Shown: positions 1-64,000 of the stretch, piece by piece
Layout: each line of letters opens with the position of its first letter
Numbering within the stretch: the first letter of the stretch is position 1
Assembly: GCA_007375645.1 (NCBI GenBank)
Contig: VMER01000001.1
Span: 337,576-401,575 of the forward strand
Direction: 5' to 3'
Source: Parcubacteria group bacterium LiPW_15
GTDB lineage: Bacteria; Patescibacteriota; Minisyncoccia; UBA6257; 2-01-FULL-56-20
Length of the DNA: 64,000 bases
The notes under the pieces: generated by a model
Seen by the model: the letters and a program-made list of their open reading frames with translations, nothing else
Databases searched by the model: none
What the model was told of the DNA's origin: nothing
Translations under genes and position numbers: made by a program

Positions 1-247
1 GACCATTAAAGCGACTAGGATATGTTAAGCGATAAGGCTCGGCTTGTCAACTGGTTCCGCTTTCCCGTTTTTGAGGAACGGCGTTCGCTCTCTCCGGCGG
101 ATAGCGCCGCCTGAATCTCACGATAATTTCTCCGCAATAGCGGAGACCCGAGCAAATTATCGCTCCGATGCCTCCTCGTCAAACGGGAAAGCTCCACGGG
201 AGCAGAGAAAAACGCGCGGTACATGGGAATCCGAAGGCCCGAGCAAA

Positions 248-271
248 GAAAAAACCGCCCGGGAGGGCGGC
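248..271 (-). terminator. intrinsic terminator after CDS 278..655
   Basis: hairpin ccgccc-ggga-gggcgg followed by a T-run on the minus strand. Confidence 0.6.
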
Positions 272-277
272 GACCGT

Positions 278-655
278 TCATTTCATGGGAAAGCGAACGT
301 GCAACCTGGTGAACTTTTCTGCCGGAACCTCATCGCACTGCTTTGAGGTATATTCCTCTGTTCTGGTCTTGAATCCCCGCTTGTCCAACAAATCCTTCAC
401 AGAGTAAAGTGCCCGAATGCCTGGGCCGTAATCGTTGCGGCACACGGTGCTGGCCGCAACCCCACCTCTCGCTGCCGCAGCCTCCAGCCGCCATTTAATG
501 TCCTTCAAGAAACCCTCTCTGCAACTGCGAAATTGCTCCACTTCGATTCTTGTATTGCGCTTTCTGTGCGGAACCTTCGCGGTTTTGCGACGCTTACGCT
601 CCTCTCTTACCAATTTTGCCATGGCGCGAAGCGAAGCAATGTCGATTTTGGTCAT
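278..655 (-). CDS. hypothetical K/R-rich small protein
   Basis: 125 aa ORF with RBS AAGGGGGA upstream of ATG and a terminator downstream. Confidence 0.5.
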   Translation of the reverse strand: MTKIDIASLRAMAKLVREERKRRKTAKVPHRKRNTRIEVEQFRSCREGFLKDIKWRLEAAAARGGVAASTVCRNDYGPGIRALYSVKDLLDKRGFKTRTEEYTSKQCDEVPAEKFTRLHVRFPMK

Positions 656-789
656 ACGACTTCCCCCTTCTGTGAATATTCTAAGGAGACTCTATCTCCC
701 GCAATATTCAATGTCAATCCGTTTTTTTATTTTAACCCAAACAAAAACATCCCTCCGCCAGCTGGCGGATCGGAGTGCTTTTTATTCGC

Positions 790-1779
790 TTACGGCAAAC
801 ACTGTTGGTGGATTGCGACAATCGCACCCTCTTCAATATCAAAGTAAGCAATATGGGAATTAGAACCACTATTGAGATCGGAGATCATTGTTGCGGCAGA
901 AATCGGAACGATTGCCATACCACTGGCACTACTACAAACAAATGCAAATGCCTTGGTAGAGCTATTAACCGACACATCTCGCAACTTTGGATTGTCGTTC
1001 AGAAAAAATGGACCTCCCAAATCACTTCCCGGCACCCACCTTGGATTCCTGGCCAGAAAATCCAAGGTTACGGTTTTGCCGTCGGCGGAAACCGCAACCA
1101 CGGCAGCCGGTTGATCCTTATATGTTTCGCCTGGCACAGGGAACTTAAACGTGGAAAGGATCTGGTCGAGAATAACTTTTGATTCCTCGTATGATATCAC
1201 TCCCGGAACAGCGAGAACCCTTGCCCTAACTTCCGGGGTCACATTGTTGGATAAAATTTGTACTTCACTTTTAGTGACAACCAGCGTTTTGCCCCCGGGA
1301 AACGGGAAATAATACGATGTCTGTCCGCAACCCTCAGCCCCCATATAAGACCACACTCCGTTCAGCGCGCCCGAGGAATAATTACCATCCGCCCTATACG
1401 GCGGATTAACCGCGCCGGGGACAACGCTCATGGATACGTTAAAATCGTTCAGTGTTTTCGACAACGCCGAGTCCCCTCTCATATCACAACCGCCGTCGCG
1501 ATTTTCAAATGGAATAGTGTGTGAAAGAATTACCGCTCCGCCCGATACAGACAAAGCCAGTTTTTCCGGATACTCGAAAGAAAAGCCATAAGTGTCATCA
1601 ACGTAAATTTTCCAGCCGGCAATCGGTGTGGATGTCGGAGTCACTGAAAGCCCGTCGAGATTCGGGGCAATCGGCGCCTGACCAGATTGTTTCCCTATAT
1701 AATACGCGCCACCGGCTACCGCCAAAACTCCGATGATTATTAATATGGCTATCGGTGCAAATCCTCCGTTGTTTTTCAT
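790..1779 (-). CDS. hypothetical secreted/membrane-anchored protein (N-terminal TM helix)
   Basis: 329 aa ORF; hydrophobic N-terminus IAILIIIGVLAVAGGAYY. Confidence 0.6.
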   Translation of the reverse strand: MKNNGGFAPIAILIIIGVLAVAGGAYYIGKQSGQAPIAPNLDGLSVTPTSTPIAGWKIYVDDTYGFSFEYPEKLALSVSGGAVILSHTIPFENRDGGCDMRGDSALSKTLNDFNVSMSVVPGAVNPPYRADGNYSSGALNGVWSYMGAEGCGQTSYYFPFPGGKTLVVTKSEVQILSNNVTPEVRARVLAVPGVISYEESKVILDQILSTFKFPVPGETYKDQPAAVVAVSADGKTVTLDFLARNPRWVPGSDLGGPFFLNDNPKLRDVSVNSSTKAFAFVCSSASGMAIVPISAATMISDLNSGSNSHIAYFDIEEGAIVAIHQQCLP

Positions 1780-1807
1780 ATGTTTATTTTAGCGCGTTAG
1801 CCCGAAC

Positions 1808-1837
1808 AAAAACACCCCGATTTCTCGGAGTGTTTTT
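1808..1837 (-). terminator. bidirectional intrinsic terminator downstream of rpsJ
   Basis: caccccga-tttc-tcggagtg hairpin flanked by A-run and T-run. Confidence 0.6.
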
Positions 1838-1850
1838 GTAGGTCGTATTC

Positions 1851-2180
1851 CTAGATTAGCTTGATGTCGACATCCACGCCTGCGGGAAGATTAAGATTCG
1901 AAAGTGATTCTATTATCTTCGCGCTGGGATTCAAGATATCGATAAGACGCTTGTGGACCCGGAGCTCGAACTGCTCTCTGGAGTCCTTATGGACAAAAGT
2001 AGAGCGGTTCACCGTATACTTCTTCATTTCAGTCGGAAGCGGTATCGGCCCGACTATTTGCGCATCGTTCTTCTCGGCAGTCTCAATGATCTGCCGGGTA
2101 GAGTTGTCGATGAGCTTGTGGTCGTAAGCGCGGATGCGCAAGCGAAGCTTCTGGGAAAATTCTTCTTTCTTTTTTGCCAT
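1851..2180 (-). CDS. rpsJ: 30S ribosomal protein S10
   Basis: 109 aa; clear similarity to S10 (RIRxxAxDHxLID...HKRLIDI). Confidence 0.95.
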   Translation of the reverse strand: MAKKKEEFSQKLRLRIRAYDHKLIDNSTRQIIETAEKNDAQIVGPIPLPTEMKKYTVNRSTFVHKDSREQFELRVHKRLIDILNPSAKIIESLSNLNLPAGVDVDIKLI

Positions 2181-2264
2181 TAATTAGGCTGTAATTAACT
2201 ATCGATTTAAGAGCTGCTTGCCCCGTGACCGCCCATCGGGCGGTTTTACGGGGCTTCATTCTTA

Positions 2265-3464
<1,200 letters not shown>

Positions 3465-3516
3465 TCGTTTTTATTAATTTTTTAAACGGGGTGACCTAAA
3501 CCCCGCAGTGTTTCTC

Positions 3517-3544
3517 ATTGTAGCGAAAAGACAACGTATGTCAA
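3517..3544 (-). promoter_or_regulatory. sigma70-like promoter for tuf (-35 TTGACA, 16-17 nt spacer, -10 TACAAT)
   Basis: minus-strand read cccTTGACAtacgttgtcttttcgcTACAATgag about 55 nt upstream of the tuf ATG. Confidence 0.6.
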
Positions 3545-3589
3545 GGGTTTTGCTGGTAAAACCTGCCTTTCGACCCTAAGCTCTACAAA

Positions 3590-5023
3590 TCAAACCCTTA
3601 GGGCCTCGCGGAAATCCTTTACCGCTTGCAAAGGATTATCGAAATACCTGTCTATAAGTCTGGCGGCTAACTCCGGCGTGGTCTTCAATTTCTCGGTTAG
3701 CGCATAAACCGCCGGAAATAATCTCGTGTTTAAAACATTGTCCAAAATCCGCTTCCTAAGCCCCCGCTCCAACTCCTCGCCGATCATCTCTACAGTCGTC
3801 GCCCCAGGCATGGCCAAGTGTGCCAAATTTTCCATAAGCGCATTCATGCGGGCAAAAAGGACCAGCTGATACGGAAGCGGCATCTTGTGCTTTATGAATA
3901 TTTTTATAAACCCGACGAACCAGAAACCAAGACCGGCAAATTCTGTTTGCTCCAGATAATCTTCAACATCTTTCCGGATAAGACCCTTAAAACGCGCGTC
4001 TGCCCGACACATGCGAACTGCCACCTTGATAGATTCTTCCACATTTCCGGCATACACCGCCAAGATAAAATCTTTTGTCTCTTCACAATCCCTGCCTTCA
4101 AAATGCCCCAAAAGACCGTAGTCCAAAAGCGCCAAGCGCCCGTTCGGCAACAAAAGCACATTCGCCGGATGCGGATCACCATGGAAGTAAAAATCCGATT
4201 CGTGCATCCAATCGTAAAGGACCGCATTCATAAATCGTTTCATAGAAGAAACTGCGTCGTACTCCGGATTGTTCTTAATAAGTTCCAGCTTGTTCATCGG
4301 CACGCCATCTATAAAGTCCATAGTGATGACATTATCCGACAAAAATTCCTCATGAATATCCGGAATTACGATCGCGTGGGTATAAGGATTTTTCCCATTT
4401 TGCATCCGCCGCACATATTTTTTCACCGTTCTTAGATTTTCCGCCTCTCTTCTAAAATCGGTCTCCTGGAACATCCAATCCTCTATCTGAGAAACAACTA
4501 CATCCATTCGAATCTGTCGAAGACTGCGAGAAAATATTTTTGTGAGCCTAAGAAGCGATTTGATTATTGCGAGATCCGATTTTATGGTCCGTTGAATATT
4601 GGGCCGGCGGATCTTCACTGCCACATCCTCGCCCGTCGTGAGCTTCGCCCTATAAACCTGAGCGATAGAAGCCGAGGCGATGGGTTGGGTATCAAACTCT
4701 TTAAACAACTCCTCGGGATATTTTTTAAAATCAGCTAAAAATATCGCCCGCACAGTTTCTTCGGAGATGGGCGGAACCTTGTCTAGAAGGCCGGCCAACT
4801 CCGCAGAATCTTCTTTGGAAATTAACTCGTAGCGGGTACTGAGCAATTGTCCGAACTTTATAAACACCGGCCCCAATTCCTCGCAGGCCAGGCGGATGCG
4901 CCTCCCTAAAATAGCTTTGCGGTTGCCGGTGAATTTGTACCAAACAAAATATTTGCCGCAAACCAAAAGCACCCTTGGAATGCGCAAAGTTGTTCCTTGT
5001 TCTCTAGCGACGCGGTTTGTCAT
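3590..5023 (-). CDS. ABC1/UbiB-family (ADCK-like) atypical protein kinase
   Basis: 477 aa; FIKFGQLLSTR, ASIAQVYRA, FHGDPHPANVLL motifs typical of the ABC1 kinase family. Confidence 0.85.
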   Translation of the reverse strand: MTNRVAREQGTTLRIPRVLLVCGKYFVWYKFTGNRKAILGRRIRLACEELGPVFIKFGQLLSTRYELISKEDSAELAGLLDKVPPISEETVRAIFLADFKKYPEELFKEFDTQPIASASIAQVYRAKLTTGEDVAVKIRRPNIQRTIKSDLAIIKSLLRLTKIFSRSLRQIRMDVVVSQIEDWMFQETDFRREAENLRTVKKYVRRMQNGKNPYTHAIVIPDIHEEFLSDNVITMDFIDGVPMNKLELIKNNPEYDAVSSMKRFMNAVLYDWMHESDFYFHGDPHPANVLLLPNGRLALLDYGLLGHFEGRDCEETKDFILAVYAGNVEESIKVAVRMCRADARFKGLIRKDVEDYLEQTEFAGLGFWFVGFIKIFIKHKMPLPYQLVLFARMNALMENLAHLAMPGATTVEMIGEELERGLRKRILDNVLNTRLFPAVYALTEKLKTTPELAARLIDRYFDNPLQAVKDFREALRV

Positions 5024-5038
5024 ATCTCGACTGTTTTG

Positions 5039-5377
5039 TTATTTACAGTCTGCGCAAAAATAATATTTTTTACCAGCCTTGTTCTCGCCGACCACCCCAA
5101 CCGTGCCCTTGGAAATTGTTTTCCCGCAAGAAGCGCATTCCATATCCTGAGCGAACTGGGCCCGGTGGAAACTCACAATATCTTCGAATTTATTTTTTTT
5201 ATCCCCCGCGCCGAATATCTCCCGCGAAAGATCATGGATTATCTCCACGCTGTCCTCTATCGCCTTGCGAGCCAAATTGGAAACGCTCTCTCGGTTCTCC
5301 TTGGCTTTCTGCTTCATCTTTTCGTAGGTTTTCCGGGAAACCCGAAAATTAATGATGTAGTCCTTGTTTTCGTCCAT
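5039..5377 (-). CDS. small ribbon-helix-helix (CopG-like) protein with C-terminal CxxC...CxxC zinc ribbon
   Basis: 112 aa; N-terminus INFRVSRKTYEKMKQKAKE..SVSNLARKAIED (RHH-like); C-terminus CASCGK...FCADCK. Confidence 0.6.
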   Translation of the reverse strand: MDENKDYIINFRVSRKTYEKMKQKAKENRESVSNLARKAIEDSVEIIHDLSREIFGAGDKKNKFEDIVSFHRAQFAQDMECASCGKTISKGTVGVVGENKAGKKYYFCADCK

Positions 5378-5506
5378 CGCTTTTAAAATGGTTTATATTA
5401 ACCGACACTTACATTGTATTACAACGTATATCCCGGTCAAGCCGCTGCGGAACTCCTCCCCTAAAAGAAAATAAACTGTGCTTTAAAAACCAAGTTCGGA
5501 AATAAA

Positions 5507-6279
5507 TTACACTCTTACAATCTTACAGTTATTGAAGGCGTGTAAAATGTCGTTTTTTATAAGTTCGAATGTTTCTGCCCCCACCCCATCGCTTGCAGTA
5601 ACGCCATTTCCATACAACACCACTTTCACATTTTTACCTACATCGAAGATCGCGATGTATCCCCTTAATCTCAAAGTCTCATAAGACTTCCCCTTATTTT
5701 GAGGCCTTAGCATCTTACCGAATAAATTTAGGGATGGATTATAAGCGTTGAATACATAAGACATGACAACCGCCGAAAGTTTCAGCCAGATGCGACTGAA
5801 GCCATCTCCGACATCGCTATGAGTCAGGCATCCTCCTTTGTAGAGGGTTCCGGAATATTGGCCAAGTTTGATAGAGCCTATTTTTTGGAACCTTGTTCGG
5901 TCATCTCGCAAAAAGAATGCGGATCGCCGTATCGCCTCAACCAACCTTCCTGATCCGCAACCGCAAGATTAAAATGATCATGTAAATTCCACGCTTGTCC
6001 CTCCTCCAATTTGACCGTATATCCGCCAAGCCAAGATTGGTACTGTGGCTTTTCGGAAACAAACCGGGAAGAGACACCGTTTTCAACCCTCCCAACCGTA
6101 AAATAATTTGCTCCTTTGGAAATTTTAAGTCCGAATTTCTGCCAGGTTCGTGTCATCTCGCACCCCATAATTCCATCGATCCAAAGGTCGGGAATTTCCG
6201 TAAAAACAAGCTTGTAGCCGATCTCGCTTTCGGCTTGTTTTAATTTATTCAGAATTATTAGGTCAGAAATGAATTTCAC
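5507..6279 (-). pseudogene. hypothetical protein gene split into two ORFs (5878..6279 and 5507..5944) by a frameshift at an A6 run (plus-strand T6 at 5881..5886)
   Basis: the two overlapping ORF frames join exactly at CCAAAAAATAGG; A7 instead of A6 gives one continuous protein of about 257 aa. Confidence 0.5.
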
Positions 6280-7010
6280 GTTTTTGCCAGCAAAACCTGG
6301 GTGGCTTCCATGGGTTGCAATTTCTCCGGCTTGCCAACCATAAATTCGTCAAAAGCTTTCCAAACGCCTTCGCATTGCCCGTAATCATGGGAAAGAATTC
6401 TGCCGCCGGGCAGCATCCTCGGATAGAAAAATTCCAGGGCTTTTTTTGTAACGCTATAAAGATCCACGTCCAAATGGACAAAAGAAAATTTCAGATCTTT
6501 AACAGCCTCCCCTGTTTCAGGGAACAATCCCGGATATATTTGAATAGCCGGATACCTAGAAAGCCTGGCTCTAACTTCTTTTTCGCCAGCGAGAAACATT
6601 CCTTTCTTGAATCTTCCGTCCCGCCCACTAACCTCATCCGGCAACCCTTCGAAAGTGTCAAAAAGATGGAGCGGGGTTTTATTTTTCACCTCGCAAATCA
6701 CTTTTGCAGAGGCCCCGCGGAATACACCGACTTCGGCAAATGCGCCGCCGTGATCGGCCATAATGCGAGCCTGCTCCCAAATGTTAAGAAGTTCGCCCGG
6801 GCTGAACAACACCGGCTTTCTGCCGGTGAAAAAACTGCCGATCATTGACCCCTCTTCCTCGCGATAAATTTCGGATACAAGATCAAACGCCTTCTTTTCA
6901 AGCGGATTGCGTTTGTAATATTTTAGTTTACCAAGCTCAACGCGCGACATGATGCGCTTTAAAAACATTCCCCAGCGAGTATTTGAAATTTGATTATCGA
7001 TTCCCGGCAT
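6276..7010 (-). CDS. class I SAM-dependent O-methyltransferase, TylF/MycF-like family
   Basis: 244 aa; GAFAEVGVFRGASAKVI, LHLFDTFEGLP, FVHLDVDLY...LPGGRILSHDY; 4-nt ATGA overlap with the downstream ORF. Confidence 0.8.
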   Translation of the reverse strand: MPGIDNQISNTRWGMFLKRIMSRVELGKLKYYKRNPLEKKAFDLVSEIYREEEGSMIGSFFTGRKPVLFSPGELLNIWEQARIMADHGGAFAEVGVFRGASAKVICEVKNKTPLHLFDTFEGLPDEVSGRDGRFKKGMFLAGEKEVRARLSRYPAIQIYPGLFPETGEAVKDLKFSFVHLDVDLYSVTKKALEFFYPRMLPGGRILSHDYGQCEGVWKAFDEFMVGKPEKLQPMEATQVLLAKT

Positions 7011-7017
7011 TATTGTT

Positions 7018-7052
7018 ATTTATAAGCAAAGAACACTGTAGCGACCGCAAAA
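7018..7052 (-). promoter_or_regulatory. putative promoter with extended -10 (TGcTTATAAAT) ending about 7 nt before the methyltransferase ATG (leaderless transcript suspected)
   Basis: minus-strand read TTTTGC-17nt-TGCTTATAAAT-aacaata-ATG. Confidence 0.35.
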
Positions 7053-7138
7053 ATCAGAGCAACAGAGAAATTTCATATCTTCGTCTAAAAATTATCTACT
7101 ATCCGTTGGCAGACGTAAAGATAAAAAATGGCCCGCCG

Positions 7139-7170
7139 CCTACATGGCATTGGGCCCGAACGAAAGAACG
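7139..7170 (-). terminator. intrinsic terminator after small CDS 7179..7475
   Basis: GGCCC...GGGCC hairpin followed by ATTTTTTAT on the minus strand. Confidence 0.45.
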
Positions 7171-7178
7171 TGCTACCG

Positions 7179-7475
7179 CTACCGCTTTTGCTTGTCCGAG
7201 ACCGGCGCCGGCTGAGAAACGCCAGTGGGATCCAGCCTCCTCAGAAGCTCAGCCTCCAGAATGCCCCTTAGCACCCCCTGCGGGGCATGCTGACACGCCG
7301 AAGCGAAATCAGCTACCAACTCCCGACCGGACATAGTTTCCGGAACTGCAAAATCACGACCCATATACCCTCCAATCTTTTCACATCCGTCCTTTGGATG
7401 TGACCGAAATATAACAACCTCGGAAATGTCCGTCAAACAAAAATCCCGCCTATCCATAGATGGGCGGGATTCCAT
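7179..7475 (-). CDS. hypothetical small protein (GC-rich 3' half)
   Basis: 98 aa ORF; RBS AAGGGG 8 nt upstream; own terminator. Confidence 0.35.
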   Translation of the reverse strand: MESRPSMDRRDFCLTDISEVVIFRSHPKDGCEKIGGYMGRDFAVPETMSGRELVADFASACQHAPQGVLRGILEAELLRRLDPTGVSQPAPVSDKQKR

Positions 7476-7500
7476 TGTTTATCCCCTTGATCGCTACTTT

Positions 7501-9606
7501 TTACTTTCTCTTTCCGGAAACTATCTCAGCCTCAATATTTTTCGGAACGGGCTCGAAATGGTCGAATTCCATCGTGAACGAACCTCTCCCCTGAGACATG
7601 GAACGGATCTCCGTCGCGTAACCGAACATTTCGGAAAGCGGGATCTTCGCGTCCACGATCTTGATGGTTCCCCTGTCGCTAAGTTGTTCGATCTTTCCGC
7701 GCTTCGCGTTTACGTTGCCGGTCACTTCTCCCATGAAATCCATCGGCACAAGAATCTGTACTTTCATGATCGGTTCCAAGATAACGGCCTTCGCGCGCTT
7801 AGTAGCTTCCTGGAGCGCCATGGAAGCGGCCATTTTGAAAGCGGCTTCGGAAGAGTCCACTTCGTGGTAAGAACCGTCGAAGAGGGTGACTTCCACGTCT
7901 ATCATCGGATAGTGAGCGACAACTCCGCGGTCCAATGCTTCTTTAACTCCTTTTTCGATAGGCGAAATAAATTCCTGAGGAATAACGCCTCCTTTGATGG
8001 CGTTGATAAATTCAAAACCTTTGCCGCGCTCAAGCGGTTTGACCGAAAGCCAACAGTGTCCGTACTGACCGCGTCCGCCGGACTGGCGGATATATTTTCC
8101 TTCCGCCTCCGCTTCTCCCAAAATTGTTTCCTTGTAGGCAACCTGCGGACGGCCGACATTCGCATCCACGCCGAATTCACGCTTCATGCGGTCCACGATA
8201 ATTTCCAAGTGTAATTCACCCATACCGGAGATGATGGTCTCTCCCGTGTCGGGATCTCCATGAACTTTAAAGGTCGGATCCTCTTCGGCCAAGCGGCGCA
8301 AAGCATTACCCATTTTTTCCTGGTCAACTTTGGTCTTCGGCTCAATTCTGATTCCGATGACCGGTTCCGGAAAGCTGATGGATTCCAAAACTACCTGATT
8401 CTCGGGATCAGTGATGGTGTCCCCGGTCGTGGTGTCTTTAAGGCCGACGATAGCAGCGATTTCTCCGGCATAAACTTCGTCCACTTCTTCGCGGTCATTG
8501 GCGTGCATACGAACAATACGTCCGACACGTTCCTGAACGCCCTTGGTGGTGTTCATAATATAAGAACCTTTTTTCAAAACTCCGGCATAAACCCTGAAAT
8601 ACGCGAGAGAACCGATGTAAGGATCGGCGGCAATCTTGAAAGCCAAACCGGTAAACGGTTCAGCGTCGGATGCCGCTCTAAATATTTCTTCCCCAGTCGA
8701 AACGTTATGCCCCTTAGTCGGCGGAATATCCAGCGGAGACGGGAGGTAATCCACAACCGCGTCCAACATAAACTGAACGCCTTTATTTTTTAAAGCTGTT
8801 CCGCAAAGAACCGGAACAATTTTGTTCTCAATCGTGGCCTTCCTCAACGCGTGCTTCAGCTCAGCCAAGGTGACTTCTTTGCCTTCCAAATATTTAGCCA
8901 TCAAGGCATCTTCCGTATCTACAATTTTCTCAACGGCATCGTGGCGATATTTTTCTACCTCGGACTTCATATTTTCCGGAATCGGAATCTCGATAACTTT
9001 CTCGCCGCGTTCACCCTGGAACTCGTAAGCTTTGTTAGCCAAGAGATCCACAAGACCGCTCACATCGGACTCGGAACCTATCGGAAGCTGTATGGGAACA
9101 GCCGTCTTAGTCAGGCGTTCGTGTATGGAAGCGAGGCTCTTCAAAAAACTCGCGCCCATTCTGTCGAGCTTGTTGATAAAGCAAACGCGCGGAACTTTAT
9201 AGTCGTCGGCGTAATGCCAGTTGGTTTCGGATTGCGGTTCCACGCCGGAAACTCCGTCGAAGACCACAACCGCGCCGTCCAAAACGCGCAAAGACCGCTT
9301 TACCTCAACGGTAAAGTCGATGTGGCCGGGAGTGTCGATAAGGTTGATGCGATGTTCAAAATTTTTGTCTCCTTTCGCGTAGGTCGGGGTCCAGAAAGCG
9401 GTCGTCGCAGCGGAAGTAATAGTGATGCCGCGCTCTCTCTCCTGTTCCATCCAGTCCATAACCGTGGTTCCCTCGTGCACTTCTCCGATCTTGTGGGAAA
9501 CGCCGGTATAAAAAAGCACGCGCTCGGAAACGGTCGTCTTTCCGGCATCAATATGCGCGATAATCCCAATATTCCTGACTTTTTCGATAGGATATTGTCG
9601 GGGCAT
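7501..9606 (-). CDS. fusA: elongation factor G
   Basis: 701 aa; [17 protein letters not shown] and EF-G domain IV/V signatures. Confidence 0.97.
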
Positions 9607-9611
9607 GGCAG

Positions 9612-10079
9612 TTAGCGAGCAAAGTGGGCGAAAGCGCGGTTCGCTTCGGCCATCCTGTGGGTGTCTTGTTTCTTCTTGATAGCGGTGCCTTCGTTTTTGG
9701 AGGCGGCGATTATTTCGTTCGCGAGCTTCTCGGCTATCGGCTTACCCTTTCCGGAACGGGCGGCATCAACCATCCAACGCAAAGCCAAAATGAATTTACG
9801 GGAAGGAGTAACTTCGCGAGGAACCTGGTAGTTCGCGCCACCAACGCGGCGGGAGGCGACTTCTAATATAGGAGAGGCGTTCTCCACGGCTCTTTCAAAA
9901 ACAACTATCGGCTCTTCCTTGGTTATTTCTTTGATTATCGCGAAAGCGTCATAAACATCGCGCTCGGCAACGGATTTCTTTCCGTCACGCATTATATAGT
10001 TAATAAGCCGGCTCACGTCTATGCGGCCATGAACTGTGTCTCCTTTATAGTGCTTCTTGTAAACTCTCTTTTTGCGCAT
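9612..10079 (-). CDS. rpsG: 30S ribosomal protein S7
   Basis: 155 aa; S7 family similarity ([23 protein letters not shown]-like). Confidence 0.95.
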
Positions 10080-10109
10080 TTAATTAAAAATTAGTTATTG
10101 GAAGTTATT

Positions 10110-10535
10110 CTACTTCTTCGCTCCTCCCTTGGCTCTTTTAGCTCCGTACTTGGAGCGCTGTTGCTTTCTTCCTTCCACGCCGGAAGTATCCAAGACTCCG
10201 CGCACAACATGGTAGCGGACACCCGGAAGATCTTTTACGCGGCCTCCGCGAATAACAACGATGGAGTGCTCCTGGAGGTTGTGGCCCTCTCCTCCGATGT
10301 AGGCAGTAGTTTCCATGCCGTTAGTCAAACGAACGCGGCAAACTTTACGCAAAGCGGAGTTCGGTTTCTTCGGAGTGGTGGTGAAAACTTTAAGACATAC
10401 TCCCCTCTTAAATGGAGACGGGGAATTCACGGGCTTATTTTTGAGGTGGTTAAAATAATACGAAAAAGCCGGAGACTTGGTCTTCGTCTTTAGAACTTTC
10501 CTTCCGCGTTTTACGAGCTGATGGATTGTAGGCAT
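10110..10535 (-). CDS. rpsL: 30S ribosomal protein S12
   Basis: 141 aa; [12 protein letters not shown]...[11 protein letters not shown] signature. Confidence 0.95.
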
Positions 10536-10582
10536 GAAAATATCTCTCTAAGGCAAGAGTACTTAGAATAATATCTTGAACG

Positions 10583-10611
10583 ATTTTAAGCAATAGCAGG
10601 CTCAAAGTCAA
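10583..10611 (-). promoter_or_regulatory. putative str-operon promoter (-35 TTGACT, 17 nt spacer, -10 TAAAAT)
   Basis: minus-strand read tccTTGACTttgagcctgctattgctTAAAATcg, about 50 nt upstream of rpsL. Confidence 0.5.
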
Positions 10612-10618
10612 GGATTAC

Positions 10619-10755
10619 GCTCTCTCGTTTTCGGGGACCGGCGTTCAATTTGCTCCTGCGGCAAATTGCCGCCTGTATCTCGGCATTTTGACCCCACCTA
10701 AGACGGGGTTCCTAGCTCAAAATGCCTCCGATAACTCCCCGCGAAACGAGAGAGC
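10619..10755. ncRNA. unassigned structured element (about 137 nt multi-stem fold closed by an 18 bp stem)
   Basis: stem P1 gctctctcgttttcgggg/ccccgcgaaacgagagagc; internal hairpins gcggc-aaatt-gccgc and ggcattttg[acccc..ggggt]caaaatgcc. Confidence 0.35.
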
Positions 10756-10879
10756 TCCATTCGGGTGAAGGGGAAAAAGCACGAAATAGCCTCCTTGGTG
10801 GACGAACATGCCCGAGCTAATCAGGTCGCTACATTTGGGAAGAAAGGGAGATGGCGAGGAATAGCCTCCATTAATTTAG

Positions 10880-10935
10880 AAAAAAAGCCCCCGCTGCCTC
10901 GTCTCGCTAAAGTTCTGCGAAGCGGGTCGGCGGGG
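10880..10935 (-). terminator. intrinsic terminator (long imperfect GC hairpin plus T-run) after CDS 10943..11542
   Basis: ccccgccgacccgc...gcagcggggg followed by cttttttt on the minus strand. Confidence 0.5.
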
Positions 10936-10942
10936 TACAAGA

Positions 10943-11542
10943 TCACTTCTTGGCCGGAATATCTATGACCGTCTCGAAGATGAGCGTGCTGAAAGCACCC
11001 GGCCAGATGCGTTCGGTTGCCACCGGAATTCCCTTTTGGCCAAAGTATTCGAGAGAGATGAAGGGTTCGAATTTTCCGCCTCTTAGCTCCTGCCGAAATA
11101 GCCAGATATCGAAACCGATCCTGCGAAACGGTTCCAGGTCCTGCCCATCCTCGGTCAGCACCGTTAACGAGTACCGCGAGGTTCTTCCCCTCACGAGACG
11201 CCTTGATCGGCCTAAGGCATCGCCTTTTCCTGATTCGCTAAAGGCCAACAAAGCACTAACGCCGGGGCGGACGTAGTACCGTGAACATGTATTCGCGGTG
11301 ATCCATCTGTCGAAGACATGAAAGACGCCGTAGCCAGCTCCGCGAGGATCGTCCATCATACCGAAGCCGCCGATTCCCCGAAGACCGAATATCTCCACTC
11401 CTCTCGGATTGAAGATCGAAAGGTCGTGGAAATACTTTTGCTGATGAACCGCTTCCGCGGCGCTCTCGGGCGCCTCTATCGAAGCACACGACCGGATAAG
11501 GTTCAGGTACGGGATTTCCTTCCCTTTTGTTTTAACCCACAT
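10943..11542 (-). CDS. hypothetical protein on a GC-rich islet
   Basis: 199 aa from the ATG preceded by a GGAAGGAGAG RBS; high GC3. Confidence 0.55.
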   Translation of the reverse strand: MWVKTKGKEIPYLNLIRSCASIEAPESAAEAVHQQKYFHDLSIFNPRGVEIFGLRGIGGFGMMDDPRGAGYGVFHVFDRWITANTCSRYYVRPGVSALLAFSESGKGDALGRSRRLVRGRTSRYSLTVLTEDGQDLEPFRRIGFDIWLFRQELRGGKFEPFISLEYFGQKGIPVATERIWPGAFSTLIFETVIDIPAKK

Positions 11543-11616
11543 CGCACACTCTCCTTCCAAACGACTACCTGAATTAAACTCATTTGAAGTCTTTTTGTAA
11601 ATAATGAAAACTTTGA

Positions 11617-11651
11617 GAAAAAATAAATGGCCCGCGCGTGATGCGCGGGCC
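11617..11651 (-). terminator. intrinsic terminator after CDS 11661..12161
   Basis: ggcccgcgcg-tgat-gcgcgggcc perfect hairpin followed by a T-rich run on the minus strand. Confidence 0.7.
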
Positions 11652-11660
11652 GTCGCTGGT

Positions 11661-12161
11661 CTACTTCTCGATCGGCGGACGGAACATGATTCCCGGAAGG
11701 AGTTGATAGGCGTAGTTGCCCCTCTTCCCGATCCGTTCGACATAACCGGATCGATGCCAGTATGTGAGGACGCTGTACACCGGCGACTTCATGCTCAGAC
11801 CGCTCCGTTCGCCCGCCAAGGTTTCGACCTCGGCAAGTACTTCCGGACCGCGCATGAAACGATGTCTATTGGCGTGAAACACCGTCCAGCACTTGTCGGC
11901 GATGAAAGACAAGGGGCGATGCTTCTCAAGCCTCATCCCCTCGACGATGCGATAGCGGCCAAATCCTACGCGGGCGAAGCAACCTTCCCTGGTCTTGATA
12001 CTCAAGACCTCGGCGATCTTTCGCCTCTTGAGAGAGGTACGCCTCCAAATGTCCTCGACGGAAACCTCGGACTTTCCCTCTCCGGAAAAAAGGTCGATGA
12101 CCCCTTGAACGGTCTGAGTCACGGCCGAAAATGGAATGGCCACGCCTTTTGGTGCCCCCAT
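11661..12161 (-). CDS. hypothetical protein with C-terminal winged-helix-like segment, on a GC-rich islet
   Basis: 166 aa; high GC3; SMKSPVYSVLTYWHRSGYVERIGKRGNYAYQL resembles a wHTH. Confidence 0.55.
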   Translation of the reverse strand: MGAPKGVAIPFSAVTQTVQGVIDLFSGEGKSEVSVEDIWRRTSLKRRKIAEVLSIKTREGCFARVGFGRYRIVEGMRLEKHRPLSFIADKCWTVFHANRHRFMRGPEVLAEVETLAGERSGLSMKSPVYSVLTYWHRSGYVERIGKRGNYAYQLLPGIMFRPPIEK

Positions 12162-12239
12162 CAGCGTTCTCCTTCTTTCGAAAATTTCAAAACCTCCAAG
12201 ACCTGGCTATCTTATACAATAGGCGGCCACAACGGTCAA

Positions 12240-12869
12240 CTATAAACTAAGCCCGGTAAATAAAGTGAATAGAGCGCCGATGATCGGCCGCAATATCGAA
12301 AATCCGAAAAAGATAAAAAGGAAGATCAAAATCATTCCATTCCGTTCCAAGGCCGTCAGAAATTTAAAGGTCCTCTCCCCTTGCGGAAGTATCGCCATCA
12401 AAACCTTCGAGCCATCAAGCGGCGGAATCGGCACCAGGTTAAAAACTCCGAGCGAAACATTCGCAAAAGCTATGCCCGCGAAAAGCGCCGGCAATATATC
12501 GTTCGGCGTCATCCCATAAAGATAACTAAATCTGACCGCGAGCCCAAAGATAAACGCCAAAAGAAAATTACTTAATGGTCCGGCCGCCGCGATCTTTGCC
12601 GCACCCGTGCGCGGATTTTTTAAATTCATCGGGTTATACGGCACGGGCTTCGCCCAACCGAAAAGCACCGGCGAATTTGTAAACACCAAAATGAGCGGCA
12701 AGAGAACCGAACCGAAGATATCAATGTGACTTAGCGGATTCATAGTGAGCCGTCCGGCGTTCCGCGCCGTCGGGTCGCCCAATTTTTCCGCTACAAACCC
12801 GTGCGATACTTCGTGTATCATCACGGAAAATACGAGAACCACCAATCCGAAAAGATGAACCAGATCCAT
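12240..12869 (-). CDS. site-2 protease family (M50) zinc metallopeptidase
   Basis: 209 aa polytopic membrane protein with HEVSHG (HExxH) and NLVPIPPLDG motifs. Confidence 0.85.
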   Translation of the reverse strand: MDLVHLFGLVVLVFSVMIHEVSHGFVAEKLGDPTARNAGRLTMNPLSHIDIFGSVLLPLILVFTNSPVLFGWAKPVPYNPMNLKNPRTGAAKIAAAGPLSNFLLAFIFGLAVRFSYLYGMTPNDILPALFAGIAFANVSLGVFNLVPIPPLDGSKVLMAILPQGERTFKFLTALERNGMILIFLFIFFGFSILRPIIGALFTLFTGLSL

Positions 12870-13020
12870 TTGATATATTGTATCTCAATAATCTTCCGGT
12901 ACCAATTGGCCAAAATGAAAAATCGTTGTATATTCAATAAAACGCGCTTCCCGATAGGATAGTAAGCTATCCAACGGGACAGGCTCCGCTCAAACAATTT
13001 GGCTTTTTATCCCGTCAATT

Positions 13021-13092
13021 GCCCCCGTGGTGAAATGGATATCATAACTGGCTTCGAACCAGTAGGTGGGAGTTCGATCCTCTCCGGGGGCA
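13021..13092 (+). tRNA. tRNA-Arg (anticodon TCG)
   Basis: hand-folded cloverleaf; anticodon loop CTTCGAA; T-loop TTCGATC; no encoded CCA. Confidence 0.8.
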
Positions 13093-13119
13093 CATGAATA
13101 GTTGAGCAATCTACGGGAC

Positions 13120-13162
13120 GAACCAAGGGGTTGCAGGTTCGAGTCCTGCCGAGCGCACACCA
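13120..13162 (+). other. tRNA 3'-half-like fragment (T-arm GCAGG-TTCGAGT-CCTGC plus acceptor-like strand plus CCA) with no matching 5' half
   Basis: ...GGTTCGAGTCCTGCCGAGCGCACACCA lies immediately after tRNA-Arg; no complementary acceptor 5' strand found. Confidence 0.4.
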
Positions 13163-13227
13163 AACAAGAAATGCCCACAAGGGAGAGTTTTGTTTTATGT
13201 GCACAAAGCGTGCCGCTCAAGGGGATC

Positions 13228-13812
13228 TCACGCGCCCGCTTCGCCGCTCTCCGCGGGCAGGATCATTTTAATTTCTTCGAATTTGACGCCGCTCGGAAAA
13301 GTTAGCTGCGAAGGAATGCTCCCCGCCTCCACGAATCCCAAACTCTTATAAAAATCTATCGCTTTTTTATTCGCGGCTTGCACGGTTAAAAATATATCTT
13401 TCCCCGTTCCAAAATATTCGGAAATCTTGCCCCACATCTTCCGGGCCAACCCTAGGCCTTGATATGTCGGTAAGACATAGATCGCTCCGAGTTCATTACT
13501 TTCCGAATGTTTGACGCACCAGGCATAACCCACAACGGCATCGCCGTCTTTTATGACTAGCGCTTTTTCGTTCTCCGGCATGGCGCGCAATTCTTCGGCA
13601 GTTCCGACTATAGCCCTATCCGAAAACGACTTTTTAAAATCATTAAAATACCACTGAATGTCTTCGCGAGTTATGCCAGTTCCTTTGTCTGCATAGGTAT
13701 CCAGCCAGGTTTCGTATTCTACGCTTCTTAATCCCGCAGCGTCTTTGGGTAAAGCATCAGAGATACTAATCTTTTCTCCTTCAAACTTTTCGCCGTTTTC
13801 CATTTTAGGCAC
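13228..13812 (-). CDS. GNAT family N-acetyltransferase
   Basis: 194 aa; YVLPTYQGLGLARKMW...KAIDFYKSLGFVE acetyl-CoA-binding motifs. Confidence 0.8.
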   Translation of the reverse strand: MPKMENGEKFEGEKISISDALPKDAAGLRSVEYETWLDTYADKGTGITREDIQWYFNDFKKSFSDRAIVGTAEELRAMPENEKALVIKDGDAVVGYAWCVKHSESNELGAIYVLPTYQGLGLARKMWGKISEYFGTGKDIFLTVQAANKKAIDFYKSLGFVEAGSIPSQLTFPSGVKFEEIKMILPAESGEAGA

Positions 13813-13814
13813 TT

Positions 13815-13890
13815 TGGTGCACCCACAAGGGATCGAACCTTGGACCGTCTCCTTAAGAGGGAGCTGCTCTACCAGCTGAGCTATGGGTGC
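13815..13890 (-). tRNA. tRNA-Lys (anticodon CTT), CCA encoded
   Basis: reverse complement folds as GCACCCA-TA-GCTC..; anticodon loop CTCTTAA; T-loop TTCGATC. Confidence 0.85.
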
Positions 13891-13907
13891 GATAGTTTAG
13901 CTTTTAC

Positions 13908-13936
13908 ATTCTACATTCTAGATTCTAGATTCTCAA
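13908..13936 (-). promoter_or_regulatory. putative tRNA-Lys promoter (-35 TTGAGA, 17 nt spacer, -10 TAGAAT) built from heptamer direct repeats (TACATTC)2(TAGATTC)2
   Basis: plus-strand tacattctacattctagattctagattctcaag at 13903..13935; the -10 element lies about 22 nt upstream of the tRNA 5' end. Confidence 0.45.
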
Positions 13937-13940
13937 GCCT

Positions 13941-14255
13941 TTACGCGACTTTTCCGGGCTCTTCCGGAGGGCACTCCATTCCCAGGGCGGCAAAAACCAA
14001 ATTCGCGGCTTCTTCGTACTTCCCGGCGCGGGCAAGCGCGCGGATATTTTCATGCTCCGGAGAATCAATTTCGTCGCTTATCTTTTTGCTGATTTTCGTC
14101 GACAACTCAAGTATCGCGTCCCTGTCTCCGCCGGACATATCTTCTTTATGAATCCTTATAAACTCCTGCAAGACTATCCTCTGCAGAGGATTCCTGTGTT
14201 CAATCTCCAACCTATATCTATATTTGTCTACCTCGGAATTTGCGACTTCACCCAT
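13941..14255 (-). CDS. hypothetical small protein
   Basis: 104 aa ORF. Confidence 0.4.
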   Translation of the reverse strand: MGEVANSEVDKYRYRLEIEHRNPLQRIVLQEFIRIHKEDMSGGDRDAILELSTKISKKISDEIDSPEHENIRALARAGKYEEAANLVFAALGMECPPEEPGKVA

Positions 14256-14277
14256 GCTTTTATTCTAACAGAATACC

Positions 14278-14286
14278 TGTTATAAT
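14278..14286 (+). promoter_or_regulatory. extended -10 element (TGtTATAAT) 6 nt upstream of the recG GTG start (leaderless or near-leaderless transcript suspected)
   Basis: cctgTTATAATccccgcGTG. Confidence 0.4.
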
Positions 14287-14292
14287 CCCCGC

Positions 14293-16440
14293 GTGTTAAC
14301 ACTCGCCACTCCCCTGGCTCAGATCAGAGGTATCGGACCGAGCGTTCTCTCCAAGCTAAAAAATTTGGAGATATTTACGGTTGGCGATTTGCTTTGGCAT
14401 TTCCCCTTCCGCTACGAAGATTTTTCTAAAGTTTATAACATTGCCGAACTGGAGCCCGGCCAGCAAGCCACGATCAAAGGCATCGTAGAAAATGTTTCCG
14501 TACGCCGCGCCTGGCAGCGAAAAATGTATGTAACCGAAGCGATAATTTCCGATGACACGGGTTCTATTCGCGCAGTCTGGTTCAATCAGCCGTATTTAAA
14601 AAATATTCTGGTGACCGGACGCCACGCCAATTTCGCCGGCAAAGTTTCCTTTTCCGATGACCAGGAAATATATTTGAGCCATCCGACTTTCGAGATGATC
14701 CAAAACGAAGAAGAAGGCACCCGCCACACCGGCCGCCTAGTCCCTATTTACCCGGAAACCCGCGGCGTGACCTCCAAAATGCTCCGCACCTATATTCAGC
14801 AGATTCTCTTGGGACTCAAACGTCCCGCAGAATGGATCCCGGAGGACATTTTGGAAACCTTATCGCTTCCGGAAATAAAATCGGCTCTCCAAGGCGCGCA
14901 TTTCCCGGAGCATATCGATGACGCATATCTTGCCAAACGCCGCTTCGCCTTTGAAGACTTATTTTTGTTACAGATCTGGAATCTCAGTCAAAAACTGAAA
15001 CTCGCCGAACAAAAAGCACCTGCGCTCGCCACGGATATCGAATGGCTAAAATCAAATCTCACCGAACTTCCCTTTGAGCTCACTCAAACCCAGAAAAGAT
15101 CTCTTTGGGAGATAGTCAAAGACATCGGCGAAGAACGCCCGATGAATCGTCTGCTCCAAGGAGACGTGGGTTCGGGTAAAACAGTTATCGCGGCCTTGTC
15201 TGCTCTCATCGCTCACAAGAACGGCTATGTGACGGCTTTTATGGCTCCGACCGAAGTTCTCGCCAAACAACATTTTGAAACTCTCAAAAAGCTTTTTAAA
15301 AACGTGGACCATGCCGACCAGCCGGCAGTAGCTCTTTTGACCGGCTCCGAAGCGAAGATATTTTATGAAAACGACTTGGAATCCGACACGACCAAATCCG
15401 CTCTCACCCAAAAGATAAAAAAAGGCGAAGTTGGAATCGTAATCGGCACGCACGCCCTCATATCCGAAAAAACTTCCGCCTCTTTCGGCGGTAAGGGCCT
15501 GGGACTCGTGATAATCGACGAACAGCACCGCTTCGGCGTTAAGCAAAGAGCGAAGCTCGCCGATCCGAAAAGAGGATTTATCCCCCACTTCCTTTCCATG
15601 TCCGCAACCCCGATCCCTCGAACTGTGATGCTCACCATTTTCGGCGACTTGGATGTTTCCGTGATCTCCGAACTTCCGGCTGGACGTAAAAAAATAATCA
15701 CCGAGATCGTTCCGCCCGAAAAACGCCCCTCGACCTATAAACTTATCCGCGAAAAGATAAAAGAAGGCCGACAGGCATTCGTAGTCTGTCCGCGCATCGA
15801 CCCCTCTGAAGAAGAACCCGCCGCGGCACGCGAAAAAACCCGAAAAAAAATCGAGTTGAAATCCGTTAAGGAGGAATACGAAAAACTTTCTAAAACAATT
15901 TTTCCGGATCTAAAGGTGGCCATGCTCCACGGCCAGATGAAACCGAAGGAAAAAGAACAGATCATGAAGGACTTTCATTCCGGCAAAACCCAAATTTTGG
16001 TTTCAACTTCGGTCATCGAAGTCGGCGTGGATGTTCCAAATGCCGCCATTATGATGATTGAAGGTTCCGACCGATTCGGCTTGGCTCAGCTCTATCAGCT
16101 CCGGGGCCGTATCGGCCGCGGCGAACACGAATCTTTTTGCTTACTTTTGACCGACTCCGAAAACGAGGAAACTCACGCGCGCCTCAAAGCCATCACCGAA
16201 GCCCAAAACGGATTTGAACTCGCGGAGCGCGACCTGCAGCTCAGAGGCCCCGGACAATTCATGGGTGAGGAGCAAACTGGTTTTCCGGACATCGCTATGC
16301 AGTCTTTGCAAAACGTGGAACTCGTAAAATCTTCGCGCGAAGCGGCGGCAAAAGTATTGACTGCCGACAGAAGCCTAGCCACTCATCCTTTGCTCGCGGA
16401 AAAGCTGGACGAATTCATAAAGAAAATCCACGCGGAATAA
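14293..16440 (+). CDS. recG: ATP-dependent DNA helicase RecG (GTG start)
   Basis: 715 aa; wedge domain and helicase motifs (GDVGSGKT, DEQHRFG, QLRGRIGRG). Confidence 0.95.
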   Translation: MLTLATPLAQIRGIGPSVLSKLKNLEIFTVGDLLWHFPFRYEDFSKVYNIAELEPGQQATIKGIVENVSVRRAWQRKMYVTEAIISDDTGSIRAVWFNQPYLKNILVTGRHANFAGKVSFSDDQEIYLSHPTFEMIQNEEEGTRHTGRLVPIYPETRGVTSKMLRTYIQQILLGLKRPAEWIPEDILETLSLPEIKSALQGAHFPEHIDDAYLAKRRFAFEDLFLLQIWNLSQKLKLAEQKAPALATDIEWLKSNLTELPFELTQTQKRSLWEIVKDIGEERPMNRLLQGDVGSGKTVIAALSALIAHKNGYVTAFMAPTEVLAKQHFETLKKLFKNVDHADQPAVALLTGSEAKIFYENDLESDTTKSALTQKIKKGEVGIVIGTHALISEKTSASFGGKGLGLVIIDEQHRFGVKQRAKLADPKRGFIPHFLSMSATPIPRTVMLTIFGDLDVSVISELPAGRKKIITEIVPPEKRPSTYKLIREKIKEGRQAFVVCPRIDPSEEEPAAAREKTRKKIELKSVKEEYEKLSKTIFPDLKVAMLHGQMKPKEKEQIMKDFHSGKTQILVSTSVIEVGVDVPNAAIMMIEGSDRFGLAQLYQLRGRIGRGEHESFCLLLTDSENEETHARLKAITEAQNGFELAERDLQLRGPGQFMGEEQTGFPDIAMQSLQNVELVKSSREAAAKVLTADRSLATHPLLAEKLDEFIKKIHAE

Positions 16441-16467
16441 AAAAGACCCGGTTCGTGGCCGGGCCCG
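16436..16467 (-). terminator. intrinsic terminator after CDS 16479..16793 (also lies 3' of recG)
   Basis: gacccgg-ttcgtgg-ccgggc hairpin followed by tttttt on the minus strand. Confidence 0.6.
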
Positions 16468-16478
16468 GACATCCCTTC

Positions 16479-16793
16479 TTAGGAAACCAGGTAGTGGAAG
16501 TACTGGAGCCTCTCGATCGTGCTGACCAGTCGGATTCGACACACCCCGCAATCCTTAAAGTGTTGCGTGATTGTCGCGGAAGACATGTCCTCGGCCGAAA
16601 CCCCGTTCAGGTTTAGACAGGTTACATTTTCCAGAAGCAAAGAAATGATGTGGGGCGGGATTTCGCCCTGCCATGGCGCAGTTTCCTTCCCTATCCCGGG
16701 ACCATCGTTCCTCAGCCACCAGGGCCAAGTTCTTATCTCTTCGCTCACCGAACGAAGAGATTTACCGAGAAATCCTTTTGAATTTTCGCTCAT
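16479..16793 (-). CDS. hypothetical small protein
   Basis: 104 aa; strong RBS AGGAGGT 5 nt upstream of ATG; terminator downstream. Confidence 0.5.
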   Translation of the reverse strand: MSENSKGFLGKSLRSVSEEIRTWPWWLRNDGPGIGKETAPWQGEIPPHIISLLLENVTCLNLNGVSAEDMSSATITQHFKDCGVCRIRLVSTIERLQYFHYLVS

Positions 16794-16849
16794 CTGACAC
16801 CTCCTGGGGGTCGCTTATTTCAGTTTATCCCCAAAATAGTAGCGGTCAA

Positions 16850-17896
16850 CTAGCCCCGGGTTAAGAAAAAAATGACAAGTCCCAAGGCGCTTGCAATCGC
16901 GGAAATTATCCAAAAACGCATGGTGATCCTGGATTCGTGCCAGCCGATGGCTTCAAAGTGATGGTGTATGGGCGAGGACAAAAATATTTTTTTACCGTTT
17001 CGTAATTTTTTACTTATGAGCTGGGTTATCACCGAGAGCGATTCTACAACGAGGATCAACCCGAAAAGCGGCAAAAGCAAAGTGGTGTTGGTAAGCATCG
17101 CGATTATGCCCATGGTGATGCCAAGCGCCATGGAACCGGTATCACCCATGAAAAATCTAGCCGGATAAATATTGAACCAGAGAAAGGCCAAGAGACTCCC
17201 CACAAGCACGGCCGCGAAGGCGGCCAGATCATAACGGCCGAGCACAAAGGCCACCGCTGCAAAAGAAATAAATGCGAAAAGAGACACCCCGCCCAGAAGC
17301 CCGTCTAAGCCGTCGGTTTCGTTCGCGGAAAAAGCCGTGGCGATAATAACAAACATAAAGAGCGGTATGTACCACGGACCGATCGATATCGCACCCAAAA
17401 ACGGAACATTTAAAGTATTGAACTCCAGTTTAAAATAGAACCACCATGCCCCGACAAGGGAGATAAGAAAATAGAGAAAAAGCTTGTGACGAACCTTGAG
17501 TCCTCCGCCTTTGCCGCCACCGATACGCCTCGCGCCCATCCAATCGTCTAAAAGTCCGATAATTCCGGCAATTATAAGCGCGGCCAAGGGCAGATAGGTT
17601 TCCGCTCTATTTATAAAATTAAAATCTTTCCAAAATCCGTCGAAAAAATAATGTAGGATGAAAAAGAGAATCGCAAGAAAGACCACGGTGCCCCAGATGA
17701 TGACTCCGCCGCCGTTCGGCGTTCCCTCTTTCTTGCTGTGCAGGGCAGAGTAAACCGGAGCTTCTTCGGAAGTTCTGATCTGTTTTCCAAAACCAATTTT
17801 TCCCAAAAACTTAAGCCAGATCGGCGTAAAAATGAGGGCCACTACGAACCCCGCCGTGGCAAGCAGGATTATCCTAATTGCTTGTTCTAAAATCAT
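16850..17896 (-). CDS. mraY: phospho-N-acetylmuramoyl-pentapeptide transferase
   Basis: polytopic membrane protein with MraY family motifs (NETDGLDGL, GDTGS); start taken at the internal Met MILEQ.. Confidence 0.85.
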   Translation of the reverse strand: MILEQAIRIILLATAGFVVALIFTPIWLKFLGKIGFGKQIRTSEEAPVYSALHSKKEGTPNGGGVIIWGTVVFLAILFFILHYFFDGFWKDFNFINRAETYLPLAALIIAGIIGLLDDWMGARRIGGGKGGGLKVRHKLFLYFLISLVGAWWFYFKLEFNTLNVPFLGAISIGPWYIPLFMFVIIATAFSANETDGLDGLLGGVSLFAFISFAAVAFVLGRYDLAAFAAVLVGSLLAFLWFNIYPARFFMGDTGSMALGITMGIIAMLTNTTLLLPLFGLILVVESLSVITQLISKKLRNGKKIFLSSPIHHHFEAIGWHESRITMRFWIISAIASALGLVIFFLTRG

Positions 17897-18860
17897 TTGT
17901 AAACCAGGTAAAAAGTTTCTCGGTATCGCCAAACCTGTCAGCGCTGCCAAGTACAATAATACCTATTGTTCGCTTTCCATACAAGAAAACGGAAATAAGA
18001 TTGCCATTCGCTTCCAAGGTGTAACCGGTCTTTCCGCCGTAAAAATCCCGACGGCTGACAAATTGATTGGTACTCGTAAAATTCCTGACCTTTCCGGTCT
18101 CGGCATCCTTTATGGAAACTTTCGCGTTTTCCGTGGTCTTCCATATTTCCGGACGTTCCGAAGTGACGCCCCGAACCAATTTTAAAAGATCATCAGCGGA
18201 AGACTGGTTGGAAACGGAAAGTCCGGAAGGGTCGTCAAAATTCGTGTTATCCATCCCCCAGCCCTTGGCTTTATCGTTCATTTCTCTCAGGAAAGTTTCA
18301 TAGCCATAGCTCCGAGCCAAGGCATTCGCCGCAGTGTTCCTCGAAGCCACAAGCATCACTTTCAACAGATCTCGTGTTTTATAAGTTTCACCCGCCGTAA
18401 AAATCGGATTGTCGCCATCCGCGAAATCTTCCTTAGCCAAAACAATTTTGGAATCCAGATCCAACCGCTCATAGACCACAACCGCGGTCATAAGCTTGCT
18501 TAAAGACGCGATGGGCCATCGTTTCGCCGAAGCGATATCCAGATACTTCTCGCCGGACTGAACATCAAAAATTATTGCGGATTCCGAACCTATTTCCGGC
18601 AACGGATCGTTCGTCACCCGGTAAAACGGCGGTTTCGGTGAAAGTTGGGCGGTTTCTCCAAGCATTGCACTCGCCGTAGAAACCGAATTGTCCGCCGGCG
18701 GAACCGGCGCGCCGGATTCCTCTGCCCTCAATATTCCCGTCGCCTCTCCGATATTGGCAACCGAAACAACATCGATCTTTTCCGCAAAACCGCGGCTGCC
18801 CAAAAGAACCACTATAACTACCGCGAAAAAAGTAACGATTTGAAGGCGATATTTCATCAT
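17874..18860 (-). CDS. D-alanyl-D-alanine carboxypeptidase (S11 family PBP)
   Basis: 328 aa; signal/TM then SxxK (ASLSKLMTA), SRN and KTG motifs. Confidence 0.85.
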   Translation of the reverse strand: MMKYRLQIVTFFAVVIVVLLGSRGFAEKIDVVSVANIGEATGILRAEESGAPVPPADNSVSTASAMLGETAQLSPKPPFYRVTNDPLPEIGSESAIIFDVQSGEKYLDIASAKRWPIASLSKLMTAVVVYERLDLDSKIVLAKEDFADGDNPIFTAGETYKTRDLLKVMLVASRNTAANALARSYGYETFLREMNDKAKGWGMDNTNFDDPSGLSVSNQSSADDLLKLVRGVTSERPEIWKTTENAKVSIKDAETGKVRNFTSTNQFVSRRDFYGGKTGYTLEANGNLISVFLYGKRTIGIIVLGSADRFGDTEKLFTWFTNDFRTSN

Positions 18861-19435
18861 TGCGGATTTTCGCTTGGCATTTCTTCCGTTACCGCCGCCT
18901 CAGCCACCGGCGTGAGAAGCGAGCGGAACTTTTCATAATCCGGCAGATCCTTGACCGACTTTATTCCCAAATGTTCCAAAAGAGCGAAAGTCGGCTGATA
19001 AAGATAAGCCAAAGAATGTTCCGATCCGATGGAGCGTTCCACTAGCCCGCGGATCAAAAGACTTCTTAAAATAAAACTGGAGTTCACTCCGCGAATATAT
19101 TCGAGCTTGCTTCGCGATATCGGCCCAAGATAGGAAACTAAGGAAAGAACCTCAAGGCTTGCCGGAGTCAGCTCCTCGGAAAGCTCCGCCTTCACGAAAT
19201 CCTCAAGCGCCGAGTTCAATTCCGGCTTGGTTGTCAACTGAACTCTATCGCCCAAAGTCACAAGCGAAAGTCCGCGGCTCTCTTCAAGAAGTCTTTTCTC
19301 GAATTCAGCGGCCAACATCTCGGCCTCTTCATCCTTCAATTTTAAAACTTCCGCGATTTTTTTGACGGACATCGGCTCTCCATGAACGAAAAGGAGCGCT
19401 TCAAGCGCGGCCAGATTTTTTTCCGGATTTTCCAT
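18857..19435 (-). CDS. scpB: segregation and condensation protein B
   Basis: 192 aa; ScpB tandem winged-helix similarity. Confidence 0.9.
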   Translation of the reverse strand: MENPEKNLAALEALLFVHGEPMSVKKIAEVLKLKDEEAEMLAAEFEKRLLEESRGLSLVTLGDRVQLTTKPELNSALEDFVKAELSEELTPASLEVLSLVSYLGPISRSKLEYIRGVNSSFILRSLLIRGLVERSIGSEHSLAYLYQPTFALLEHLGIKSVKDLPDYEKFRSLLTPVAEAAVTEEMPSENPQ

Positions 19436-19472
19436 ATTTTAAGGAGTTCCGGCAGAAGCCGGAGATTCAGAA

Positions 19473-19637
19473 GAGTTCATCCCCGAAATAGGCAGTTTGC
19501 CAATTTTGAAAGAGATTTGAGCGAAAAGCGTTTAGCCCGACGAAGAAATAATAGTGTAAACGTTATTACTAGGAGGGATAAGCGCTTTGGAGCCGAATCT
19601 GGTCAAAAGTGGTAATTGGTTATTTCGGGGATGAACT
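19473..19637. repeat. 19 bp perfect inverted repeat (agagttcatccccgaaata / tatttcggggatgaactct) enclosing 127 bp in the scpA-scpB spacer
   Basis: the two IR arms were read directly; the 3' arm overlaps the last codons of scpA. Confidence 0.7.
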
Positions 19638-20333
19638 CTGTATCATTATATCAGAAAAATTGTCCCCTTGCTCCAAACGCACAAGCTGTTCACGGGCAAG
19701 ATGCAGTATGGCCAAAAAGATGACGATAATCTCCGATTTTGTTTTGGCTTCGGAGAGCTTTCCAAGGCTTGTCTCCCCCACCTCCTTCACCCGCGCCACA
19801 ACTTCTCTTATTTTTTCCTCGAGAGATATTATCTTTTCGCGGATAGTCTTGGTTTCTTCCGAAAGCTTCCGGACCGCGTCGGATATGCGCGACAAAGCTC
19901 CGACCAAAGAATCGTTTGTTACCTTTCCCCCGGGATAGAAAACTTTGACCATCTCCAAACTCCCAAGATATTGGCGCGGATGGGAAATGTTTTTGGAAAG
20001 CCAAAGCGTTTCAAAATTCTTTTTGGCCGTTTTAAATTCCTGATAAAGCGCCAGCCTGCGCTCCAAATCTTTTATATCCGCCTCTTCCTCTTCGTTAAGC
20101 GTTAGGTCGGGCAAAAGAGATTTGGATTTTATTAAGATCAGCTTGCTCGCGACGGAAATGAAATCCGCGAGCATCGTAAAATCTATTTTTTCCGCCTGTT
20201 CCAAATATTTCAAAAAATCGTCGGTTACTTCCGCCAAACTTATCTCCGAAACGGGGAGCTTCTTCTCCTCAATAAGCTCCAAAAGCTTTTCTAGGGGTCC
20301 TTGGAACTTCTCGGTTTTGTACTCGTAAGACAT
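19620..20333 (-). CDS. scpA: segregation and condensation protein A
   Basis: 237 aa; ScpA family similarity. Confidence 0.9.
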   Translation of the reverse strand: MSYEYKTEKFQGPLEKLLELIEEKKLPVSEISLAEVTDDFLKYLEQAEKIDFTMLADFISVASKLILIKSKSLLPDLTLNEEEEADIKDLERRLALYQEFKTAKKNFETLWLSKNISHPRQYLGSLEMVKVFYPGGKVTNDSLVGALSRISDAVRKLSEETKTIREKIISLEEKIREVVARVKEVGETSLGKLSEAKTKSEIIVIFLAILHLAREQLVRLEQGDNFSDIMIQSSSPK

Positions 20334-20363
20334 TAATTAGAATGATAACCCCGTAATCGGAGT

Positions 20364-20399
20364 AAAAAAAGAGGCCCGGGCGCTTACGCGCACGGGCCA
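20364..20399 (-). terminator. intrinsic terminator after GC-rich CDS 20407..20718
   Basis: ggcccgggcgc-ttac-gcgcacgggcc hairpin followed by a T-run on the minus strand. Confidence 0.65.
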
Positions 20400-20406
20400 C
20401 AGGACT

Positions 20407-20718
20407 TTAGGAGCAGACCAGGAGGCCGTCCGTGACGACCATCCCTGGCCCGCACAGCCTGAACCGGTGGTAACCGGTCGAGGAGCAGTGAGCGGCGCGG
20501 ATGTGCCGCTTCGCCTTCGAGGGACTGTCAGCGAGGCCTTCCATAACCTCCTCGCGGGCGGGCGCGAGCTCGCGCCGAAGCGCGACCCGCGAAGCGATGC
20601 GCTCCGCTCGTCTCTCGGCCTTCGCCTCCGCCCCGAAGGGCGAGCTGCGATACCCCGCGCGACCCTTGTCGCGCAGGATCTTCATCCAGGTCTTGCCGAT
20701 CGGGCGGGTCTTGGCCAT
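20407..20718 (-). CDS. hypothetical protein on a GC-rich islet, downstream gene of a two-gene cassette (Cys-containing C-terminus)
   Basis: 104 aa from the internal ATG MAKTRPIGKTW; very high GC3; 15 nt after the upstream gene. Confidence 0.55.
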   Translation of the reverse strand: MAKTRPIGKTWMKILRDKGRAGYRSSPFGAEAKAERRAERIASRVALRRELAPAREEVMEGLADSPSKAKRHIRAAHCSSTGYHRFRLCGPGMVVTDGLLVCS

Positions 20719-20732
20719 GTTCGCGGCTCCTT

Positions 20733-20987
20733 TCAGATCATGTCGTCGAGGTGAAGGTCGTCGATGAGGCTGCTGCCACCGAAGCTTCGAACGAGCTCGC
20801 GAAGTGACTTGCGACTGACGGCGACGTGAAAACGATGCCACGGCATCGTCCCCAGGAAACTCGTGTTCGGAACGTGCTCCAAAAGAGCTTCGGCGATCTC
20901 CGCCTTCGCGATCTTCTCGTTCAGGCTGGCTCGAACGTCCATCCGTTTCACGGGCTTCTTCCTTCTGCCATCGAAAAACTTGGGCAT
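20733..20987 (-). CDS. hypothetical small protein on a GC-rich islet, upstream gene (possible RHH-like N-terminus)
   Basis: 84 aa; high GC3; KRMDVRASLNEKIAKAEIAEALL resembles a ribbon-helix-helix. Confidence 0.5.
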   Translation of the reverse strand: MPKFFDGRRKKPVKRMDVRASLNEKIAKAEIAEALLEHVPNTSFLGTMPWHRFHVAVSRKSLRELVRSFGGSSLIDDLHLDDMI

Positions 20988-21085
20988 CTAGGTCTCCTCT
21001 CAGCGGGCTTTTGAAGAGCTGATTTCGAGCTTGCATTATAGCAAATCAGCAGAATTTGTCAACCAAGTAGTGAAGCTTTATCCCT

Positions 21086-22375
21086 TTATTTCGGCGCCAA
21101 GGCGCCGTCAGTATATATATTTTTCGGGTCCCAGATCATCCATCCCGCGTAAGCGGCAGAAGAGGTTCCGTTCTCTAAGGAGTCATAAACCGCCTGAAAT
21201 TCCTTTTTGACCATCGCCGCATCGTAAGTCGCGCCCATATTGAAGTCTTGTATCCAAGGTCGAAGTTTCCCAAGTTTCTCGGGCGCGATAGCCGGCGTAG
21301 AAGTGGTTTTTGGGGTTGTAAGTGCGAGCCATTTTTCTAAAGCCTTATCCAGCGAATATTTCATCACTTCGTAAGGGTGAGCCCCGGGATTTTGAATGCC
21401 GATGAATCCGGGCGCGTAGTGGGACGGGTAGACCATCGGCGCCACATAATCAAAATATTTATACGCATCCTCAATGACCTGCCCGATGCCAAGGTCATCC
21501 CTGTTTACCGTGGCAAGTCCAAAAAGGTCCGCAGAAATTTTTATAGAACCCATCTTCTCCCTTAAATATGAATAAAAAATGGCAATAACTTTGTGCCGAG
21601 GAGTTTTCATGTCCCAATACGGATAGCTGATGTTCCCGATACTGCCGTCGGAGGCGAAGCGGATATAGTCGAAATTTATTTCGTCAAAACCCCGGCCGAT
21701 CGCCTCCTTGGCGATGGAGATAACATAATCCCAAGTTCCTTGCCCCGCCGGATCCATCCAGGCAAGCTTTTTATTGTCCAGCCAAAGTCCGCCCGCAGTT
21801 TTATTATGAAGCGCCCATTCCGGTTTTAACTTCGCGAGCATCGGGTCCTGAAAAACCGTAACCCTGCCGATAACGTAGATGCCCGCGTCATGAAACTTTT
21901 TAATAACCAGATTCGGGGACGCCATCCGCAAGTCCCTCATCGCCCCGCTCTCTTTAACGAGCGGAATGTCCATCGCGTAGGAAACATAGCCGGAATAATC
22001 TTTAATATCTATAACTACGGCATTCAGTTCCGTGCGTTTTATAAGCGAGATGATCCTGTCTACGGTTTTCGTACTGCCGGCTGACCACCCAGTTAAATAG
22101 ACCGCTTTGACCACGGTCGGCGGATTCGGGAGCTGTGGCTGCGGCGGCAGATCGGTCGAACCCTTGGGTACAAAATAAGCGTCGGTGGAAGTCGGCGTGC
22201 TCGTAGCTTCGGTCTGTCCGTCTAAAATTCCCACTCCGTTTTCTCCGGAAATAACTTCCGAAACCTGAGCGCCCAAACCGCCCTTGGCCTCAGGTTTGAT
22301 AACAATCCCTCGAGGTATCAAAAAGACACTGGAACCCAAACCCAAAATTAATATTGCGAAAATCGCCCTCCTCAT
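21086..22375 (-). CDS. putative secreted glycoside hydrolase-like protein (GHL10/DUF4015-like)
   Basis: about 430 aa from the internal Met MRRAIF; N-terminal TM/signal; family call is from memory only. Confidence 0.5.
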   Translation of the reverse strand: MRRAIFAILILGLGSSVFLIPRGIVIKPEAKGGLGAQVSEVISGENGVGILDGQTEATSTPTSTDAYFVPKGSTDLPPQPQLPNPPTVVKAVYLTGWSAGSTKTVDRIISLIKRTELNAVVIDIKDYSGYVSYAMDIPLVKESGAMRDLRMASPNLVIKKFHDAGIYVIGRVTVFQDPMLAKLKPEWALHNKTAGGLWLDNKKLAWMDPAGQGTWDYVISIAKEAIGRGFDEINFDYIRFASDGSIGNISYPYWDMKTPRHKVIAIFYSYLREKMGSIKISADLFGLATVNRDDLGIGQVIEDAYKYFDYVAPMVYPSHYAPGFIGIQNPGAHPYEVMKYSLDKALEKWLALTTPKTTSTPAIAPEKLGKLRPWIQDFNMGATYDAAMVKKEFQAVYDSLENGTSSAAYAGWMIWDPKNIYTDGALAPK

Positions 22376-22411
22376 ATGTATTAAACATTCTAACCGAGAA
22401 ATTGGGATTAA

Positions 22412-22438
22412 CAAAAAAAGGGAGAGCTTTCGCCCTCC
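22412..22438 (-). terminator. intrinsic terminator after CDS 22460..22699
   Basis: gggagggcgaaagctctccc hairpin followed by ttttttt on the minus strand. Confidence 0.6.
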
Positions 22439-22459
22439 CTCGGTGGCCCGCGCGGACCA

Positions 22460-22699
22460 CTATGTCGCCACGATACCCCACTCCCTGTTGCCCTTGGCGA
22501 ACACCGAAATGATGTTCAGCCCTTTTTCGTTGGAAACATAGTCGATGGCCTCCTCCAGGGCGCGCGCCCAACCATCTCCATTGGCAGTCTTGGCCTTGGG
22601 AACAAAACACTCCGCCTCGTCGTGAAGAAGAACGAAACTGCCGGTCTGAGAAATGTGCAAAAGAACGAAAACGTCGTGGATCCGCACGGGACGAGTCAT
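22460..22699 (-). CDS. hypothetical small protein (possible HicB/UPF0150-like fold), GC-rich
   Basis: 79 aa from the ATG preceded by a GAGGAGG RBS; HDEAECFVPKAKTANGDGWARALEEAI; weak resemblance only. Confidence 0.45.
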   Translation of the reverse strand: MTRPVRIHDVFVLLHISQTGSFVLLHDEAECFVPKAKTANGDGWARALEEAIDYVSNEKGLNIISVFAKGNREWGIVAT

Positions 22700-22794
22700 G
22701 GAAAACCTCCTCAATTATTCCTCGCTCTTTGTATACCAAATCCAACCCTATGGCAAATTTTGCTTATATTCAAAATACATTATACTTTCCATAA

Positions 22795-23898
22795 ATGGCA
22801 CTGGCTTTATATCGCAAGTATCGCCCCAAAGATCTCGCCTCCTTGGTGGGCCACGAAACCAATGTAGAGGTTTTAAGGAACGCCGCGCGCTTGGGTCGGC
22901 TCGGCCAAAGCTACCTTTTTTACGGGCCCCGGGGAACCGGCAAAACTACGACCGCAAGACTTCTCGCAAAACTTTTAAATTGCGAAAAGCGGGCCAAGGA
23001 CCCGGAATTTAGAAAACTCGGCGAACCCTGCAACGAATGCGATGCCTGCAGAGATATTGATTCTGGCAGCGCCCTGGATGTGATAGAGATCGACGCGGCC
23101 TCCAACCGCGGAATAGACGAAATAAGAAATCTTAAAGAAAATGTCCGCCAAGCCCCAGTTCGCCACGCCAATAAAGTTTATATAATAGACGAGGCACACA
23201 TGTTGACCGGTCCGGCTTTCAATGCGCTCCTCAAAACCCTCGAAGAACCTCCGGCGCATGCCGTCTTTGTTTTGGCCACCACGGAATTCGAAAAGCTTCC
23301 GCCGACCATAACTTCCCGCACCCAACGCTTCCTTTTCAAAAAACTGCCAAAAACCGCGATACTCGAAAAGCTTGAGCGCATAACTAAAGCCGAAAAAATG
23401 GATGTCTCCCCCGACGCCCTGGAACTCATCGCCTCCGCGAGCGAAGGGAGTTTGCGCGACGCCGAATCGCTTTTGGACCAGATCGCCGGCATGGCCAAAA
23501 AAATAGACCTCGACATGGCTGAGCGGGTTATCGGACGGGCGTCTTTAAGCCGGGTGGAAAAAATGTCTTCCCTCGCGCTCTCCGGCGCGTCCAAAGAAGC
23601 GGTAGCTTATATCGCGGAACTAAAAAATGAAGGTTTAAATCTCGTGCAATTCACCCGCGACCTTATCCACTATATAGAAAAAGCTTTGACTCTTTCCCTA
23701 AATCCGGATCTCGAAAAAAATCTTTCCGAAGAGTTTACCGTGGAAGAACTTGGGCGCATGAAAAAGACCGCGAAATTAGCCTCTCCGGCCGCGACTGTAC
23801 CGCTTTTACGATCTCTCATCCGCGCCTACGGCGAAATGCGCTATAGCCCGTTCGCCTCGATTCCCCTGGAACTCGCGCTCTTGGAACCGAAACCGTAG
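22795..23898 (+). CDS. dnaX: DNA polymerase III subunit gamma/tau, short form (domains I-III only)
   Basis: 367 aa; GPRGTGKTT, zinc module CNECDAC, DEAHML. Confidence 0.9.
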   Translation: MALALYRKYRPKDLASLVGHETNVEVLRNAARLGRLGQSYLFYGPRGTGKTTTARLLAKLLNCEKRAKDPEFRKLGEPCNECDACRDIDSGSALDVIEIDAASNRGIDEIRNLKENVRQAPVRHANKVYIIDEAHMLTGPAFNALLKTLEEPPAHAVFVLATTEFEKLPPTITSRTQRFLFKKLPKTAILEKLERITKAEKMDVSPDALELIASASEGSLRDAESLLDQIAGMAKKIDLDMAERVIGRASLSRVEKMSSLALSGASKEAVAYIAELKNEGLNLVQFTRDLIHYIEKALTLSLNPDLEKNLSEEFTVEELGRMKKTAKLASPAATVPLLRSLIRAYGEMRYSPFASIPLELALLEPKP

Positions 23899-23902
23899 CG
23901 AA

Positions 23903-24631
23903 TCAAACCCGGCCGTTTAAATACGCTTTCCTCCTTGCCTCCGGAAATCTTTCTATGGCATAGCGAAGCATCGTGCGCGGCATTTTTTTGTAGCGCTTTT
24001 TCAAAAAGTCTTCTTCCGCCTTCTGCGACACTCTCTTCCCCACCTCCCGAAGCATCCAACCGACGGCTTTATGTATCAAGTCATGCTCATCGCGCAAAAG
24101 TATTTCCGCGATGCGGAAGGTATCTTTATATTCTCCCCGAACAATGAATCCGAGGGTGGACAGTATAGATATCCTCCGCTCCCAAAGGTCTTTAGACCCG
24201 GCAAATTTATATAACGGTTGGCGCGAGCGATTCAAAAAATACGAACCCAGGATCCTCGGCGCGGAGAGATCCACAAGGTCCCAATTATTTATATATTTCG
24301 CGTTTTTTAAATAGATTCCGGCAATTTTTTCTTTATCTCCGCCAGATTCATATTTGGAAACCAAGAGCAAAACTGCCGCCAATCTTTCTTCGTGGATCCT
24401 GGAACGCAAAAGTTTCAGCGCTTCCGGAAGTTTTACGTCTTTATATTTTTTGACTACACCCCTGGTCGCGGGAACCATCACGCCTATGAATTTATCCCCC
24501 TCTCCGTATTCCCCCTTCCCCGTCTTAAAAAATCCGGCCAACAATTTGGCTTTTTTTGGATCGGCGTGCGCGCGCAAATCCCTCCGAATATCTTCGGCAA
24601 AAATTTTCCGGCTTTGCGAACGCACGAGCAT
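23903..24631 (-). CDS. DNA alkylation repair protein (AlkD/AlkC-like HEAT-repeat glycosylase family)
   Basis: 242 aa; family similarity including the DLWERRISIL segment. Confidence 0.75.
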   Translation of the reverse strand: MLVRSQSRKIFAEDIRRDLRAHADPKKAKLLAGFFKTGKGEYGEGDKFIGVMVPATRGVVKKYKDVKLPEALKLLRSRIHEERLAAVLLLVSKYESGGDKEKIAGIYLKNAKYINNWDLVDLSAPRILGSYFLNRSRQPLYKFAGSKDLWERRISILSTLGFIVRGEYKDTFRIAEILLRDEHDLIHKAVGWMLREVGKRVSQKAEEDFLKKRYKKMPRTMLRYAIERFPEARRKAYLNGRV

Positions 24632-25177
24632 TTAAAGCTTTGTAAAAGAATCGAGAACGCTAAACGTCGAAGAATTGTCAGGGCCGGTTATGCCTAAAAG
24701 CACATCTTTAGTTATCGGTACATACATTACCGCCGCCCCATTAAGTTTTCCGTAAACAAGCGCGTCAAAGTTTTGAGTGTGTTTCACAAACGATTCCGCC
24801 GGAGTTCCTATCCTTTTGTCTACTGCCGCCTTAAGCGCATAAATATCCTTATAGGAATTCTTCTGAAGATAAACTTTCACCGCGCCTTGGCCGTTCGCCG
24901 GTCCGAAAGAAGCCAGGGTATACTGATCCGACGATTCGGACGATATCCAGGCGGAAGGATATTCCAAAGAGAAACCAACGTCTTTGTTCGTGTAGGTCTT
25001 GTACGTCTCAGTGGCCGACCTGGGCATATAAATATTTACCTGCGCAGGAGTGGACCCCAGGAAAAAACCCAGCCGCACCCCGATATAAAATGTAACCAGA
25101 GGCAAAAGCACAAAAACCGACCCGGCAAGTATTTTTGAATACCAGGTTACGCTGTTCCACTCTATTTTCTTTTTCAT
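24632..25177 (-). CDS. hypothetical membrane-anchored protein
   Basis: N-terminal TM helix; start taken at MKKKIEW. Confidence 0.5.
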   Translation of the reverse strand: MKKKIEWNSVTWYSKILAGSVFVLLPLVTFYIGVRLGFFLGSTPAQVNIYMPRSATETYKTYTNKDVGFSLEYPSAWISSESSDQYTLASFGPANGQGAVKVYLQKNSYKDIYALKAAVDKRIGTPAESFVKHTQNFDALVYGKLNGAAVMYVPITKDVLLGITGPDNSSTFSVLDSFTKL

Positions 25178-25237
25178 TCTTAAATTATAACAGAAATGGA
25201 AATTTGGGTTTGCCAAACAGCATTTTAAAACCTATCT

Positions 25238-26299
25238 TTGGAAGTAATGATTCAAGGTTTTTGGAAAAAATTGAAACGGCCTGTTTTCGCATTGGCCCCG
25301 ATGGCGGATGTGACCGATGAGGCCTTTCGCCGGATAGTCGCCAAATATGGGAAGCCGGATGTCACTTGGACGGAGTTTGTGTCCGCCGACGGCTTGTGCT
25401 CCAGGGGTATTGATAAGCTTTTGCCGGATTTGTGGTTTAGCGAATCCGAACGGCCGATAGTCGCCCAGCTTTTTACTTCCCAGCCGGAACATATAAAAAA
25501 AGCCGCGGCCTTGGTTCAAAAACTAGGTTTTGACGGCATCGATATAAATCTAGGCTGCCCGGATAAGTCAGTCGAAAAACAAGGCGCCGGGGCAGCACTC
25601 ATAAAAGATCCGAAGCTCGCCCAAAAAATAATTTTGGCGGCAATGAAGGGCGCGCCAAAGATACCTGTATCCGTTAAAACCCGCGTCGGCTATAACACGG
25701 AGATATTGGATGAATGGCTCCCCCATCTTTTAAAGACCAAACCGGCGGCTTTGACCGTCCACTTTCGCACCCGAAAAGAAATGTCCAAAGTCCCCGCTCG
25801 CTGGGAACTCGCCGAAAAAGTTTTGAAATTGCGCGATAAATATTCTCCCCAGACCCTCGTCCTCGGAAACGGAGACGTGAAAGATATGGAAGACGCAAAA
25901 GAAAAAGTAAAAAAATATAAAGTAGACGGGATCATGTTCGGCCGGGCGATATTCGGCACGCCGTGGCTAATGGCCAAGCGTTCCGTAAAAATTACCGAGG
26001 AAAAAAGATTGAAAATACTTTTAGAACACACCAAGCTTTTTGAGAAACTGTTCGGAGGAATAAACCCCCACACCTATCCAAATGGTAAACCAAAAAATAC
26101 CGAATTCGTAGGCAAGAGAAACAACAACGCAATAGGTGTGGGGGTGAAAAGATTTGAGGTTATGAAAAAGCATTTCAAGGCTTATGTTTCCGGTTTTGAT
26201 GGGGCTAAAGAACTGAGGATGGAACTTATGGGAACAAAAAACGCAAAAGAGGTTGAGATAATAATTAAAAAACACCTATCGTTGACTTCGGACGCTTAA
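25238..26299 (+). CDS. dus: tRNA-dihydrouridine synthase
   Basis: 353 aa; Dus family TIM-barrel motifs (LAPMADVTD, catalytic Cys region). Confidence 0.9.
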   Translation: MEVMIQGFWKKLKRPVFALAPMADVTDEAFRRIVAKYGKPDVTWTEFVSADGLCSRGIDKLLPDLWFSESERPIVAQLFTSQPEHIKKAAALVQKLGFDGIDINLGCPDKSVEKQGAGAALIKDPKLAQKIILAAMKGAPKIPVSVKTRVGYNTEILDEWLPHLLKTKPAALTVHFRTRKEMSKVPARWELAEKVLKLRDKYSPQTLVLGNGDVKDMEDAKEKVKKYKVDGIMFGRAIFGTPWLMAKRSVKITEEKRLKILLEHTKLFEKLFGGINPHTYPNGKPKNTEFVGKRNNNAIGVGVKRFEVMKKHFKAYVSGFDGAKELRMELMGTKNAKEVEIIIKKHLSLTSDA

Positions 26300-26349
26300 G
26301 GCTCTAGCATACCGGCAGGACTTCGAATAAAAAGGAAGGAGGGCGCCGC

Positions 26350-26973
26350 TTGAATACGCAAGGAGTCTTCGTGCTCCTCTCCTCGCTCGTCTCAATTCCC
26401 ATGTCGGCCTGGTACGCGCGCCTTGCCTGGGTCGGTAAGAGTGCGCCGCCCCTTTCCACTTGGACCATCTTTACCATAACGGTAACTCTGAGTCTCCCGA
26501 GCTATCTGTCTTCCGGGAACCGTGACGCGCTAGGCGCCATCTCGAACATCACCGACCTATTCGCCGTCTGGTCGGCGCTTATCGCGATACTGTTCGGGCA
26601 AAAGCGCCAAGCGCTGAAACTCACCAAAGCGGATATCTTCTGCCTCCTTGCCATCGTTAAGGTCTGTGTCGCCTGGGCATTCGTGTGGTACTTCTGGAGC
26701 AAGGAAACCGCCGGCCTTACCGCCTTCTGGTATATCCAGGGAATCATGGTCATCGCCTACTGGCCAACGATCACGAGGCTCTGGAAATCCAAAGAGCTGA
26801 CCGAACCTTTCGGCCCATGGCTTGGCGTCATACTCTCCATGAGTCTTGGACTGGGCGCCGCCCTAACCGGCAACGATCGCTTCCCCGCCGCCATTTATCC
26901 CCTGCGCGCCGTGGTGATGGTCTCCATCGTAATCGCCATCATCGTCTACAAACGACGCAAGCTCTCCCGTTAG
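26350..26973 (+). CDS. hypothetical polytopic membrane protein (TTG start)
   Basis: 207 aa; multiple hydrophobic helices; RBS AAGGAGGG upstream. Confidence 0.55.
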   Translation: MNTQGVFVLLSSLVSIPMSAWYARLAWVGKSAPPLSTWTIFTITVTLSLPSYLSSGNRDALGAISNITDLFAVWSALIAILFGQKRQALKLTKADIFCLLAIVKVCVAWAFVWYFWSKETAGLTAFWYIQGIMVIAYWPTITRLWKSKELTEPFGPWLGVILSMSLGLGAALTGNDRFPAAIYPLRAVVMVSIVIAIIVYKRRKLSR

Positions 26974-27049
26974 CCCGCCCCGACCCACCCGGTCGGGGCA
27001 ATTTTTATGCCGCTTGACCAATCTTCGCTCATCGATTATATTTAGATAT

Positions 27050-27340
27050 ATGTCTAAATACAAGACCAAAAGGTCGCCGTTCTCGGAAATGCTTTCTGCC
27101 CTCTCCGACCCGAGCCGTCAGAAGATAATCGATATCTTAAAGGACGGGGAAATGGCCGCCGGAGACATCGCCAAGAACTTTGAGTTCACAGCGCCGACCC
27201 TCTCTCATCACTTGGACACTCTGCGCAAATCCGGGCTTATAAGCTCCAGACGCGACGGCCAAAGGATCCTCTACTCCGCCAATATGTCCGTTCTTGAAGA
27301 AACTGCCGAAAAAATTATTAAACTACTAAGAAAAAAATAA
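27050..27340 (+). CDS. ArsR/SmtB-family (SdpR-like) transcriptional regulator
   Basis: HTH region LSDPSRQKIIDIL..AGDIA..F..TAPTLSHHL..L..SGLI. Confidence 0.75.
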   Translation: MSKYKTKRSPFSEMLSALSDPSRQKIIDILKDGEMAAGDIAKNFEFTAPTLSHHLDTLRKSGLISSRRDGQRILYSANMSVLEETAEKIIKLLRKK

Positions 27341-27341
27341 A

Positions 27342-28022
27342 ATGAACCCGATAAAATTCGAATTCAAAAAAGAAATACTGCCTCTCGCGATACTTGCTCT
27401 TTCGCTTGTAGCGAGCTTTTACTTCTACGCTCACTTTCCCGCCGAAGTTGTCGGCCACTGGAATTTTGAAGGTGTCCCGGACGGAATGACTAGCCGCGGC
27501 TTTGCTTCCTTCGGCATTTTCGGAATACTCGCGGGTATATATCTGTTATTTCTCTTTCTCCCCATGCTCGATCCAAAGCGGGAAAGATACGCGGAGTTCG
27601 CCGGCATTTACTCGAAGTTCAGGACGGCGATACTCTTAATACTCTTTATAGTCCACCTGGCCTCCGGACTCTATAACTTGGGATACCCAATAAAGATCGG
27701 CTTGGTTGTGCCGATATCTATCGGAGGGCTCTTTGTTTTCCTTGGTAATTACATGGGAAAACTAAAGCAGAATTGGTTTGTGGGCATCAAAACCCCGTGG
27801 ACGATATCTTCGGAAAATGTCTGGAACAAAACCCACCGCTTCGGCGGCCGCGCCTTCGTCATTTTCGGAGTGATCATGATAATCACTCCGTTCCTTCCGA
27901 AAGCCGCCGCTCTTCCCTTGTTTGCCGCCGGTATCGCCCTCCTGGTCTTCGGAACTTTTATTTACTCCTACATCATCTTTAAGAAAGAGCAGAAAAAGAA
28001 ACTTGCCGAGCCGATAGTGTAA
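27342..28022 (+). CDS. SdpI/YhfL-family membrane protein
   Basis: 226 aa; KTPWTISSENVWNKTHRFGG motif; immediately follows the ArsR-like gene. Confidence 0.7.
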   Translation: MNPIKFEFKKEILPLAILALSLVASFYFYAHFPAEVVGHWNFEGVPDGMTSRGFASFGIFGILAGIYLLFLFLPMLDPKRERYAEFAGIYSKFRTAILLILFIVHLASGLYNLGYPIKIGLVVPISIGGLFVFLGNYMGKLKQNWFVGIKTPWTISSENVWNKTHRFGGRAFVIFGVIMIITPFLPKAAALPLFAAGIALLVFGTFIYSYIIFKKEQKKKLAEPIV

Positions 28023-28031
28023 TAAAAATCC

Positions 28032-29879
28032 CTAGACAGAGATCCCCATTTCCGCGGATAGCTTTTCCGCCTCCGCGATCAACGCGCCCAAGCTCGTCTG
28101 GATTCCATCTGCCCAAAATTTTTCATCCGCCGGATTCAAGCCGAACGGCTCCAAAAGCTCCGTAACAGTTTTGGTCGAACCGGACCTCAGAAGCTCCAGG
28201 TATAGCGGCTCAAAACGTTCACCCAACTCCTTCCGTTTGGCATACAAACTCTGCGTCAAAAGCTCGCCGAAAGCATAGCCATAGACATAGAAAGGGCGAT
28301 GAAAATGGCTGATGTACGCCCACAGATGTTCGGTGTTTGCATAGGTAAAGATCTCTCCGTCTTCGCCGTAAAGCGATTTTATGGTCTCCATCCAAATGCC
28401 ACTCACCTCCTCAACCGAAAGTTTCCCGGGCTCCTTCCACTCTTTGAGATCCTTGTCCATCCCGTGGAGTCTGCGCTCAAAATTAGAAAACCCTATCTGC
28501 CGGACTATCGTATTCAATATTCCTTCGATCTTTTCCATAAGCAGCGCGAGTTGGGACTTTTTATCTCCCTGCGCCGCAAGGCGTTCTTTTAAAAAATTGA
28601 ATGTGGTCATTTCTCCGAAGACGGAGGCGGTCTCGCAATATGCAATGGGCGGATGCGCCATCAGCGCCCCTTGCGCGGCACCGGCCAAAATACCGTGCAC
28701 TCCGTGGCCGAGTTCGTGAGCCAAAGTAGTCACGTCCCGGTTGGAGCCGAGATAATTCAAGAAAGTTAAGGAGGCGGGTTCATTGCCGGGCAAAACTAGA
28801 GAAGAATTATAAGCTCCGCCGCGCTTGCCTTTAACCGCTGGAGCGTCAATTCTCTTTTTGGAAATAAAATCCTTGACCAGTCCGGCAAGAGTCGGGCTAA
28901 AACTCTCGTAAGCCGCGAGTACGGTCGCGATGGCTTCTTCAAATGGGACTATCGAGGTATCGGCAAAAGGCAAAGGCGCGTTCCTGTCGCTCCATTTTAA
29001 TTTATCGAGCCCCAAATGAGCCGCTTTTAAGCGATAAAATCTTTTATTGAGCGGACCGGCAACATCTTCCACGGCTTTGTGCAGGGCATCAACCGTTTCA
29101 TCCGCCACGCGATTCAACTTATTGCGGGCCTCCATCGAATGCTTGTATTTTCTCTCCATCCTCTCTACCGCGGCGGAACCAATTACCATATATAAGGTTT
29201 GTGCCGAATATTTCGCGAAAGGCCCGATCAAGCCCTCATCTATGACCTTGAGCGCTCCCTCCCTTTCCGCTGCGTCTTTTGACGCCGAAAGCAGGTTGAG
29301 CATCTCTGTCAGCGTTTTTTTCTCGCCGTTAAAAGCGAATTCCAAGTCCGCTTCCAGTTCATCAAAAAATTCACTCCAAGCTTCCTCTCCGAACGGCGCT
29401 CGCTTCGTAAGCGCGGACTCCACCGGCTCGCTTAAAAGATGTGGTTTAAAAATGCGCTGATAATCTATCCAGGGGCGATGCTTGGCCGCAAAAGGATCGG
29501 TGACATAAAATTTCTCCAAAGTCGAGTCGCTAAGCGCCACCAATTCAATATCGAAAAATGCCAGATATTCCCCGCTGGCTTGGCTAATAAGCCTGTTTAC
29601 CTCGGCCGCCTTGGCCTTAATGGCCGGACTCCCAGTATCCCGGCTTTGCTCCAAAAAAAGATAGGTCTGGATCTTATCGGAAAGCATTTTTATCTCCGTA
29701 TAATCCGCGATAGCCTTCCCCAATTTTTCCGCAAGCTTGCCTTTATACTCCGCGTTAAAATCTTTGATCTTTTGGATCAACAAAGCGTCGTCCTCGCCGA
29801 GTTTGGGATCATCCACTCCGCTATATAAAAACTTTAAGTCCCAGCGCACATCTTCCGCTCCTGATTTAATTTCGGCCAT
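28032..29879 (-). CDS. pepF: M3-family oligoendopeptidase F
   Basis: 615 aa; HELGHGVH zinc motif and M3B similarity. Confidence 0.9.
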   Translation of the reverse strand: MAEIKSGAEDVRWDLKFLYSGVDDPKLGEDDALLIQKIKDFNAEYKGKLAEKLGKAIADYTEIKMLSDKIQTYLFLEQSRDTGSPAIKAKAAEVNRLISQASGEYLAFFDIELVALSDSTLEKFYVTDPFAAKHRPWIDYQRIFKPHLLSEPVESALTKRAPFGEEAWSEFFDELEADLEFAFNGEKKTLTEMLNLLSASKDAAEREGALKVIDEGLIGPFAKYSAQTLYMVIGSAAVERMERKYKHSMEARNKLNRVADETVDALHKAVEDVAGPLNKRFYRLKAAHLGLDKLKWSDRNAPLPFADTSIVPFEEAIATVLAAYESFSPTLAGLVKDFISKKRIDAPAVKGKRGGAYNSSLVLPGNEPASLTFLNYLGSNRDVTTLAHELGHGVHGILAGAAQGALMAHPPIAYCETASVFGEMTTFNFLKERLAAQGDKKSQLALLMEKIEGILNTIVRQIGFSNFERRLHGMDKDLKEWKEPGKLSVEEVSGIWMETIKSLYGEDGEIFTYANTEHLWAYISHFHRPFYVYGYAFGELLTQSLYAKRKELGERFEPLYLELLRSGSTKTVTELLEPFGLNPADEKFWADGIQTSLGALIAEAEKLSAEMGISV

Positions 29880-29917
29880 ATATTTATTTGTACTTCAAGA
29901 ATATGATGGCCAACGGC

Positions 29918-30934
29918 TTAAAGCAAATTCGGCTTGTCGAAATAATAACGTTCCGCCTGGCGGGTGACCCGGACGAGCGTTTGAAGCGCTTGGACGGGAT
30001 ATTTTCCCGAGGCAGTCTCGTCGGAAAGCATCACCGCGTCGGTTCCGTCCAAGACCGCGTTAGCCACGTCCGATACTTCGGCGCGCGTGGGCCGGGGATT
30101 GTTTATCATCGAAAGCAGCATTTGGGTGGCCACGATCGAAGCCTTGCCGTGCCAATCCGCGTGGCGAATGAGATTCTTCTGGATAAACGGGAGTTTCTCC
30201 TCCGCGACTTCTATCCCCAGGTCCCCTCTCGCCACCATTATACCGTCGGACGCCTGGATTATCTCATCGATGTTTTTTAGGGCCAGCGCGGTTTCGATCT
30301 TCGCGATAATCTTCGCCCTACCCCTTACAAGTTTCTTGAGCTTTAAAACATCTCCGGCGGTTTGTACAAAAGAAATGGCGATATAGTCCGCACCTTCCCT
30401 AAGGCCGAATTTCACGTCTTTGATATCTTTTGAGGTCAGTCCGGAAGTAGTGAGTTTGGTGTGCGGAACATTCACGCCCTTCCTCGAATAAAGCGTTCCT
30501 CCCCTTTCTACCCGCGCGTAGATCTTGTCGCCCTGTATTTTTTGAACCATTAGCTTCATCTCTCCGTTCGCAAGATAGATAAGTTCTCCTTTTTTAATAT
30601 CCGCGTGCAGATAAGGCTCGTCCACAAAGATTATTTCCTTGTCGTTCTTTATTTTGGTGGAAAAGATAACTATATCTCCCTCTCTAAGTTCCCGGGATTC
30701 GCCGGGGAGTTCACCCACGCGAATGCGGGGACCTTGAAGATCCTGCAGTATCGCCACCTCGCGCCTTTCTTCCTTGGCGGCTTTTTTTAGCTTTGCGGCG
30801 CGCGATCTAAATTCCTCATAGGTGCAGTGCGAGAAATTGAACCTGGCAATATCCAAGCCCTCTTTCACGAGTTTTTTTATAATTTCGGGAGAATCCGAGG
30901 CCGGACCGATGGTAGCTATTATTTTTGTTCTCAT
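29918..30934 (-). CDS. pyk: pyruvate kinase (short form lacking C-terminal regulatory domain)
   Basis: 338 aa; IIATIGPAS, FSHC, MVARGDLGIE motifs. Confidence 0.9.
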   Translation of the reverse strand: MRTKIIATIGPASDSPEIIKKLVKEGLDIARFNFSHCTYEEFRSRAAKLKKAAKEERREVAILQDLQGPRIRVGELPGESRELREGDIVIFSTKIKNDKEIIFVDEPYLHADIKKGELIYLANGEMKLMVQKIQGDKIYARVERGGTLYSRKGVNVPHTKLTTSGLTSKDIKDVKFGLREGADYIAISFVQTAGDVLKLKKLVRGRAKIIAKIETALALKNIDEIIQASDGIMVARGDLGIEVAEEKLPFIQKNLIRHADWHGKASIVATQMLLSMINNPRPTRAEVSDVANAVLDGTDAVMLSDETASGKYPVQALQTLVRVTRQAERYYFDKPNLL

Positions 30935-30998
30935 ATTTTTAGAAATTAAAATCCGGTTGACCCGGTTTTTATTTACAAGACAATTCTAACAAAAAAGT

Positions 30999-31259
30999 TT
31001 ACGGATGAAAAGCGGGTTTGGATTTTATTAGATCCAGCTTTTTGCTTCTTTCCCAGCTTTTGATTTCCGCCTCCCGCTTCAGGGCGGAACTTCTGGTCGG
31101 GTGTTTTTCGGTATAAACGATTTTCTTGGCTCCGTGCGCCGAGGTATATCCCCCGCCCTTTCTGTCTTTATGCTCCACAAATCTCCGTTTTAAGTCGGTC
31201 GTAATTCCCGTATACAAACTGCCATCAGCGCATTTGAGAATGTAAACAAAATATAACAT
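30999..31259 (-). CDS. GIY-YIG nuclease superfamily protein (UPF0213-like)
   Basis: 86 aa; YFVYILKCADGSLYTGITTDLKRRFVEH. Confidence 0.85.
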   Translation of the reverse strand: MLYFVYILKCADGSLYTGITTDLKRRFVEHKDRKGGGYTSAHGAKKIVYTEKHPTRSSALKREAEIKSWERSKKLDLIKSKPAFHP

Positions 31260-31266
31260 CCGATTC

Positions 31267-32160
31267 CTATTCTTTTATCAGAATAATGCCCGCGATAAGA
31301 ACAAGAAATAAGAAAAGTTTTTTTATAACTTTTTTCCGATGAAGATCCTCTTTGAAAAACTGCGGGAAGAAGCCATGACCGATCCAAGCGTAGACCAGAA
31401 TAAAAAAGGGCGATGCCATTGTAATACCTTTTACTACGCTTATTGAAGTGAGTGAGATCGCGGAACTTTCCGTAAACTGCCCAAGAAAGGTGAAGAGTTC
31501 CTCAAGCAGGAAGAGGGGTGAAAGCTTTACGAAAAGAGGAAACATCGCGCCAATATTTTTCCTGGCTTTCCCCGAAATTAAAACAGAAACTCCAAGAACT
31601 AAGCCTATCATCGCCTCCCCGCCGATCGCCGTGCTTACGCTTACTCCGCTTTTAAACAAAAGTTTCAGAAAAATACCTTCAAATGCCAGAAGGAGCGCTG
31701 CCGCACCTATGTACCACATAGCCTTACTGAACTGAAAACGTTTATGCGCATGGTGCAAAGCGAGGGCAATGACGCTGACAACCACCAGCAGGATGCCCGC
31801 ATATTGGGTAAAATTCAAAACCTCACCCACGATAAGAAAAGCGAGAACTGGTATGAAAACCCTGCTAATAGCGAAGAACGAAACCACAACGGACGTATCA
31901 TCAACCTTGAGGCCGCGATAATATGGGTAAAGATAGCCGACTCCGACGAAACCAAGCAGAATGAAAATTGGGATCGTGTGGAGCGGAGGAAGCGCCGGCG
32001 GAGAGAACGCGAAAAGGATAGGCACGAAAACAAGGTTGAAAAGCGAAGTGTAAAAGATAAGCGTTAGGGGGTGCTTGAATTCCTTATTATCCAAGAACTC
32101 ATCAAAAATCTCCGCAACCGCATAGAAAGCCGGAGCCAGAAAGGCATACAAAAGCCACAT
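31267..32160 (-). CDS. DMT/EamA-like transporter
   Basis: about 298 aa; roughly 10 TM helices; start taken at the internal Met MWLLYAF. Confidence 0.65.
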   Translation of the reverse strand: MWLLYAFLAPAFYAVAEIFDEFLDNKEFKHPLTLIFYTSLFNLVFVPILFAFSPPALPPLHTIPIFILLGFVGVGYLYPYYRGLKVDDTSVVVSFFAISRVFIPVLAFLIVGEVLNFTQYAGILLVVVSVIALALHHAHKRFQFSKAMWYIGAAALLLAFEGIFLKLLFKSGVSVSTAIGGEAMIGLVLGVSVLISGKARKNIGAMFPLFVKLSPLFLLEELFTFLGQFTESSAISLTSISVVKGITMASPFFILVYAWIGHGFFPQFFKEDLHRKKVIKKLFLFLVLIAGIILIKE

Positions 32161-32302
32161 TGAGAAAATTATATCACTAAACGAATTATCCGCGCAGCAC
32201 ACCAAAAACACCTGCCGCGAAGAGCAAATGTTTTGGTGTTCTGCGATTGGAACCTTAATCTAGCATTCTTAGTCCCCCCTTTTTTTCTCCCGTGGCGGTT
32301 CG

Positions 32303-33490
32303 TTAATGCTGAATCCAATTCCCATCGTCATCGTAATTCTGTGATCCACTTATCCCGCAGGCATTCCACACTAGATCAAGTGCGGGTTTTAGAGTTGTGT
32401 GGACAGGTTCATCGTACGTCCCAAAAGTAACTTCGGGGCAATAAAGATTTTTCTCACGTATCGGATGAACATCAGATGTAGATTTAAAAGTGGTGCTAGA
32501 AAAAGACATCCCTTTCACGTCAGTTAGGGTAATAAACACGAATATCGGAGGATTGATCTCCAATGAATGTAGGGCATTGAGATAATTCTTGGTGTAGTTA
32601 ATGATTTGTTCCTCAATAACATAAATTGGAATTACGCTCTCTCTTTCCGTCTTGCTGCGCGCCAAGATAGATGTTTCGACTGCCTCGATCGCGCCGTTTC
32701 GAAATAATTGAACGTAAGATCGCGCAATTTCTTTTTGGCCCGCCCCGGTATGTGCAATTACTCCGGCTACATTGATTTGCGGACGGAACCAAGCATCTGT
32801 AAACATGGGCCGCAAATTATTTAAATCGCTGTAAAGTTGAAAAAGCTTTTCTGCGGGTATGTTGAGAGTTGTAGAGAATGATTCGAGGGGGACAAGGTGT
32901 AAAATAATCTTGCTTCCTCCTACAACAGTGATTGGCGCATTGTTGGCTTCTATTTCCATTGTCCGTTCCATCCGAAAATCTTTTATACGTCTTGAAACAG
33001 TTTCGGATAAGGTAAACTGTTCGCGCAATTCGGAAACATCGAGTGAATACTTACCAGCGGCTCCTCGAGCATAAAACTTGTCGTGACCTGCAAAAATAAC
33101 CCTATGAGGTTTAATCCAGCTTTGCTTTACGCGGACGATAACCAGATATTTGGAATTATCAATTGGGATTGATCTAATGGAGTACTGAATTCTTGGATCC
33201 AGACCATTCTGGATCATTCCATCCATTCGCCTTACTTCAGCGTCGACATCAGGAATTTCAACACCCAGTATTTCCACTGGCAATCCGGCATCTTCCTTGA
33301 TGCCATAAATTAAGTCTCCTCCGATGGTGTTCGAAAAGGATGACACATCAGCAAGAAACTCTTTTTTTGAGGCATCATTTCCTCCTGGCAATTCTTGTTT
33401 ATATTCAATTGACTTACCCTCGGCAACGGAGTTGGAGATTAGTGAGTTAATATCTGCTATCTCAATGTCCTCAAGTTTTTTAGCAATCAT
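32303..33490 (-). CDS. Schlafen/AlbA_2-like putative nucleic-acid-binding protein (divergent recG-C-terminal-like family)
   Basis: 395 aa; N-terminal EGKSIEYKQEL..ADVSSFSNTIGGDLIYGI matches the AlbA_2 signature; region is low GC (about 40%). Confidence 0.7.
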   Translation of the reverse strand: MIAKKLEDIEIADINSLISNSVAEGKSIEYKQELPGGNDASKKEFLADVSSFSNTIGGDLIYGIKEDAGLPVEILGVEIPDVDAEVRRMDGMIQNGLDPRIQYSIRSIPIDNSKYLVIVRVKQSWIKPHRVIFAGHDKFYARGAAGKYSLDVSELREQFTLSETVSRRIKDFRMERTMEIEANNAPITVVGGSKIILHLVPLESFSTTLNIPAEKLFQLYSDLNNLRPMFTDAWFRPQINVAGVIAHTGAGQKEIARSYVQLFRNGAIEAVETSILARSKTERESVIPIYVIEEQIINYTKNYLNALHSLEINPPIFVFITLTDVKGMSFSSTTFKSTSDVHPIREKNLYCPEVTFGTYDEPVHTTLKPALDLVWNACGISGSQNYDDDGNWIQH

Positions 33491-33613
33491 ATATAAATCT
33501 TATTCCGAATAGGACGGTTTTTAAATACTTCGCTCAGATACCTCACGCCTAAAACCACACTATGTCAACGCGTCTCGAGCACGTTCAACCTGGCGACAGA
33601 ACTGGGAACGTTT

Positions 33614-34232
33614 TCAATGTGAAATCAGTTTTTTAATCTCTTCAAAAAATTGTTCATTATTCTTGAAAATTAACGATTTCATACCAAGATTTTCTTGTTT
33701 GTCATCTATAAAAACGCTGTCTTCTGGTTTCACTTTGAGTTTTTCGAGAATTGACATAAAACACTTCTTATCTGGTTTTTTTAGTCCGTCGTCGCACGAT
33801 ATTTCCAGCGCATCAAAATCTCTATAATATTTCTTAGGTATAAGAACATTTTTGGATAAATGAAATTGGGTTGAAAGAACGCCCAATACATACCCTTTAA
33901 CCTTTAGATCTAAAATAAATTTATATAATATTTCGTTTTCAATTACATTCTTTGCATAAAGATTCTCGAATAGCTCCTCAACTTTTTTCCCCGGAACACT
34001 CAGCACTTGTGAGTAAAGCATTAACGTTTCCTCTTTCGATATTTCTCCGATAGAAGATTTTCGATATATATCAATAGTGTCTTTAAAAATCTCATCTGGG
34101 GATTTGTTAACGCCCTCTAATAAAAAACAAGCTTCTTTATATGAGGTGAGAAGGTTTTTTTTCTTCTCTTTTCTTTATATCTTTTGGAAATAAAAGAACG
34201 CCGCCAACATCAAATATCAAAGCTTTTATCAT
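33614..34232 (-). pseudogene. HAD-superfamily hydrolase disrupted by a frameshift in an A8 run (plus-strand T8 at 34155..34162)
   Basis: N-terminal 31 aa ORF MIKALIFDVGGVLL (motif I) ends in a stop; the C-terminal ORF carries motifs III/IV (K..DD); A7 would restore about 206 aa. Confidence 0.6.
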
Positions 34233-34343
34233 TGCTGGCCTCCTCGGTCGCGGATATTTGAAAATCCTTACCCCACAAGCGTCCCAGAGGATTCCCTAAG
34301 TTTATCAAAACGACGCTCCTCGGACGGGAAATCCTGCTAGGAA

Positions 34344-35192
34344 TTAAATCTTCTCAGCTACAAATGCTCCGTAGATGGCTATTTTCCTTTCGAATAAACT
34401 TTTCTGATAGAAAGAAGAAAGATCGCGAGGAAACCCGAACTTTGATTGGATATACTTTATGGGATAGGCGAATAGGCTCTGTCGATATATTTTCTCGCTG
34501 GATTTCTTTATCTTGTCATGCAGGTCGTGGAAAACTATTTTTTTAAATCCTGCCTGCGCCAAATCCTCTGAAAATCCTTCCTTCGTTGCGAAATCCGGCA
34601 CCGCCCAGCCTTCAACGCATTTGGCATAGATATTGCCCTCTTCCGCGCTTAAATTCTCTTTGGTTCGGAATGCGTCTATCACGCAGATTTTCCCGCCGGG
34701 TTTCGTAATGCGATAGGCCTCATTCAGAAAATCTATCTTCTTGTGAGCGTGGCAAATAGACTCGATGCCGAATACTTTTGAGAATGTTGCGTCTTTGAAA
34801 TTCGTGTGGATATAATCTTGCTGCGAGAAATTCAGGAGGCGCTCCACGGCTGATCGCGAAGCTCTCTCAGTGGCTATCTTCAACTGCACCCCTGAAAGAG
34901 TGATACCTTCAACTCTCGCGCCCGTTCGTTCTGCGATGTACATACTGGTGCCTCCGACACCGCAACCTGCGTCCAAGACGGTGTCGCTCGGATCTATGGC
35001 TAATTCATTTACGACGAATTTGTTCGTATTCGTGATAGCTTCAGGCAGGTTCTTGGTGTCCTCGTACCAAAGTCCATAATGCAGTGCTGTAGGCGACCAG
35101 AAGTGGGTGTACGTGAATTGGTGCGTGTCGTAGTATTTGATTATATCCTCGTTCGAAATAAGCATCTTACCCAAGTTTTGAATAGTAGGCAT
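34344..35192 (-). CDS. class I SAM-dependent methyltransferase
   Basis: 282 aa; motif I VLDAGCGVGG. Confidence 0.8.
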   Translation of the reverse strand: MPTIQNLGKMLISNEDIIKYYDTHQFTYTHFWSPTALHYGLWYEDTKNLPEAITNTNKFVVNELAIDPSDTVLDAGCGVGGTSMYIAERTGARVEGITLSGVQLKIATERASRSAVERLLNFSQQDYIHTNFKDATFSKVFGIESICHAHKKIDFLNEAYRITKPGGKICVIDAFRTKENLSAEEGNIYAKCVEGWAVPDFATKEGFSEDLAQAGFKKIVFHDLHDKIKKSSEKIYRQSLFAYPIKYIQSKFGFPRDLSSFYQKSLFERKIAIYGAFVAEKI

Positions 35193-35260
35193 AAAACTAT
35201 TCTACCAGAAACCCAAAGCTAGTTTTAACGCTCCTCGGACGCCTAGAGCTCTGCTCAAGG

Positions 35261-35335
35261 TGGCTGCGGGACCTGGATTCGAACCAAGATACTCGCCTTC
35301 AGAGGGCGATGTCCTACCATTAGACGATCCCGCAA
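35261..35335 (-). tRNA. tRNA-Gln (anticodon CTG), CCA encoded
   Basis: reverse complement folds as TGCGGGA..; anticodon loop CTCTGAA; T-loop TTCGAAT. Confidence 0.8.
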
Positions 35336-35361
35336 TTTGTTTGCGCAGCCTGCTACCATTA

Positions 35362-35381
35362 CCTGCCTGCCGGCAGGCAGG
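35362..35381. repeat. perfect 20 bp palindrome CCTGCCTGCCGGCAGGCAGG (copy 1 of 3)
   Basis: exact match to copies at 51029 and 58962. Confidence 0.9.
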
Positions 35382-35444
35382 GATGACCCGGCAATTGCGT
35401 ATTAACGCACATCAATATTACCCAAATAAGCGTTTTTTGGCAAC

Positions 35445-35472
35445 AAAAAAGGCCTCCGCTTTCGCAGAGGCC
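35445..35472 (-). terminator. intrinsic terminator after CDS 35480..35860
   Basis: ggcctc-cgctttcgc-agaggcc hairpin followed by ttttttgttg on the minus strand. Confidence 0.65.
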
Positions 35473-35479
35473 GTTCGCC

Positions 35480-35860
35480 CTAATAGCTACCGAAAAGGCT
35501 CGCTCGCCCCGCGACCTCGAGAGTCTTGGTGATCTCCTTTGCCGTCTTGGCATCCCGCTTCCGGACGACCTCGAACATCTTCTCGAGGACTTCCCGAGGA
35601 CCCAGAATGTGGATGTCTTTCCGCTCCACCGGATAGAAGGGCTGGGACTTGCCCGATGGCCAGTAGCCCTTCTCCGGCCAGACGAGATACAGCGCCTTGT
35701 CGGGCTCGTCGTATTCTTCGACGACACCGATGACATTCCATACGTCCACCCAGACGACGTCGCCGCCTTTGAGCTCGACCCATACGTCCGCCTGGACGAC
35801 TTCGCCGCCCCTGAGCTCGGCCTCCACGACTTCCTGTTTTTCTTTGATCTCTTCCACGAT
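35480..35860 (-). CDS. hypothetical GC-rich protein with an internal tandem repeat (..EVVQADVWVEL / KGGDVVWVDVW..), probable GTG start
   Basis: about 125 aa; GGAGG RBS; imperfect roughly 39 nt tandem DNA repeat. Confidence 0.45.
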   Translation of the reverse strand: MVEEIKEKQEVVEAELRGGEVVQADVWVELKGGDVVWVDVWNVIGVVEEYDEPDKALYLVWPEKGYWPSGKSQPFYPVERKDIHILGPREVLEKMFEVVRKRDAKTAKEITKTLEVAGRASLFGSY

Positions 35861-35922
35861 GCACCTCCTAGTTCTCGCCGGATTATAACAAAAAAACAAC
35901 CTCCGTCAAAGCTGTTTTTTTG

Positions 35923-36849
35923 TTACGACCTCAGATATTTCCTGACCGCGATGAAACTCGAAACCATTGCCACGCCCACGCCGAAAACCAGTTGATACAG
36001 GAAAAGTTTGAAGATGTTGGCGTAGATGTATCCGTTAAAACTGAAACCGGGCAGGGCCACCTCGGAGGAAGCGGATTGCGAGAATATCCAAGGCACCAAA
36101 CCCACAAGCACAAGCATGGCTACGGTACTGATAACCGCGGAAAAGAATCCGGCGATTAGTCCTTCTATAAGATATGGACCGCGCACGAAAACATTGGAAG
36201 CCCCCACGAGGCGCATAACGCCTATCTCGTCCCGGTTGGAATAAATTGCCAAACGAACGGTGTTATAAACCACCAGGCCGGCTATCAAGGTCAAAATTAT
36301 TGTGAGAAGCAATCCGGCGCGGTTTACCCCGCTTATGAGAGAAGAAAGTTTTTCGATAGCCGTTTGACTCTGCGCAAAATTAACTTTTTCAATGTATTGA
36401 ACAAGCGCGTCGGCCTTCAGATATTGGTCAATCTTCTCATATTGATCAGGGCTGTAGGCTTTAATGTTTAAGGAACCCTGAAACGGGTTCGCGCCCAGCT
36501 GGTCCAAGGATTGGATGATTGCCGGGTCATTCGCGTGTTCCGCTTTAAAAATTTCGAGCGCCTTATCGCTTGAAATATATTCGACGCTCTTTACCTCTGG
36601 AAGTCCCTCTAGGGCCGTCTGAATACTTAAAATATTGTCTTCCGGAGCCGTGTTTTTAAAATAAACGCTGATATCTATCTTGTCTTTCAAAAAAGAAACC
36701 GCTTTGTCGGTCGCCACGTTCGCCAAGATAAGCCCCGAAAACACCATGAGCGACAAAGTCATAATAGCGATCATCGCGGTGGACAAAAGACCGTTCCGCC
36801 AGAAATTCTTGAAACCGTAATGAATTATTCTCGAAAGTATTGTGAACAT
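35923..36849 (-). CDS. ftsX: cell division ABC transporter permease FtsX
   Basis: 308 aa; FtsX topology and family similarity. Confidence 0.9.
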   Translation of the reverse strand: MFTILSRIIHYGFKNFWRNGLLSTAMIAIMTLSLMVFSGLILANVATDKAVSFLKDKIDISVYFKNTAPEDNILSIQTALEGLPEVKSVEYISSDKALEIFKAEHANDPAIIQSLDQLGANPFQGSLNIKAYSPDQYEKIDQYLKADALVQYIEKVNFAQSQTAIEKLSSLISGVNRAGLLLTIILTLIAGLVVYNTVRLAIYSNRDEIGVMRLVGASNVFVRGPYLIEGLIAGFFSAVISTVAMLVLVGLVPWIFSQSASSEVALPGFSFNGYIYANIFKLFLYQLVFGVGVAMVSSFIAVRKYLRS

Positions 36850-36879
36850 AAAAGGTCAAGTTTATTTTAACACAAAGCC

Positions 36880-37563
36880 TTAAACCAAAATGTACTTCCC
36901 TCTCTCTTCGTCGCGGATAATGCGCCCGCGATCCAAGGTCACCACGCGACGGTCCAAATTATTCACGATCTCTTTATCGTGAGTCGCGAGTATCAAAGTC
37001 GTGCCCAGCTGATTTATTTTTTGGAGAAGGTTGATAATTTCCCAAGTGTTGAAAGGATCCAAGTTTCCTGTCGGCTCATCGGCGATTATAACTTCCGGCC
37101 TGTGCACCATCGCCCGAGCGATAGCCACTCTTTGTTTTTCACCGCCCGAAAGTTCATGCGGAAAATTGGCAAGCTTGTCGGAGAGACCCACCATATCCAA
37201 AACCTGAGGCACCAGCTCTTTTATCTCCTCCTGCGAACGGCCAGCGGCTTCAAGCGCAAAGGCAACGTTCTCGTAGGTGTTCTTCATGGGCAATAGTTTG
37301 AAATCCTGGAAGACAACGCCTACATGGCGCCTGAAAGGAGGCAATTCTTTGGAACCCAGTTTATTGACCTCGTACTGGCCGAAAAACACCCGCCCTTTGG
37401 AAGGTTTTTCCTCGCCGGTCAAAAGTTTGATTATCGTGGTTTTCCCGGAACCTGACTTCCCCACCAGACACACGAACTCTCCCGGATCCACCTTGAAGGT
37501 TATATCCTCCAGAGCCGGGGCGCTGCCGTTATAAAGCTTCGAAACGCTTTGAAAAACAATCAT
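36880..37563 (-). CDS. ftsE: cell division ABC transporter ATP-binding protein FtsE
   Basis: 227 aa; Walker [18 protein letters not shown], Walker [12 protein letters not shown]. Confidence 0.95.
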
Positions 37564-37653
37564 TGGACTGGTTTGTAATTGGTGGTGAGTAGTAAGTAAA
37601 TACCCAAATGAGCAAACAAATACAAGGTGAAACCTTGTCTATTGATAGTACCA

Positions 37654-38688
37654 CTAAGCAGGCAGTTTTTCAATTTCTGCTTCAATAAATTTATCCAAAT
37701 CTCCCGCAAGCACTTCGTCCACCCTTGCAGTTTCTTCCTCTGTTCTGTGGTCCTTCACCATTTGATAAGGATTTAAAACGTAAGAACGGAGTTGGTTTCC
37801 CCATTCCGGCTTAACATTTATCCTTAGCTCCTTTATCTCTTTCACTTTATTCGCCTCCATAAGCTGTAAAAGTTTGGCTTTTAAAAGATTCAGGGCCTTT
37901 TCCCGATTCTGCGCCTGGCTACGTTCCGCCCGGCTCGCAGCCACAATGCCCGTCGGAATATGCGCAACCCGGACGGCGGTCTCCACCTTATTCACATTCT
38001 GTCCCCCGGGGCCTCCGGCGCGTGAAAATTCAAATTTCAGATCAGCATCCGGGATCTCCAATTTCTGCGCGTCTACTTGCGGAAGATCTGGCAAGACTTC
38101 AACCAAAGCAAAGGAGGTGTGCCTAAGTTTCTTCGGAGAAAATGGAGAGATCCTCACAAGCCGATGCACACCGGATTCTCGACGCAGATAACCATAGGCG
38201 TTCGCTCCCGCAATTTCCAAAGTCGCGCTCCGGATATTATCGTCCAGAACCTTTGTCTTCCAGCCGCGGCGCTTGGCATAGCCCTCATACATTTTAAAAA
38301 GCATAGTGGCCCAATCTTCCGCATCTTCGCCGCCGGCTCCGGGGAAAATAGAAATTATCGCAGACTGTTTGTCGTGCGTACCCGTAAAAAGTTCCCGGAG
38401 CTCCAGACTCCTGAATATTCTTCGGGCTTCAAAAAAATCTCCTTCGCTTCCCGCTTCCGCTTTTTGCACGGCGGAAAGGACTTCCTCATAGCGAGCCATT
38501 ACGTCCTGCAGCTCGCCCATCTCTTTTATTTTTTGATCCGCCGCTTCGCGGTTGGACCAGAATCCGGGCTCGGACATCTCTGCTTCAAGTTCCGTGAGTT
38601 TCTGCCGTTTTTCGAAAACTCCAAGTTTTTCGCCCAAAGCGGCGACTTCATTTTTCAGATCCTCGATTGTTTCGAGCTCGTGAGTCAT
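37654..38688 (-). CDS. prfB: peptide chain release factor 2 (contiguous ORF, no programmed frameshift)
   Basis: 345 aa from MTHELE; SPF tripeptide motif; GGQ motif. Confidence 0.9.
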   Translation of the reverse strand: MTHELETIEDLKNEVAALGEKLGVFEKRQKLTELEAEMSEPGFWSNREAADQKIKEMGELQDVMARYEEVLSAVQKAEAGSEGDFFEARRIFRSLELRELFTGTHDKQSAIISIFPGAGGEDAEDWATMLFKMYEGYAKRRGWKTKVLDDNIRSATLEIAGANAYGYLRRESGVHRLVRISPFSPKKLRHTSFALVEVLPDLPQVDAQKLEIPDADLKFEFSRAGGPGGQNVNKVETAVRVAHIPTGIVAASRAERSQAQNREKALNLLKAKLLQLMEANKVKEIKELRINVKPEWGNQLRSYVLNPYQMVKDHRTEEETARVDEVLAGDLDKFIEAEIEKLPA

Positions 38689-38698
38689 TGATCTTTTC

Positions 38699-38772
38699 TG
38701 GAGCCGATGGAGGGAATCGAACCCACGTTTATGCTTTACGAAAGCACCGTTCTGCCATTGAACTACATCGGC
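38699..38772 (-). tRNA. tRNA-Thr (anticodon CGT), CCA encoded
   Basis: reverse complement folds as GCCGATG-TA-GTTC..; anticodon loop TTCGTAA; one U-U mismatch in the T-stem. Confidence 0.7.
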
Positions 38773-38869
38773 AATATTTACTTCCCTGAGTTTAGCCGAA
38801 ACCGATAAAAAACTCCAGATAATCAAAACCTCCGCGGAAGCGGAGGTTTTGATGCTGAAAAAATCATTC

Positions 38870-39346
38870 CTATCCCAGCTTACTCGCAACGTAATTGGTA
38901 AATTCCTGTTCGGTCGGCGGAATGCCACCACTGTCTCCCATGTATTTTTCGTATATACCCTCCAAGACTCCTTCCAGCTTGGCCCGAGCTTCGGCCTCAC
39001 GAGCCTGTTGCTCAACACCGACTGGCTTGTGAAAGCCCATACCTTGTTTCTGAAGATATTTTTCAACGAGAGCATCAATTATCTTCTCTTTTTTTGTCTT
39101 AGTCTCTGTCGGCAATTCTTCTTTCTGCCCATCCAATAAATTTGCGACATAACCAGTAAGCTCCTGTTCGGTCGGCGGAACACCGCCGCTCTCTGTCATA
39201 TATTTCACAAAAATGCCCTCGAGAATACTTTTAAGCTTTGCCCTATCACCAGCCTCACGGCTATATTGCATATCTATCGCGGCATCAGAAAGACCCGCCC
39301 CTGGGAGGCCCCTACCCTGCTCGTGAAGATATTTATCAACGAGCAC
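38870..39346 (-). CDS. hypothetical protein made of two (plus a partial third) roughly 70 aa tandem repeats
   Basis: 158 aa; repeats IDALVEKYLQKQG..GGIPPTEQEFTNYVASKL and LVDKYLHEQG..GGVPPTEQELTGYVANLL; GTG start. Confidence 0.55.
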   Translation of the reverse strand: MLVDKYLHEQGRGLPGAGLSDAAIDMQYSREAGDRAKLKSILEGIFVKYMTESGGVPPTEQELTGYVANLLDGQKEELPTETKTKKEKIIDALVEKYLQKQGMGFHKPVGVEQQAREAEARAKLEGVLEGIYEKYMGDSGGIPPTEQEFTNYVASKLG

Positions 39347-39487
39347 ATCGATTATCTCTTCTTTTTTTTCTTTCTACCGAAGATTTTTCCGTATTGTTCA
39401 TATTTTTATTATACATCCTCCAGTTCGGGAGGAAATGTTTATTGTTCTTAGATTATATCACTTCCTGGCGAAAAGTCAAGGTATCGC

Positions 39488-40324
39488 CTATCCCCCGAAA
39501 GACACGAGGGTTTCTCTTGAATCCTCATTTTCGGGGAGTCCGGACGGATTATCTTTTTTTAAGATCAGCTTTCCGGTGCCTGATTTCGGCGCATCCTTAA
39601 ATTCCAGGTTAGCGGAAAATCGCACATAATCCGTGGTCATCCAATTGCCTTGCGCCGTGGCTATTCCGGTCGCAACGGTTTTCCCATACGGGTCGACCAA
39701 AAGGATCGGAAAGCTCGCTTCAAAAAACCATGTGCCCTTGGCCACGCCCTCAACTTTTAAGGGCGATAGGACCACGCTCCCCCGGAACGGGGTTTCTACG
39801 AAAACCGGCGATTCCTCAAGCTTCCCCGATCTTATCTCAAGATATTTTGATTTGCCCATGGAAGGAGAAGTTGTCATCGGATCTCCTGCGCGTCTCTCGG
39901 CATAATTTGCGATTAAAATCCCGTTTCTTATTTCCATAGTCTGCGGCGCAATGCGGTCACCCAAAAATATCGCGTTAGTCCCCTCATAATTGTCGTCCTT
40001 TTTAAGCGCCGCAACCGCGTAATAAAAAGTTCCGCTGCCTCCCGTGGTTTGGGTGATAAAAAAGCCCACATCTTCCGCTCCATCGCCGTTCAAATCCCCC
40101 TTGGCTTCGTTTCCAAAATAATCAGTAACTATCTTCGCGGCTGAACCGGGAGCGGCTGCCACACCCATGCCGCCAAGCTTGGTTGTGATTCCGCCAACCT
40201 CATAAGAGATGTCTTGATAATTCTCACCGCCGGAAATTTTTGTTTCCATTTTTCTTCCGAACAAAACAAAAGCCGCAACTCCGACGATCAGAACGACAGC
40301 TAAAATTATTAATGTTTTTTTCAT
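39488..40324 (-). CDS. secreted/membrane-anchored protein with C-terminal Ig-like (Gmad2-like) domain
   Basis: 278 aa; N-terminal TM; C-terminal GTWFFEASFPILLVDPYGKTVATG segment. Confidence 0.5.
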   Translation of the reverse strand: MKKTLIILAVVLIVGVAAFVLFGRKMETKISGGENYQDISYEVGGITTKLGGMGVAAAPGSAAKIVTDYFGNEAKGDLNGDGAEDVGFFITQTTGGSGTFYYAVAALKKDDNYEGTNAIFLGDRIAPQTMEIRNGILIANYAERRAGDPMTTSPSMGKSKYLEIRSGKLEESPVFVETPFRGSVVLSPLKVEGVAKGTWFFEASFPILLVDPYGKTVATGIATAQGNWMTTDYVRFSANLEFKDAPKSGTGKLILKKDNPSGLPENEDSRETLVSFGG

Positions 40325-40505
40325 TCTATTTTTTTATTTTTCTTCTTCCTCCCCGAAACCCACGCACCGCCGACAACGCAGGCCAAGAGGGCGATAAAAA
40401 ATCCTATTTCTGCGTCGCTCATAATAAGTTAATTATAGACCCTTGCTTCTCCCGCGGAAAGCGCAGCTGGCGGGCGGCAAACCGACATTGCTGTTTCATA
40501 ATCGG

Positions 40506-41207
40506 TTAATCGGAGAATTTGTTTAGTTTTTTATCAAAAAAATACTTTTTAAAAACTAATATACCTACCCAGATCGCAAAAATAATGAAAACGTATTTAA
40601 TTCCGACAATTTTGAGAGCAGATTCGCCCAACGTGTAAACCAACGCCCCCCAAAACATGTTCCAAAAAATAATTCCGATCGCAGAATACAAAGAGAACTT
40701 ATCGAATGGAACCCTCAATATTCCTGCCGCCGTAGCGGTGAGGGAAGCCAAATTTGGCTCCCAATAACTTAAGAAAACAACGTTCAGTCCCTGTCTCATG
40801 AGTTTTTCCTTTGATTTTTCAATCGACTGAGAAAGGCCGAACCTAACGAGTAACTTATACCATCCGTATTTACCCACCCAATAGTTAAGCGTATAAGAAA
40901 TAAAAAAGGCTAAACAAACAATAAGTACAACTTCCGTTGCCCTTGGTATATCCTTGCCCGCCGAAATAACGCCGAGAAAAATTATAAAACCTCCGGGAAA
41001 ATACTGACCTAACAACAGAAAACCCTCAATAAGAGCTCCGACAAAAACAATCCACAAACCATACTTAGAAAACCACTCTTTGACTATCGCAAGCATTTGA
41101 TCGTCTGAGGGCAAATTAAAAGCCTTCCAGAGAATATACATTGATAGATATATACCCATCAGCACTAACGGTATTGATAAAAATTTTAAAATTTCTTTTA
41201 TTCGCAT
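40506..41207 (-). CDS. DedA/TVP38-family membrane protein
   Basis: 233 aa; DedA family similarity. Confidence 0.8.
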   Translation of the reverse strand: MRIKEILKFLSIPLVLMGIYLSMYILWKAFNLPSDDQMLAIVKEWFSKYGLWIVFVGALIEGFLLLGQYFPGGFIIFLGVISAGKDIPRATEVVLIVCLAFFISYTLNYWVGKYGWYKLLVRFGLSQSIEKSKEKLMRQGLNVVFLSYWEPNLASLTATAAGILRVPFDKFSLYSAIGIIFWNMFWGALVYTLGESALKIVGIKYVFIIFAIWVGILVFKKYFFDKKLNKFSD

Positions 41208-41360
41208 GTTTGTAAATGGTTTTAAATATCAATCTGGCGGGCAACTCGGGTTAAGTGCCCAAACGCTCCAAGCCCCACAAGAATTCTTTGGGGGTCAGAC
41301 AACCCACTTATTTTGAGGCATGTGGGTCGAGTCTTTATGCGAAGGAAGTGCTTACTTAGA

Positions 41361-41963
41361 TTATTCATCCAGGAGCTTATAACCATAACCGCTTTCACTA
41401 CCGGTTCTTACTATGCGATAAAAATTGTATTCCATTTCTCCGCCAGGGTGTCGCACGCCGATACCAAAAACATATGGTTCGGCAGAACTCAAAGTTCCTG
41501 ACTCATACGCTCGTATGACCGATAATAGATCTTCTTCGGATGGGTAGAGCGGCATGGCGCGCCCAGGGTGAGTGTGCACATCACCTAGAAATCCAAATTC
41601 CTTATGCTGGGGAGTGTCTCGCTGAATTTTCTCTACCTGTTTCTTAATAAGTGCTAAGCTGTAGGCAACATTATCAATCTCTTCTTCGTAGGTGCGATGT
41701 CCATCCTCGGCTGTTTCTTGATAAACACCTTTGATTTGAAGATGGACCGATCCATCTGGATTAACTTGTTTTGCTCCGAGTAGCACGCCGAATCGCTCTC
41801 TGCCACTCCTACCATCCCCTAAGGATATAGCGGGCAAGTATTCAACCGCTTCAGGAGCAATTTCAAAAGAAACTCGCAAATTTTCTTTGAGCAGGTCTAT
41901 TCTTGGTTCTTGTTCTTGCCGGAACTTCTCTGCCTGGTGCATGGGAACATTATGGCTTGCCAC
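41361..41963 (-). CDS. JAB/MPN-domain (JAMM-like) metalloprotease family protein
   Basis: 200 aa; HTHPGRAMPLYPSEED fits the H-x-H-x(n)-S-x-x-D JAMM motif. Confidence 0.65.
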   Translation of the reverse strand: MASHNVPMHQAEKFRQEQEPRIDLLKENLRVSFEIAPEAVEYLPAISLGDGRSGRERFGVLLGAKQVNPDGSVHLQIKGVYQETAEDGHRTYEEEIDNVAYSLALIKKQVEKIQRDTPQHKEFGFLGDVHTHPGRAMPLYPSEEDLLSVIRAYESGTLSSAEPYVFGIGVRHPGGEMEYNFYRIVRTGSESGYGYKLLDE

Positions 41964-42250
41964 GAGTCAAAATGGAAATAGGTCGCCCTGCAACCATAAG
42001 CACTCGGATCGGGTCCGATACTGAATACTTACGGCGGAGGCGGTAACCGAATATTTTATATTCTAGTTGCCACCTCTCGCCTCAGCTAAAACAAATTGCC
42101 TTCGACCACTTGTTTTACTCTTCGGCGGAGGGTGCAGGCCGCGGTTACTCGGCATTGCTGTTTTCTAAATTCGCGTTATTCATTAAGAAAACAGGGAAGA
42201 TTCTAATCACGAGGCTCTTTCTAACTCACCGCATTTCCCCAAGAACAAAG

Positions 42251-42336
42251 CGGTGGGGGTGAGATTCGAACTCACGATACCATTTCTGGTATAACGGTTT
42301 TCAAGACCGTCTCCTTCAACCACTCGGACACCCCAC
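42251..42336 (-). tRNA. tRNA-Ser (anticodon TGA), type II with long variable arm
   Basis: reverse complement folds as GGTGGGG-TG-TCC-GAGTGGTTGAA-GGA..; anticodon loop CTTGAAA. Confidence 0.75.
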
Positions 42337-42473
42337 CGCTCTGCACGGGATTGCAATAATCATAAGATGAAATCTCTTGCCCATAAAGACCGGCTTAAAC
42401 TTGTTCGCAAGCCTAGGTAGAGTCAATCGGAACCAACTCTTAAGAAGAGCTGGTTGCCATACTGGGGTTCGGA

Positions 42474-43085
42474 CTATTTTTTGTTTGGTTTCTGGAATAC
42501 CAAACGCAAAAGAATCCCCTCTTCCCAATGCTCATCACTTTCTTCTGTGTGAAGATTTGTTTCGGGTAAGGCTTGCTTCCACTTCTTCTCAAAATCTTTA
42601 GGGAGTCTTTCTGCAATAAAAGGACCGATACGAGCTATACCGCCAGGTTTTAACACTCTATAAATTTCTTGTAATATATGCTCAAATCCTGCGTCGACAT
42701 ACCAACTCACGGAATACAGCCCCAATACTTCATCAATGCTATTATCTTGAAACGAAAGCTCTTGGCCGATGGCAGCAACAGATTTTCTCTGCCACTCCGG
42801 ATTAGTAATTATTACTTTACGATACTTTTCATTTTTGTAATCTGGATTGACTGAAATCACGTTCGCATCAATACCAAGCTCCTTTAACTCTCGCGAAAGG
42901 CGTTCTGTCGGGCCAGAACCTAAATCCATAACGGTTTTGCCAGAAAGTTCTTCTCGCCGAAAACCAAGGGTTTTCTCATATTCGTCAAGACCCCTACCCT
43001 CTATAGGACGAGTTTCTTTGGTGGTATCCTCAAACCATTGAGATTTTTGTTGCTCCGGTTTTTCCATGGGCATATGTAAATGCAA
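42474..43085 (-). CDS. class I SAM-dependent methyltransferase
   Basis: 203 aa; motif I VMDLGSGPT; LKPGGIARIGP. Confidence 0.75.
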   Translation of the reverse strand: MHLHMPMEKPEQQKSQWFEDTTKETRPIEGRGLDEYEKTLGFRREELSGKTVMDLGSGPTERLSRELKELGIDANVISVNPDYKNEKYRKVIITNPEWQRKSVAAIGQELSFQDNSIDEVLGLYSVSWYVDAGFEHILQEIYRVLKPGGIARIGPFIAERLPKDFEKKWKQALPETNLHTEESDEHWEEGILLRLVFQKPNKK

Positions 43086-43101
43086 ATATTATAAACAAAT
43101 T

Positions 43102-43177
43102 TGGTGGACCGTACCGGATTCGAACCGGTTGCCTCCACATTGCAAATGTGGCGCTCTACCAATTGAGCTAACGGCCC
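43102..43177 (-). tRNA. tRNA-Ala (anticodon TGC), G3:U70, CCA encoded
   Basis: reverse complement folds as GGGCCGT-TA-GCTC..; anticodon loop TTTGCAA. Confidence 0.85.
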
Positions 43178-43228
43178 GCGAAAACTAGGCGCCGGACAGG
43201 CTTATTAAAACACCCGGGCGGCGTTATT

Positions 43229-43690
43229 TCAATCGATAAGTTTCGGGTGCCGATACACGGCGATCACCTTCCTCCCCGCCGCTGCCTCCCCTTCGAAATC
43301 AAGCTTATGCTTTACGGGTTCCCCGTTTTTCGAGTTGTTGCTTATTGCCATATCCCCTCCCCAAAAAAATCCCGCATGCCCGTGCCTTCCGTCGGCAGTC
43401 TGAATCTCCTCCCAAAACAAAACATCCCCTTGTGAGGGTTCCTCAACCTTCTCCCATCCGCTCGATTCCATATCCCTCAAAAGACCGCTAACAGTTGTGT
43501 GAATTTCTTTTATAAGCCCGGCCATTAAGAGAATCGAAGAAACATAAAAAGCACAGGAAAGATCTCCATTTTTTAAAATATCTTTTTCCTCTCCATCCAC
43601 CAGAGCGTAACAGTTCCTATAGGTATTGGCACCCAAGCTGTTTTCGATGGATTTTAAATATGTCTTTTTTTTGAGTAGTTTTATCATTTT
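43229..43690 (-). CDS. putative CHAP/NlpC-P60-like cysteine peptidase domain protein
   Basis: about 153 aa from MIKLLKKK; conserved Cys (SCAFYVSS) and His (GHAGFF) spacing; weak call. Confidence 0.4.
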   Translation of the reverse strand, partial: KMIKLLKKKTYLKSIENSLGANTYRNCYALVDGEEKDILKNGDLSCAFYVSSILLMAGLIKEIHTTVSGLLRDMESSGWEKVEEPSQGDVLFWEEIQTADGRHGHAGFFWGGDMAISNNSKNGEPVKHKLDFEGEAAAGRKVIAVYRHPKLID

Positions 43691-43708
43691 CTTTGCAGGG
43701 TGGACCCG

Positions 43709-43889
43709 GGGAGATATCTCACGCGCTCGTTCCACTCGCTTTTCAGAACCCACGGTTCTGAATAATCTCCTCCACGGGGAACCGAGCGCGGTTCCCCGAC
43801 CCCCTCCGCTGTTCGATTCTCCCTTAATCATAGAATTAAATCAACCGACCATAAAGGCCGATTTGATTTAATTTGTGGACCCGGGGAGA
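43709..43889 (+). mobile_element. miniature tRNA-3'-end-associated element, copy A
   Basis: 15 bp direct repeat gtggacccggggaga at 43709..43723 and 43875..43889 (the tRNA-Ala(CGC) 3' end); conserved core at 43768..43823; nested-palindrome hairpin. Confidence 0.55.
43768..43823 (+). repeat. conserved core of the miniature element: TCCTCCACGG-ggaaccgagcgcggttcc-CCGACCCCCTccgctGTTCGATTCTCCC
   Basis: shares CCACGG..G(N)TTCCCCGACCCC..GTyCGAkTC with copies B (57205..57259) and C (50750..50843, minus strand); the last 13 nt are an inverted copy of the tRNA-Ala(CGC) T-arm. Confidence 0.6.
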
Positions 43890-43946
43890 ATCGAACTCCC
43901 GCCTCAGCAATGCGAATGCCGCGTTATGCCACTTAACTACGGGCCC
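43876..43946 (-). tRNA. tRNA-Ala (anticodon CGC), G3:U70, no encoded CCA
   Basis: reverse complement folds as GGGCCCG-TA-GTTA..; anticodon loop TTCGCAT; T-arm GGGAG-TTCGATT-CTCCC. Confidence 0.8.
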
Positions 43947-43998
43947 AGAGAACGAAAACACTATATCAATTCCACATATTTTGGACAAGCCGACAGCC

Positions 43999-44817
43999 TT
44001 AGATCATCAATATCTCCACGATAAAAAGGGCTATCTCCACGACAATCAAAATTATCACCCAGATCTCCAGATAATTACTCTTCTGGGAGGAGAGATAGTT
44101 TAGAAGCGTGACGTTGTTTTCCGACAAAAAATCTATCTTTTCGTTCAAGACGTCGAATCTATCCCGGAGTTCATATTCTGTCCGCAATCGATTATAGAGC
44201 TGTTCTATTTCTTCTTTTTTCCAAGTCTCATCCGGCTTATCAAAAAGAGAGAGTCTCGAAACCGTGGTCTGTTTGACGGAAAGAACATTCCCGACCTGAC
44301 GCAAAACATCGCTTTGGTTAAAAGCCGCTTTCTTGCCGGACTTCATTCCGGCCACCACCTGCCCGAGTTCATGCAACCTCACATCTATCTCTTCCTCGTA
44401 TCTGTCGAGCGCCACAGATTGCGCCGAAACATAGGAGATTATCTTTATCTTTTCCACATCAAGGGTTTTAAGGAAGAGTTCTTCAAAAGTGGTTTTCTCT
44501 TCTTCGGCTCCGACGAATATTTCGAGTGAATCCGTGTGGCGATGGATTAGGGCTCCCTTCTCAATATACTGGTCGATTTCATTCAAGAATTCCCGAATAA
44601 GCGATTCGGTCGCATTCCAAAAACTTACGGCTCCGAAACGGGTCACGACCGCGTATTTATCTTCACCAAGCTCCGCAACAAGCGGATGATCGCGGTTCAA
44701 GAATTTATATTTTTTAACGTTCTCCAATATTCTCCTTACCTCAATCTTGTCTCCCACGTAGCGGGTTTCGAGTTTATATTCCCTTATCTTTGTCGGCTTC
44801 GCTTTGGCTCGAGGCAT
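43999..44817 (-). CDS. DUF155 (RMD1/YagE-like) family protein with C-terminal TM helix
   Basis: 272 aa; family call from memory only. Confidence 0.45.
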   Translation of the reverse strand: MPRAKAKPTKIREYKLETRYVGDKIEVRRILENVKKYKFLNRDHPLVAELGEDKYAVVTRFGAVSFWNATESLIREFLNEIDQYIEKGALIHRHTDSLEIFVGAEEEKTTFEELFLKTLDVEKIKIISYVSAQSVALDRYEEEIDVRLHELGQVVAGMKSGKKAAFNQSDVLRQVGNVLSVKQTTVSRLSLFDKPDETWKKEEIEQLYNRLRTEYELRDRFDVLNEKIDFLSENNVTLLNYLSSQKSNYLEIWVIILIVVEIALFIVEILMI

Positions 44818-44976
44818 GTTGTAACCATTATAACCAATCCTGATTTTTATCGGTAGACAACGGTCTAATTTTAGGCTTTAATGGAATGGTCGATTTTCGG
44901 GCTGTAAAACCTTTCGGTTTTTCATCCCGGGCATTCGCAGAAAATGATTATGTAAAAAATCATTATCTCCTCGTTA

Positions 44977-45047
44977 CGGGCTGTAGTATACCGGTAGTAC
45001 ATGCGCTTCGGGTGCGTAAAGACTGGGTTCGATTCCCAGCAGCCCGA
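44977..45047 (+). tRNA. tRNA-Pro (anticodon CGG), no encoded CCA
   Basis: folds as CGGGCTG-TA-GTAT..; anticodon loop TTCGGGT; T-arm CTGGG-TTCGATT-CCCAG. Confidence 0.75.
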
Positions 45048-45248
45048 CAACTACAATTTCATGTTTTGTCGAACCGGCGTCGCCCTTCCCCTGCGGAAGG
45101 GCGCGCCTGTATCTCGGATATAAAAATCCGCCACAACGGCGGAACCGGGCTTTTTATTCCTCCGATGACTTCGCCAAAACATGAAATTTCCGCGGAGACA
45201 AACACACGCGTTCTATGGCATATAAAAAGAATGGGAATCGAACAGCGG

Positions 45249-45647
45249 TTATTTCTTTTGATGTTTCCGCTTATGTAACGCCTTGGATTTTTGGGTCAGA
45301 GCAAAAACCGAAAGAACCATTATATACGCGGCAACGGCTTCCGAAGAAACCTCGTAGGCATCCCCCAGGATAAAAGTGAAGCCCATAAGTATAAGAATGA
45401 TGACGGTCCAGGCAGCCACGAAAAGTTCGCCGGGGTGGCGATCCTCGGCGTGCATATCATACCAACGATCGAATTCTTTTGTGCCCACATACAATCCCAA
45501 AATACCTATATAGATTATGCTCATCGGTCCGATCAAGCGCTCGAAGCGGTTATGCAGAAAAAAATTCGCACAAATGAACATGAGAAATACGTAAGTCCAA
45601 ATGTTCGTAAGAACCCGCCAAATCTTTTCGTCTTTAAATACGCTCAT
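45249..45647 (-). CDS. hypothetical membrane protein
   Basis: 132 aa; 3-4 predicted TM helices. Confidence 0.5.
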   Translation of the reverse strand: MSVFKDEKIWRVLTNIWTYVFLMFICANFFLHNRFERLIGPMSIIYIGILGLYVGTKEFDRWYDMHAEDRHPGELFVAAWTVIILILMGFTFILGDAYEVSSEAVAAYIMVLSVFALTQKSKALHKRKHQKK

Positions 45648-47101
45648 TTCACGTAATGTCTTTTCTTCATTTCTCCTTCGATCCCCGCTTCGAATTCCTC
45701 GGTTTTCTTTTTGGATTTTTCTTTGAGCTCCTCAAGTTGTTTTTCTGAGTAAAGTGCAAGCTCTTTCACCCGCTCTTCCAAATATTCTTTGTCATTCTTT
45801 TTTGGATCATCCAAAACTTCATCGAGAAGCGCCGCGAGTATCTGGCCAACTTTCGGAGAAGGAGCAAGCCCCGCAATGCGCATTACTTCCGATCCGTCTA
45901 CCTTAAGCATTTTGGCCGATACCGGATCGCGCCGCACTTTGTCTATCATGAACTGCAAATGCCTGAGTTTATAAGGCACAGCCTTGGGCACGCCCGACCC
46001 GATGCGATCCGCCTCGCGAACCTTTAAAAGATCGTCTATAGAATCCTCGCCGACACGGGCGATAAAGCGTCTTACCCCGGCTTCGCTTACTTCGCCGACG
46101 TTATAGTAGAACAAATGATAGCGCACCAAGTGCGCGACCTGTTCGGTCAGTTCTTTTGAAAATCGCAATTTATCCATTAGCCCCACGCACATCCTCGCGC
46201 CGATGGAATCATGATTATAAAAAGTGGAATGGAGTCCCTCCCCCTTTTTAGAGCGGGGTTTGCCGACGTCATGAAAGAGTGAGGCTAAGCGGACAGCGAG
46301 CGAATATCCCTGTTTCGCGGAGTAACCCAGAGCCCGCACATTGTGTTCAAAAACCGTATAGATGTGATGGAGGTTTTGGCCCACTCCAAGCCCTTCGCGC
46401 AACTCCGCGCAAACATAACGCAACATGTCCAGTTGTTCCAAAAGCACGATCCCGTCCGCAGCTCTATCGGCCATAATTATCTTCACAAATTCGTCGCGCA
46501 GCCGTTCTTCGGCAATCGCCTCCAAAAGACCTGCCTTCTCTTCTATCGCCCGCCGGGTCGCATAGTCTATTTGAAAATCCAATTCGGTCGCGAACCTGAC
46601 CGCCCTCATCATGCGCAACGCGTCTTCATCAAAGCGGGCCACCGGATTGCCGACGGTACGGATAACTTTTACGCGCAGATCCTCCTGTCCCCCGTAAGGG
46701 TCAATTATCTTTTTGCCTTCCGCGTCCATAGCCATCGCGTTTATCGTGAACGATCGGCGCGAAAGATCTTCCTCCACCGTTTTCGCAAAGCGAACTTCAT
46801 CCGGATGGCGCTTATCCGAATATTTGCCTTCTATTCTATAAGTCGTGACTTCCACTATCTTCAGACGAGGGTCTTCGGATTCGGTTTTTACACCGACCGT
46901 GCCGAATTTGTTTTCATAAACGCTGTCCGGAAAAAGAGCTTGGATCTCCTCCGGCGTGGCGTTCGTGGTTATATCCCAATCTTTCGGTTCTCGGCCGAGC
47001 AAAACATCGCGCACGCAACCGCCCACAAGATATGCCTCGAAACCAGCCTTCTCAAGCGTTATGGCAATGCCTTTTGCTATGTCCGGTACGACATATTTCA
47101 T
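45644..47101 (-). CDS. cca: CCA-adding tRNA nucleotidyltransferase with HD domain
   Basis: 485 aa; GGCVRD..D.D nucleotidyltransferase head and HD motif. Confidence 0.9.
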   Translation of the reverse strand: MKYVVPDIAKGIAITLEKAGFEAYLVGGCVRDVLLGREPKDWDITTNATPEEIQALFPDSVYENKFGTVGVKTESEDPRLKIVEVTTYRIEGKYSDKRHPDEVRFAKTVEEDLSRRSFTINAMAMDAEGKKIIDPYGGQEDLRVKVIRTVGNPVARFDEDALRMMRAVRFATELDFQIDYATRRAIEEKAGLLEAIAEERLRDEFVKIIMADRAADGIVLLEQLDMLRYVCAELREGLGVGQNLHHIYTVFEHNVRALGYSAKQGYSLAVRLASLFHDVGKPRSKKGEGLHSTFYNHDSIGARMCVGLMDKLRFSKELTEQVAHLVRYHLFYYNVGEVSEAGVRRFIARVGEDSIDDLLKVREADRIGSGVPKAVPYKLRHLQFMIDKVRRDPVSAKMLKVDGSEVMRIAGLAPSPKVGQILAALLDEVLDDPKKNDKEYLEERVKELALYSEKQLEELKEKSKKKTEEFEAGIEGEMKKRHYVK

Positions 47102-47105
47102 TAGC

Positions 47106-49067
47106 CTAGCGGACTTCGATTTGAAACTTTCTTTTTAGGTTGGAAATTATCTTTTCTACTTCCGCGTTCACCTCCTCATCGCCCAAAGTTTTTTCATCCG
47201 AACGGAAAACTATCCTAAAAGTCAGGCTTTGTTTCGGTCCGAATTTTTCATCCCAGTACTCATCCACCAGATCTACGTCATCAATAAGCTTCTCATTCAC
47301 GAGAGATATTTCTTCCACGATATCGCCGATACTGACCGCCCTGTCCGAAACCATAGAAATATCCCGGATAACTTCCGGATATTTCGGAAGCGGCTTGTAC
47401 TCATGTTCTTCGGAGATCATTTTAGAAAGAGAATCCGCGTCTACTTCGGCTGCCGCGGCAACCCACTGCTTAGCGCCGGGCACGGAAGAAAATTGGCGGA
47501 TAAAACCCATATCTCTTCCGTTCACGATTAACTTCAGCAGGTTTTTACCGGAAGGCTCAAAGAAGAAATCCGTGATGCCGAGAGAACGAAGAAGTTCGCT
47601 CAGAGAGCCTTTTATCTCCAATACCCCGCCTTTGTCCTTCTTGCCGGCGGCCAAAACCCCCAAAACGAGTTTTTCCGAAGTTTTTCCGCCGACTAGGGCG
47701 AAAGTTTTTCCGAGTTCAAAGATGCGGATCTTCTCAAAAAATCTGCTGTTCCATTCCGCGTTCTTTAAAAGCCACGCGGTTAAATTCTTGCGCAGATATT
47801 TTCGGTTCTCGGCTATCGGATTTTCGAGTTCCAGCGCGGACGCACTTGCGCCAAAAAAGGAATCTTTAAAGTCATTGTCTTCTTTTTCTCCGTAGAAAGA
47901 AGGATTGTAAACTTCATCCAAGCCCATTCGCGTCAGAAACTCTTTGACATTATTGCCGAACGAAAATTCCAGGTCGTCTGCGATCGGTTTTATAGCCACG
48001 CGCGGAGATTCGCTCTTTAAGCGTCCGTACCCCAAGAATCTTGTGAGCTCTTCGGCCAGATCCTCAAACTCCGAAACGTCCGTTCTCCAGGCCGGAACGC
48101 GAAACTTCTTGCCGGCCGGCTCGAATCCCAGCGCTTCAAAATATTTTTTCGCTTCTTTCAAGTCTGTCTTCTCTCCGGTTAGCTTTTCATAAGAAGCAAC
48201 GTCAAAGTTCACCAGCCTGTCGGAGACCTTCTTCGGATAAACATCCACGCTGTCTTTTAGCTTCGCGCCCAGGGCCGCGAGCATGATTGTCGCGAAATCC
48301 ATTCCAATTTCCGAGAGCGCCGGACTAAGATCGTGGGCGAAGCGCAGGCTCGCGTCAGTCTGTAGTTTTATCTCGCGCGAGGTCTTAAAAATATTGGTCG
48401 GATCGAAATTCGCGGATTCCACTATAATCTTTCTGGTTTTCGCGGTAACTCCGGCCTCCTTGCCCCCCTTAATGCCGGCGATCGCAAGCGGCTTCTTTTC
48501 ATCCGCGATCAAAAGCACTTGAGAGTTCAATTCGATATGCTTTCCGTCCAGGGTCGTGATCTTCTCTCCCTTCTTCGCCCGGCGAACGATTATTTTTCCT
48601 TTCACCTCGTCCGCATCAAAAGCATGCATCGGCTGTCCGGTTACGAGCATCGCATAATTCATCACGTCCACTACGGCGTTGATAGATTGGATGCCGCAGC
48701 TTTTCAAGATGCTTTTGAGCCAAGTTGGTGAGATTCCGATTTTTTTAAGTTCAAAATATCTTCCCGAGTATCTTCGGCAAAGGTCCTTCTCTTCCACCCG
48801 AACGCCGAAAAGCCCGCGATTCATCGGCGTGTTAACCAGTTTTTTGACCGGCACCTTAAACGCCAAGCCAAGGCTGGTTGAGAGCTCGCGTGCTATACCG
48901 ATGTGCGAAGACGCATCCGAATAGCGGTTAGCGGGCAGCTTAATATCTAAAGTATCGCCCTCGATGCTTTCAAGCTCAAAGGAATGCATATTTAAAGCCT
49001 CCGACACCTTTGTCTTAGCGGGCAGTTTCGGCAACAATTTTTTTAGAAGTGAATAAGAGAATTTCAT
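47106..49067 (-). CDS. pheT: phenylalanine--tRNA ligase beta subunit (short form)
   Basis: 653 aa; B3/B4, B5 and catalytic-like core similarity. Confidence 0.9.
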   Translation of the reverse strand: MKFSYSLLKKLLPKLPAKTKVSEALNMHSFELESIEGDTLDIKLPANRYSDASSHIGIARELSTSLGLAFKVPVKKLVNTPMNRGLFGVRVEEKDLCRRYSGRYFELKKIGISPTWLKSILKSCGIQSINAVVDVMNYAMLVTGQPMHAFDADEVKGKIIVRRAKKGEKITTLDGKHIELNSQVLLIADEKKPLAIAGIKGGKEAGVTAKTRKIIVESANFDPTNIFKTSREIKLQTDASLRFAHDLSPALSEIGMDFATIMLAALGAKLKDSVDVYPKKVSDRLVNFDVASYEKLTGEKTDLKEAKKYFEALGFEPAGKKFRVPAWRTDVSEFEDLAEELTRFLGYGRLKSESPRVAIKPIADDLEFSFGNNVKEFLTRMGLDEVYNPSFYGEKEDNDFKDSFFGASASALELENPIAENRKYLRKNLTAWLLKNAEWNSRFFEKIRIFELGKTFALVGGKTSEKLVLGVLAAGKKDKGGVLEIKGSLSELLRSLGITDFFFEPSGKNLLKLIVNGRDMGFIRQFSSVPGAKQWVAAAAEVDADSLSKMISEEHEYKPLPKYPEVIRDISMVSDRAVSIGDIVEEISLVNEKLIDDVDLVDEYWDEKFGPKQSLTFRIVFRSDEKTLGDEEVNAEVEKIISNLKRKFQIEVR

Positions 49068-49071
49068 TTTA

Positions 49072-49431
49072 TTATTGTCTTTCCTCTACTTTTCTCATTA
49101 AATCGGCATTTATAACCGCGTTGGCTTTGTTCCCGATAAACCGCACGAACGATCCGCGGGAAGTTTTTTCCGGATCGATCTCGGCCGCCATTCCTTCGGC
49201 AAAAACCGTGTCCTTGTATGCCTGAAAATCCTCAATGGTCACGCTTCCATCTTTTACCTTTGCCCAGATATCCATATCCGCCTCGGTGAGCTCTTCCGGA
49301 TTTAATTCGGCTTTTCCATGCGCGAAGAAATATCCCGTAGGAAGCTCCCCCGCCATTTCCTGGCGCTGCAATTCTTTTACCTCGTCAATGAAGCCCGCAA
49401 GTCCATTTTTTTTCTCAAAATTTTTTTCCAT
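49072..49431 (-). CDS. hypothetical protein between pheS and pheT
   Basis: 119 aa ORF tightly packed between pheS and pheT. Confidence 0.5.
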   Translation of the reverse strand: MEKNFEKKNGLAGFIDEVKELQRQEMAGELPTGYFFAHGKAELNPEELTEADMDIWAKVKDGSVTIEDFQAYKDTVFAEGMAAEIDPEKTSRGSFVRFIGNKANAVINADLMRKVEERQ

Positions 49432-49433
49432 TT

Positions 49434-50414
49434 TTAGAATTGTTTCAGGAATCTTAGATCGCCGGAATAAAAGAGACGGATATCCGGCACGCCGTATTTT
49501 ATCATCGCAAGCCTGTCTATACCCACGCCGAAGGCGAATCCCTGCCAGTCCTTGGGATTATAATGCGCGTATTCAAAAACCCTCGGATGCACCATGCCGG
49601 CGCCCATTATTTCGAGCCACTTCCCTTTAAGTTTTATATCCACCTCTACTCCCGGCTCTACGAACGGGAAATAACTGGGCCGGAATCTAAATTCGATCTT
49701 CTGCCCGACAAAGAATTTTTTGAGGAATTCTTCGATTATAAACTTAAAATTTCCAAGATTTACATCTTTACCGACCATTAGGCCCTCGAGCTGATAAAAA
49801 TTAACTTCGTGGCTCATGTCGGTCGCCTCATAACGAAAACACCTGCCCGGCACAACTATTTGGAAAGGAGGCGTGGATTTTTCCATAAACCGCATTTGCA
49901 TCGGCGAAGTGTGAGTTCTAAGAAGCATTTTTTGCTTATCGCCTTTTCCGCTCTTTAGCCAAAAAGTATCCCACATCTCCCGTGCGGGATGGTTCGCTGG
50001 AATATTTAAGGCATCAAAATTATAATATTCGGTTTCCGCTTCCGGCCCGGTCACTACGGAAAAATTCATACCTGCAAATATTTTTGAAGCATCCGCCATA
50101 ACCCGGCTCAGTGGATGCAGGTGCCCGCGGGAAACCTTTTTACCAGGTGCGGTAATATCCGCGACCATTTCCCCTGCTTCGCCAAAATTAGCGGTTTTAT
50201 CCGCGAGCATATTTTCAAGTTCCACCCGAAGCACATTGGCCTCCGAACCCAAAACTCTTCTCTCTTCAACGGGTAGTTCCTTAAGAGAACGCAAAATTTC
50301 AGTGAGCTCGCCCTTGCGGCCAAGATAATTAAGGCGTATCTGTTCAAGCGCTTCCCGGGTAGTAGCGGAGTTTATTGCTTCCCTTGCGGACGAGCCGATC
50401 TCTCCCAAATTCAT
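49434..50414 (-). CDS. pheS: phenylalanine--tRNA ligase alpha subunit
   Basis: 326 aa; class II aaRS motifs (FQIVVPGRCFRYE, GFAFGVGIDRLAM). Confidence 0.95.
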   Translation of the reverse strand: MNLGEIGSSAREAINSATTREALEQIRLNYLGRKGELTEILRSLKELPVEERRVLGSEANVLRVELENMLADKTANFGEAGEMVADITAPGKKVSRGHLHPLSRVMADASKIFAGMNFSVVTGPEAETEYYNFDALNIPANHPAREMWDTFWLKSGKGDKQKMLLRTHTSPMQMRFMEKSTPPFQIVVPGRCFRYEATDMSHEVNFYQLEGLMVGKDVNLGNFKFIIEEFLKKFFVGQKIEFRFRPSYFPFVEPGVEVDIKLKGKWLEIMGAGMVHPRVFEYAHYNPKDWQGFAFGVGIDRLAMIKYGVPDIRLFYSGDLRFLKQF

Positions 50415-50460
50415 GAGTTTATTTTAACAGAAGTTTAGGCTCTCTTAAAGACGGCGTCTG

Positions 50461-50532
50461 TGGCTGGGGTGAGAATCGGACTCACGACCCGACGCTTATG
50501 AAACGTCTGCTCTACCACTGAGCTACCCAGCC
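50461..50532 (-). tRNA. tRNA-Met/Ile2 (anticodon CAT), elongator type, no encoded CCA
   Basis: reverse complement folds as GGCTGGG-TA-GCTC-AGTGGTA-GAGC..; anticodon loop TTCATAA. Confidence 0.8.
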
Positions 50533-50621
50533 ATTTGAGTGAATCAAATACATTTTTAGCATCAAATCACGTTTTTGACAATCCGCACTTTAGATATATA
50601 ATAACGAAGCAATTAATTACC

Positions 50622-50694
50622 GCGGGAGGATTAGGGAATGGTTTCCCGGGGAGCCCCATAAGCTCTTGAAGCTGGTCCGATTCCAGCTCCCGCA
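50622..50694 (+). ncRNA. non-canonical tRNA-like gene (perfect 7 bp acceptor stem GCGGGAG/CTCCCGC, T-arm GCTGG-TCCGATT-CCAGC, irregular D/anticodon region)
   Basis: 73 nt; acceptor and T-arm fold by hand, but no canonical anticodon arm; its 3' end is the direct-repeat target of element C. Confidence 0.45.
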
Positions 50695-50964
50695 ACAAGA
50701 AACAAAAACACCCCGAGGGGTGTTTTTGTTTTGATGTTGGAATCGGACGTGAAGGGGGTCGGGGAAACGGCGGTTGCTCGCGCAAGTAAACAAACGTCTT
50801 TCCGCCGATAGGCGGGGCCGTGGCGGAAATACTGCAATTGGTAGCGAGGATAAAATGGCATTGAACATTTTAGCCGAGCGAACCAATTGATGGCTTGTCC
50901 TTCAAACCGCGGGGTGTTAGAAAATTCGCAAAGCGAATTTTGTCTGCTTCCAGCTCCCGCAACA
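50681..50964 (-). mobile_element. miniature tRNA-3'-end-associated element, copy C
   Basis: 17 bp direct repeat ttccagctcccgcaaca at 50681..50697 (the tRNA-like 3' end) and 50948..50964; conserved core at 50750..50843 on the minus strand, with a roughly 45 nt expansion of the hairpin; spacer homologous to copy B. Confidence 0.55.
50704..50731. terminator. bidirectional intrinsic terminator / centre of a 22 bp nested palindrome
   Basis: aaaaacaccccgaggggtgttttt. Confidence 0.65.
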
Positions 50965-51028
50965 GCTTCAGTTTTCAATTTCGCGAAGACAGCGTCAACC
51001 GCTTCCAGCGAGCGGTTGCGCCTGAATC

Positions 51029-51048
51029 CCTGCCTGCCGGCAGGCAGG
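51029..51048. repeat. perfect 20 bp palindrome CCTGCCTGCCGGCAGGCAGG (copy 2 of 3)
   Basis: exact match; lies in a roughly 900 bp ORF-poor region. Confidence 0.9.
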
Positions 51049-51201
51049 TCGTAGCAAAAATCTGCCATTCGGCAGAACCAATCTTTTTGCTCCTCCAATG
51101 TCCTCCGCAAAATCGAAAACTTCCGCCGTGGAAGTAAGAGAAAAAAATATACAAAAAAAGCCGGTGTCCGCCACATACGTGGTTTCGTGTCCGGCTGCGC
51201 T

Positions 51202-51447
51202 TCACTGGGAAGCAGAGGTGGAATTCGGATTAAGCTTCGCCCGCAGCTCCGCGAGGAGCTCGACCGGATTGACGCCCCTGGCGTCCTTCGGTAGCAGGGC
51301 GCAGGCAGCCTCAACCAGCTTCTCCTCGAATGGGGTTCTTGTGTGGTTGGGGCTGGACTCATGGATTTCCCGGAGCGTCTTCAGAACGACGGTCATGAGC
51401 TTATCGTTCCCGAGCGATCGCAGATCGATTTCGTCCTTTTTGGGCAT
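51202..51447 (-). CDS. hypothetical small GC-rich protein
   Basis: 81 aa from the ATG preceded by a GAGAGGAG RBS. Confidence 0.4.
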   Translation of the reverse strand: MPKKDEIDLRSLGNDKLMTVVLKTLREIHESSPNHTRTPFEEKLVEAACALLPKDARGVNPVELLAELRAKLNPNSTSASQ

Positions 51448-51576
51448 CGCTACCAATCTCCTCTCGTCCCAAATTAGAGAACTTCGCACATTGTACGCTT
51501 TTCCGTGAAACATCGCAATAGCAGGTTTGCATCCGCCCTCCCGCAGTGTTTTAATTTCAACAATATAGCTCGGAAA

Positions 51577-52866
51577 ATGATGCCTGACCGGAAAAAACAA
51601 ATAGCTATTTTGGGATTCGGGAATGAAGGACGCGCCGTCTTTAAGTTTTTGAAACGAGAGAAAGAGTTGGAAGATAAAAATGTCTGGATATTGGATAGAT
51701 CCGAAAAGGTAAAAATCCCCAAAGGCATTAAGTCCCAGTTAGGGAAGGATTATCTGAAAAACCTGGCGCGCTTTCTGACCATCTATCGCTCCCCCGGCGT
51801 GCCCTACATGGCCAAAGAGCTTGTTGTCGCGCGGAAGAAAGGGGTCCGTTTTTCTAGCGCCACCAAACTTTTTTTTGAAAAATCTCCCGCGCCGATAATC
51901 GGCGTAACCGGAACCAAGGGCAAAGGAACCACTTCCACGCTTCTTAAAAAAATACTTAAGGCGGCGCACAAAGACGTTTACCTCGCAGGAAATATCGGAC
52001 TCCCGGCGGTAGAGATCCTTCCAAAGCTCAAAAAAACATCTTGGGTTATTTTGGAGCTCTCAAGTTTTCAGCTACAAGATTTGGAGATATCGCCCACAGT
52101 ATCCGTAGTCCTTGAAGTGTTCCCCGATCATCAAGATTCGCATAAAAATTTGGCGGAATACTATTCCTCCAAGGCAAATGTCGCAAAGCATCAAAAACCG
52201 ACTGACGCCGTTTTCTTTTTTGGCGACAAGGAAAAAAGCCGTTGGGTAGCGTCTCACGGCAAGGGCGAGAAAATGCCGGTCTTGCCGGACGGCTCCCTGG
52301 AACTGGATGAAGAAGAGCTTAAAGTGAGAGGTCCGCATAATTTTAGAAACGCGGTCCTTGCTCTAGCGGTCGCCGAATATCTGGGCATTCCCAAAAAAAT
52401 AGCGGTCCGAATAATAAAGAGTTTCCGCGGGTTGGAACACCGCTTGGAGTTCGTGCGCGCTATCGGCAACGTTAAATTCTATAACGATTCTGCCTCCACC
52501 AACCCGCACACTTCCGCAGCAGCTCTTCGCTCCTTCGCGCCCCATGAGGCCGCAATCATCATGGGCGGCTATGATAAGGGTTTGAATTACTCCCCTGCCG
52601 CGAAAGCGATAAAAGAAGCCCGGCCGAAACTTGTTGTGCTCTTAGGAGCAAACTCCCAAAAAATATATAAGGCCATAAACAAAACCGGAGTAAAAATTAA
52701 ATTCGCAAAAAAATTAGACGCGGCGGTTCGTTCCGCTTACGCGGCAGTCAAAGAAAAAGATGTGCCGGGGGCGGTAGTATTTTCTCCGGGCGCCGCGAGC
52801 TTCGATATGTTCAAGAATTATGCGGATCGCGGGAAGCAATACAAGGTAGTAGTCGGCAGTTTGTAG
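51577..52866 (+). CDS. murD: UDP-N-acetylmuramoylalanine--D-glutamate ligase
   Basis: about 430 aa; Mur ligase motifs (GVTGTKGKGTT). Confidence 0.9.
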   Translation: MMPDRKKQIAILGFGNEGRAVFKFLKREKELEDKNVWILDRSEKVKIPKGIKSQLGKDYLKNLARFLTIYRSPGVPYMAKELVVARKKGVRFSSATKLFFEKSPAPIIGVTGTKGKGTTSTLLKKILKAAHKDVYLAGNIGLPAVEILPKLKKTSWVILELSSFQLQDLEISPTVSVVLEVFPDHQDSHKNLAEYYSSKANVAKHQKPTDAVFFFGDKEKSRWVASHGKGEKMPVLPDGSLELDEEELKVRGPHNFRNAVLALAVAEYLGIPKKIAVRIIKSFRGLEHRLEFVRAIGNVKFYNDSASTNPHTSAAALRSFAPHEAAIIMGGYDKGLNYSPAAKAIKEARPKLVVLLGANSQKIYKAINKTGVKIKFAKKLDAAVRSAYAAVKEKDVPGAVVFSPGAASFDMFKNYADRGKQYKVVVGSL

Positions 52867-52953
52867 AAATTAATAATGGCGCCGATCAATTGAAAAACAC
52901 CTACGGCTAAATTATTATAGATTCAGCCCCAAGCAGGGAGAAAGGAATCTGAG

Positions 52954-53142
52954 ATGTGCTCGAGAGATGACGACTATGAGTTCTGGAGAAGAGAGAACCT
53001 CTGCTCGATAGAGAGAGCAGCCGGGTTCGGAAACGAAAGCGCGCAACAGGTGCTCCGAGAATTGGAGCAGAGGCCACCCACACCCGTCATCGGCACCGCA
53101 GATCCCAGGACCCCCGATTCGCCCGAGGCCGAAAAAGGCTGA
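52954..53142 (+). CDS. hypothetical small GC-rich protein
   Basis: 62 aa; RBS AGGA upstream; GC-rich hairpin plus T-run downstream. Confidence 0.3.
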   Translation: MCSRDDDYEFWRRENLCSIERAAGFGNESAQQVLRELEQRPPTPVIGTADPRTPDSPEAEKG

Positions 53143-53242
53143 ACAGAGCGACTCGCTCGAATGGGCCGGCGTTACGCGCCGACCCATTTCTTTTACTTAT
53201 TCGCCCCTATAAATTGATCCCAAAACTTTATATACTATTCTC

Positions 53243-53539
53243 ATGCCCTCGCCCATAAATAAGAAGGTTTTGCAGTCCATTTCCGGGCTCGCCCGACTGG
53301 AACTGCAGGAAAAGGAGTCCGAAAAGATATTGGAAGATCTCCGAAATATTTTGGACCACTTTAATGAACTTCAGGAATTGGATACATCTTCGATAGTTTC
53401 GGAAGTTATTCCCGAACGGGACCGCAAGATATTCCGCGAAGACGACGAAAGGATTGGCACCAATCTGGGCGCCGGAAAAGAATTATTCCCCCGAACCGAG
53501 GACGGCTTTCTTGCCATCCCGCCTGTTTTTAAAGATTAA
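53243..53539 (+). CDS. gatC: aspartyl/glutamyl-tRNA amidotransferase subunit C
   Basis: 98 aa; GatC family similarity. Confidence 0.9.
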   Translation: MPSPINKKVLQSISGLARLELQEKESEKILEDLRNILDHFNELQELDTSSIVSEVIPERDRKIFREDDERIGTNLGAGKELFPRTEDGFLAIPPVFKD

Positions 53540-53540
53540 A

Positions 53541-54992
53541 ATGGAAGACCTTAAGGATCTTACAATCAAAAGTTTTGGCGAAGGTCTCCGAGAAAAGAAA
53601 TTCTCGGCCATGGAGGCAACGCTTGCCTACTTTGAAAATATCAAGAAAATGGACCCGTCGCTCGGCGCATATCTGCATTTGATGGAAGAATCCGCCGCAA
53701 CCCAAGCGGAAAAAATTGACCTCGCTCTTCAAAATGGCGAAGAGTTGGGCCCGCTTGCCGGAGTGCCAATGGCAATAAAGGACAACATCCTTATAAAGGG
53801 ACACCCGGCCACGGCCGCTTCCAAGATGCTAAAAGATTATGTCGCAAGCTACGATGCGAGCGTGATAAATAATTTAAAAAGATCCGGGGCGGTTTTTCTC
53901 GGAAAAACGAACATGGATGAATTCGCGATGGGATCTTCCACGGAAAATTCCGCTTTTCGATTGACCAGAAACCCTCGAGACATGGAGCGCGTTCCGGGAG
54001 GATCTTCCGGAGGTTCCGCGGCGGCCGTAGCCGGAGATCTGGCCTTGGCGGCGCTCGGAAGCGACACCGGCGGCTCGATCCGCCAACCCGCAGCGCTTTG
54101 CGGCGTTGTAGGCCTCAAATCGACCTATGGGACTGTTTCCCGCTCGGGACTCATCGCTATGGCCTCCTCCTTGGACCAGATCGGTCCCATAACTAAGACG
54201 GTCTCGGATGCGGCACAAGTTTTTATGGCCATTCAAGGGTCGGATCCGCTCGACAATACCAACGCAGGAATCGCGTATGATCCAAAGGAGATTCTTGAAC
54301 CCTCGCTCGAAAAAGTTAAAAAACTGCGGGTCGGGGTACCAAAGGAATTTATGGTGGACGGGTTGGAAGATAAGGTTCGTTCCGGGATAGAACAGGCTGT
54401 AGAAAAAATAAAGAGTCTCGGCGTGGAAGTAAAAACTATCTCTCTCCCGAACGCGAAATACGCCCTCTCTACCTACTACATAATCATGCCGGCCGAAGTC
54501 AGTTCCAACCTCGCGCGTTTCGACGGAATCCGCTATGGCGCGCGCGACGATGAGAACAAAAAACAAAGCCTTCTGGATATATATCTATCCGAACGCGGCC
54601 GAGGCTTCGGGGCGGAAACAAAACGCAGAATAATACTCGGAACTTTCGTTCTCTCCTCAGGTTACTACGACGCCTATTACGAAAAAGCGCAAAGAGTTCG
54701 CGCCTTGATGCGCAAAGATCTGGACGAAGCTTTTAAGGAAGTCGATGTGATAATCGGCCCGACAACCCCAACCACCGCATTCAAGATCGGCGAGAAGACC
54801 AGCGACCCCCTCTCTATGTATCTTTCCGATATTTTCACAATTCCCGCCAACATGGCGGAAATTCCGGCTATTTCTATCCCGGTAGAAAAATTCAAGGAGG
54901 GAGAACTTCCGGTGGGATTCCAGCTTATGGGGCGGCGTTTCCGAGAAGCGGACATCTTAAGTCTCGGACAATATTACGAAAAACTAAACTAG
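53541..54992 (+). CDS. gatA: aspartyl/glutamyl-tRNA amidotransferase subunit A
   Basis: 483 aa from MEDLKDL; amidase signature GGSSGGSAAAVA and Ser-cisSer-Lys triad region. Confidence 0.95.
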   Translation: MEDLKDLTIKSFGEGLREKKFSAMEATLAYFENIKKMDPSLGAYLHLMEESAATQAEKIDLALQNGEELGPLAGVPMAIKDNILIKGHPATAASKMLKDYVASYDASVINNLKRSGAVFLGKTNMDEFAMGSSTENSAFRLTRNPRDMERVPGGSSGGSAAAVAGDLALAALGSDTGGSIRQPAALCGVVGLKSTYGTVSRSGLIAMASSLDQIGPITKTVSDAAQVFMAIQGSDPLDNTNAGIAYDPKEILEPSLEKVKKLRVGVPKEFMVDGLEDKVRSGIEQAVEKIKSLGVEVKTISLPNAKYALSTYYIIMPAEVSSNLARFDGIRYGARDDENKKQSLLDIYLSERGRGFGAETKRRIILGTFVLSSGYYDAYYEKAQRVRALMRKDLDEAFKEVDVIIGPTTPTTAFKIGEKTSDPLSMYLSDIFTIPANMAEIPAISIPVEKFKEGELPVGFQLMGRRFREADILSLGQYYEKLN

Positions 54993-55033
54993 GCGCTAAT
55001 CAAAAATCCCCGGATATCCGGGGATTTTGTTAA

Positions 55034-55954
55034 TTACGGAGTAGCTGGCGTCGTCGTGGCAACTGGCGGAGTTGAAGTGGGCGCGGATTGCAACTCGGAG
55101 CCATTGACCATTTGAACTGTCACATCGTAGGCGCCGGGAATATGCGTCCCTGCTAGCTCCGCAGTCGCGCCGATAAGCGGCTTCAGGGTGAAATCAAGTT
55201 TCGCGTCCTTGGAATTTTTAACCGAGAGAACGACGCCGTTAACTGTTGTCAGGTTATAAACCCCCTTAGCCTGCCCGACCAATCCTCTGAGAGAAAAAGG
55301 TTTTGCCGCTAGAGTGCCGGTAGAGCTTTGCGGAATAACAAAAAGAGTAAGTTGATCGGTAAGATCTTTTATCGCCATCTTAGCGGCATCTAACTCTGTG
55401 GCACTGGTGGCGCCAGTACCCTGGAGTTCGGCAAGCTGAGCAGTAAGCGCGGCATTAGCCGCGATAAGCTGGTCTGATGTTCCCGACAACTTCCCGGCGT
55501 TACTCATAAAATAGACGATCGAACCTACGAGCGCCAAAACAGCCACTCCGGCAATTATCCAAGGCAAACGTCCACCGGAAGATCTTGGCGAACCGCTCCC
55601 CATTATGTCTTGGGCAACGGCAGATTTGCCGGCATCTTTAGCCGCAGAAGCGGCGGGCCCGGCGGTAGACATACCGGCGGGATTGCTCATAAAATCAAAA
55701 CTCATTGCTTCTTTTTTTGGTTCTGCTTTCACCTCTGTCTTCGCGAGCTCCGCGGGCTTAGCGGCCTGGCTCGTGAAGGAACCGAAGGCCGAGGTGGTCG
55801 TGGAAACGGGCGAGGCGGGCTTTGCGCCCTTAACGCCCTCTTCGATATCTGCATCCGGCCAGCCGGCATCTTTTAATATTTTTCTGATGTCGGATTCGGA
55901 AACTCCGGCCATCATCTGCCCTTTTACGTAATCAATGAGTTGTTGGTTTGCCAT
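55034..55954 (-). CDS. hypothetical membrane-anchored protein
   Basis: 306 aa; central TM helix; Ala/Thr-rich. Confidence 0.5.
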   Translation of the reverse strand: MANQQLIDYVKGQMMAGVSESDIRKILKDAGWPDADIEEGVKGAKPASPVSTTTSAFGSFTSQAAKPAELAKTEVKAEPKKEAMSFDFMSNPAGMSTAGPAASAAKDAGKSAVAQDIMGSGSPRSSGGRLPWIIAGVAVLALVGSIVYFMSNAGKLSGTSDQLIAANAALTAQLAELQGTGATSATELDAAKMAIKDLTDQLTLFVIPQSSTGTLAAKPFSLRGLVGQAKGVYNLTTVNGVVLSVKNSKDAKLDFTLKPLIGATAELAGTHIPGAYDVTVQMVNGSELQSAPTSTPPVATTTPATP

Positions 55955-56004
55955 ACACTCATTCTAAGGCTTGCCTAGGCGCTTACAAGCTGGTCTTATC
56001 CACA

Positions 56005-57027
56005 TCACAAAGGCAATTCAAAACCCCCTTCGTATGACGCAGGAACTATGCCGCTCCTTCTAATAAATCCCCCAAACCACTCCGCCTCGAACGCGGATTC
56101 AATATTGGCCGGCTGACTTTTCACGCTTACAATCGGCAAGAATTCGTAAACTATTTTAGTTTCGAATATTTTCATGGAGACCATAAGCCCCTCTTGCGTC
56201 TCTTCGGAAAAATACTGGTCAAAAATAAAATTGCCGAGCGAATAAAATATCGGTCTATTCTTGTATATCTCGAATTCCTGCACTACGTGAGGGTGAGAAC
56301 CGATAACAGCGGTTGCTCCGGCATCAACAAGCTCGCGCCCCAGTTGTTTTTGGAATGCATTGGATGAAGACGAATACTCCTCTCCCCAATGCATAAAAAT
56401 AAATATAAGTTCGTCGGAAGACGATATTCTTTCCGCGGCGACATCGGAAAGAGTCTGATCTTTCTTAAAACTCGGATAGGTCGCGTTATATCCAAAAAAT
56501 GCGAGATTCTTGCCGTTTTGTTCCAATCGCCTGACATAAAACGCGTCTCCGGAAATCGGATGACCGAAAGAATTTATCCCCTCCTCCGATAGACGGGCCA
56601 CGGTTTCCTCGTAACCCCTGGAACCGAAGTCAACGGTGTGATTGTTTGCCAAAGAAAGCAGGTTGAAGCCGGCCGCTTTCAACACTCCGGGCGAGCTTGT
56701 GGGAAATGCAAACTTAAAGGAGTAGGACATAGTTCTCGGCGCGCCGAGAACTATGGGCCCCTCCAGATTCCCAACGACGATATCATATTGCCCCAGGAGA
56801 TCCTTAACCTTCTCGAAAGGATAATCCTCCCCGTATCTTTCACCCAAAAGTTGCACATTCCGACCGAGCATTATGTCTCCGGCAAATATCAAAGAAAGCG
56901 GTTCCTCTTCTTTTGTCTCCATCACCCCTTCGTCCAATTGCGGCGATTCAATCTGAATTTCTACGGCCGGAATAAAAAATAGACCTGTCGCCAGAAGTAT
57001 CGCGCCAAAGAGATAGGCTGCCCTCAT
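56005..57027 (-). CDS. CapA/PgsA-family metallophosphoesterase (poly-gamma-glutamate capsule synthesis-like)
   Basis: 340 aa; NHTVDFG, GSHPHVVQ motifs. Confidence 0.8.
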   Translation of the reverse strand: MRAAYLFGAILLATGLFFIPAVEIQIESPQLDEGVMETKEEEPLSLIFAGDIMLGRNVQLLGERYGEDYPFEKVKDLLGQYDIVVGNLEGPIVLGAPRTMSYSFKFAFPTSSPGVLKAAGFNLLSLANNHTVDFGSRGYEETVARLSEEGINSFGHPISGDAFYVRRLEQNGKNLAFFGYNATYPSFKKDQTLSDVAAERISSSDELIFIFMHWGEEYSSSSNAFQKQLGRELVDAGATAVIGSHPHVVQEFEIYKNRPIFYSLGNFIFDQYFSEETQEGLMVSMKIFETKIVYEFLPIVSVKSQPANIESAFEAEWFGGFIRRSGIVPASYEGGFELPL

Positions 57028-57144
57028 CCCACAATCTTAAACCCAGGACCCGCGCATATCAAAACTCCCTTTCCCGTTCGAGCCGCTAGATTAAATGCTT
57101 ATTTCTAAATACCATGCCAGAGCCAACTTTAAATATCTTTCAAA

Positions 57145-57322
57145 GTCGGCCGGAATCAAACAAAATTTGCTTCTCAAATTTTCTAACACCTTGTGGTTTT
57201 AGTATTTCCACCACGGGGAAACTTCCGTTTCCCCGACCCCTTTCCCGTTCGAGTCCGGCTGGATACAGAGCAACCAAAAAATGCCCGATGGGCATATTTT
57301 GGTTGCTGCGCGGTCGGCCGGA
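57145..57322 (+). mobile_element. miniature tRNA-3'-end-associated element, copy B
   Basis: direct repeat gtcggccgga(N)tc at 57145..57157 and 57313..57325 (inside the tRNA-Asp 3' region); conserved core at 57205..57259; nested palindrome. Confidence 0.55.
57275..57300. terminator. bidirectional intrinsic terminator between element B and tRNA-Asp
   Basis: aaaaaatgcccgatgggcatatttt inside the outer stem gcaaccaaaa/ttttggttgc. Confidence 0.65.
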
Positions 57323-57383
57323 CTCGAACCGGTAACCCCCGCCGTGACAGGGCGGTGCTCTAACCAAATTGAGCTACGACCGC
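57309..57383 (-). tRNA. tRNA-Asp (anticodon GTC), no encoded CCA
   Basis: reverse complement folds as GCGGTCG-TA-GCTC..; anticodon loop CTGTCAC; T-arm CCGG-TTCGAGT-CCGG. Confidence 0.8.
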
Positions 57384-57429
57384 ATTAGAACCTAGATATA
57401 ATAGCTAAAAATACAGCCTTTAAGCAAGG

Positions 57430-59487
57430 CTATCCGATGAGCCTTAGGAATTCCTTTTCGCTTAGGATTTTGACCCCCAGCTCTTTAGCCTTCTTATACT
57501 TACTCCCCGGCTCGGCACCGGCCACGAGATAAGAGGTTTTGGAGCTAACCGATTCGGAAACGTCTCCCCCAAGTTCTCTTATCTTTTGTTTCGCAAGCTC
57601 GCGAGACATGGAATCCATGGAACCGGTGATGACAAAAGAAAGGTCTTTCAGTTTTTCGACTTTCACCGAAGGCGGCGCGAGAACAATCACTACCCCGGCG
57701 GCTTCAAGCTTTCCCAAAAGATGAGTATTCCTTTTTTCCTTGAACCATTCGTAAATGCTTTCGGCGACTTTCGGACCAATATCTTTTATCTCTTGTAATC
57801 GCTCCAGCGAAAGTCCGCCGTAAAAGTTCAAAAATTTGGAAATGCTCAAGCGCCCACTCTTCTTCTCCGGAAATATATTCGCAAGGGTTATCGCAGTTTC
57901 TTCGCCCACATGAATTATTCCTAAGGAGTAAATAAAGCGTGAAAGAGGGACTGATCTTTTCGCTTCGACTTCTTTTATAACATTTTCCGCCGACTTTTCA
58001 CCGAAACGAGGCAGGGCTTCCACATCTCCTTGTTTCAGGGTAAAAATGTCCGCCGCATCGACTATCAAGCCCTCGTCCAATAATCTATCTATTATTTTTG
58101 GACCCAAACCGTCCAAATTAAATCCTCCGCGGGATATAAAATGATAAAGCTGCTCCCTGTGTCGCGCGCCGCAATACTTGTTGGAACATTTATAAGCCAC
58201 CCCGTCACGAATGACCCCGGACCCGTCTACGGGACAGTTCTCCGGCATCTTGAACTTTTTTTCCTTGCCGGTCCGGAACTCCGGCAAAACCTTGGTTATT
58301 TGCGGGATAACGTCTCCGGCCCGGGAAACGATAACTGTGTCGCCAACCCTTACCCCAAGCCGTTCTATCTCATCCGCATTATGAAGGCTCGCGTGGGTTA
58401 TGGTCACGCCGCCCACGTTCACCGGACGCATCACCGCGACCGGCGTCAGCGCCCCAGTACGACCGACCTGAACCTCTATCGCCTCCACAATGGTCGTGGC
58501 TTCCCTCGGAGAAAACTTGTAGGCGATTCCCGCGCGCGGAGTTTTGCCGATTATCCCCGCTTCTTCGTATGTGGCGTTGTCGTTTATGGAAATAACTATG
58601 CCGTCTATTTCATAAGCAAGGCGCTCTCTCATTTTTAGAACGTCTTTATGAAATTCGAATATCTCTTCTATATTTCTCGCAACTATGCCGTGCGGATTGG
58701 TTTTGAGCCCGTATTTATTGAGTTCGGCGTATTCCTCGGATTTTGTTCTGTATCCGGGAGTAACAACATCGTAGGCGTAAAAATCCAATTTCCTTGAGGC
58801 GGTTATCTTCGGATCCAATTGCCGTATGGAACCGGCGGCGACATTGCGAGGATTCGCATAGGGTTTTTCTCCTTTTTTCTCCTGCTCGCGGTTCAGCCTC
58901 GCAAATTCTTTTTTGGTCAGGAAGGTTTCCCCGCGAACGATGAGGCGCTTGGGATATCCGCCCTGCCTGCCGGCAGGCAGGTCCCCTCTCTCGAGTCTTA
59001 AGGGTATCGCGTCAATAGTTTTCAAATTTTCCGTGACATCTTCGCCGATCATGCCGTCTCCGCGCGTGGACCCGGAAACAAAGAGGCCATCTTCGTAGAT
59101 AAGCTCCATCGCGAGACCGTCCATTTTTAGATCGCAATAAAATCCGTTTTTTGCGAAACTAGTTTTGGGTCCGAAATAATTTTTTAGACGCGTGAGCCAT
59201 TCCTGAATATCCTGCGGGGAAAATGCGTCGTTTAGGGAGATCATCCGCGTTCCGTGCCTGACTTTTTTAAAAGCGGAAAGCGGCTTTCCCCCAACCCGTT
59301 GAGTCGGTGAATCTTTGGCAATAAATTCCGGATAGCGCGATTCCAGATCAAAAAGCTCCTTCTTTAAAGAGTCCAGGGCCCCTTCGGAAATAAGAGATTT
59401 ATCCAAAACATGGTACGCGTAGCGGTACTTATTTATTTCCGTCTTTAGTTTTTCGATACGCTTCTTGGCCTCATCCTTAGCCGTCAT
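57430..59487 (-). CDS. ligA: NAD-dependent DNA ligase
   Basis: 685 aa; adenylation KxDG region, OB fold, Zn finger, HhH and BRCT; carries an in-frame 7 aa insertion LPAGRQG encoded by the 20 bp palindrome. Confidence 0.95.
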   Translation of the reverse strand: MTAKDEAKKRIEKLKTEINKYRYAYHVLDKSLISEGALDSLKKELFDLESRYPEFIAKDSPTQRVGGKPLSAFKKVRHGTRMISLNDAFSPQDIQEWLTRLKNYFGPKTSFAKNGFYCDLKMDGLAMELIYEDGLFVSGSTRGDGMIGEDVTENLKTIDAIPLRLERGDLPAGRQGGYPKRLIVRGETFLTKKEFARLNREQEKKGEKPYANPRNVAAGSIRQLDPKITASRKLDFYAYDVVTPGYRTKSEEYAELNKYGLKTNPHGIVARNIEEIFEFHKDVLKMRERLAYEIDGIVISINDNATYEEAGIIGKTPRAGIAYKFSPREATTIVEAIEVQVGRTGALTPVAVMRPVNVGGVTITHASLHNADEIERLGVRVGDTVIVSRAGDVIPQITKVLPEFRTGKEKKFKMPENCPVDGSGVIRDGVAYKCSNKYCGARHREQLYHFISRGGFNLDGLGPKIIDRLLDEGLIVDAADIFTLKQGDVEALPRFGEKSAENVIKEVEAKRSVPLSRFIYSLGIIHVGEETAITLANIFPEKKSGRLSISKFLNFYGGLSLERLQEIKDIGPKVAESIYEWFKEKRNTHLLGKLEAAGVVIVLAPPSVKVEKLKDLSFVITGSMDSMSRELAKQKIRELGGDVSESVSSKTSYLVAGAEPGSKYKKAKELGVKILSEKEFLRLIG
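58962..58981. repeat. perfect 20 bp palindrome CCTGCCTGCCGGCAGGCAGG (copy 3 of 3), inside the ligA coding sequence
   Basis: exact match; ligA remains a continuous ORF across it. Confidence 0.9.
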
Positions 59488-59527
59488 AGGCTTATTTTAA
59501 CTCAATCCGAGGCCGCTCGCGAGGCGA

Positions 59528-59983
59528 TTAGAAAGTCAGACCAAAAGCGCGGCTGGAGTTTCCGGAAGTGCCCAAGGATTTAAAGGTGGTGCTTGATGCG
59601 CTTTCCCCCGGAGTACAATTTGCCATTGGGGCGCCATTCATATCGAAACAATACTGAGTTGTTATCGCTTTTGCGTTGTTCCCGAGCGTCAGAGTTTTCC
59701 CGTTCCAGGTCATCTGATTCGGAGCCGGACAAGGAGTTTTTCCCGCATCGTTCGCGCAAAACCAGTTATAAAGCGTCCATTCAATACCCGCATCCGCTGC
59801 GTAAATTGCTTTGCCGGAGTTGGCAAGGTCGGTAGCCTGGCGTATTTGATAGAGCATTAAAAGCCCGGCAATAGTCGTCGCACCTAATATCGCGCCACCC
59901 AAAGCCATGACCGTTAAGATCATCACCTGCCCTGACCTGTGCTGAGTTTTATCGAAACAGCGAATTGAATCTCTCTTAGTCAC
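59528..59983 (-). CDS. hypothetical membrane-anchored protein (possible pilin/pseudopilin-like)
   Basis: 151 aa; N-terminal hydrophobic helix; two Cys pairs; no canonical prepilin G-F-x-x-x-E. Confidence 0.4.
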   Translation of the reverse strand: MTKRDSIRCFDKTQHRSGQVMILTVMALGGAILGATTIAGLLMLYQIRQATDLANSGKAIYAADAGIEWTLYNWFCANDAGKTPCPAPNQMTWNGKTLTLGNNAKAITTQYCFDMNGAPMANCTPGESASSTTFKSLGTSGNSSRAFGLTF

Positions 59984-60068
59984 AAGTTAATTATACCTCA
60001 TTGCCAGAGAACAGAAACAAAGACGGGCCTTCATGCCCGCCTTTGTTAAGATTCGCACTTGTTTTCCC

Positions 60069-63000
60069 CTACTGCTTACACGTCGGATCGATCGGATTAC
60101 ATTCGATTATAGAGGTTACGGTCACACCAATGTTCGCGATGGTCTTAACCCCGCCCCTCAGACACTCCAGGATATATTGTCCGGTCTTTGTGGGCGTTAC
60201 TTTCTGAATAGCGCCGCAAGAACTCGCAGCCGGACAAGAGGACGGAACCGAACCCAGGGAAACTTTGGTGCCGCTTGTTGTATCGTAAAGCACACATCCG
60301 GTTACGCCGGAATCGCAACTCCAGGTGAGAGTCGATGAGCTTCCCTTGGAAATGATCTTCGGATTGGCTGACATTGTGCAGGAAGTCGGAGCGGTACAGC
60401 CCTGACCGATAGTCGTGCATTGGTTCTCCCCGGGACCACCGACTATTAAACATGCATTGTTCTGACACTCCAAATGTATTACTCCAGCGCCGCCGCAACC
60501 TGGATCGCCCGTACAAAGATTGGTTCCCGCGCCGGCAACGTTAACGCAAGATTGTGTAGCCGGATCGCAAGCTGCATGGAATGGGTCGCCTCCTCCCACG
60601 CCTCCACAATCCGCGCTTGCACTGCATCTGTCCGGACCTCCACCGGTCACGTTTGCACAAGAATTATTTACGCATTCTTTATGCGTTCCCCCGCCCGGAG
60701 GAGTGGAGCAGCCACTACAATCGGTAACTCCGCAGCCGGGAATAGATGTACAAGCACCCGCGACACAGCCGTTATGAGGACTCGTCTGGCCCGCCGGACA
60801 AGAAGCCGGTACACAGGCGTTGCCGTTTTTAACATATCCGCTTCCGCATCTGGCTTCGCACTTCACCTGAGGGGTACAAGCGCTTACAAGCGTGGTCGGC
60901 GTATCGACAGTGAGTCCGCTTGTGTCTCCGGAACAATACAGGGAATTCGCGGGAAGGCTGCCGGTACAAACATATTCCGCCGATACGCACAATCCTCCTT
61001 CATTGACGCAACCATCTTCATTTGAGCCGCCTCCATCTACTAATACGCAAGAATTATTGGCGCAGGCAAGGTGGCTTCCTCCGCTACAGGATTCACCCAC
61101 GCTACCGCAACCGTCTTGATTCGCGCCACCGCCGTCCAGCATGGCACAGGAATTACCCACGCACCCAAGATGATATCCCCCGCTACAGGACTGATCTACG
61201 CCGGTGCAGCCGTTCTCATTTGCGCCACCACCCGGCAGCACGGCGCAGGAATTGCCGACACACGCAAGATGATTTCCTCCCCCGCCGCAAACCTGACCGG
61301 CGTTATTGCATCCATCCAAATTGCCCACGGCGCCGCGAACGCGCACGCAAGAACTGCCCAAACATTCCAAATGACTGCTCCCGCTCGAACAGGAAAGAAT
61401 AAAATCCGCGGTTCCGCCGGGACTAATCGTTTGCGAAGCGGGACCCGAAAGAACACATGGCTCATACCCGCTTATCGTATATTGGCCATCTGTCGCCTTG
61501 TAGCTTACAAAATAATCCGAGCCCGAACTTCCGCTTTGATTGTCTCCCGGCACAACGTTGTTAACGGTCAGAGCCGTGGCGTTATCCGCCGGAGTCGGAC
61601 CGCTCATTGTCCAATTCGCAGGATATCCGTTTTTGTATGTAACTCGAACCGAACCTCGACAGTCTTTAATAGCAACCAATGCGTTGGATTGACCCCAGCC
61701 GGAAAAACTCGCCCTGGTATCAACTTCCTGGCGATAACCCTTGACCGGAATACCGGATCCATCATCAGCGCAGGAATGCGGAGTTTGTCTCGAACCATTA
61801 CCGGCTGCATCGGTCCCCATCCACTCCGGGTTAAGATGGCTGAAAGAACGCGCAATAGTCGGATAAAGATCATATTCCTCGGCAATTCTGGAAAGCTCTG
61901 CCGTGCTGTTCGGCTTACCGCCGGTCACACTAGCCACCGCATTTTCGTCTTGCCAACCAAAAGCGTTGGGAACAATAGTAAGTTGCACGTTATGCGAGAC
62001 CGCAGAAACGGTAACTGGCGTGAATGCTACTAATCCTTGGAACCCTCCGCTAACCTGTGCAGTCCCGGGAGCAATGCCGGTTAAGGTGGCGCTATCATCG
62101 GTTTCTGAAGTCCTTTTGATAACACTAAAGTTGTTGGAATCGATGTTCGCCCCGGCACCCACCGGCATACTCACAGATCCGTTCGTATACCAGGCATGAT
62201 AAACCAAACTTCCACCGACTCCAACAGAGCTATTGGTCGGCGTAATCGTTAGACTCCCCGTTCCACAATTATGAGACGGCTCACAACTCGAAGGTTCGCT
62301 GCCGGGAACACTTATACAAGAAACTCCATCCAGAGAGCAGGCATAGTGCTGATCGCCCGGAGGAAGAGTGACTGTCACCACATCCTGCGCGGAACCGGCA
62401 AAATCTCCATACGGATCTCTGCAAGTTATCCCAAAGGTAGTGGTCCGATCGATCGCAGGATAGCTGGCGCTTCCGCTCGCACCGGCTCCCGAACCCGAAA
62501 GAGGCGCGGATTGGCCGGAATTCCAACCAGCGGTGGCCGGAGAAGAAAACTTTGTGCACTCGTAATCGGCCCCGTTCAATCTTGGATCGTTACTCGTAAC
62601 CCCATACGTAATATTTCCGGAAACTCCGGTTGTCCCCGCACCTGGCCTGGCCTCAACGCTTATCGTCGGAGCCATTCCCGCGACATCAACCACTGTCGAA
62701 CAAACTCCTGAGCCGGCCACATTCGAACAGGTCATGGTATAAGTCGTCGGAAGCTGGGTAGAAAAAGAAACACTCCCGCCGGAAGGAGGATTAACGGTGC
62801 CCGGAGAATTGCCGCAAACTCCACTTCCATAAGGTCCAGAGCAGGAAGCCGCGATCGAACAGCTCGTTGGATTGCCATTGCCAGTCCAAGATAGAGTTCC
62901 GGAAACAGAAGTGTTGCTCGGACTTAGCACTCCCGAACTCGGATTTGCGGAAATAGAACAGGAAGCGGTCGGGGGTTGGAGTACATTTACGGTTGCCCTA

Positions 63001-63455
63001 ACGGTCGGACTGTCGCCGTTTGCATTACTGCAGTACATATCCACCCAATGAGTGCCGGGAGAAGCCCAAGACCACGGCGAAGAACCAGGAGTACTCAGCG
63101 TATACGGGAAAGATCCGTCCGGAGTTCCGTGGCAAACCGTGGCTCCCCTCGATGCGCTCCAAGACACGAGCACGTTTTCACCGGCATTAACCGTCCCCGG
63201 ATCAATGGTCAGCGAGGTTACCGGCAAACAAGAAGGCGAGGCCGCGCAGCTTGCTTGATCGGCATAGAGGCCACTGGGCGTAGGCCAAGTATCCGAATAA
63301 GTACAGGCATAATCGTCGATCGCGGCACACTTCCAACCATCGTATGGGCCTTCCCCCGGTGCGACAGCCGCATTGGCGCTAGCCGCAAAAAAAAGTGTAA
63401 GTGCGGCAAAGGCGAAAAGGATAATATTTATTTTTTTCATTTTATTTTTGGGCAT
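60069..63455 (-). CDS. giant secreted Cys/Gly/Ser/Thr-rich surface protein with tandem roughly 30 aa Cys repeats
   Basis: 1128 aa; N-terminal signal peptide; repeats of C(V/A)GNSC(A/V)xLxGGGAN(E/Q)xGC..SCSGGxHL. Confidence 0.8.
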   Translation of the reverse strand: MPKNKMKKINIILFAFAALTLFFAASANAAVAPGEGPYDGWKCAAIDDYACTYSDTWPTPSGLYADQASCAASPSCLPVTSLTIDPGTVNAGENVLVSWSASRGATVCHGTPDGSFPYTLSTPGSSPWSWASPGTHWVDMYCSNANGDSPTVRATVNVLQPPTASCSISANPSSGVLSPSNTSVSGTLSWTGNGNPTSCSIAASCSGPYGSGVCGNSPGTVNPPSGGSVSFSTQLPTTYTMTCSNVAGSGVCSTVVDVAGMAPTISVEARPGAGTTGVSGNITYGVTSNDPRLNGADYECTKFSSPATAGWNSGQSAPLSGSGAGASGSASYPAIDRTTTFGITCRDPYGDFAGSAQDVVTVTLPPGDQHYACSLDGVSCISVPGSEPSSCEPSHNCGTGSLTITPTNSSVGVGGSLVYHAWYTNGSVSMPVGAGANIDSNNFSVIKRTSETDDSATLTGIAPGTAQVSGGFQGLVAFTPVTVSAVSHNVQLTIVPNAFGWQDENAVASVTGGKPNSTAELSRIAEEYDLYPTIARSFSHLNPEWMGTDAAGNGSRQTPHSCADDGSGIPVKGYRQEVDTRASFSGWGQSNALVAIKDCRGSVRVTYKNGYPANWTMSGPTPADNATALTVNNVVPGDNQSGSSGSDYFVSYKATDGQYTISGYEPCVLSGPASQTISPGGTADFILSCSSGSSHLECLGSSCVRVRGAVGNLDGCNNAGQVCGGGGNHLACVGNSCAVLPGGGANENGCTGVDQSCSGGYHLGCVGNSCAMLDGGGANQDGCGSVGESCSGGSHLACANNSCVLVDGGGSNEDGCVNEGGLCVSAEYVCTGSLPANSLYCSGDTSGLTVDTPTTLVSACTPQVKCEARCGSGYVKNGNACVPASCPAGQTSPHNGCVAGACTSIPGCGVTDCSGCSTPPGGGTHKECVNNSCANVTGGGPDRCSASADCGGVGGGDPFHAACDPATQSCVNVAGAGTNLCTGDPGCGGAGVIHLECQNNACLIVGGPGENQCTTIGQGCTAPTSCTMSANPKIISKGSSSTLTWSCDSGVTGCVLYDTTSGTKVSLGSVPSSCPAASSCGAIQKVTPTKTGQYILECLRGGVKTIANIGVTVTSIIECNPIDPTCKQ
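60960..61390 (-). repeat. tandem coding repeats (about 90 nt unit, 4 or more copies) inside the giant protein gene
   Basis: repeated GCG..GNSCA..GGGANxxGC protein motif; extent approximate. Confidence 0.5.
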
Positions 63456-63903
63456 AAGCGATTATGACCTTTGTCCCAAATCCGATATTTTCAAAAGTTA
63501 TGTTTAATTCCTGCGCGCCCTTGCTCGCATAGTAAAAAGTGTTCATGGCCAAGGGATCCGCCTCATGAGCCACCATCCACCCATTCTCTCTTAAGTATGC
63601 CCCGTAATCGGCGACCATCTGAATCAAAGGACGCCGGGAAGTAAACGTGGTTGCCGGCTGGTTAACCTTCTGGGCCCTGTAATCCAAGGCGTAGCTATCC
63701 AGGATCCTCGCCTGCGGATCCAAGATCAGAGCCCGATCAAAACCGGCGACAACCTCCCCCTCCGGCGAGGTTTTAATCGAATATGGCATGCGGGAAGAGT
63801 AGAGCAGATACCCGCCCACAATAGCGGCGACGGCGACCAACCCTATAATTATTTTGACGAGGGTCGACTTGCTTTTTTCTAAATGTTCTTTTTGCCCGAT
63901 CAT
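63442..63903 (-). CDS. hypothetical membrane-anchored protein
   Basis: 153 aa; N-terminal TM; overlaps the giant protein gene start by 14 nt. Confidence 0.5.
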   Translation of the reverse strand: MIGQKEHLEKSKSTLVKIIIGLVAVAAIVGGYLLYSSRMPYSIKTSPEGEVVAGFDRALILDPQARILDSYALDYRAQKVNQPATTFTSRRPLIQMVADYGAYLRENGWMVAHEADPLAMNTFYYASKGAQELNITFENIGFGTKVIIAYAQK

Positions 63904-64000
63904 ATTTTTATTTTATTTTTTGCTTATGACCTTATTTATTTTAAATCTACGCGAGAACCGGGACGCGACTCGTATCCATTAGACTTATTATAGCATTTTG

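What the first reader, a model, noticed from the sequence alone, without database searches (positions are those of the whole stretch)
43709..43889. Conserved miniature element inserted at tRNA 3' ends, locus A at tRNA-Ala(CGC)
Between a 15 bp direct repeat of the tRNA-Ala(CGC) 3' end (gtggacccggggaga at 43709 and 43875) lies a 151 bp module. It has a putative promoter-like spacer, then the conserved core TCCTCCACGG-[GGGAACC..GGTTCCCC hairpin]-GACCCCCTCCGCT, then an inverted 13 nt copy of the same tRNA's T-loop/T-stem (GTTCGATTCTCCC), then a nested-palindrome hairpin abutting the tRNA. The same architecture and core recur at tRNA-Asp (57145..57322) and at a tRNA-like gene (50681..50964). Direct repeats of a tRNA 3' end are the classic signature of site-specific integration, but these elements are only 155-285 bp and encode no integrase. 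That suggests either a family of non-autonomous tRNA-targeting mini-elements or highly reduced attL remnants that keep a conserved core.
Basis: seen in the sequence. Interest (0 to 1): 0.85.

Follow-up and report, generated by a model that had tools for sequence, protein, structure and literature searches.

The report
Triplex-core mini-elements beside CPR tRNA genes
The three look-alike modules next to tRNA genes are real copies of a previously undescribed, widespread family of small non-coding elements in Patescibacteria, which has a triple-helix-forming core and sits between a direct and an inverted copy of the neighbouring gene's end.

Summary
The left repeat is at 43700-43714, not 43709. 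The 'promoter-like spacer' is a covarying hairpin. The window (Parcubacteria bacterium LiPW_15) has three full copies and at least two fragments.

The core motif recurs in over 200 loci, almost all in Patescibacteria. Only one hit came from 2.9 million viral contigs, and there is no Rfam family.

The geometry is constant: left copy of a gene end, then hairpins, then TCCnCCA-hairpin-third strand, then an inverted copy of the same gene end, then the spacer or terminator, then the intact gene. About half the targets are convergent tRNA 3' ends. Others are tmRNA-like, rpsI, rplL and rpsJ 3' ends and the fusA 5' end.

The core's 3' pyrimidine tract covaries with the hairpin's purine arm in parallel register (0 of 5000 shuffles reach it). 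This indicates an intramolecular triple helix.

Three things indicate spread between sites: presence/absence at orthologous loci, identical interiors at different targets, and different subfamilies at one target. No ORF or constant neighbouring gene exists. An orthologous copy at tRNA-Asp shows purifying selection on the core and on the locus-specific repeat.

I read it as a non-autonomous, target-copying mobile or domesticated element. Its mechanism and active strand are unresolved. It is not an integrase att remnant.

The parts
43875..43946 (-). tRNA-Ala(CGC), the intact target gene of locus A
   Evidence: ARAGORN and Rfam tRNA at 63.5 bits
43824..43874 (.). Spacer with a hairpin that looks like a terminator, between the inverted copy and the tRNA
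   Evidence: Terminator-like stem at 43843-43863 on the - strand; nested palindrome (I1)
43811..43823 (+). A': an inverted copy of tRNA-Ala positions G53-C65 (T-loop plus 3' T-stem), GTTCGATTCTCCC
   Evidence: In the family, A' starts sharply at G53 and ends at variable positions. It copies the 3' strand, not the 5' strands (25 of 26 informative positions).
43768..43807 (+). Conserved core: pre-core TCCTCCA, hairpin P1 43775-43798 (purine arm GGGGAACC, pyrimidine arm GGTTCCCC), linker A at 43799, third strand CCCCCTCC at 43800-43807
   Evidence: Parallel-register covariation of the third strand with the purine arm.
43742..43762 (+). Hairpin H2: TTCAGAACC-CAC-GGTTCTGAA
   Evidence: Stem sequence differs but pairing is kept across about 100 copies; also present in the MFE fold
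43700..43722 (+). Left direct copy of the tRNA-Ala 3' end (43700-43714, reverse complement of the T-stem 3' strand, acceptor 3' strand, discriminator and one more base), followed by the T-loop-complement-like TATCTCAC
   Evidence: The same copy is conserved in relatives that lack the element. The ATCTCAC/ATCGAAC motif recurs after the left copies.
57308..57383 (-). tRNA-Asp(GTC), the intact target gene of locus B
57145..57307 (+). Element B. Left copy 57145-57161; H1 57162-57182; H2 57183-57202; pre-core and P1 57207-57235; third strand CCCCTTTC 57237-57244; A' GTTCGAGTCCGGC 57247-57259; spacer with bidirectional terminator-like hairpin 57260-57307
   Evidence: The orthologous copy in a relative gives identities of core 45/46, left copy 17/17, H2 19/22, spacer 21/44, H1 9/23.
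50622..50694 (+). Non-canonical tRNA-like gene (anticodon loop CCCAUAA), the target of locus C
   Evidence: Rfam tRNA-Sec model at 33.5 bits, below its gathering score. Perfect TTGACA-16-TATAAT at 50575-50602. Conserved in a relative, with compensatory T-stem changes.
50700..50731 (.). Native terminator hairpin of the tRNA-like gene, which forms the spacer of locus C
   Evidence: 15-bp perfect inverted repeat. A homologous terminator follows the gene in the relative that lacks the element.
50736..50964 (-). Element C, on the opposite strand. A' at 50736-50748; third strand and expanded P1 at 50751-50827; H2 at about 50902-50921; H1 at about 50921-50941; left copy at 50935-50964
   Evidence: nhmmer 22.9 bits
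45232..45248 (-). Truncated remnant of another copy 184 nt 3' of tRNA-Pro(CGG): TGGGAATCGAAC (inverted T-arm copy) plus AGCGG (the first bases of the element)
13210..13235 (+). Remnant that looks like an element's left end: a tRNA-3'-end complement followed by TCTCAC-GCGC, with no core after it
   Evidence: similarity to 43700-43729 judged by eye

Best explanation
**What it is.** These are copies of a Patescibacteria-wide family of non-coding, structured elements of about 100-250 nt. They have spread, and in places still differ, between the ends of tRNA genes and other heavily used genes.

**Parts of each copy.**
- A conserved interior, made of a hairpin (H2) and a second hairpin (P1).
- P1's purine arm, its pyrimidine arm and a following pyrimidine tract together form an intramolecular triple helix.
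- A locus-specific frame: a direct copy of the neighbouring gene's end on the far side, and an inverted copy of the same end next to the core.
- The direct and inverted copies can pair with each other and close the element into a stem-loop. The inverted copy can alternatively pair with the gene itself across the terminator.

**How it most likely works (inferred, not shown).**
- The element is non-autonomous.
- It moves through a single-stranded intermediate by a copying or template-switch process.
- Its T-loop-like ends give microhomology to any tRNA T-loop, and the polymerase then copies a variable stretch of the target.
- The gene stays intact because its end is duplicated, not interrupted.
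- At least some copies are afterwards kept by selection in the host.

**Shown versus inferred.** Shown: the family, its geometry, the triplex covariation, gain and loss between relatives, the lack of coding capacity, and selection on one orthologous copy. Inferred: the transposition mechanism, the active strand, whether the folded form is RNA or DNA, and the benefit to the host.
For: **Family and distribution**
- At least 119 genome loci, nearly all Patescibacteria and often several per genome.
- At least 120 metagenome loci found with a different anchor.
- 1 hit in the viral contigs. No Rfam match.

**Geometry**
- 63 of 120 genome-set copies have a convergent tRNA 0-200 nt downstream. In the metagenome set it is 39 of 77, with none on the same strand.
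- Direct and inverted repeats are far above the control rate.
- A' starts at G53 and ends at variable positions. The left copy reaches the tRNA 3' end in 42 of 60 loci.
- A' copies the 3' strand at 25 of 26 informative positions.
- Non-tRNA targets were identified by Pfam.

**Triple helix**
- 20 distinct purine arms give 116 of 133 in-register G-to-C and A-to-T matches. Shuffles give 97.7 +/- 3.4, and 0 of 5000 reach the observed value.
- Individual variants such as GGAGAAA with CCCTCTTC and GGGAGAGA with CCCCTCTCT support it.

**Mobility**
- tRNA-Ala(CGC) and the tRNA-like gene carry the element in the window but not in relatives.
- tRNA-Thr(CGT) carries one in L122 but not in the window.
- Interiors are 87/87 identical at tRNA-Thr, a tmRNA-like end and tRNA-Gln. 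Two of these copies are in one genome and the third is in another.
- The window's Ala copy is 82/91 identical to a copy at tRNA-Lys in a Liptonbacteria genome, but only 61/91 identical to the window's own Asp copy.
- Four different subfamilies sit at the rpsI 3' end in four genomes.
- Truncated remnants exist.

**Non-autonomy**
- Loop lengths of 3-6 nt break any reading frame.
- No protein family is consistently adjacent.

**Selection**
- In the orthologous Asp copy, identity is 98% in the core and 100% in the left copy, against 39-52% in the spacer, H1 and flank.
Against: - No transposase, reverse transcriptase or recombinase partner was identified. No intermediate, excision footprint or clean filled-versus-empty pair in near-identical strains was found.
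- The direct repeat is not a classical target-site duplication. Its length varies from 10 to 61 nt. At the tRNA-like locus the block lies beyond the native terminator. At tRNA-Ala the downstream tRNA-end copy exists in relatives without the element.
- Strong conservation of a locus-specific repeat fits a host function better than a purely selfish element.
- The folded strand is unresolved. Wobble-type mismatches in P1 (16 A.C against 4 G.T on the element's + strand) and occasional A in the third strand favour the tRNA-sense strand. Fold z-scores are slightly better for the + strand.
- The genome-set sample was selected with an exact core pattern, which inflates apparent core conservation. The metagenome set corrects this only for the 3' half.
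Confidence: 0.55

Rival explanations
1. It is a host-functional cis-acting module or small RNA tied to the neighbouring gene, not a mobile element. The arrangement is gene end (1), inverted copy (2), structured core, second copy (3). This allows alternative 1:2 or 2:3 pairing, as in an attenuator or a riboswitch P1 helix. It could control maturation or read-through of the tRNA transcript, mark the boundary between the tRNA and the downstream co-directional gene, or protect 3' ends. Copies would arise by local duplication, and the interior would be homogenised by gene conversion.
For: - Purifying selection on the core and on the locus-specific left copy, including two positions that differ from the tRNA.
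- The tRNA-end copy 12 nt upstream of the downstream gene's start codon is conserved even in relatives without the element.
- All three window copies lie between a tRNA and a co-directional downstream gene.
- G.T wobbles fall on the tRNA-sense strand.
- Significant fold z-scores.
Against: - Element orientation is fixed relative to the side on which the target lies, not to transcription. In L109, L019 and L091 the core is in the gene's sense, but at tRNA 3' ends it is antisense. A folded RNA cannot work in both orientations.
- Identical interiors at unrelated targets, and different subfamilies at one target, need transfer between loci.
- Elements are gained and lost between close relatives.
- No promoter on the + strand.
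- The terminator-like hairpin lies between the gene and the element.
Confidence: 0.25
2. It is a by-product of replication trouble. The triplex- and hairpin-forming core stalls forks near heavily transcribed genes and provokes template switching. This duplicates and inverts the adjacent gene end. The core spreads passively through such events, with no dedicated machinery or function.
For: - The mirror-repeat homopurine/homopyrimidine core is the classic sequence requirement for H-DNA (H-DNA property from general knowledge).
- Targets are tRNA, tmRNA-like, ribosomal-protein and EF-G genes.
- Repeat lengths vary, and A' has a fixed start and a variable end, as expected for polymerase run-off.
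- Tandem and nested arrangements occur, for example in L002.
Against: - It does not explain why H2 and the pre-core are conserved together with the triplex.
- It does not explain the 98-100% conservation of an orthologous copy.
- It does not explain the second context in Saccharibacteria and Taylorbacteria, where the same core sits in a roughly 230-nt multi-copy unit with its own arms away from tRNAs.
Confidence: 0.1
3. These are highly reduced attL/attR scars of integrase-driven genomic islands or prophages that once sat in these tRNA genes.
For: - Direct repeats of tRNA 3' ends.
- This lineage clearly has other tRNA-end and tRNA-start remnants, showing that tRNA genes are repeatedly hit.
Against: - No integrase or other recurrent ORF lies next to about 120 copies.
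- The same conserved interior occurs in distant classes, from Saccharibacteria to Paceibacteria.
- Non-tRNA targets exist.
- An inverted target copy is always present.
- The block lies beyond the terminator.
- Only one hit in the viral contigs.
Confidence: 0.04

Closest known systems
MITEs and REP/REPIN-type bacterial interspersed repeats (non-autonomous, mobilised in trans)
   Same: Small, multi-copy and ORF-less. Intergenic, often at gene 3' ends. Hairpin-rich. Subfamilies are shared across genomes, and presence differs between relatives.
   Different: The terminal inverted repeats are not element-encoded. They are copied from the local target, so they differ at every locus. The flanking direct repeat is long and variable (10-61 nt) instead of a fixed short duplication. 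No related autonomous IS or RAYT gene was seen. The core is a triple-helix motif.
tRNA-targeting integrative elements (tyrosine-integrase islands and prophages with attL/attR repeats of the tRNA 3' end)
   Same: The tRNA 3' end is duplicated in direct orientation, and the gene remains intact.
   Different: No integrase and no cargo. An extra inverted copy is present. Some targets are not tRNAs. Repeat length varies. At one locus the block sits after the terminator.
Single-stranded-DNA integration through folded hairpin sites (CTX-type phages using XerCD; integron attC sites)
   Same: After such integration, one junction carries an inverted pair of site copies next to the functional site and the other junction carries a single copy. 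This is the same left copy ... inverted copy-spacer-intact site layout. Structure on one strand matters. (Layout recalled from general knowledge, not tested.)
   Different: Those systems have one fixed target (dif or attI) and a known recombinase. Here there are dozens of different targets and no identified enzyme.
Class C bacterial group II introns
   Same: They choose sites immediately after intrinsic terminator hairpins, and the mobile RNA pairs with the target. (General knowledge.)
   Different: There are no ribozyme domains and no reverse transcriptase. A survey of Patescibacteria reported no group II introns (PMC13011429, abstract). Group II introns make no target duplications.
RNA triple-helix elements (ENE/MALAT1-type 3'-end triplexes next to a tRNA-like structure) and H-DNA mirror repeats
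   Same: A hairpin whose groove is occupied by a third strand, placed next to tRNA-like sequence. The homopurine/homopyrimidine mirror symmetry is as in H-DNA.
   Different: In ENEs, U-rich loops clamp an A-rich tail. Here the motif is a contiguous purine arm, loop, pyrimidine arm, turn and third strand rich in C.G-C type triples. It is a bacterial, multi-copy element, and whether the triplex is RNA or DNA is unknown.
IS110/IS1111 bridge (seek) RNAs and TnpB/IscB omega RNAs
   Same: A structured non-coding scaffold lies adjacent to a segment that matches the insertion target.
   Different: Those guides are fixed for each element and work with an encoded recombinase or nuclease. Here near-identical interiors carry different target copies, so the target-matching segment is rewritten at each locus. 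No such protein gene is adjacent, and no Rfam omega-RNA hit was found.

Membership tests
Integrase-mediated tRNA-gene island (att remnant) | Tyrosine or serine integrase gene next to one att site | tested here: not met
   No ORF inside the elements. No protein family recurs within 2.7 kb of about 120 copies. Window neighbours are housekeeping genes.
Integrase-mediated tRNA-gene island (att remnant) | Direct repeats of the tRNA 3' end bounding the inserted DNA, which starts inside the tRNA gene | tested here: inconclusive
   Direct repeats are present. However, the block lies beyond the native terminator at the tRNA-like locus, and an inverted copy is also present.
Integrase-mediated tRNA-gene island (att remnant) | Target restricted to tRNA or tmRNA genes | tested here: not met
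   rpsI, rplL and rpsJ 3' ends, and fusA and glycosyltransferase 5' ends
MITE | Terminal inverted repeats conserved among copies and shared with a parent IS | tested here: not met
   The bracketing inverted repeats are locus-specific copies of the target. No parent IS was seen.
MITE | Short target-site duplication of fixed length | tested here: not met
   Direct repeats of 10-61 nt, with a mode of 14-18
MITE | Small, multi-copy, non-coding, polymorphic between genomes | tested here: met
REP/REPIN with RAYT | RAYT (IS200/IS605-like Y1) transposase gene in the genome, flanked by the repeats | not testable with these tools
   Whole genomes could not be scanned. None was seen in the 8-kb loci.
IS110/IS1111 bridge-RNA element | DEDD recombinase gene with an adjacent bridge RNA, and one fixed target sequence per element | tested here: not met
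   No adjacent ORF. Identical interiors occur at different targets.
Group II intron (class C) | Six-domain ribozyme and an intron-encoded reverse transcriptase | tested here: not met
   The element is 100-250 nt with no Rfam intron hit and no ORF
Known structured RNA family (Rfam 15) | Match to any of 4227 covariance models | tested here: not met
   Only tRNAs reach gathering scores. Nothing credible at E up to 10 over the loci.
Intramolecular triple helix (purine arm, pyrimidine arm, third strand) | Third strand covaries with the purine strand of a Watson-Crick hairpin in the register required for Hoogsteen pairing | tested here: met
   116 of 133 against 97.7 +/- 3.4 in shuffles; 0 of 5000 reach the observed value; 20 arm types; examples
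Intramolecular triple helix (purine arm, pyrimidine arm, third strand) | Physical formation of the triplex (pH or Mg dependence, probing) | not testable with these tools
   Needs oligonucleotide biophysics

The most novel reading that the evidence does not exclude
This is a new class of prokaryotic mobile element with no fixed ends. A conserved triple-helix and hairpin core is propagated by a copying mechanism that writes a direct and an inverted copy of the target gene's end around each new insertion. It would prefer tRNA T-loops through microhomology, and some copies have been domesticated as tRNA-linked structural or regulatory modules in the reduced genomes of Patescibacteria.
Probability: 0.35. 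Interest if true: 0.9.

Novelty: new variant of a known kind. Interest (0 to 1): 0.8.

Why it matters
Patescibacteria make up a large share of bacterial diversity, and almost nothing is known about their non-coding or mobile DNA.

- **Abundance.** This family has several copies per small genome and sits at tRNA, tmRNA-like and ribosomal-protein genes. It is invisible to current annotation, which instead calls spurious ORFs across it, such as 43229-43831.
- **Structure.** It offers a natural triple helix supported by covariation across 20 sequence variants, which is rare for bacteria.
- **Mechanism.** Its insertion geometry, with inverted and direct repeats derived from the target, is not explained by the known transposition mechanisms considered here. 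Working out its mechanism could reveal a new way of moving DNA or of regulating tRNA genes.
- **Practical use.** The motif is a marker for Patescibacteria contigs. It also explains many partial tRNA hits in these genomes.

Tried and rejected
- **Archaeal split or permuted tRNA.** Rejected: the proteins are bacterial and CPR-like.
- **Known RNA family.** No Rfam match.
- **Promoter in the 'spacer'.** The region is the H2 hairpin, and no sigma-70-like site lies on that strand.
- **Small protein.** Loop lengths of 3-6 nt break any frame.
- **Insertion into the T-loop of a second tRNA copy**, so that the post-core segment would be the complement of the 5' strands. Rejected: 25 of 26 informative positions match the 3' strand.
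- **Minimal tRNA or tmRNA-like gene.** The same geometry occurs with non-tRNA sequence.
- **Guide RNA with a fixed guide (bridge RNA, omega RNA, CAST homing crRNA).** Rejected: identical interiors carry different target copies, and there is no partner gene.
- **DGR template/variable-repeat pair.** The A-specific differences seen at the Asp locus did not generalise.
- **In-frame read-through of 5' duplications.** True for L091 (186 nt) but not L019 (158 nt).
- **G.U in H2 as a strand marker.** It turned out to be a bulge on either strand, so it is uninformative.
- **Comparison of fold energies of the two strands.** Confounded by G+T content and not used.
- **The 140-nt difference between L120 and L121.** It is an assembly gap of Ns, not an insertion polymorphism.
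- **RNAalifold on the MAFFT alignment.** It recovered only P1 because H2 was misaligned, so no covariance model was built. nhmmer was used instead.
- **Literature searches.** Searches by topic and by the motif sequence found no description.

Full report
**1. What is in the window**

The window is from a Patescibacteria (CPR) bacterium.
- The proteins around the finding are PheS/PheT, a CCA-adding enzyme, a MurD-like ligase, GatA and LigA.
- The DUF155 protein at 43999-44817 is 100% identical to a protein of 'Parcubacteria group bacterium LiPW_15'.
- ARAGORN and Rfam find ten tRNAs.

They alone carry exact copies of TTCCCCGACCCC and TCCNCCACGG. A profile built from relatives finds exactly three full copies.

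- The left repeat of locus A is at 43700-43714.
- The inverted 13-mer is at 43811-43823.
- The interval between the repeats is 160 nt.

**2. The family**

Nearly all are Patescibacteria (Paceibacteria/Parcubacteria groups, Saccharibacteria and others), often with several loci per genome. About ten hits in other phyla lack the rest of the architecture, which is roughly the number expected by chance.

A second scan of metagenomes was anchored only on the upstream hairpin and pre-core. It also saturated, at 120 loci. Only one of 2.9 million viral contigs matched. No Rfam family matches, even at permissive thresholds. Text searches, including for the motif itself, found no description.

**3. Anatomy**

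Read in the sense of the core, every copy has the same order of parts:
- a left copy 'A' of a nearby gene end;
- a variable hairpin H1;
- a conserved hairpin H2 (for example GGGAAACC-CAC-GGTTTTCCC) whose stem changes while staying paired;
- sometimes a third hairpin;
- the pre-core TCCnCCA;
- hairpin P1, a one-base linker and a pyrimidine tract;
- an inverted copy A' of the same gene end;
- a spacer, usually a terminator-like hairpin;
- the intact gene, which contains A.

For 60 tRNA-linked copies:
- A' begins sharply at G53 and ends anywhere between about positions 63 and 76.
- The left copy reaches the tRNA 3' end in 42 of 60 loci, usually plus 0-3 bases.
- The left copy starts at position 53, 57 or 60.

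A' copies the tRNA's 3' strand and is not the complement of its 5' strands (25 of 26 informative positions).

In the independent metagenome sample:
- direct repeats of at least 12 nt flank 38 of 77 elements (control 8 of 231);
- inverted target copies of at least 9 nt occur in 56 of 77 (control 8 of 231);
- 39 of 77 have a convergent tRNA or tmRNA within 200 nt, and none has one on the same strand.

**4. Targets are not only tRNA 3' ends**

The same geometry occurs at other gene ends:
- the 5' end of a tRNA-Leu (L109; the repeat covers tRNA positions 1-26);
- a tmRNA-like 3' end (L111);
- the 3' ends of rpsI, in four genomes with four different subfamilies;
- the 3' ends of rplL and rpsJ;
- the 5' coding ends of fusA and a glycosyltransferase;
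- upstream of dnaA.

The element always points its core-A' side at the intact target, whichever way the target is transcribed. That is hard to reconcile with a purely RNA-level cis-regulator.

**5. The core is a triple-helix motif**

The sample that was unbiased for the core's 3' half contains 20 different purine arms in P1. The pyrimidine arm pairs with each of them (89 of 114 unique cores are perfect). The tract after the linker follows the purine arm in parallel register, with G matched by C and A by T. Examples:
- GGGGAAA with CCCCCTTC
- GGGAAAA with CCCCTTTC
- GGAAAAA with CCCTTTTC
- GGGAGA with CCCCTCTC
- GGGAGAGA with CCCCTCTCT
- GGAGGGGA with CCCACCCCTC

Taking one representative per arm type gives 116 of 133 matches, against 97.7 +/- 3.4 for shuffled partners. 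None of 5000 shuffles reaches the observed value.

A parallel register cannot be Watson-Crick pairing. It is what a Hoogsteen third strand requires. There are two readings:
- a pyrimidine-motif triplex on the element's + strand;
- equivalently, a purine-motif triplex on the complementary, tRNA-sense strand.

Which strand folds is not settled:
- Wobble-type mismatches in P1 are 16 A.C against 4 G.T on the + strand.
- The third strand sometimes has A opposite an A-T pair.
- The closing stem at tRNA-Asp has a G.T on the tRNA-sense strand.
- These three points favour the tRNA-sense strand.
- Fold z-scores are significant for both strands and slightly better for the + strand.

**6. Evidence for spread**

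Comparison with relatives:
- The closest relatives (neighbouring proteins 88%, 71% and 61% identical) lack the element at tRNA-Ala(CGC).
- The relative GCA_964530925.1 has the tRNA-like gene with a homologous terminator but no element.
- L122 has a diverged element at tRNA-Thr(CGT), where the window has none.

Comparison of interiors:
- Interiors are 87/87 identical at tRNA-Thr and a tmRNA-like end in one genome, and at tRNA-Gln in another.
- The window's Ala copy is 90% identical to a copy at tRNA-Lys in a Liptonbacteria genome, but 67% identical to the window's Asp copy.

Truncated remnants occur at 45232-45248 and 13210-13235. No ORF fits inside, and no protein family is consistently adjacent.

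**7. Evidence for retention**

The tRNA-Asp element is orthologous in GCA_964530925.1. Identity by region is:

| Region | Identity |
|---|---|
| Core | 45/46 |
| Locus-specific left copy, including two bases that differ from the tRNA | 17/17 |
| H2 | 19/22 |
| Spacer | 21/44 |
| H1 | 9/23 |
| Flank | 75/145 |

At tRNA-Ala, the downstream copy TCTCCCCGGGTCCAC lies 12 nt before the next gene's start. It is conserved in all relatives, where it is part of a longer tRNA remnant carrying a 22-nt palindrome in its T-loop instead of the element. So the repeat is not simply a target-site duplication made by this element, and something at these sites is under constraint.

**8. Interpretation**

The best-supported reading is a non-autonomous family of structured elements that spreads between gene ends and writes target-derived repeats around itself. 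Some copies are maintained by selection.

The mechanism I favour is a single-stranded intermediate with copy-choice synthesis primed through T-loop-like microhomology. It fits three observations:
- the fixed start and variable end of A';
- the fixed outer end of the left copy;
- the T-loop-like element ends (ATCGAAC/ATCTCAC on the left, GTTCGAWTC on the right).

It remains an inference.

The rivals are a host regulatory or processing module, a replication-stall by-product of H-DNA, and integrase att scars. They are weighed in the dedicated fields. The last is essentially excluded.

**9. Comparison with known systems and novelty**

The element fails the defining tests for integrase islands, MITEs, bridge-RNA elements, group II introns and every Rfam family.
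- Functionally it most resembles interspersed non-autonomous repeats.
- In layout it resembles hairpin-site single-strand integration.

I classify it conservatively as a new variant of a known kind (bacterial interspersed non-coding elements). I put a probability of about 0.35 on it representing a new mechanism of mobility.

Noticed in passing
window 50575-50694: A non-canonical tRNA-like gene. It has a 6-bp D-stem with a 4-nt loop, anticodon loop CCCAUAA (CAU with C33) and T-loop UCCGAUU. ARAGORN misses it, and it is below the Rfam tRNA-Sec threshold at 33.5 bits. A perfect TTGACA-16-TATAAT promoter drives it. It is conserved in a relative, with two compensatory T-stem pair changes. The neighbouring tRNA-Met (50460-50532) shares the unusual UCCGAUU T-loop.
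   Followed up: partly
window 35362-35381, 51029-51048, 58962-58981; L120 5106-5125 and 8508-8527; L124 5015-5034: A perfect 20-22-nt palindrome, CC(C)TGCCTGCCGGCAGGCAGG(G), is a second dispersed repeat. In relatives it sits in the T-loop of tRNA-Ala and tRNA-Thr remnants. In the window, one copy sits in the D-loop of a tRNA-Gln 5' remnant and another lies inside the LigA reading frame.
   Followed up: partly
L120 8388-8560 versus window 38699-38772: At the tRNA-Thr(CGT) locus the relative has a different, complete tRNA-Thr(CGT) upstream. The window-type tRNA survives there only as a 3' remnant (anticodon stem to 3' end) with the palindrome in its T-loop, still adjacent to the RF-1 gene. This looks like replacement of the tRNA gene.
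   Followed up: partly
L121 5650-5990 (relative GCA_964530925.1): Upstream of tRNA-Ala(TGC) lies an array of tRNA-Ala 5' fragments. Each is split in the D-loop and cut after anticodon-loop position 35 by other small inserts with TCCCGA...GGGTCGGGA ends. Position 35/36 is the group I intron site reported for Patescibacteria tRNAs (PMC13011429).
   Followed up: no
window 50460-50700 versus L247 2664-2986: The segment carrying tRNA-Met and the tRNA-like gene is inverted relative to PheS and MurD between the window genome and its relative. The relative also has about 110 extra bases with a core-like GGGGTCGGGA between the two RNA genes.
   Followed up: no
window 57067-57082: A second exact copy of CCCTTTCCCGTTCGAG (third strand plus the start of the inverted T-loop copy) lies 171 nt from the one in the tRNA-Asp element. 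It is probably the remnant of an older tandem copy.
   Followed up: no
window 13133-13158: An orphan tRNA 3' fragment (T-arm plus acceptor strand, GCAGGTTCGAGTCCTGCCGAGCGCAC) lies 40 nt downstream of tRNA-Arg(TCG). It is followed by a terminator-like hairpin and by the element-left-end-like fragment at 13210-13235.
   Followed up: no
L007, L038, L072, L028; L069, L110, L047, L065; L020, L030, L080: In some Saccharibacteria and Taylorbacteria genomes the same H2 and triplex core sits inside a roughly 230-nt unit. The unit has its own conserved arms and terminal hairpins, is present in four or more near-identical copies per genome, and is not next to tRNAs (one copy is upstream of dnaA). In L080 one copy is itself interrupted by an insertion.
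   Followed up: partly
L002 (Yonathbacteria) around the tRNA-Gly(TCC): Two different elements lie in tandem at one tRNA. Each is followed by the same inverted copy and spacer. The second has an unrelated interior (TCTCGGTCACGAGTTAC...CTCGACCCCGCCTC). This suggests that other families share the same insertion geometry.
   Followed up: no
window 43229-43831 (-), 57114-57335 (+), 50631-51362 (-): Mechanical ORFs run across the elements. The real start of the 154-aa Amidase_5-like gene is the ATG at 43693. Annotation pipelines could extend genes through these elements.
   Followed up: partly

What the first reader, a model, noticed from the sequence alone, without database searches (positions are those of the whole stretch)
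50622..50964. Locus C: non-canonical tRNA-like gene targeted by the same element; ORF-poor RNA-rich 900 bp region
A 73 nt sequence with a perfect 7 bp acceptor stem and a T-arm with loop TCCGATT, but no recognisable anticodon or D arms, sits 90 nt from tRNA-Met on the opposite strand. Its 3' 17 nt (ttccagctcccgcaaca) is duplicated 267 bp away. The interval contains a 22 bp palindromic terminator and element core C on the minus strand (GTATTTCCGCCACGG...GTTTCCCCGACCCCCTTCACGTCCGATTCC) with an inverted copy of the tRNA-like T-loop. The whole 50540-51200 stretch has no convincing ORF and also holds palindrome copy 2. It looks like a hotspot of small RNA and mobile sequence.
Basis: seen in the sequence. 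Interest (0 to 1): 0.7.

Follow-up and report, generated by a model that had tools for sequence, protein, structure and literature searches.

The report
Odd initiator tRNA hit by tRNA-targeting mini-element
The "tRNA-like" sequence is a real, conserved but oddly shaped initiator-type tRNA of a group of ultra-small (Patescibacteria) bacteria, and the DNA behind it is one copy of a previously undescribed family of tiny structured insertion elements that land at the 3' ends of tRNA genes across that whole phylum.

Summary
The gene starts one base earlier (50621-50695, +). It has a CAU anticodon (loop CCCAUAA), a 5-bp D hairpin with a 4-nt NGGU loop, a 6-bp anticodon stem, a 3-nt variable loop and an initiator-type end (C1.A72, A73). 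A perfect TTGACA-16-TATAAT promoter precedes it. 26 distinct homologues from Parcubacteria contigs support all four stems by covariation, so it is not a pseudogene.

The 17-nt repeat is exact. It brackets copy C of an element also found at tRNA-Ala (43.7 kb) and tRNA-Asp (57.2 kb). The core motif occurs in at least 119 Patescibacteria genome loci. 57 of 120 copies lie tail-to-tail within 150 nt of a tRNA gene, covering 31 anticodons.

Each such copy carries:
- a direct repeat of tRNA positions ~57/59-74;
- an inverted copy of the T-loop and T-stem;
- a conserved ~110-nt body: hairpins plus a pyrimidine tail that mirrors the hairpin's purine strand.

Orthologous sites exist both filled and empty. 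Identical bodies sit at different tRNAs, each flanked by copies of its own tRNA's sequence. No recombinase gene lies nearby, and there was no match in Rfam, phages, plasmids or the literature searched. How the element moves is unresolved.

The parts
50460..50532 (-). Elongator-type tRNA(CAU) (G1-C72), T loop UCCGAUU. It forms a divergent pair with the odd tRNA.
   Evidence: ARAGORN; Rfam tRNA 66.2 bits. The same pairing is seen in relatives.
50575..50602 (+). Promoter of the odd tRNA: TTGACA, 16-nt spacer, TATAAT (12 of 12 consensus positions), ending 18 nt upstream of C1.
   Evidence: Consensus scan. The same hexamers are conserved in L120-L122.
50621..50695 (+). Non-canonical initiator-type tRNA(CAU). 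Features: C1.A72; acceptor G2-G6 paired with C67-C71; A7 probably bulged with G8 pairing N66; 4-6-nt connector; D hairpin GGGAA-UGGU-UUCCC; 6-bp anticodon stem; loop CCCAUAA (C33); variable loop GAA; T arm GCUGG-UCCGAUU-CCAGC; discriminator A73. CCA is not encoded.
   Evidence: The minimum-free-energy fold is a cloverleaf. tRNA-Sec model 33.5 bits. 26 distinct homologues: 95.8% of cells paired, 6 pairs with changes on both sides, 0 of 500 shuffles reach the observed values.
50681..50697 (+). Proximal copy of the 17-nt direct repeat (tRNA positions 59-73 plus CA), inside the tRNA.
   Evidence: Exact match.
50700..50731 (.). Perfect 15+15-nt palindrome with A and T tracts. It looks like a bidirectional terminator between the tRNA and the element.
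   Evidence: Sequence. Equivalent but unrelated palindromes occupy this position in other copies.
50735..50748 (+). Inverted partial copy of the tRNA 3' part. GGAATCGGAC is the reverse complement of positions 53-62. TGTTG is the reverse complement of the 3' end. The acceptor-stem segment is missing.
   Evidence: Sequence. The same feature begins 5-7 nt after ACCCC in the tRNA-adjacent copies tabulated (mostly 6-22 nt of exact match; three copies show under 6 nt).
50749..50947 (-). Body of element copy C, read on the minus strand: GCAGAC, hairpin 0 (AAAATTCGC/GCGAATTTT), hairpin 1 (CTAACACC..GGTTTGAAGG), an extra ~65-nt insert (50834-50898), linker AGTATTTCCG, CCACGG, an interrupted hairpin 2, then GTTTCCCCG-ACCCCCTTC. 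This is a degraded or interrupted copy.
   Evidence: The covariance model R1 scores 22.7 bits at 50747-50861 (minus), against 77.6 and 67.3 bits for copies B and A. Motif searches.
50948..50964 (+). Distal copy of the 17-nt direct repeat, marking the far end of the insertion.
   Evidence: Exact match. In the filled ortholog L120 the distal repeat is contiguous with the flank found in the empty sites.
51028..51050 (.). 23-nt palindromic repeat CCCTGCCTGCCGGCAGGCAGGTC ('palindrome copy 2'). It is a separate repeat family and not part of the element.
   Evidence: Three copies in the window; one lies in frame inside ligA.
57133..57307 (+). Element copy B behind tRNA-Asp (57308-57383, minus). It has a direct repeat TCCGGCCGAC, an intact body, an inverted copy GCCGGACTCGAAC, and a terminator palindrome.
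   Evidence: R1 scores 77.6 bits at 57170-57248; inverted repeats I2-I4.
43701..43874 (+). Element copy A behind tRNA-Ala(cgc) (43875-43946, minus). It has a direct repeat TCTCCCCGGGTCCAC, an inverted copy GGGAGAATCGAAC, and hairpin 2 CGGGGAACCG-AGCG-CGGTTCCCCG.
   Evidence: R1 scores 67.3 bits at 43729-43811; inverted repeat I7.

Best explanation
Locus C holds two different things.

(1) 50621-50695 (+) is a functional, structurally non-canonical tRNA(CAU) with an initiator-type acceptor end. It has its own consensus promoter and is most likely the initiator tRNA of a Parcubacteria subclade.

(2) Directly behind it lies one degraded copy of a Patescibacteria-wide family of small (~110-200 nt), non-autonomous, highly structured insertion elements. 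These elements land at the 3' end of tRNA genes.

Shown:
- Insertion leaves the tRNA intact.
- It duplicates tRNA positions ~57/59-74 as a direct repeat.
- It places a palindromic terminator next to the tRNA, then an inverted copy of the tRNA's T-loop and T-stem, then the conserved body.
- The flanking arms come from the local tRNA at each insertion; only the body is shared between copies.

Inferred:
- The element moves as folded single-stranded or hairpin DNA whose paired arms rebuild a duplex copy of the tRNA gene's T-arm and acceptor region.
- A trans-acting enzyme that makes long staggered or one-strand exchanges inserts it. Candidates are casposase/Cas1-like, or CTX-phage/integron-attC-like tyrosine recombination.
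- A route through reverse transcription with snap-back synthesis is not excluded.
For: Odd tRNA
- It folds as a cloverleaf and has a 12/12 sigma-70 promoter.
- Homologues occur in relatives with PheS identity of 93% down to 70%, with compensatory changes in the T, D and anticodon stems.
- 49 further metagenome loci were found.
- Covariation over 26 distinct sequences: 95.8% of cells paired against 27-65% for slid controls, 6 pairs changed on both sides, 0 of 500 shuffles reach the observed values.
- It carries C1.A72, A73 and CAU.
- It sits beside an elongator-type tRNA(CAU), as canonical initiators do in other Patescibacteria.
- None of the 61 tRNAs called in the 370 kb that carry it is a canonical initiator.

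Element
- There are three copies in the window.
- 57 of 120 copies lie convergent to a tRNA within 150 nt, covering 31 anticodons.
- Arms match the adjacent tRNA.
- Filled site L120 compared with empty sites L121-L123 gives a 16-nt repeat, with the original flank lying distal.
- At least 7 of about 50 odd-tRNA sites are occupied.
- Identical bodies sit at tRNA-Thr, tRNA-Gln, tRNA-Cys and another tRNA, each with locus-specific arms and terminators.
- Copies lie at contig ends.
- No protein family recurs next to the element, and none of the 50 window ORFs scanned against Pfam has a recombinase, transposase or RT domain.

Structure
- Hairpin 2 is Watson-Crick in 506 of 509 pairs, with a free 4-nt loop.
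- The tail length obeys nC + nT = 4 + nA in 101 of 114 copies (Spearman 0.65, p = 6e-15).
- The heptamer shows a 43:1 strand bias, placing GCGAAGC on the tRNA strand.
Against: - Whether the odd tRNA is the only initiator could not be tested, because whole genomes were not scanned. Its anticodon stem lacks the canonical G29-G31:C39-C41 pairs.
- No expression data exist for either the tRNA or the element.
- No enzyme or autonomous partner was found, so mobility rests on comparative evidence alone.
- No known mechanism accounts for the target-derived inverted arm and the locus-specific terminator. Each model I tried fails at least one observation.
  - Campbell-type attP cannot explain identical bodies at different tRNAs.
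  - Snap-back at the tRNA's own terminator predicts a duplicated terminator. L114 and copies A and B do not show one.
  - Inverted copies that reach position 73 continue with gene flank rather than CCA, so mature tRNA was not the template.
- The 30-nt core is conserved across classes of the phylum. That is unusual for a purely selfish repeat and may indicate a host function.
Confidence: 0.75

Rival explanations
1. The element is not selfish DNA. It is a conserved small RNA gene or regulatory module, for example an RNA capped by a mimic of the tRNA acceptor/T minihelix and processed by RNase P, RNase Z and the CCA-adding enzyme. It may contain a hairpin-tail triple helix, and it spread by duplication.
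For: - The core is conserved exactly across Saccharibacteria and Parcubacteria.
- The hairpins covary.
- The mirror-tail rule fits a pyrimidine-motif triple helix on the element strand.
- Every tRNA-adjacent copy ends at a terminator.
- The terminal arms would form an acceptor/T-like stem.
- Copy L009 lies inside a tRNA-Thr/tRNA-Thr cluster and would be co-transcribed.
Against: - Sites are present or absent among close relatives.
- There are several copies per genome and copies at contig ends.
- Identical bodies sit at different tRNAs.
- Hairpin 2 is essentially all Watson-Crick, and the arms show no G.U versus A.C asymmetry.
- No promoter has been identified.
- The family is not in Rfam 15.
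Confidence: 0.2
2. The repeats are leftover attL/attR scars, or miniature cis-mobilisable derivatives, of classical integrase-driven genomic islands or prophages that integrate into tRNA genes.
For: - Direct repeats of 16-18 nt made of the tRNA 3' end are the classic island signature (own knowledge of P4-type integrases).
- A different small insert occupies the same T-loop position in L003.
- A tRNA-Asp-like 3' fragment lies at 13127-13194.
Against: - The same ~110-nt body is found at 31 different tRNA species, each with matched arms. A Campbell-type attP is specific to one tRNA.
- There is no integrase in the window and no recurrent neighbouring protein.
- Viral contigs, phages and plasmids give no hit.
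- Size is uniformly small.
Confidence: 0.1
3. The element is an ordinary MITE with fixed terminal inverted repeats, mobilised by a DDE transposase, which happens to prefer tRNA-proximal DNA.
For: It is small, non-autonomous, multi-copy, has inverted termini and is flanked by direct repeats.
Against: - The inverted termini are not fixed. They copy whichever tRNA is adjacent.
- The duplication is 16-18 bp and always covers the same tRNA positions.
- The non-tRNA subtype has sharp ends without any duplication.
- No transposase was found.
Confidence: 0.1
4. The tRNA-like sequence is a decaying pseudo-tRNA or a fragment of another ncRNA such as tmRNA or RNase P RNA.
For: - ARAGORN misses it.
- Rfam scores it below threshold.
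- Its D-arm geometry is odd, it has C33, and half the family has C55.
Against: - 26 distinct homologues show compensatory changes in all variable stems.
- It has a perfect promoter.
- An Rfam scan of all 4227 families gave no tmRNA, RNase P or other non-tRNA family match overlapping the gene.
Confidence: 0.03

Closest known systems
Bacterial initiator tRNA(fMet)
   Same: C1.A72 mismatch, A73, the 3' end ...CCCGCAAC, anticodon CAU followed by AA, and a position next to an elongator tRNA-Met as in other Patescibacteria.
   Different: - A 4-6-nt connector and probably a bulged A7.
- A D arm reduced to a 5-bp stem with a 4-nt loop.
- A 6-bp anticodon stem without the three G:C pairs next to the loop.
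- C33 in place of the near-universal U33.
- A 3-nt variable loop.
- C55 in about half of the members.
tRNA-Sec (Rfam RF01852) and allo-tRNAs
   Same: A long D stem with a 4-nt loop. tRNA-Sec is the best-scoring Rfam model at 33.5 bits.
   Different: No long variable arm, no 8/5 or 9/4 acceptor/T geometry, and anticodon CAU rather than UCA. The score is below the gathering threshold.
Casposons (Cas1-family integrase)
   Same: Insertion at the 3' end of a tRNA gene that leaves the tRNA intact, flanked by an unusually long duplication of the tRNA 3' end (14-15 bp in casposons; own knowledge).
   Different: No Cas1 or polymerase gene. The element is 100-200 bp rather than kilobases. It is found at many tRNA species. 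Its inverted arms copy the target rather than being fixed.
CTX-phage attP(+) hairpin and integron attC sites
   Same: Two inverted target-like arms separated by ~100 nt can fold in one strand into a duplex copy of the target site, with an unpaired centre. Here the centre is the middle 2-3 nt of the T-loop complement, ATCTCAC against ATCGAAC. Stems are perfect and loops free. The GCGAAGC motif is strand-specific.
   Different: No XerCD or IntI link has been shown. The arms differ per target, which those systems do not require. The resulting direct repeat is 16-18 nt.
Genomic islands and cis-mobilisable elements integrated in tRNA genes by tyrosine integrases
   Same: A direct repeat made of the tRNA 3' end starting in the T loop. 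The tRNA gene is kept whole.
   Different: One body is found at 31 tRNA species. There is no integrase. There is an extra inverted copy of the target. The size is tiny.
Bacterial structured repeats (REP/BIME, BOX, RUP, Correia, RPE)
   Same: Short, multi-copy, hairpin-rich, non-coding and intergenic.
   Different: Those repeats are species- or genus-restricted and are not tied to tRNA 3' ends. None has target-derived arms or a mirror-repeat tail that covaries with a hairpin.

Membership tests
tRNA (cloverleaf, Rfam clan CL00001) | Four-arm cloverleaf supported by covariation | tested here: met
   The minimum-free-energy fold is a cloverleaf. Across 26 sequences 95.8% of cells pair, 6 pairs change on both sides, and slid controls reach only 27-65%.
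tRNA (cloverleaf, Rfam clan CL00001) | Detection by standard tools at their thresholds | tested here: not met
   ARAGORN does not call it in the window. The best Rfam hit is tRNA-Sec at 33.5 bits, below the gathering score of 47. ARAGORN homologues in a shifted register.
tRNA (cloverleaf, Rfam clan CL00001) | Canonical geometry: 2-nt connector, 4-bp D stem with a 7-11-nt loop, 5-bp anticodon stem, U33 | tested here: not met
   The connector is 4-6 nt, the D arm is 5 bp with a 4-nt loop, the anticodon stem is 6 bp, and C33 is invariant.
Bacterial initiator tRNA | 1:72 mismatch, A73, CAU anticodon | tested here: met
   C1.A72, A73 and the loop CCCAUAA are present in all 26 sequences. The pattern used to find them fixed the 5' end and the loop, but not position 72 or 73.
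Bacterial initiator tRNA | Three consecutive G:C pairs (29-31:39-41) next to the anticodon loop | tested here: not met
   The pairs next to the loop are C-G, G-C and A-U. The GGG/CCC run lies at the outer end of the 6-bp stem.
Bacterial initiator tRNA | Sole or functional initiator: formylated, used in the P site | not testable with these tools
   Only indirect evidence is available. No canonical initiator occurs in the 370 kb of contigs that carry the odd tRNA, and it occupies the position that canonical initiators hold in other Patescibacteria.
tRNA-Sec | UCA anticodon, long variable arm, 13-bp acceptor plus T helix | tested here: not met
   The anticodon is CAU, the variable loop is 3 nt, and the acceptor-plus-T helix has about 12 positions.
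tmRNA / RNase P RNA fragment | Match to the family model | tested here: not met
   No tmRNA was found by ARAGORN. Rfam gave no such hit up to E = 10.
MITE | Small, non-coding, multi-copy, present or absent between relatives | tested here: met
MITE | Fixed terminal inverted repeats matching a transposase's ends, and a short fixed-length target duplication | tested here: not met
   The arms copy the adjacent tRNA and differ between loci. The duplication is 10-18 nt of tRNA positions 57/59-74.
tRNA-targeting integrative element (tyrosine integrase, Campbell model) | Direct repeats made of the tRNA 3' end, with the tRNA restored | tested here: met
tRNA-targeting integrative element (tyrosine integrase, Campbell model) | Integrase gene in the element or nearby, with one element lineage per tRNA | tested here: not met
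   No integrase was found. Identical bodies occur at Thr, Gln and Cys tRNAs.
Casposon-like (Cas1-family) insertion | Long duplication at a tRNA 3' end | tested here: met
   A 16-17-nt repeat ending at position 74/75.
Casposon-like (Cas1-family) insertion | Cas1 and family-B polymerase genes, fixed inverted repeats | tested here: not met
   No such genes lie in the window or recur next to copies.
Folded single-strand recombination sites (integron attC, CTX attP) | Imperfect inverted arms that fold into a duplex site with an unpaired centre, acted on by IntI or XerCD | tested here: inconclusive
   The architecture fits: arms pair and the T-loop centre is mismatched, with strand-biased motifs. 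No recombinase link could be tested.
Any Rfam 15 RNA family (for the element) | Score at or above the gathering threshold | tested here: not met
   No family reached threshold. The best weak hit was LOOT at 21.8 bits against 46.4, on the opposite strand.

The most novel reading that the evidence does not exclude
Patescibacteria carry a previously unrecognised kind of mobile element. It is a ~110-nt body built from hairpins plus a triplex-forming mirror tail. At each insertion it rebuilds its own inverted arms from the 3' end of whichever tRNA gene it lands behind. This implies a new insertion chemistry, such as hairpin or single-strand DNA integration with templated copying of the target. The same locus also shows that a whole Parcubacteria subclade uses an initiator tRNA with a re-registered D arm and C33.
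Probability: 0.35. Interest if true: 0.9.

Novelty: new variant of a known kind. Interest (0 to 1): 0.74.

Why it matters
- The odd tRNA escapes ARAGORN and Rfam thresholds. Genomes of this clade will therefore be annotated as lacking an initiator tRNA. Its structure (C33, a 5-bp/4-nt D arm, a 6-bp anticodon stem, and often C55) tests what the bacterial initiation machinery will tolerate.
- The element family is abundant in a phylum thought to be poor in mobile DNA. It breaks assemblies at contig ends and sits behind up to a quarter of the tRNA genes in this window. It probably drives rearrangements: the tRNA block is inverted relative to relatives, and L100 carries chimeric arms.
- Arms copied from the target at each insertion, together with a mirror-repeat rule that points to a triple helix, are features no described bacterial repeat has. 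Working out the mechanism could reveal a new integration or templated-copying activity aimed at tRNA genes.

Tried and rejected
- **Element-strand RNA as a complete tRNA-like molecule.** Rejected because acceptor-like pairing of its ends is not conserved in copies A and C.
- **Recurrent neighbouring protein (autonomous version).** All-against-all clustering of ORFs within 2.5 kb of 120 copies found no family in more than 9 loci.
- **Integrase, transposase or RT in the window.** None among the 50 ORFs scanned against Pfam.
- **Phage or plasmid origin.** No hit in viral contigs, phages or plasmids.
- **Known RNA family.** Rfam gave nothing at threshold. The weak LOOT hit was judged chance.
- **Group I intron.** The body is too short and there was no Rfam hit. 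The Patescibacteria tRNA-intron paper (PMC13011429) concerns position 35/36 and not this element.
- **Choosing the RNA strand from G.U against A.C.**
  - The arms give 5:5.
  - Hairpin 2 has almost no non-Watson-Crick pairs.
  - The whole-region energy favours the tRNA strand, but that result is confounded by G-richness.
- **Mature tRNA as template for the inverted arm.** Rejected because full-length arms continue with gene flank (..ACA) rather than CCA.
- **Snap-back at the tRNA's own terminator.** This predicts the same terminator after the distal repeat. It is not seen in L114 or in copies A and B, and is only weakly arguable in L120.
- **Mimicry of the 16S rRNA 3' end by hairpin 1 plus the linker.** The resemblance is limited to one subfamily, so I dropped it.
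- **Exact breakpoints of the inversion in the window.** I tried to define them relative to relatives. Only the left one could be placed, near 50435.
Full report
**Source and setting.** The window comes from Parcubacteria group bacterium LiPW_15. Its PheS is 100% identical to P0001, which sits on a 481,644-bp contig. The neighbourhood is housekeeping: pheST, a murD-like ligase, gatA, ligA, tuf, fusA and the CCA-adding enzyme. None of the 50 ORFs scanned against Pfam has an integrase, transposase, resolvase or reverse-transcriptase domain. The finding lies in the 1.09-kb gap between pheS and the murD-like gene.

**Checking the observation.**
- The 17-mer TTCCAGCTCCCGCAACA occurs exactly twice, at 50681-50697 and 50948-50964. 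About 0.2 matches are expected even when 3 mismatches are allowed.
- A perfect 15+15-nt palindrome lies at 50700-50731.
- The minus-strand motifs AGTATTTCCGCCACGG (50818-50833) and CGTTTCCCCGACCCC (50755-50769) are exact. Both recur at 57.2 kb, and the second recurs at 43.8 kb with one mismatch.
- GGAATCGGAC at 50739-50748 is the reverse complement of the tRNA-like T-loop region.
- ARAGORN does not call the tRNA-like gene. Rfam at gathering thresholds finds only the ten ordinary tRNAs. In E-value mode the best hit is tRNA-Sec at 33.5 bits against a threshold of 47.
- The single long ORF across the region (50631-51362, minus) has no Pfam hit and crosses the tRNA and the hairpins.

**The tRNA-like gene is a real, non-canonical tRNA.**

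*Structure.* Starting one base upstream, at C50621, gives the bacterial initiator signature: C1 opposite A72, then A73 (own knowledge of E. coli tRNAfMet, CGCGGGG...CCCCGCAACCA). It also gives a normal 5-bp T stem. The minimum-free-energy fold is a cloverleaf with these parts:
- a 6-nt connector;
- a D hairpin GGGAA-UGGU-UUCCC;
- a 6-bp anticodon stem;
- the loop CCCAUAA, so the anticodon is CAU with C33;
- a 3-nt variable loop.

*Promoter.* A TTGACA-16-TATAAT promoter (12 of 12 consensus positions) ends 18 nt upstream of C1. It is conserved in relatives.

*Homologues in orthologous loci.* Each relative carries the gene with compensatory changes.

| Locus | PheS identity | Changes relative to the window |
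|---|---|---|
| L120-L122 | 91-93% | Two compensatory base pairs in the T stem |
| L123 | 83% | A-U to C-G in the D hairpin |
| L126 | 70% | G.U to A-U and G.U to G-C in the anticodon stem; U-A to G-C in the T stem |

*Covariation.* A metagenome scan found 49 more loci. The 26 distinct sequences were aligned and scored against my cloverleaf:
- 95.8% of cells form a standard pair, against 27-65% when partners are slid by 1-3 columns.
- Six pairs change on both sides.
- No shuffle out of 500 reaches the observed percentage paired, cells changed on both sides, pair types or covariation score; 2 of 500 reach the count of six such pairs.

*Acceptor stem.* A7:N66 is A.C in 22 of 26 sequences. The invariant G8 would pair with C or U at position 66 in all 26. 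A7 is therefore probably bulged.

*T loop.* About half the family, including the window, has C55 (T loop UCCGAUU).

*Is it the initiator?* Other Patescibacteria have canonical initiators (CUCAUAA loop, normal D arm) next to an elongator tRNA-Met. In this clade the odd tRNA holds that position. None of the 61 tRNAs that ARAGORN finds in the 370 kb carrying it is a canonical initiator. I conclude it is a derived initiator-type tRNA. Two caveats apply: it lacks the three G:C pairs next to the anticodon loop, and whole genomes were not scanned.

**The element in the window.** Loci A (tRNA-Ala cgc), B (tRNA-Asp) and C share one layout. Read along the tRNA strand, it runs:
1. the tRNA;
2. a perfect palindrome with A and T tracts;
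3. an inverted copy of the T-loop plus 3' T-stem;
4. the conserved body;
5. a direct repeat of the tRNA 3' end. This is 15 nt at A, 10 nt at B and 17 nt at C.

A covariance model built from 56 copies finds only these three in the window. It scores 77.6 bits for B, 67.3 for A and 22.7 for C. Copy C is degraded. Hairpin 2 is interrupted, a ~65-nt insert sits at 50834-50898, and the inverted arm has lost the acceptor-stem segment.

**The element across the phylum.**
Nearly all are Patescibacteria, including Saccharibacteria and many Parcubacteria lineages, often with several copies per genome.
- 57 of 120 copies have a convergent tRNA within 150 nt, covering 31 anticodons.
- In most of these (three exceptions, with matches under 6 nt) a sense copy of the tRNA begins 5-7 nt after ACCCC. 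It starts at tRNA position 50-54 and runs 6-22 nt of exact match.
- In these copies the reverse complement of tRNA positions 57/60-74 also lies 40-90 nt upstream of the core, typically as 13-18 nt of exact match.
- A second subtype of ~200 nt has self-contained hairpins at both ends, sharp termini and no duplication. It often lies at contig ends.

**Evidence that the element is an insertion.**
- L121, L122 and L123 have the odd tRNA followed directly by its trailer and terminator. L120 has a 176-nt insert plus a 16-nt repeat, and the original trailer and terminator now follow the distal repeat.
- At least 7 of about 50 odd-tRNA sites are filled.
- Bodies that are identical over ~80 nt sit behind tRNA-Thr (L094), tRNA-Gln (L101), tRNA-Cys (L025) and another tRNA (L100) in related genomes. 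Each has arms matching its own tRNA and an unrelated terminator palindrome.
- The shared, mobile unit is therefore the body. The arms are made from the target at each insertion.
- L100 has mismatched arms, as expected from recombination between copies.
- In the window the whole tRNA-Met/odd-tRNA block is inverted relative to L120-L123.

**Structure of the body.**
- Hairpin 2 (CGGGGAAAC-N4-GTTTCCCCG and length variants) is Watson-Crick in 506 of 509 pairs, and its loop is free to vary.
- Hairpin 1 keeps AACC..GGTT and changes its outer pairs in a compensatory way.
- The pyrimidine tail after hairpin 2 mirrors the purine strand. Its length obeys nC + nT = 4 + nA in 101 of 114 distinct copies (Spearman 0.65, p = 6e-15). 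This fits a pyrimidine-motif triple helix, or H-DNA.
- The heptamer GCTTCGC occurs 43 times on the element strand, against once for its complement. That places GCGAAGC on the tRNA strand; GCGAAGC is known as a very stable DNA mini-hairpin (own knowledge).
- The arms show no G.U against A.C asymmetry (5:5).
- Taken together these features favour folded DNA over a classical RNA gene. They do not exclude RNA.

**Mechanism (inference).**
- The long duplication ends exactly at the tRNA gene's 3' end. This resembles casposon and Cas1-type staggered integration.
- The two inverted target-like arms, with a mismatched T-loop centre (ATCTCAC against ATCGAAC), resemble the folded attP of CTX phage and integron attC sites.
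- Neither comparison explains how the arms are re-templated on each new tRNA, or where the terminator palindrome comes from.
- Models based on mature-tRNA-primed reverse transcription, or on snap-back at the native terminator, each fail a specific prediction (see Tried and rejected).
- I therefore commit to a trans-mobilised, folded-DNA insertion element with target-templated arms, at modest confidence. The descriptive conclusions have high confidence.

**Comparison and novelty.**
- The element matches nothing in Rfam 15, viral contigs, phages or plasmids.
- Full-text searches found no description of the element or of an unusual Parcubacteria initiator tRNA.
- Both the tRNA and the element are best filed as new variants of known kinds, respectively initiator tRNA and tRNA-targeting insertion element.
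- There is a real chance that the element's insertion chemistry is new.

Noticed in passing
window 35361-35384, 51028-51050, 58961-58983: A 23-nt perfect palindromic repeat, CCCTGCCTGCCGGCAGGCAGGTC, occurs three times. One copy lies in frame inside ligA, where it encodes ..DLPAGRQGG.. in a variable loop of the adenylation domain. This recalls in-frame palindromic elements such as the Rickettsia RPE.
   Followed up: partly
window 13127-13194: The 3' half of a tRNA-Asp-like gene (variable loop through the discriminator, then CA) plus a terminator lies 34 nt downstream of tRNA-Arg(tcg). There is no 5' half. It may be a remnant of an element arm or of a rearrangement.
   Followed up: partly
L120 2340-2600 (ortholog of window 50460-50532): In a close relative the elongator tRNA-Met is interrupted in the anticodon loop by a ~250-nt insert (about 73 nt of it a second, intact tRNA-Met). 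It may be an intron or a nested insertion (compare the group I introns of Patescibacteria tRNAs, PMC13011429). L122 carries a partial 5' duplicate of the same tRNA.
   Followed up: no
window 50415-50965 versus L120-L123: The block holding tRNA-Met, the divergent promoters and the odd tRNA (with its element) is inverted in the window relative to four relatives. The left breakpoint is near 50435.
   Followed up: partly
L003 ~800-1150 (tRNA-Gly tcc): A different small insert (TCTCGGTCACGAGTTAC..., ~130 nt) interrupts copies of the tRNA-Gly 3' end at the same T-loop position. The tRNA 3' segment is repeated several times. This site attracts more than one element type.
   Followed up: no
L071 ~5160-5340: A copy of the ~200-nt non-tRNA subtype carries a nested ~100-nt insertion with its own inverted ends (GGGACTGTTGCCGAATGGC...GCTATTCGGCAACAGTCCC). 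This looks like another miniature element.
   Followed up: no
window, tRNA genes examined: In the four tRNA genes whose 3' flank I read here (tRNA-Arg, tRNA-Ala cgc, tRNA-Asp, tRNA-Met) and in the odd tRNA, the discriminator is followed by CA rather than CCA. The CCA-adding enzyme gene lies at 45644-47101 (minus), next to pheT.
   Followed up: no
window 50460-50532 and 50621-50695: Both CAU tRNAs of this locus have C55 (T loop UCCGAUU) instead of the near-universal U55. So do about half of the odd-tRNA family and some element arms (for example L059 and L079).
   Followed up: partly
window 37654-39078 (-): The longest ORF for the peptide-chain release factor overlaps tRNA-Thr (38699-38772, minus), and its Pfam domains start only at residue 158. 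The true start is probably further downstream.
   Followed up: no

Follow-up and report, generated by a model that had tools for sequence, protein, structure and literature searches.

The gene for tRNA-Asp(GTC) in the window, by which we mean the whole 64,000-nucleotide stretch of Parcubacteria group bacterium LiPW_15 DNA analysed here, is adjoined at positions 57145-57307 by a structured module that contains both a direct and an inverted copy of parts of this tRNA gene. This raises the question of what kind of entity lies against the 3' end of an intact tRNA gene, and of whether its inverted copy was made at this site or arrived with the rest of the module. In an initial annotation the module was taken for one of several element copies situated at tRNA 3' ends, with the inverted segment being generated from the target at each site. 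Our analysis bears out the description, including the location at the tRNA 3' end, but not the in situ generation of the inverted segment; beyond it, we found that the targets are not restricted to tRNAs, that the tail of the core is a mirror repeat, and that older, truncated copies lie to the left of the module.

Anatomy of the module adjoining tRNA-Asp

The target gene lies intact on the minus strand at 57308-57383 and was recovered by both ARAGORN and Rfam. All features previously described for this locus, namely the direct repeat, the core, the inverted T-arm copy and the nested palindrome, are present. The direct repeat GTCGGCCGGA.TC, found at 57145 and 57313, can be extended to GTCGGCCGGAaTCaAAC and GTCGGCCGGACTCGAAC, which agree at 15 of 17 positions. 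The right-hand copy, D_R (57313-57329), is the functional one within tRNA-Asp, and the left-hand copy, D_L (GTCGGCCGGAaTCaAAC, 57145-57161, plus strand), is a displaced 3' end of tRNA-Asp in antisense, which runs from the 3' strand of the acceptor to the T-loop and carries two fixed mismatches in the T-loop. On the plus strand D_L is followed by hp0, a variable A/T-rich hairpin (AAAATTTG-cttct-CAAATTTT, 57162-57182) delineated by folding, and by hp1, a conserved hairpin (CTAACACC-ttgt-GGTTTTAG, 57183-57202) with covarying stems, which the family alignment recovers in nearly all members. A conserved pyrimidine-rich joiner (TATTTCCACCA, 57203-57213, plus strand), with the consensus yTTCCnCCA in the family alignment, leads into the core hairpin hp3 (57214-57235, plus strand), which is composed of a purine arm CGGGGAAAC, the loop TTCC and a pyrimidine arm GTTTCCCCG. 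This is succeeded by a linker A and the tail CCCCTTTCCC (57236-57246, plus strand), in which CCCCTTT mirrors the pyrimidine arm, so that the core as a whole, CACGGGGAAAC-TTCC-GTTTCCCCG-A-CCCCTTTCCC, spans 57212-57246. Directly after the tail comes the inverted copy of the target, IR (GTTCGAGTCCGGC, 57247-57259, plus strand), which corresponds in sense to the T-loop and the 3' strand of the T-stem of tRNA-Asp and matches this gene at 13 of 13 positions.

The remaining spacer (57260-57307) holds a palindromic, bidirectional terminator-like hairpin (57270-57306), whose inner stem at 57281-57295 is G+C-rich, is accompanied by a T run and is predicted to act as an intrinsic terminator on both strands. 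The nested palindrome detected by the repeat finder has 46-nt arms at 57241-57286 and 57290-57335, which are 78% complementary. Folding of the locus yielded the helices P1, hp0, hp1 and hp3 together with the terminator on either strand, with z = -4.2 and -3.1. The stretch 57203-57246 fits the family consensus (nhmmer E = 2e-14), the core of which reads yTTCCnCCACGG-purine arm-loop-pyrimidine arm-GA-mirrored tail, and the locus displays the layout of the family: a displaced gene end on the left, an IR directly after the tail and an intact gene end on the right.

Other copies and remnants in the window

Two further copies were identified in the window. Copy A (43700-43874, plus strand) lies at tRNA-Ala(CGC) and comprises a D_L at 43700-43714 followed by the left end TATCTCAC, the core motif at 43792-43803 and an IR at 43811-43823. 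Copy C (50700-50964, minus strand) is in inverted orientation at a tRNA-like gene (50622-50693) and has extra insertions after hp1 and within the hp3 loop. The module at tRNA-Asp, hereafter locus B, aligns with copy C over 51 nt of spacer at 80% identity and over 37 nt of core at 84% in the repeat finder output, and the three-way alignment of A, B and C shows homology throughout the module. The earlier claim that the entire module is homologous and not just a single hairpin thus held, as did the alignment of the B and C spacers on which it had been based. The motif TTCCCCGACCCC occurs 3 times in the window against an expectation of 0.6.

Left of locus B lies the remnant of an older copy (CCCTTTCCCGTTCGAGCCGC, 57062-57085, plus strand), a direct repeat of 57238-57259 that retains only the 3' part of the core tail and the inverted T-arm. 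A solo remnant, TGGGAATCGAAC-AGCGG, is found downstream of tRNA-Pro (45228-45249, minus strand) and consists of an IR and a stub of the tail, the loss of the remainder reaching as far as the stop codon of the ORF next to it. Comparable truncated remnants were detected at L044, L048, L001, L111 and L119 (L numbers denote loci in other genomes), and all truncated remnants end within a few bases of the boundary between CCCC and YTT, with only the 3' part being retained. Truncation at the putative triplex described below would fit the stalling of a polymerase or reverse transcriptase at this point, or a triplex-induced deletion.

Several other observations concern the same flanks. Long minus-strand ORFs at 43229-43831 and 50631-51362 traverse copies A and C; their element-overlapping parts are almost certainly spurious, and the true start of the Amidase_5-like gene is probably near 43690. 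The tRNA-like gene next to copy C, on the plus strand, is preceded by a perfect promoter, TTGACA-16-TATAAT (region 50575-50693). It was missed by ARAGORN and by the Rfam tRNA model, scores just 33.5 bits against the tRNA-Sec model, and has a 6-bp D stem, the loop CCCAUAA and the T-loop TCCGAUU. The gene is kept in L128-L130, where the pair of tRNA-Met and tRNA-like genes is inverted relative to the window. At approximately 5660-5860 of L130 the orthologue of the tRNA-Met at window positions 50460-50532 is split in the anticodon loop by ~240 nt, and this insert contains a second, complete tRNA-Met.

The window also holds signs of other small repeats and insertions. The perfect palindrome CCCTGCCTGCCGGCAGGCAGG occurs three times (35361-35384, 51026-51051 and 58959-58983), once within the reading frame of LigA (57430-59487, minus strand), with ..DLPAGRQGG.. 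as its translation; this looks like a second small repeat family able to sit inside coding sequence. After tRNA-Arg, 13127-13194 on the plus strand contains a tRNA-Asp-like 3' half with a terminator. This stretch shares 75% similarity with 57272-57339 in reverse complement and is probably the displaced tRNA fragment of another integration event. Next to it, at 13195-13250, GATCTCACGCGCCCGCTTCGCC, the left end also seen in copy A, comes after a degenerate copy of the 3' end of tRNA-Lys. The space from there to tRNA-Lys itself (13815-13890) is occupied, in place of hp1 and the core, by a GNAT acetyltransferase ORF (13228-13812, minus strand). This arrangement (13195-13890) may represent an element in decay or a relative that carries cargo. 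Directly downstream of tRNA-Pro (45056-45190) a 14-nt inverted repeat, AATTTCATGTTTTG / CAAAACATGAAATT, encloses ~107 nt and may represent a small insertion of another kind.

A family of elements at gene ends of Patescibacteria

A scan of one genome per species with the exact motif CCACGG-N8-38-TTCCCCGACCCCYT recovered at least 120 loci. Among these matches, approximately 100 of those listed are true copies, nearly all from Patescibacteria (Parcubacteria, Saccharibacteria and related groups), and the other matches listed are chance matches in high-GC genomes. The elements are ~110-170 nt long and non-coding; a conserved small ORF was considered and rejected, as the frames that traverse the element are not the same in L119 and L023. 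Among the matches listed, 50 copies adjoin the 3' end of a convergent tRNA gene at a distance of 25-130 nt, with about half of all true copies being 25-80 nt away, and together cover at least 16 tRNA specificities. The targets of other copies listed are protein-coding. Where the gene is convergent the overlap is with its 3' end, as at rpsI (in five genomes) and lepA; where it is co-directional the overlap is with its 5' end, as at fusA and at a GT4 glycosyltransferase gene. In all copies listed the intact gene lies to the right of the element in the orientation of the motif. A left copy of the terminal segment of that gene, 15-100 nt in length, precedes the element body, and the core tail is directly followed by a segment that spans the junction and reads as the target in reverse complement. 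In tRNA genes this junction is fixed at the boundary of the T-stem 3' strand and the T-loop, reading ...GGA/ATCGAAC on the right and ...GGA/ATCTCAC, ATCAAAC or similar on the left, with the slash marking the junction.

The IR matches its own tRNA over a median of 12.5 nt and other tRNAs over 6 nt, and all five T-stem positions agree at 25 of 42 loci as against 1.9% of cross pairs. Hence the general conservation of T-loops, which the initial annotation had named among the findings that would refute it, does not explain the inverted segment. The segment does track the local gene, as had been claimed for the copies in the window with the odd TCCGATT loop of copy C included, and it does so family-wide.

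In L002, L030, L083, L085, L096 and L112 the displaced tRNA end (..GGA) is directly followed by the 9-mer CGCTTCGCT and this in turn by the left end (ATCTCAC/ATCGAAC); the 9-mer is also found within hp2 of many copies. Variant elements in inverted orientation lie immediately to the left of the main copy at approximately 1513-1586 of L016, where GTGCAC is present on both flanks, and upstream in L116; thus tRNA flanks can host several generations and orientations of the family.

The family is apparently undescribed. Rfam searches at gathering and permissive thresholds returned tRNA matches and nothing else with E < 0.05, be it tmRNA, HEARO, IS605-orfB or a ribozyme, and the motif was not found in full-text literature searches by topic and by sequence string. 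A scan of 2.9 million viral contigs gave only 3 matches, all by chance. Clustering of the genes that neighbour the ~100 copies listed revealed only housekeeping functions, with no recombinase, transposase or reverse transcriptase, and no integrase, recombinase, transposase, reverse transcriptase or DEDD recombinase was detected among the 40 large ORFs of the window. A search for a conserved promoter in the element was likewise negative.

A core hairpin with a mirrored tail

The core hairpin hp3 is paired in 98.3% of the cells of the family alignment and shows 26 double-sided changes, a number reached by 0 of 500 shuffles. Beyond the linker GA, the tail mirrors the pyrimidine arm and does not complement it: in the typical core GGGG-AAA pairs with TTT-CCCC and is then followed by CCCC-YTT, and in 75 of 87 copies the stem has as many A residues as there are pyrimidines after CCCC. 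In divergent copies, obtained by profile searches or from relatives, all three strands change in concert, giving GGGAAA / TTTCCC / CCCTTT, GGGAGGAA / TTCCTCCC / CCCTCCTT (8 of 8 positions), GGGAGAAA / TTTCTCCC / CCC-CA-CTTT, GGAGGGGA / TCCCCTCC / CC-A-CCCCT and GGAAGGGG / CCCCTTCC / CC-CA-TCCC. This three-way covariation is the basis on which we propose that the core is laid out as an intramolecular triplex. On the plus strand CCCCTTT would act as third strand of a Y·R-Y triplex, to which an R·R-Y triplex would correspond on the minus strand. Four adjacent C+·G-C triplets would be unstable at neutral pH, which counts against the triplex.

As to the strand on which the structure acts, a raw MFE comparison favoured the minus strand, a preference that was reversed under composition control. 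G-U wobble pairs are rare on either strand (2 versus 7 in ~690 pairs of hp1; 19 versus 31 in P1), and their counts in P1, hp1 and hp3 do not discriminate the functional strand. The scarcity of wobble on both strands mildly favours a structure at the DNA level.

Conservation between orthologous loci

To gauge constraint, locus B was compared with its counterpart in the relative L124, in which the neighbouring CapA protein is 71% identical. D_L is identical at 17 of 17 positions, both T-loop mismatches included, hp1 and the core together at 52 of 54, and the tail and IR at 14 of 14, as opposed to 44% identity in hp0, 52% in the spacer and 49% in the left flank. Given this disparity (96-100% versus 44-52%), the conserved parts are under selection, be it for the propagation of the element itself or for a role in the host; the strong conservation in place across genera could reflect a host function instead.

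Mobility and the origin of the gene end

Orthologous sites in relatives, which were obtained via the neighbouring proteins, differ in their occupancy. At the 3' flank of the tRNA-like gene, where copy C resides in the window, L128 and L129 have no element. L130 carries a 147-nt unit there, which comprises the left end GCAGAC, hp1, a variant core, the IR CAGTCCGATTCCAAGTC and a new terminator. Only the gene end, 16 nt, is duplicated at this site, and the original terminator remains on the left; the terminator of the inserted unit differs from the original in L130 as compared to L129, and the same holds in L011 and L016. At the tRNA-Asp site the B type is present in L124 and L130, a different subfamily in L129, and a rearranged locus in L127.

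The protein-coding targets bear more directly on the provenance of the gene ends. The displaced ends of rpsI remain in frame and encode PHWSKR, HEWSKR and PQWKK, each followed by a stop, and the functional end encodes PQWSKR and a stop with different codons; L053 has three successive rpsI ends. The displaced and functional fusA segments have 4 differences in 60 nt, all of them synonymous, and the codons within MPREY read CCC CGA in one copy versus CCA AGG in the other. The IR matches the right-hand, functional gene end, in L009 at 20 of 20 positions. In view of the synonymous codon differences and the element's own terminator, the element most likely brings both the IR and the new gene end with it, as opposed to their being made in situ. 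This agrees with the behaviour of integrative elements that bring a replacement gene end, a pattern matched at rpsI, fusA and L130 (PMC7192596, PMC1762012). The proposal that the IR is generated from the target at each site is therefore unsupported as stated, in view of the rpsI and fusA differences and the L130 terminator. Templating in situ may yet occur when an element first arrives on a new target. Near-identical left and right repeats are found at L044 (score 94, 103 nt), L086 (score 43, 46 nt) and L022 (23 of 23 positions), and these are also compatible with duplication in situ.

Proposed mechanism and competing explanations

We propose, with moderate confidence, that small, non-coding and non-autonomous integrative elements form a family throughout the Patescibacteria, of which locus B is one resident member. 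On the plus strand the mobile unit would consist of a T-loop-like left end, hp0, hp1 and sometimes hp2, the core hairpin with its mirrored tail, the IR, its own terminator or spacer, and a replacement copy of the terminal segment of the target gene. Such a unit would enter at a fixed point just inside the gene end, in a tRNA between the T-loop and the 3' strand of the T-stem. What had been the end of the gene would thereby be shifted to the left as the pseudo-fragment D_L, with D_R, supplied by the element, taking over its function. By pairing with this supplied end, the IR may form a long hairpin in which the target is displayed in duplex form, and the triplex core may serve as a conserved handle for a trans-acting enzyme, either a recombinase that works on a folded single strand or a reverse transcriptase, with single-stranded DNA or RNA as the intermediate. 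Mobility is assumed to be supplied in trans, and excised or circular forms were not seen. Similar bodies are present at many different genes, and this model gives no account of how a new target specificity is acquired, which counts against it.

A bolder version, which we regard as possible though doubtful, would make the element a programmable, nucleic-acid-guided integration module that carries no protein. The hairpin of IR and gene end would then be an exchangeable homology guide on a folded single strand, and the triplex core a platform for a host enzyme, or even itself catalytic, so that with a different hairpin the element could be directed to any gene end.

The question of whether the gene end is carried or copied decides between the model of an integrative element and the unlikely scenario in which every insertion duplicates its local target as a long and variable target-site duplication and synthesises the IR from it, for instance by fold-back or template switching at the terminator palindrome. 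Local copying would readily yield an IR that is the exact complement of the local gene across the insertion point, as seen at many loci; in L023, for example, it matches AAATTGGGGT/GGGGCG, and in L086 the arms of the palindrome are perfect over 23-29 nt. It would also account for the nearly identical repeats of L044, L086 and L022 and for similar bodies at so many different targets. Yet displaced and functional ends that differ synonymously, both being in frame, are not what such copying would leave behind, nor are inserted terminators that do not resemble the original (L130 versus L129, L011, L016). Moreover, the repeat stops exactly at the gene end and not at a variable staggered cut, and the left arm of the L086 terminator is a direct copy rather than a fold-back copy. 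The simplest form of this idea, a staggered-cut duplication with fold-back at the terminator, is contradicted by the differing terminators and the synonymous differences and was rejected.

The in-place conservation raises a different prospect, namely that the module is immobile and belongs to the host as a structured non-coding RNA or cis-element at highly expressed genes, be it an antisense RNA, a terminator-insulator or an RNA whose closing stem is borrowed from the end of its neighbour. The strong conservation of the orthologous locus amidst diverging flanks, the identical four-helix fold on either strand (with the z scores given above) and the bidirectional terminator-like hairpin at the end of the element all speak for such a role; we nevertheless consider it distinctly unlikely, because orthologous sites can be empty or filled or harbour different subfamilies, displaced fragments of gene ends occur in stacks, the element yielded no conserved promoter, no Rfam family matches, and G-U wobble is nearly absent on both strands, which is unusual for a structurally selected RNA. 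It is very improbable that the copies are attL/attR scars of large integrase-encoding islands or prophages in tRNA genes that were later deleted. Direct repeats of the tRNA 3' end with displaced gene ends are the classical signature of these (PMC7192596, PMC1762012), and the tRNA flanks of these genomes harbour several other insertion remnants. Against this, the ~100 copies listed are uniformly small with a conserved internal structure, no integrase lies near any of them, the motif is absent from the 2.9 million viral contigs save for chance matches, and one body is found at many unrelated targets.

A number of other candidates were discarded. ARAGORN found neither a tmRNA nor a two-piece tmRNA, and the core motifs of hammerhead or HDV-like ribozymes are absent. 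A retroviral-type primer-binding site and polypurine tract would lie on opposite strands, and non-tRNA targets exist. Targeting of GTTC in the manner of IS91 was dismissed, as GTTC is missing from the non-tRNA targets.

Relationship to known systems

The closest known systems are the tRNA-targeting integrative elements in terms of behaviour and, by a possible and purely functional analogy, folded single-strand recombination sites. Like the tRNA- and tmRNA-targeting elements with a tyrosine integrase, members of this family insert just inside the end of a conserved gene, which stays intact by means of a replacement end, displace the old end as a direct repeat, stack fragments upon repeated insertion and prefer the T-arm. 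Mycobacteriophage Ms6, for one, integrates at the T-loop of tRNA-Ala (PMC1762012; PMC7192596). Unlike such elements, they are ~150 nt long without an integrase and use one body for dozens of unrelated targets, their IR makes a long hairpin with the replacement end, they possess a triplex-type core, and their junction is at the T-stem/T-loop boundary with a T-loop that is not identical on the two sides. Of the hallmarks of tyrosine-integrase elements, flanking tRNA 3' repeats and an intact tRNA are present; an integrase was found neither beside the ~100 copies listed nor among the 40 large ORFs of the window, and the viral contigs revealed no phage or island attP. Integrase-less derivatives of integrative elements are known as CIMEs.

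Folded single-strand recombination sites include the attC sites of integrons and the hairpin of the CTX-phage attP(+) that is used by XerCD. By analogy with these, a single strand of the element would fold such that two inverted segments rebuild a duplex site, and as in these sites the sequence varies while the structure is kept and G-T wobble is hardly tolerated. The element differs from them in that no IntI- or Xer-type core sites and no recombinase were found, and in that the target differs for each copy.

With regard to the core, H-DNA is formed by homopurine-homopyrimidine mirror repeats, and RNA triple helices are exemplified by the ENE of MALAT1 and PAN. The succession of purine arm, loop, pyrimidine arm, short linker and mirrored pyrimidine strand is the textbook Y·R-Y layout, and the core is a mirror repeat of the H-DNA kind in which the third strand covaries with the duplex. 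In contrast to H-DNA and the ENE, it sits in a multicopy element beside a target-matched stem and is C-rich, with 3-4 adjacent C·G-C triplets.

In being small, non-coding, multicopy, structured and presumably mobilised in trans, the elements recall MITEs and REP/REPIN sequences. Unlike MITEs they have no terminal inverted repeats and no short fixed target-site duplication: their flanking repeats are gene-specific and 15-100 nt long, and their ends are ATCTCAC/ATCAAAC on one side and the tail with the IR on the other. They also differ from IS200/IS605-derived and REP hairpins in that the flanking hairpins vary between loci and contain the local gene end. Group II introns, with their EBS/IBS pairing, and IS110 elements, with their bridge RNAs, are guide-carrying mobile elements, and like them the present elements carry a target-complementary segment that spans the insertion point; unlike them, they lack the fold of an intron or ribozyme, neither a reverse transcriptase nor a DEDD recombinase lies next to the copies listed, and the complementary segment pairs with the element's own copy of the target. 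As regards a possible retroelement of the SINE-like, target-primed kind, the truncated copies retain only the 3' part, and no reverse transcriptase was detected among the 40 large ORFs of the 64-kb window. The group I introns of Patescibacteria tRNAs lie in the anticodon loop and are unrelated to the element (PMC13011429).

Implications

If our interpretation is correct, the smallest bacterial genomes known carry a widespread and previously unannotated class of repeats, which remodels the ends of genes for tRNAs, ribosomal proteins and translation factors without breaking them. Its presence would account for tRNA-fragment pseudogenes and spurious ORFs in CPR genomes, such as those at 43229-43831 and 50631-51362 in the window. 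The core would represent a natural, conserved intramolecular triple helix backed by three-way covariation, and a gene-less element of 150 nt that finds and replaces gene ends would bear on programmable DNA insertion. Should the more doubtful reading as a guided module prove true, the family would constitute a new class of guided mobile element, and this would explain how one body has colonised dozens of essential genes in reduced genomes.
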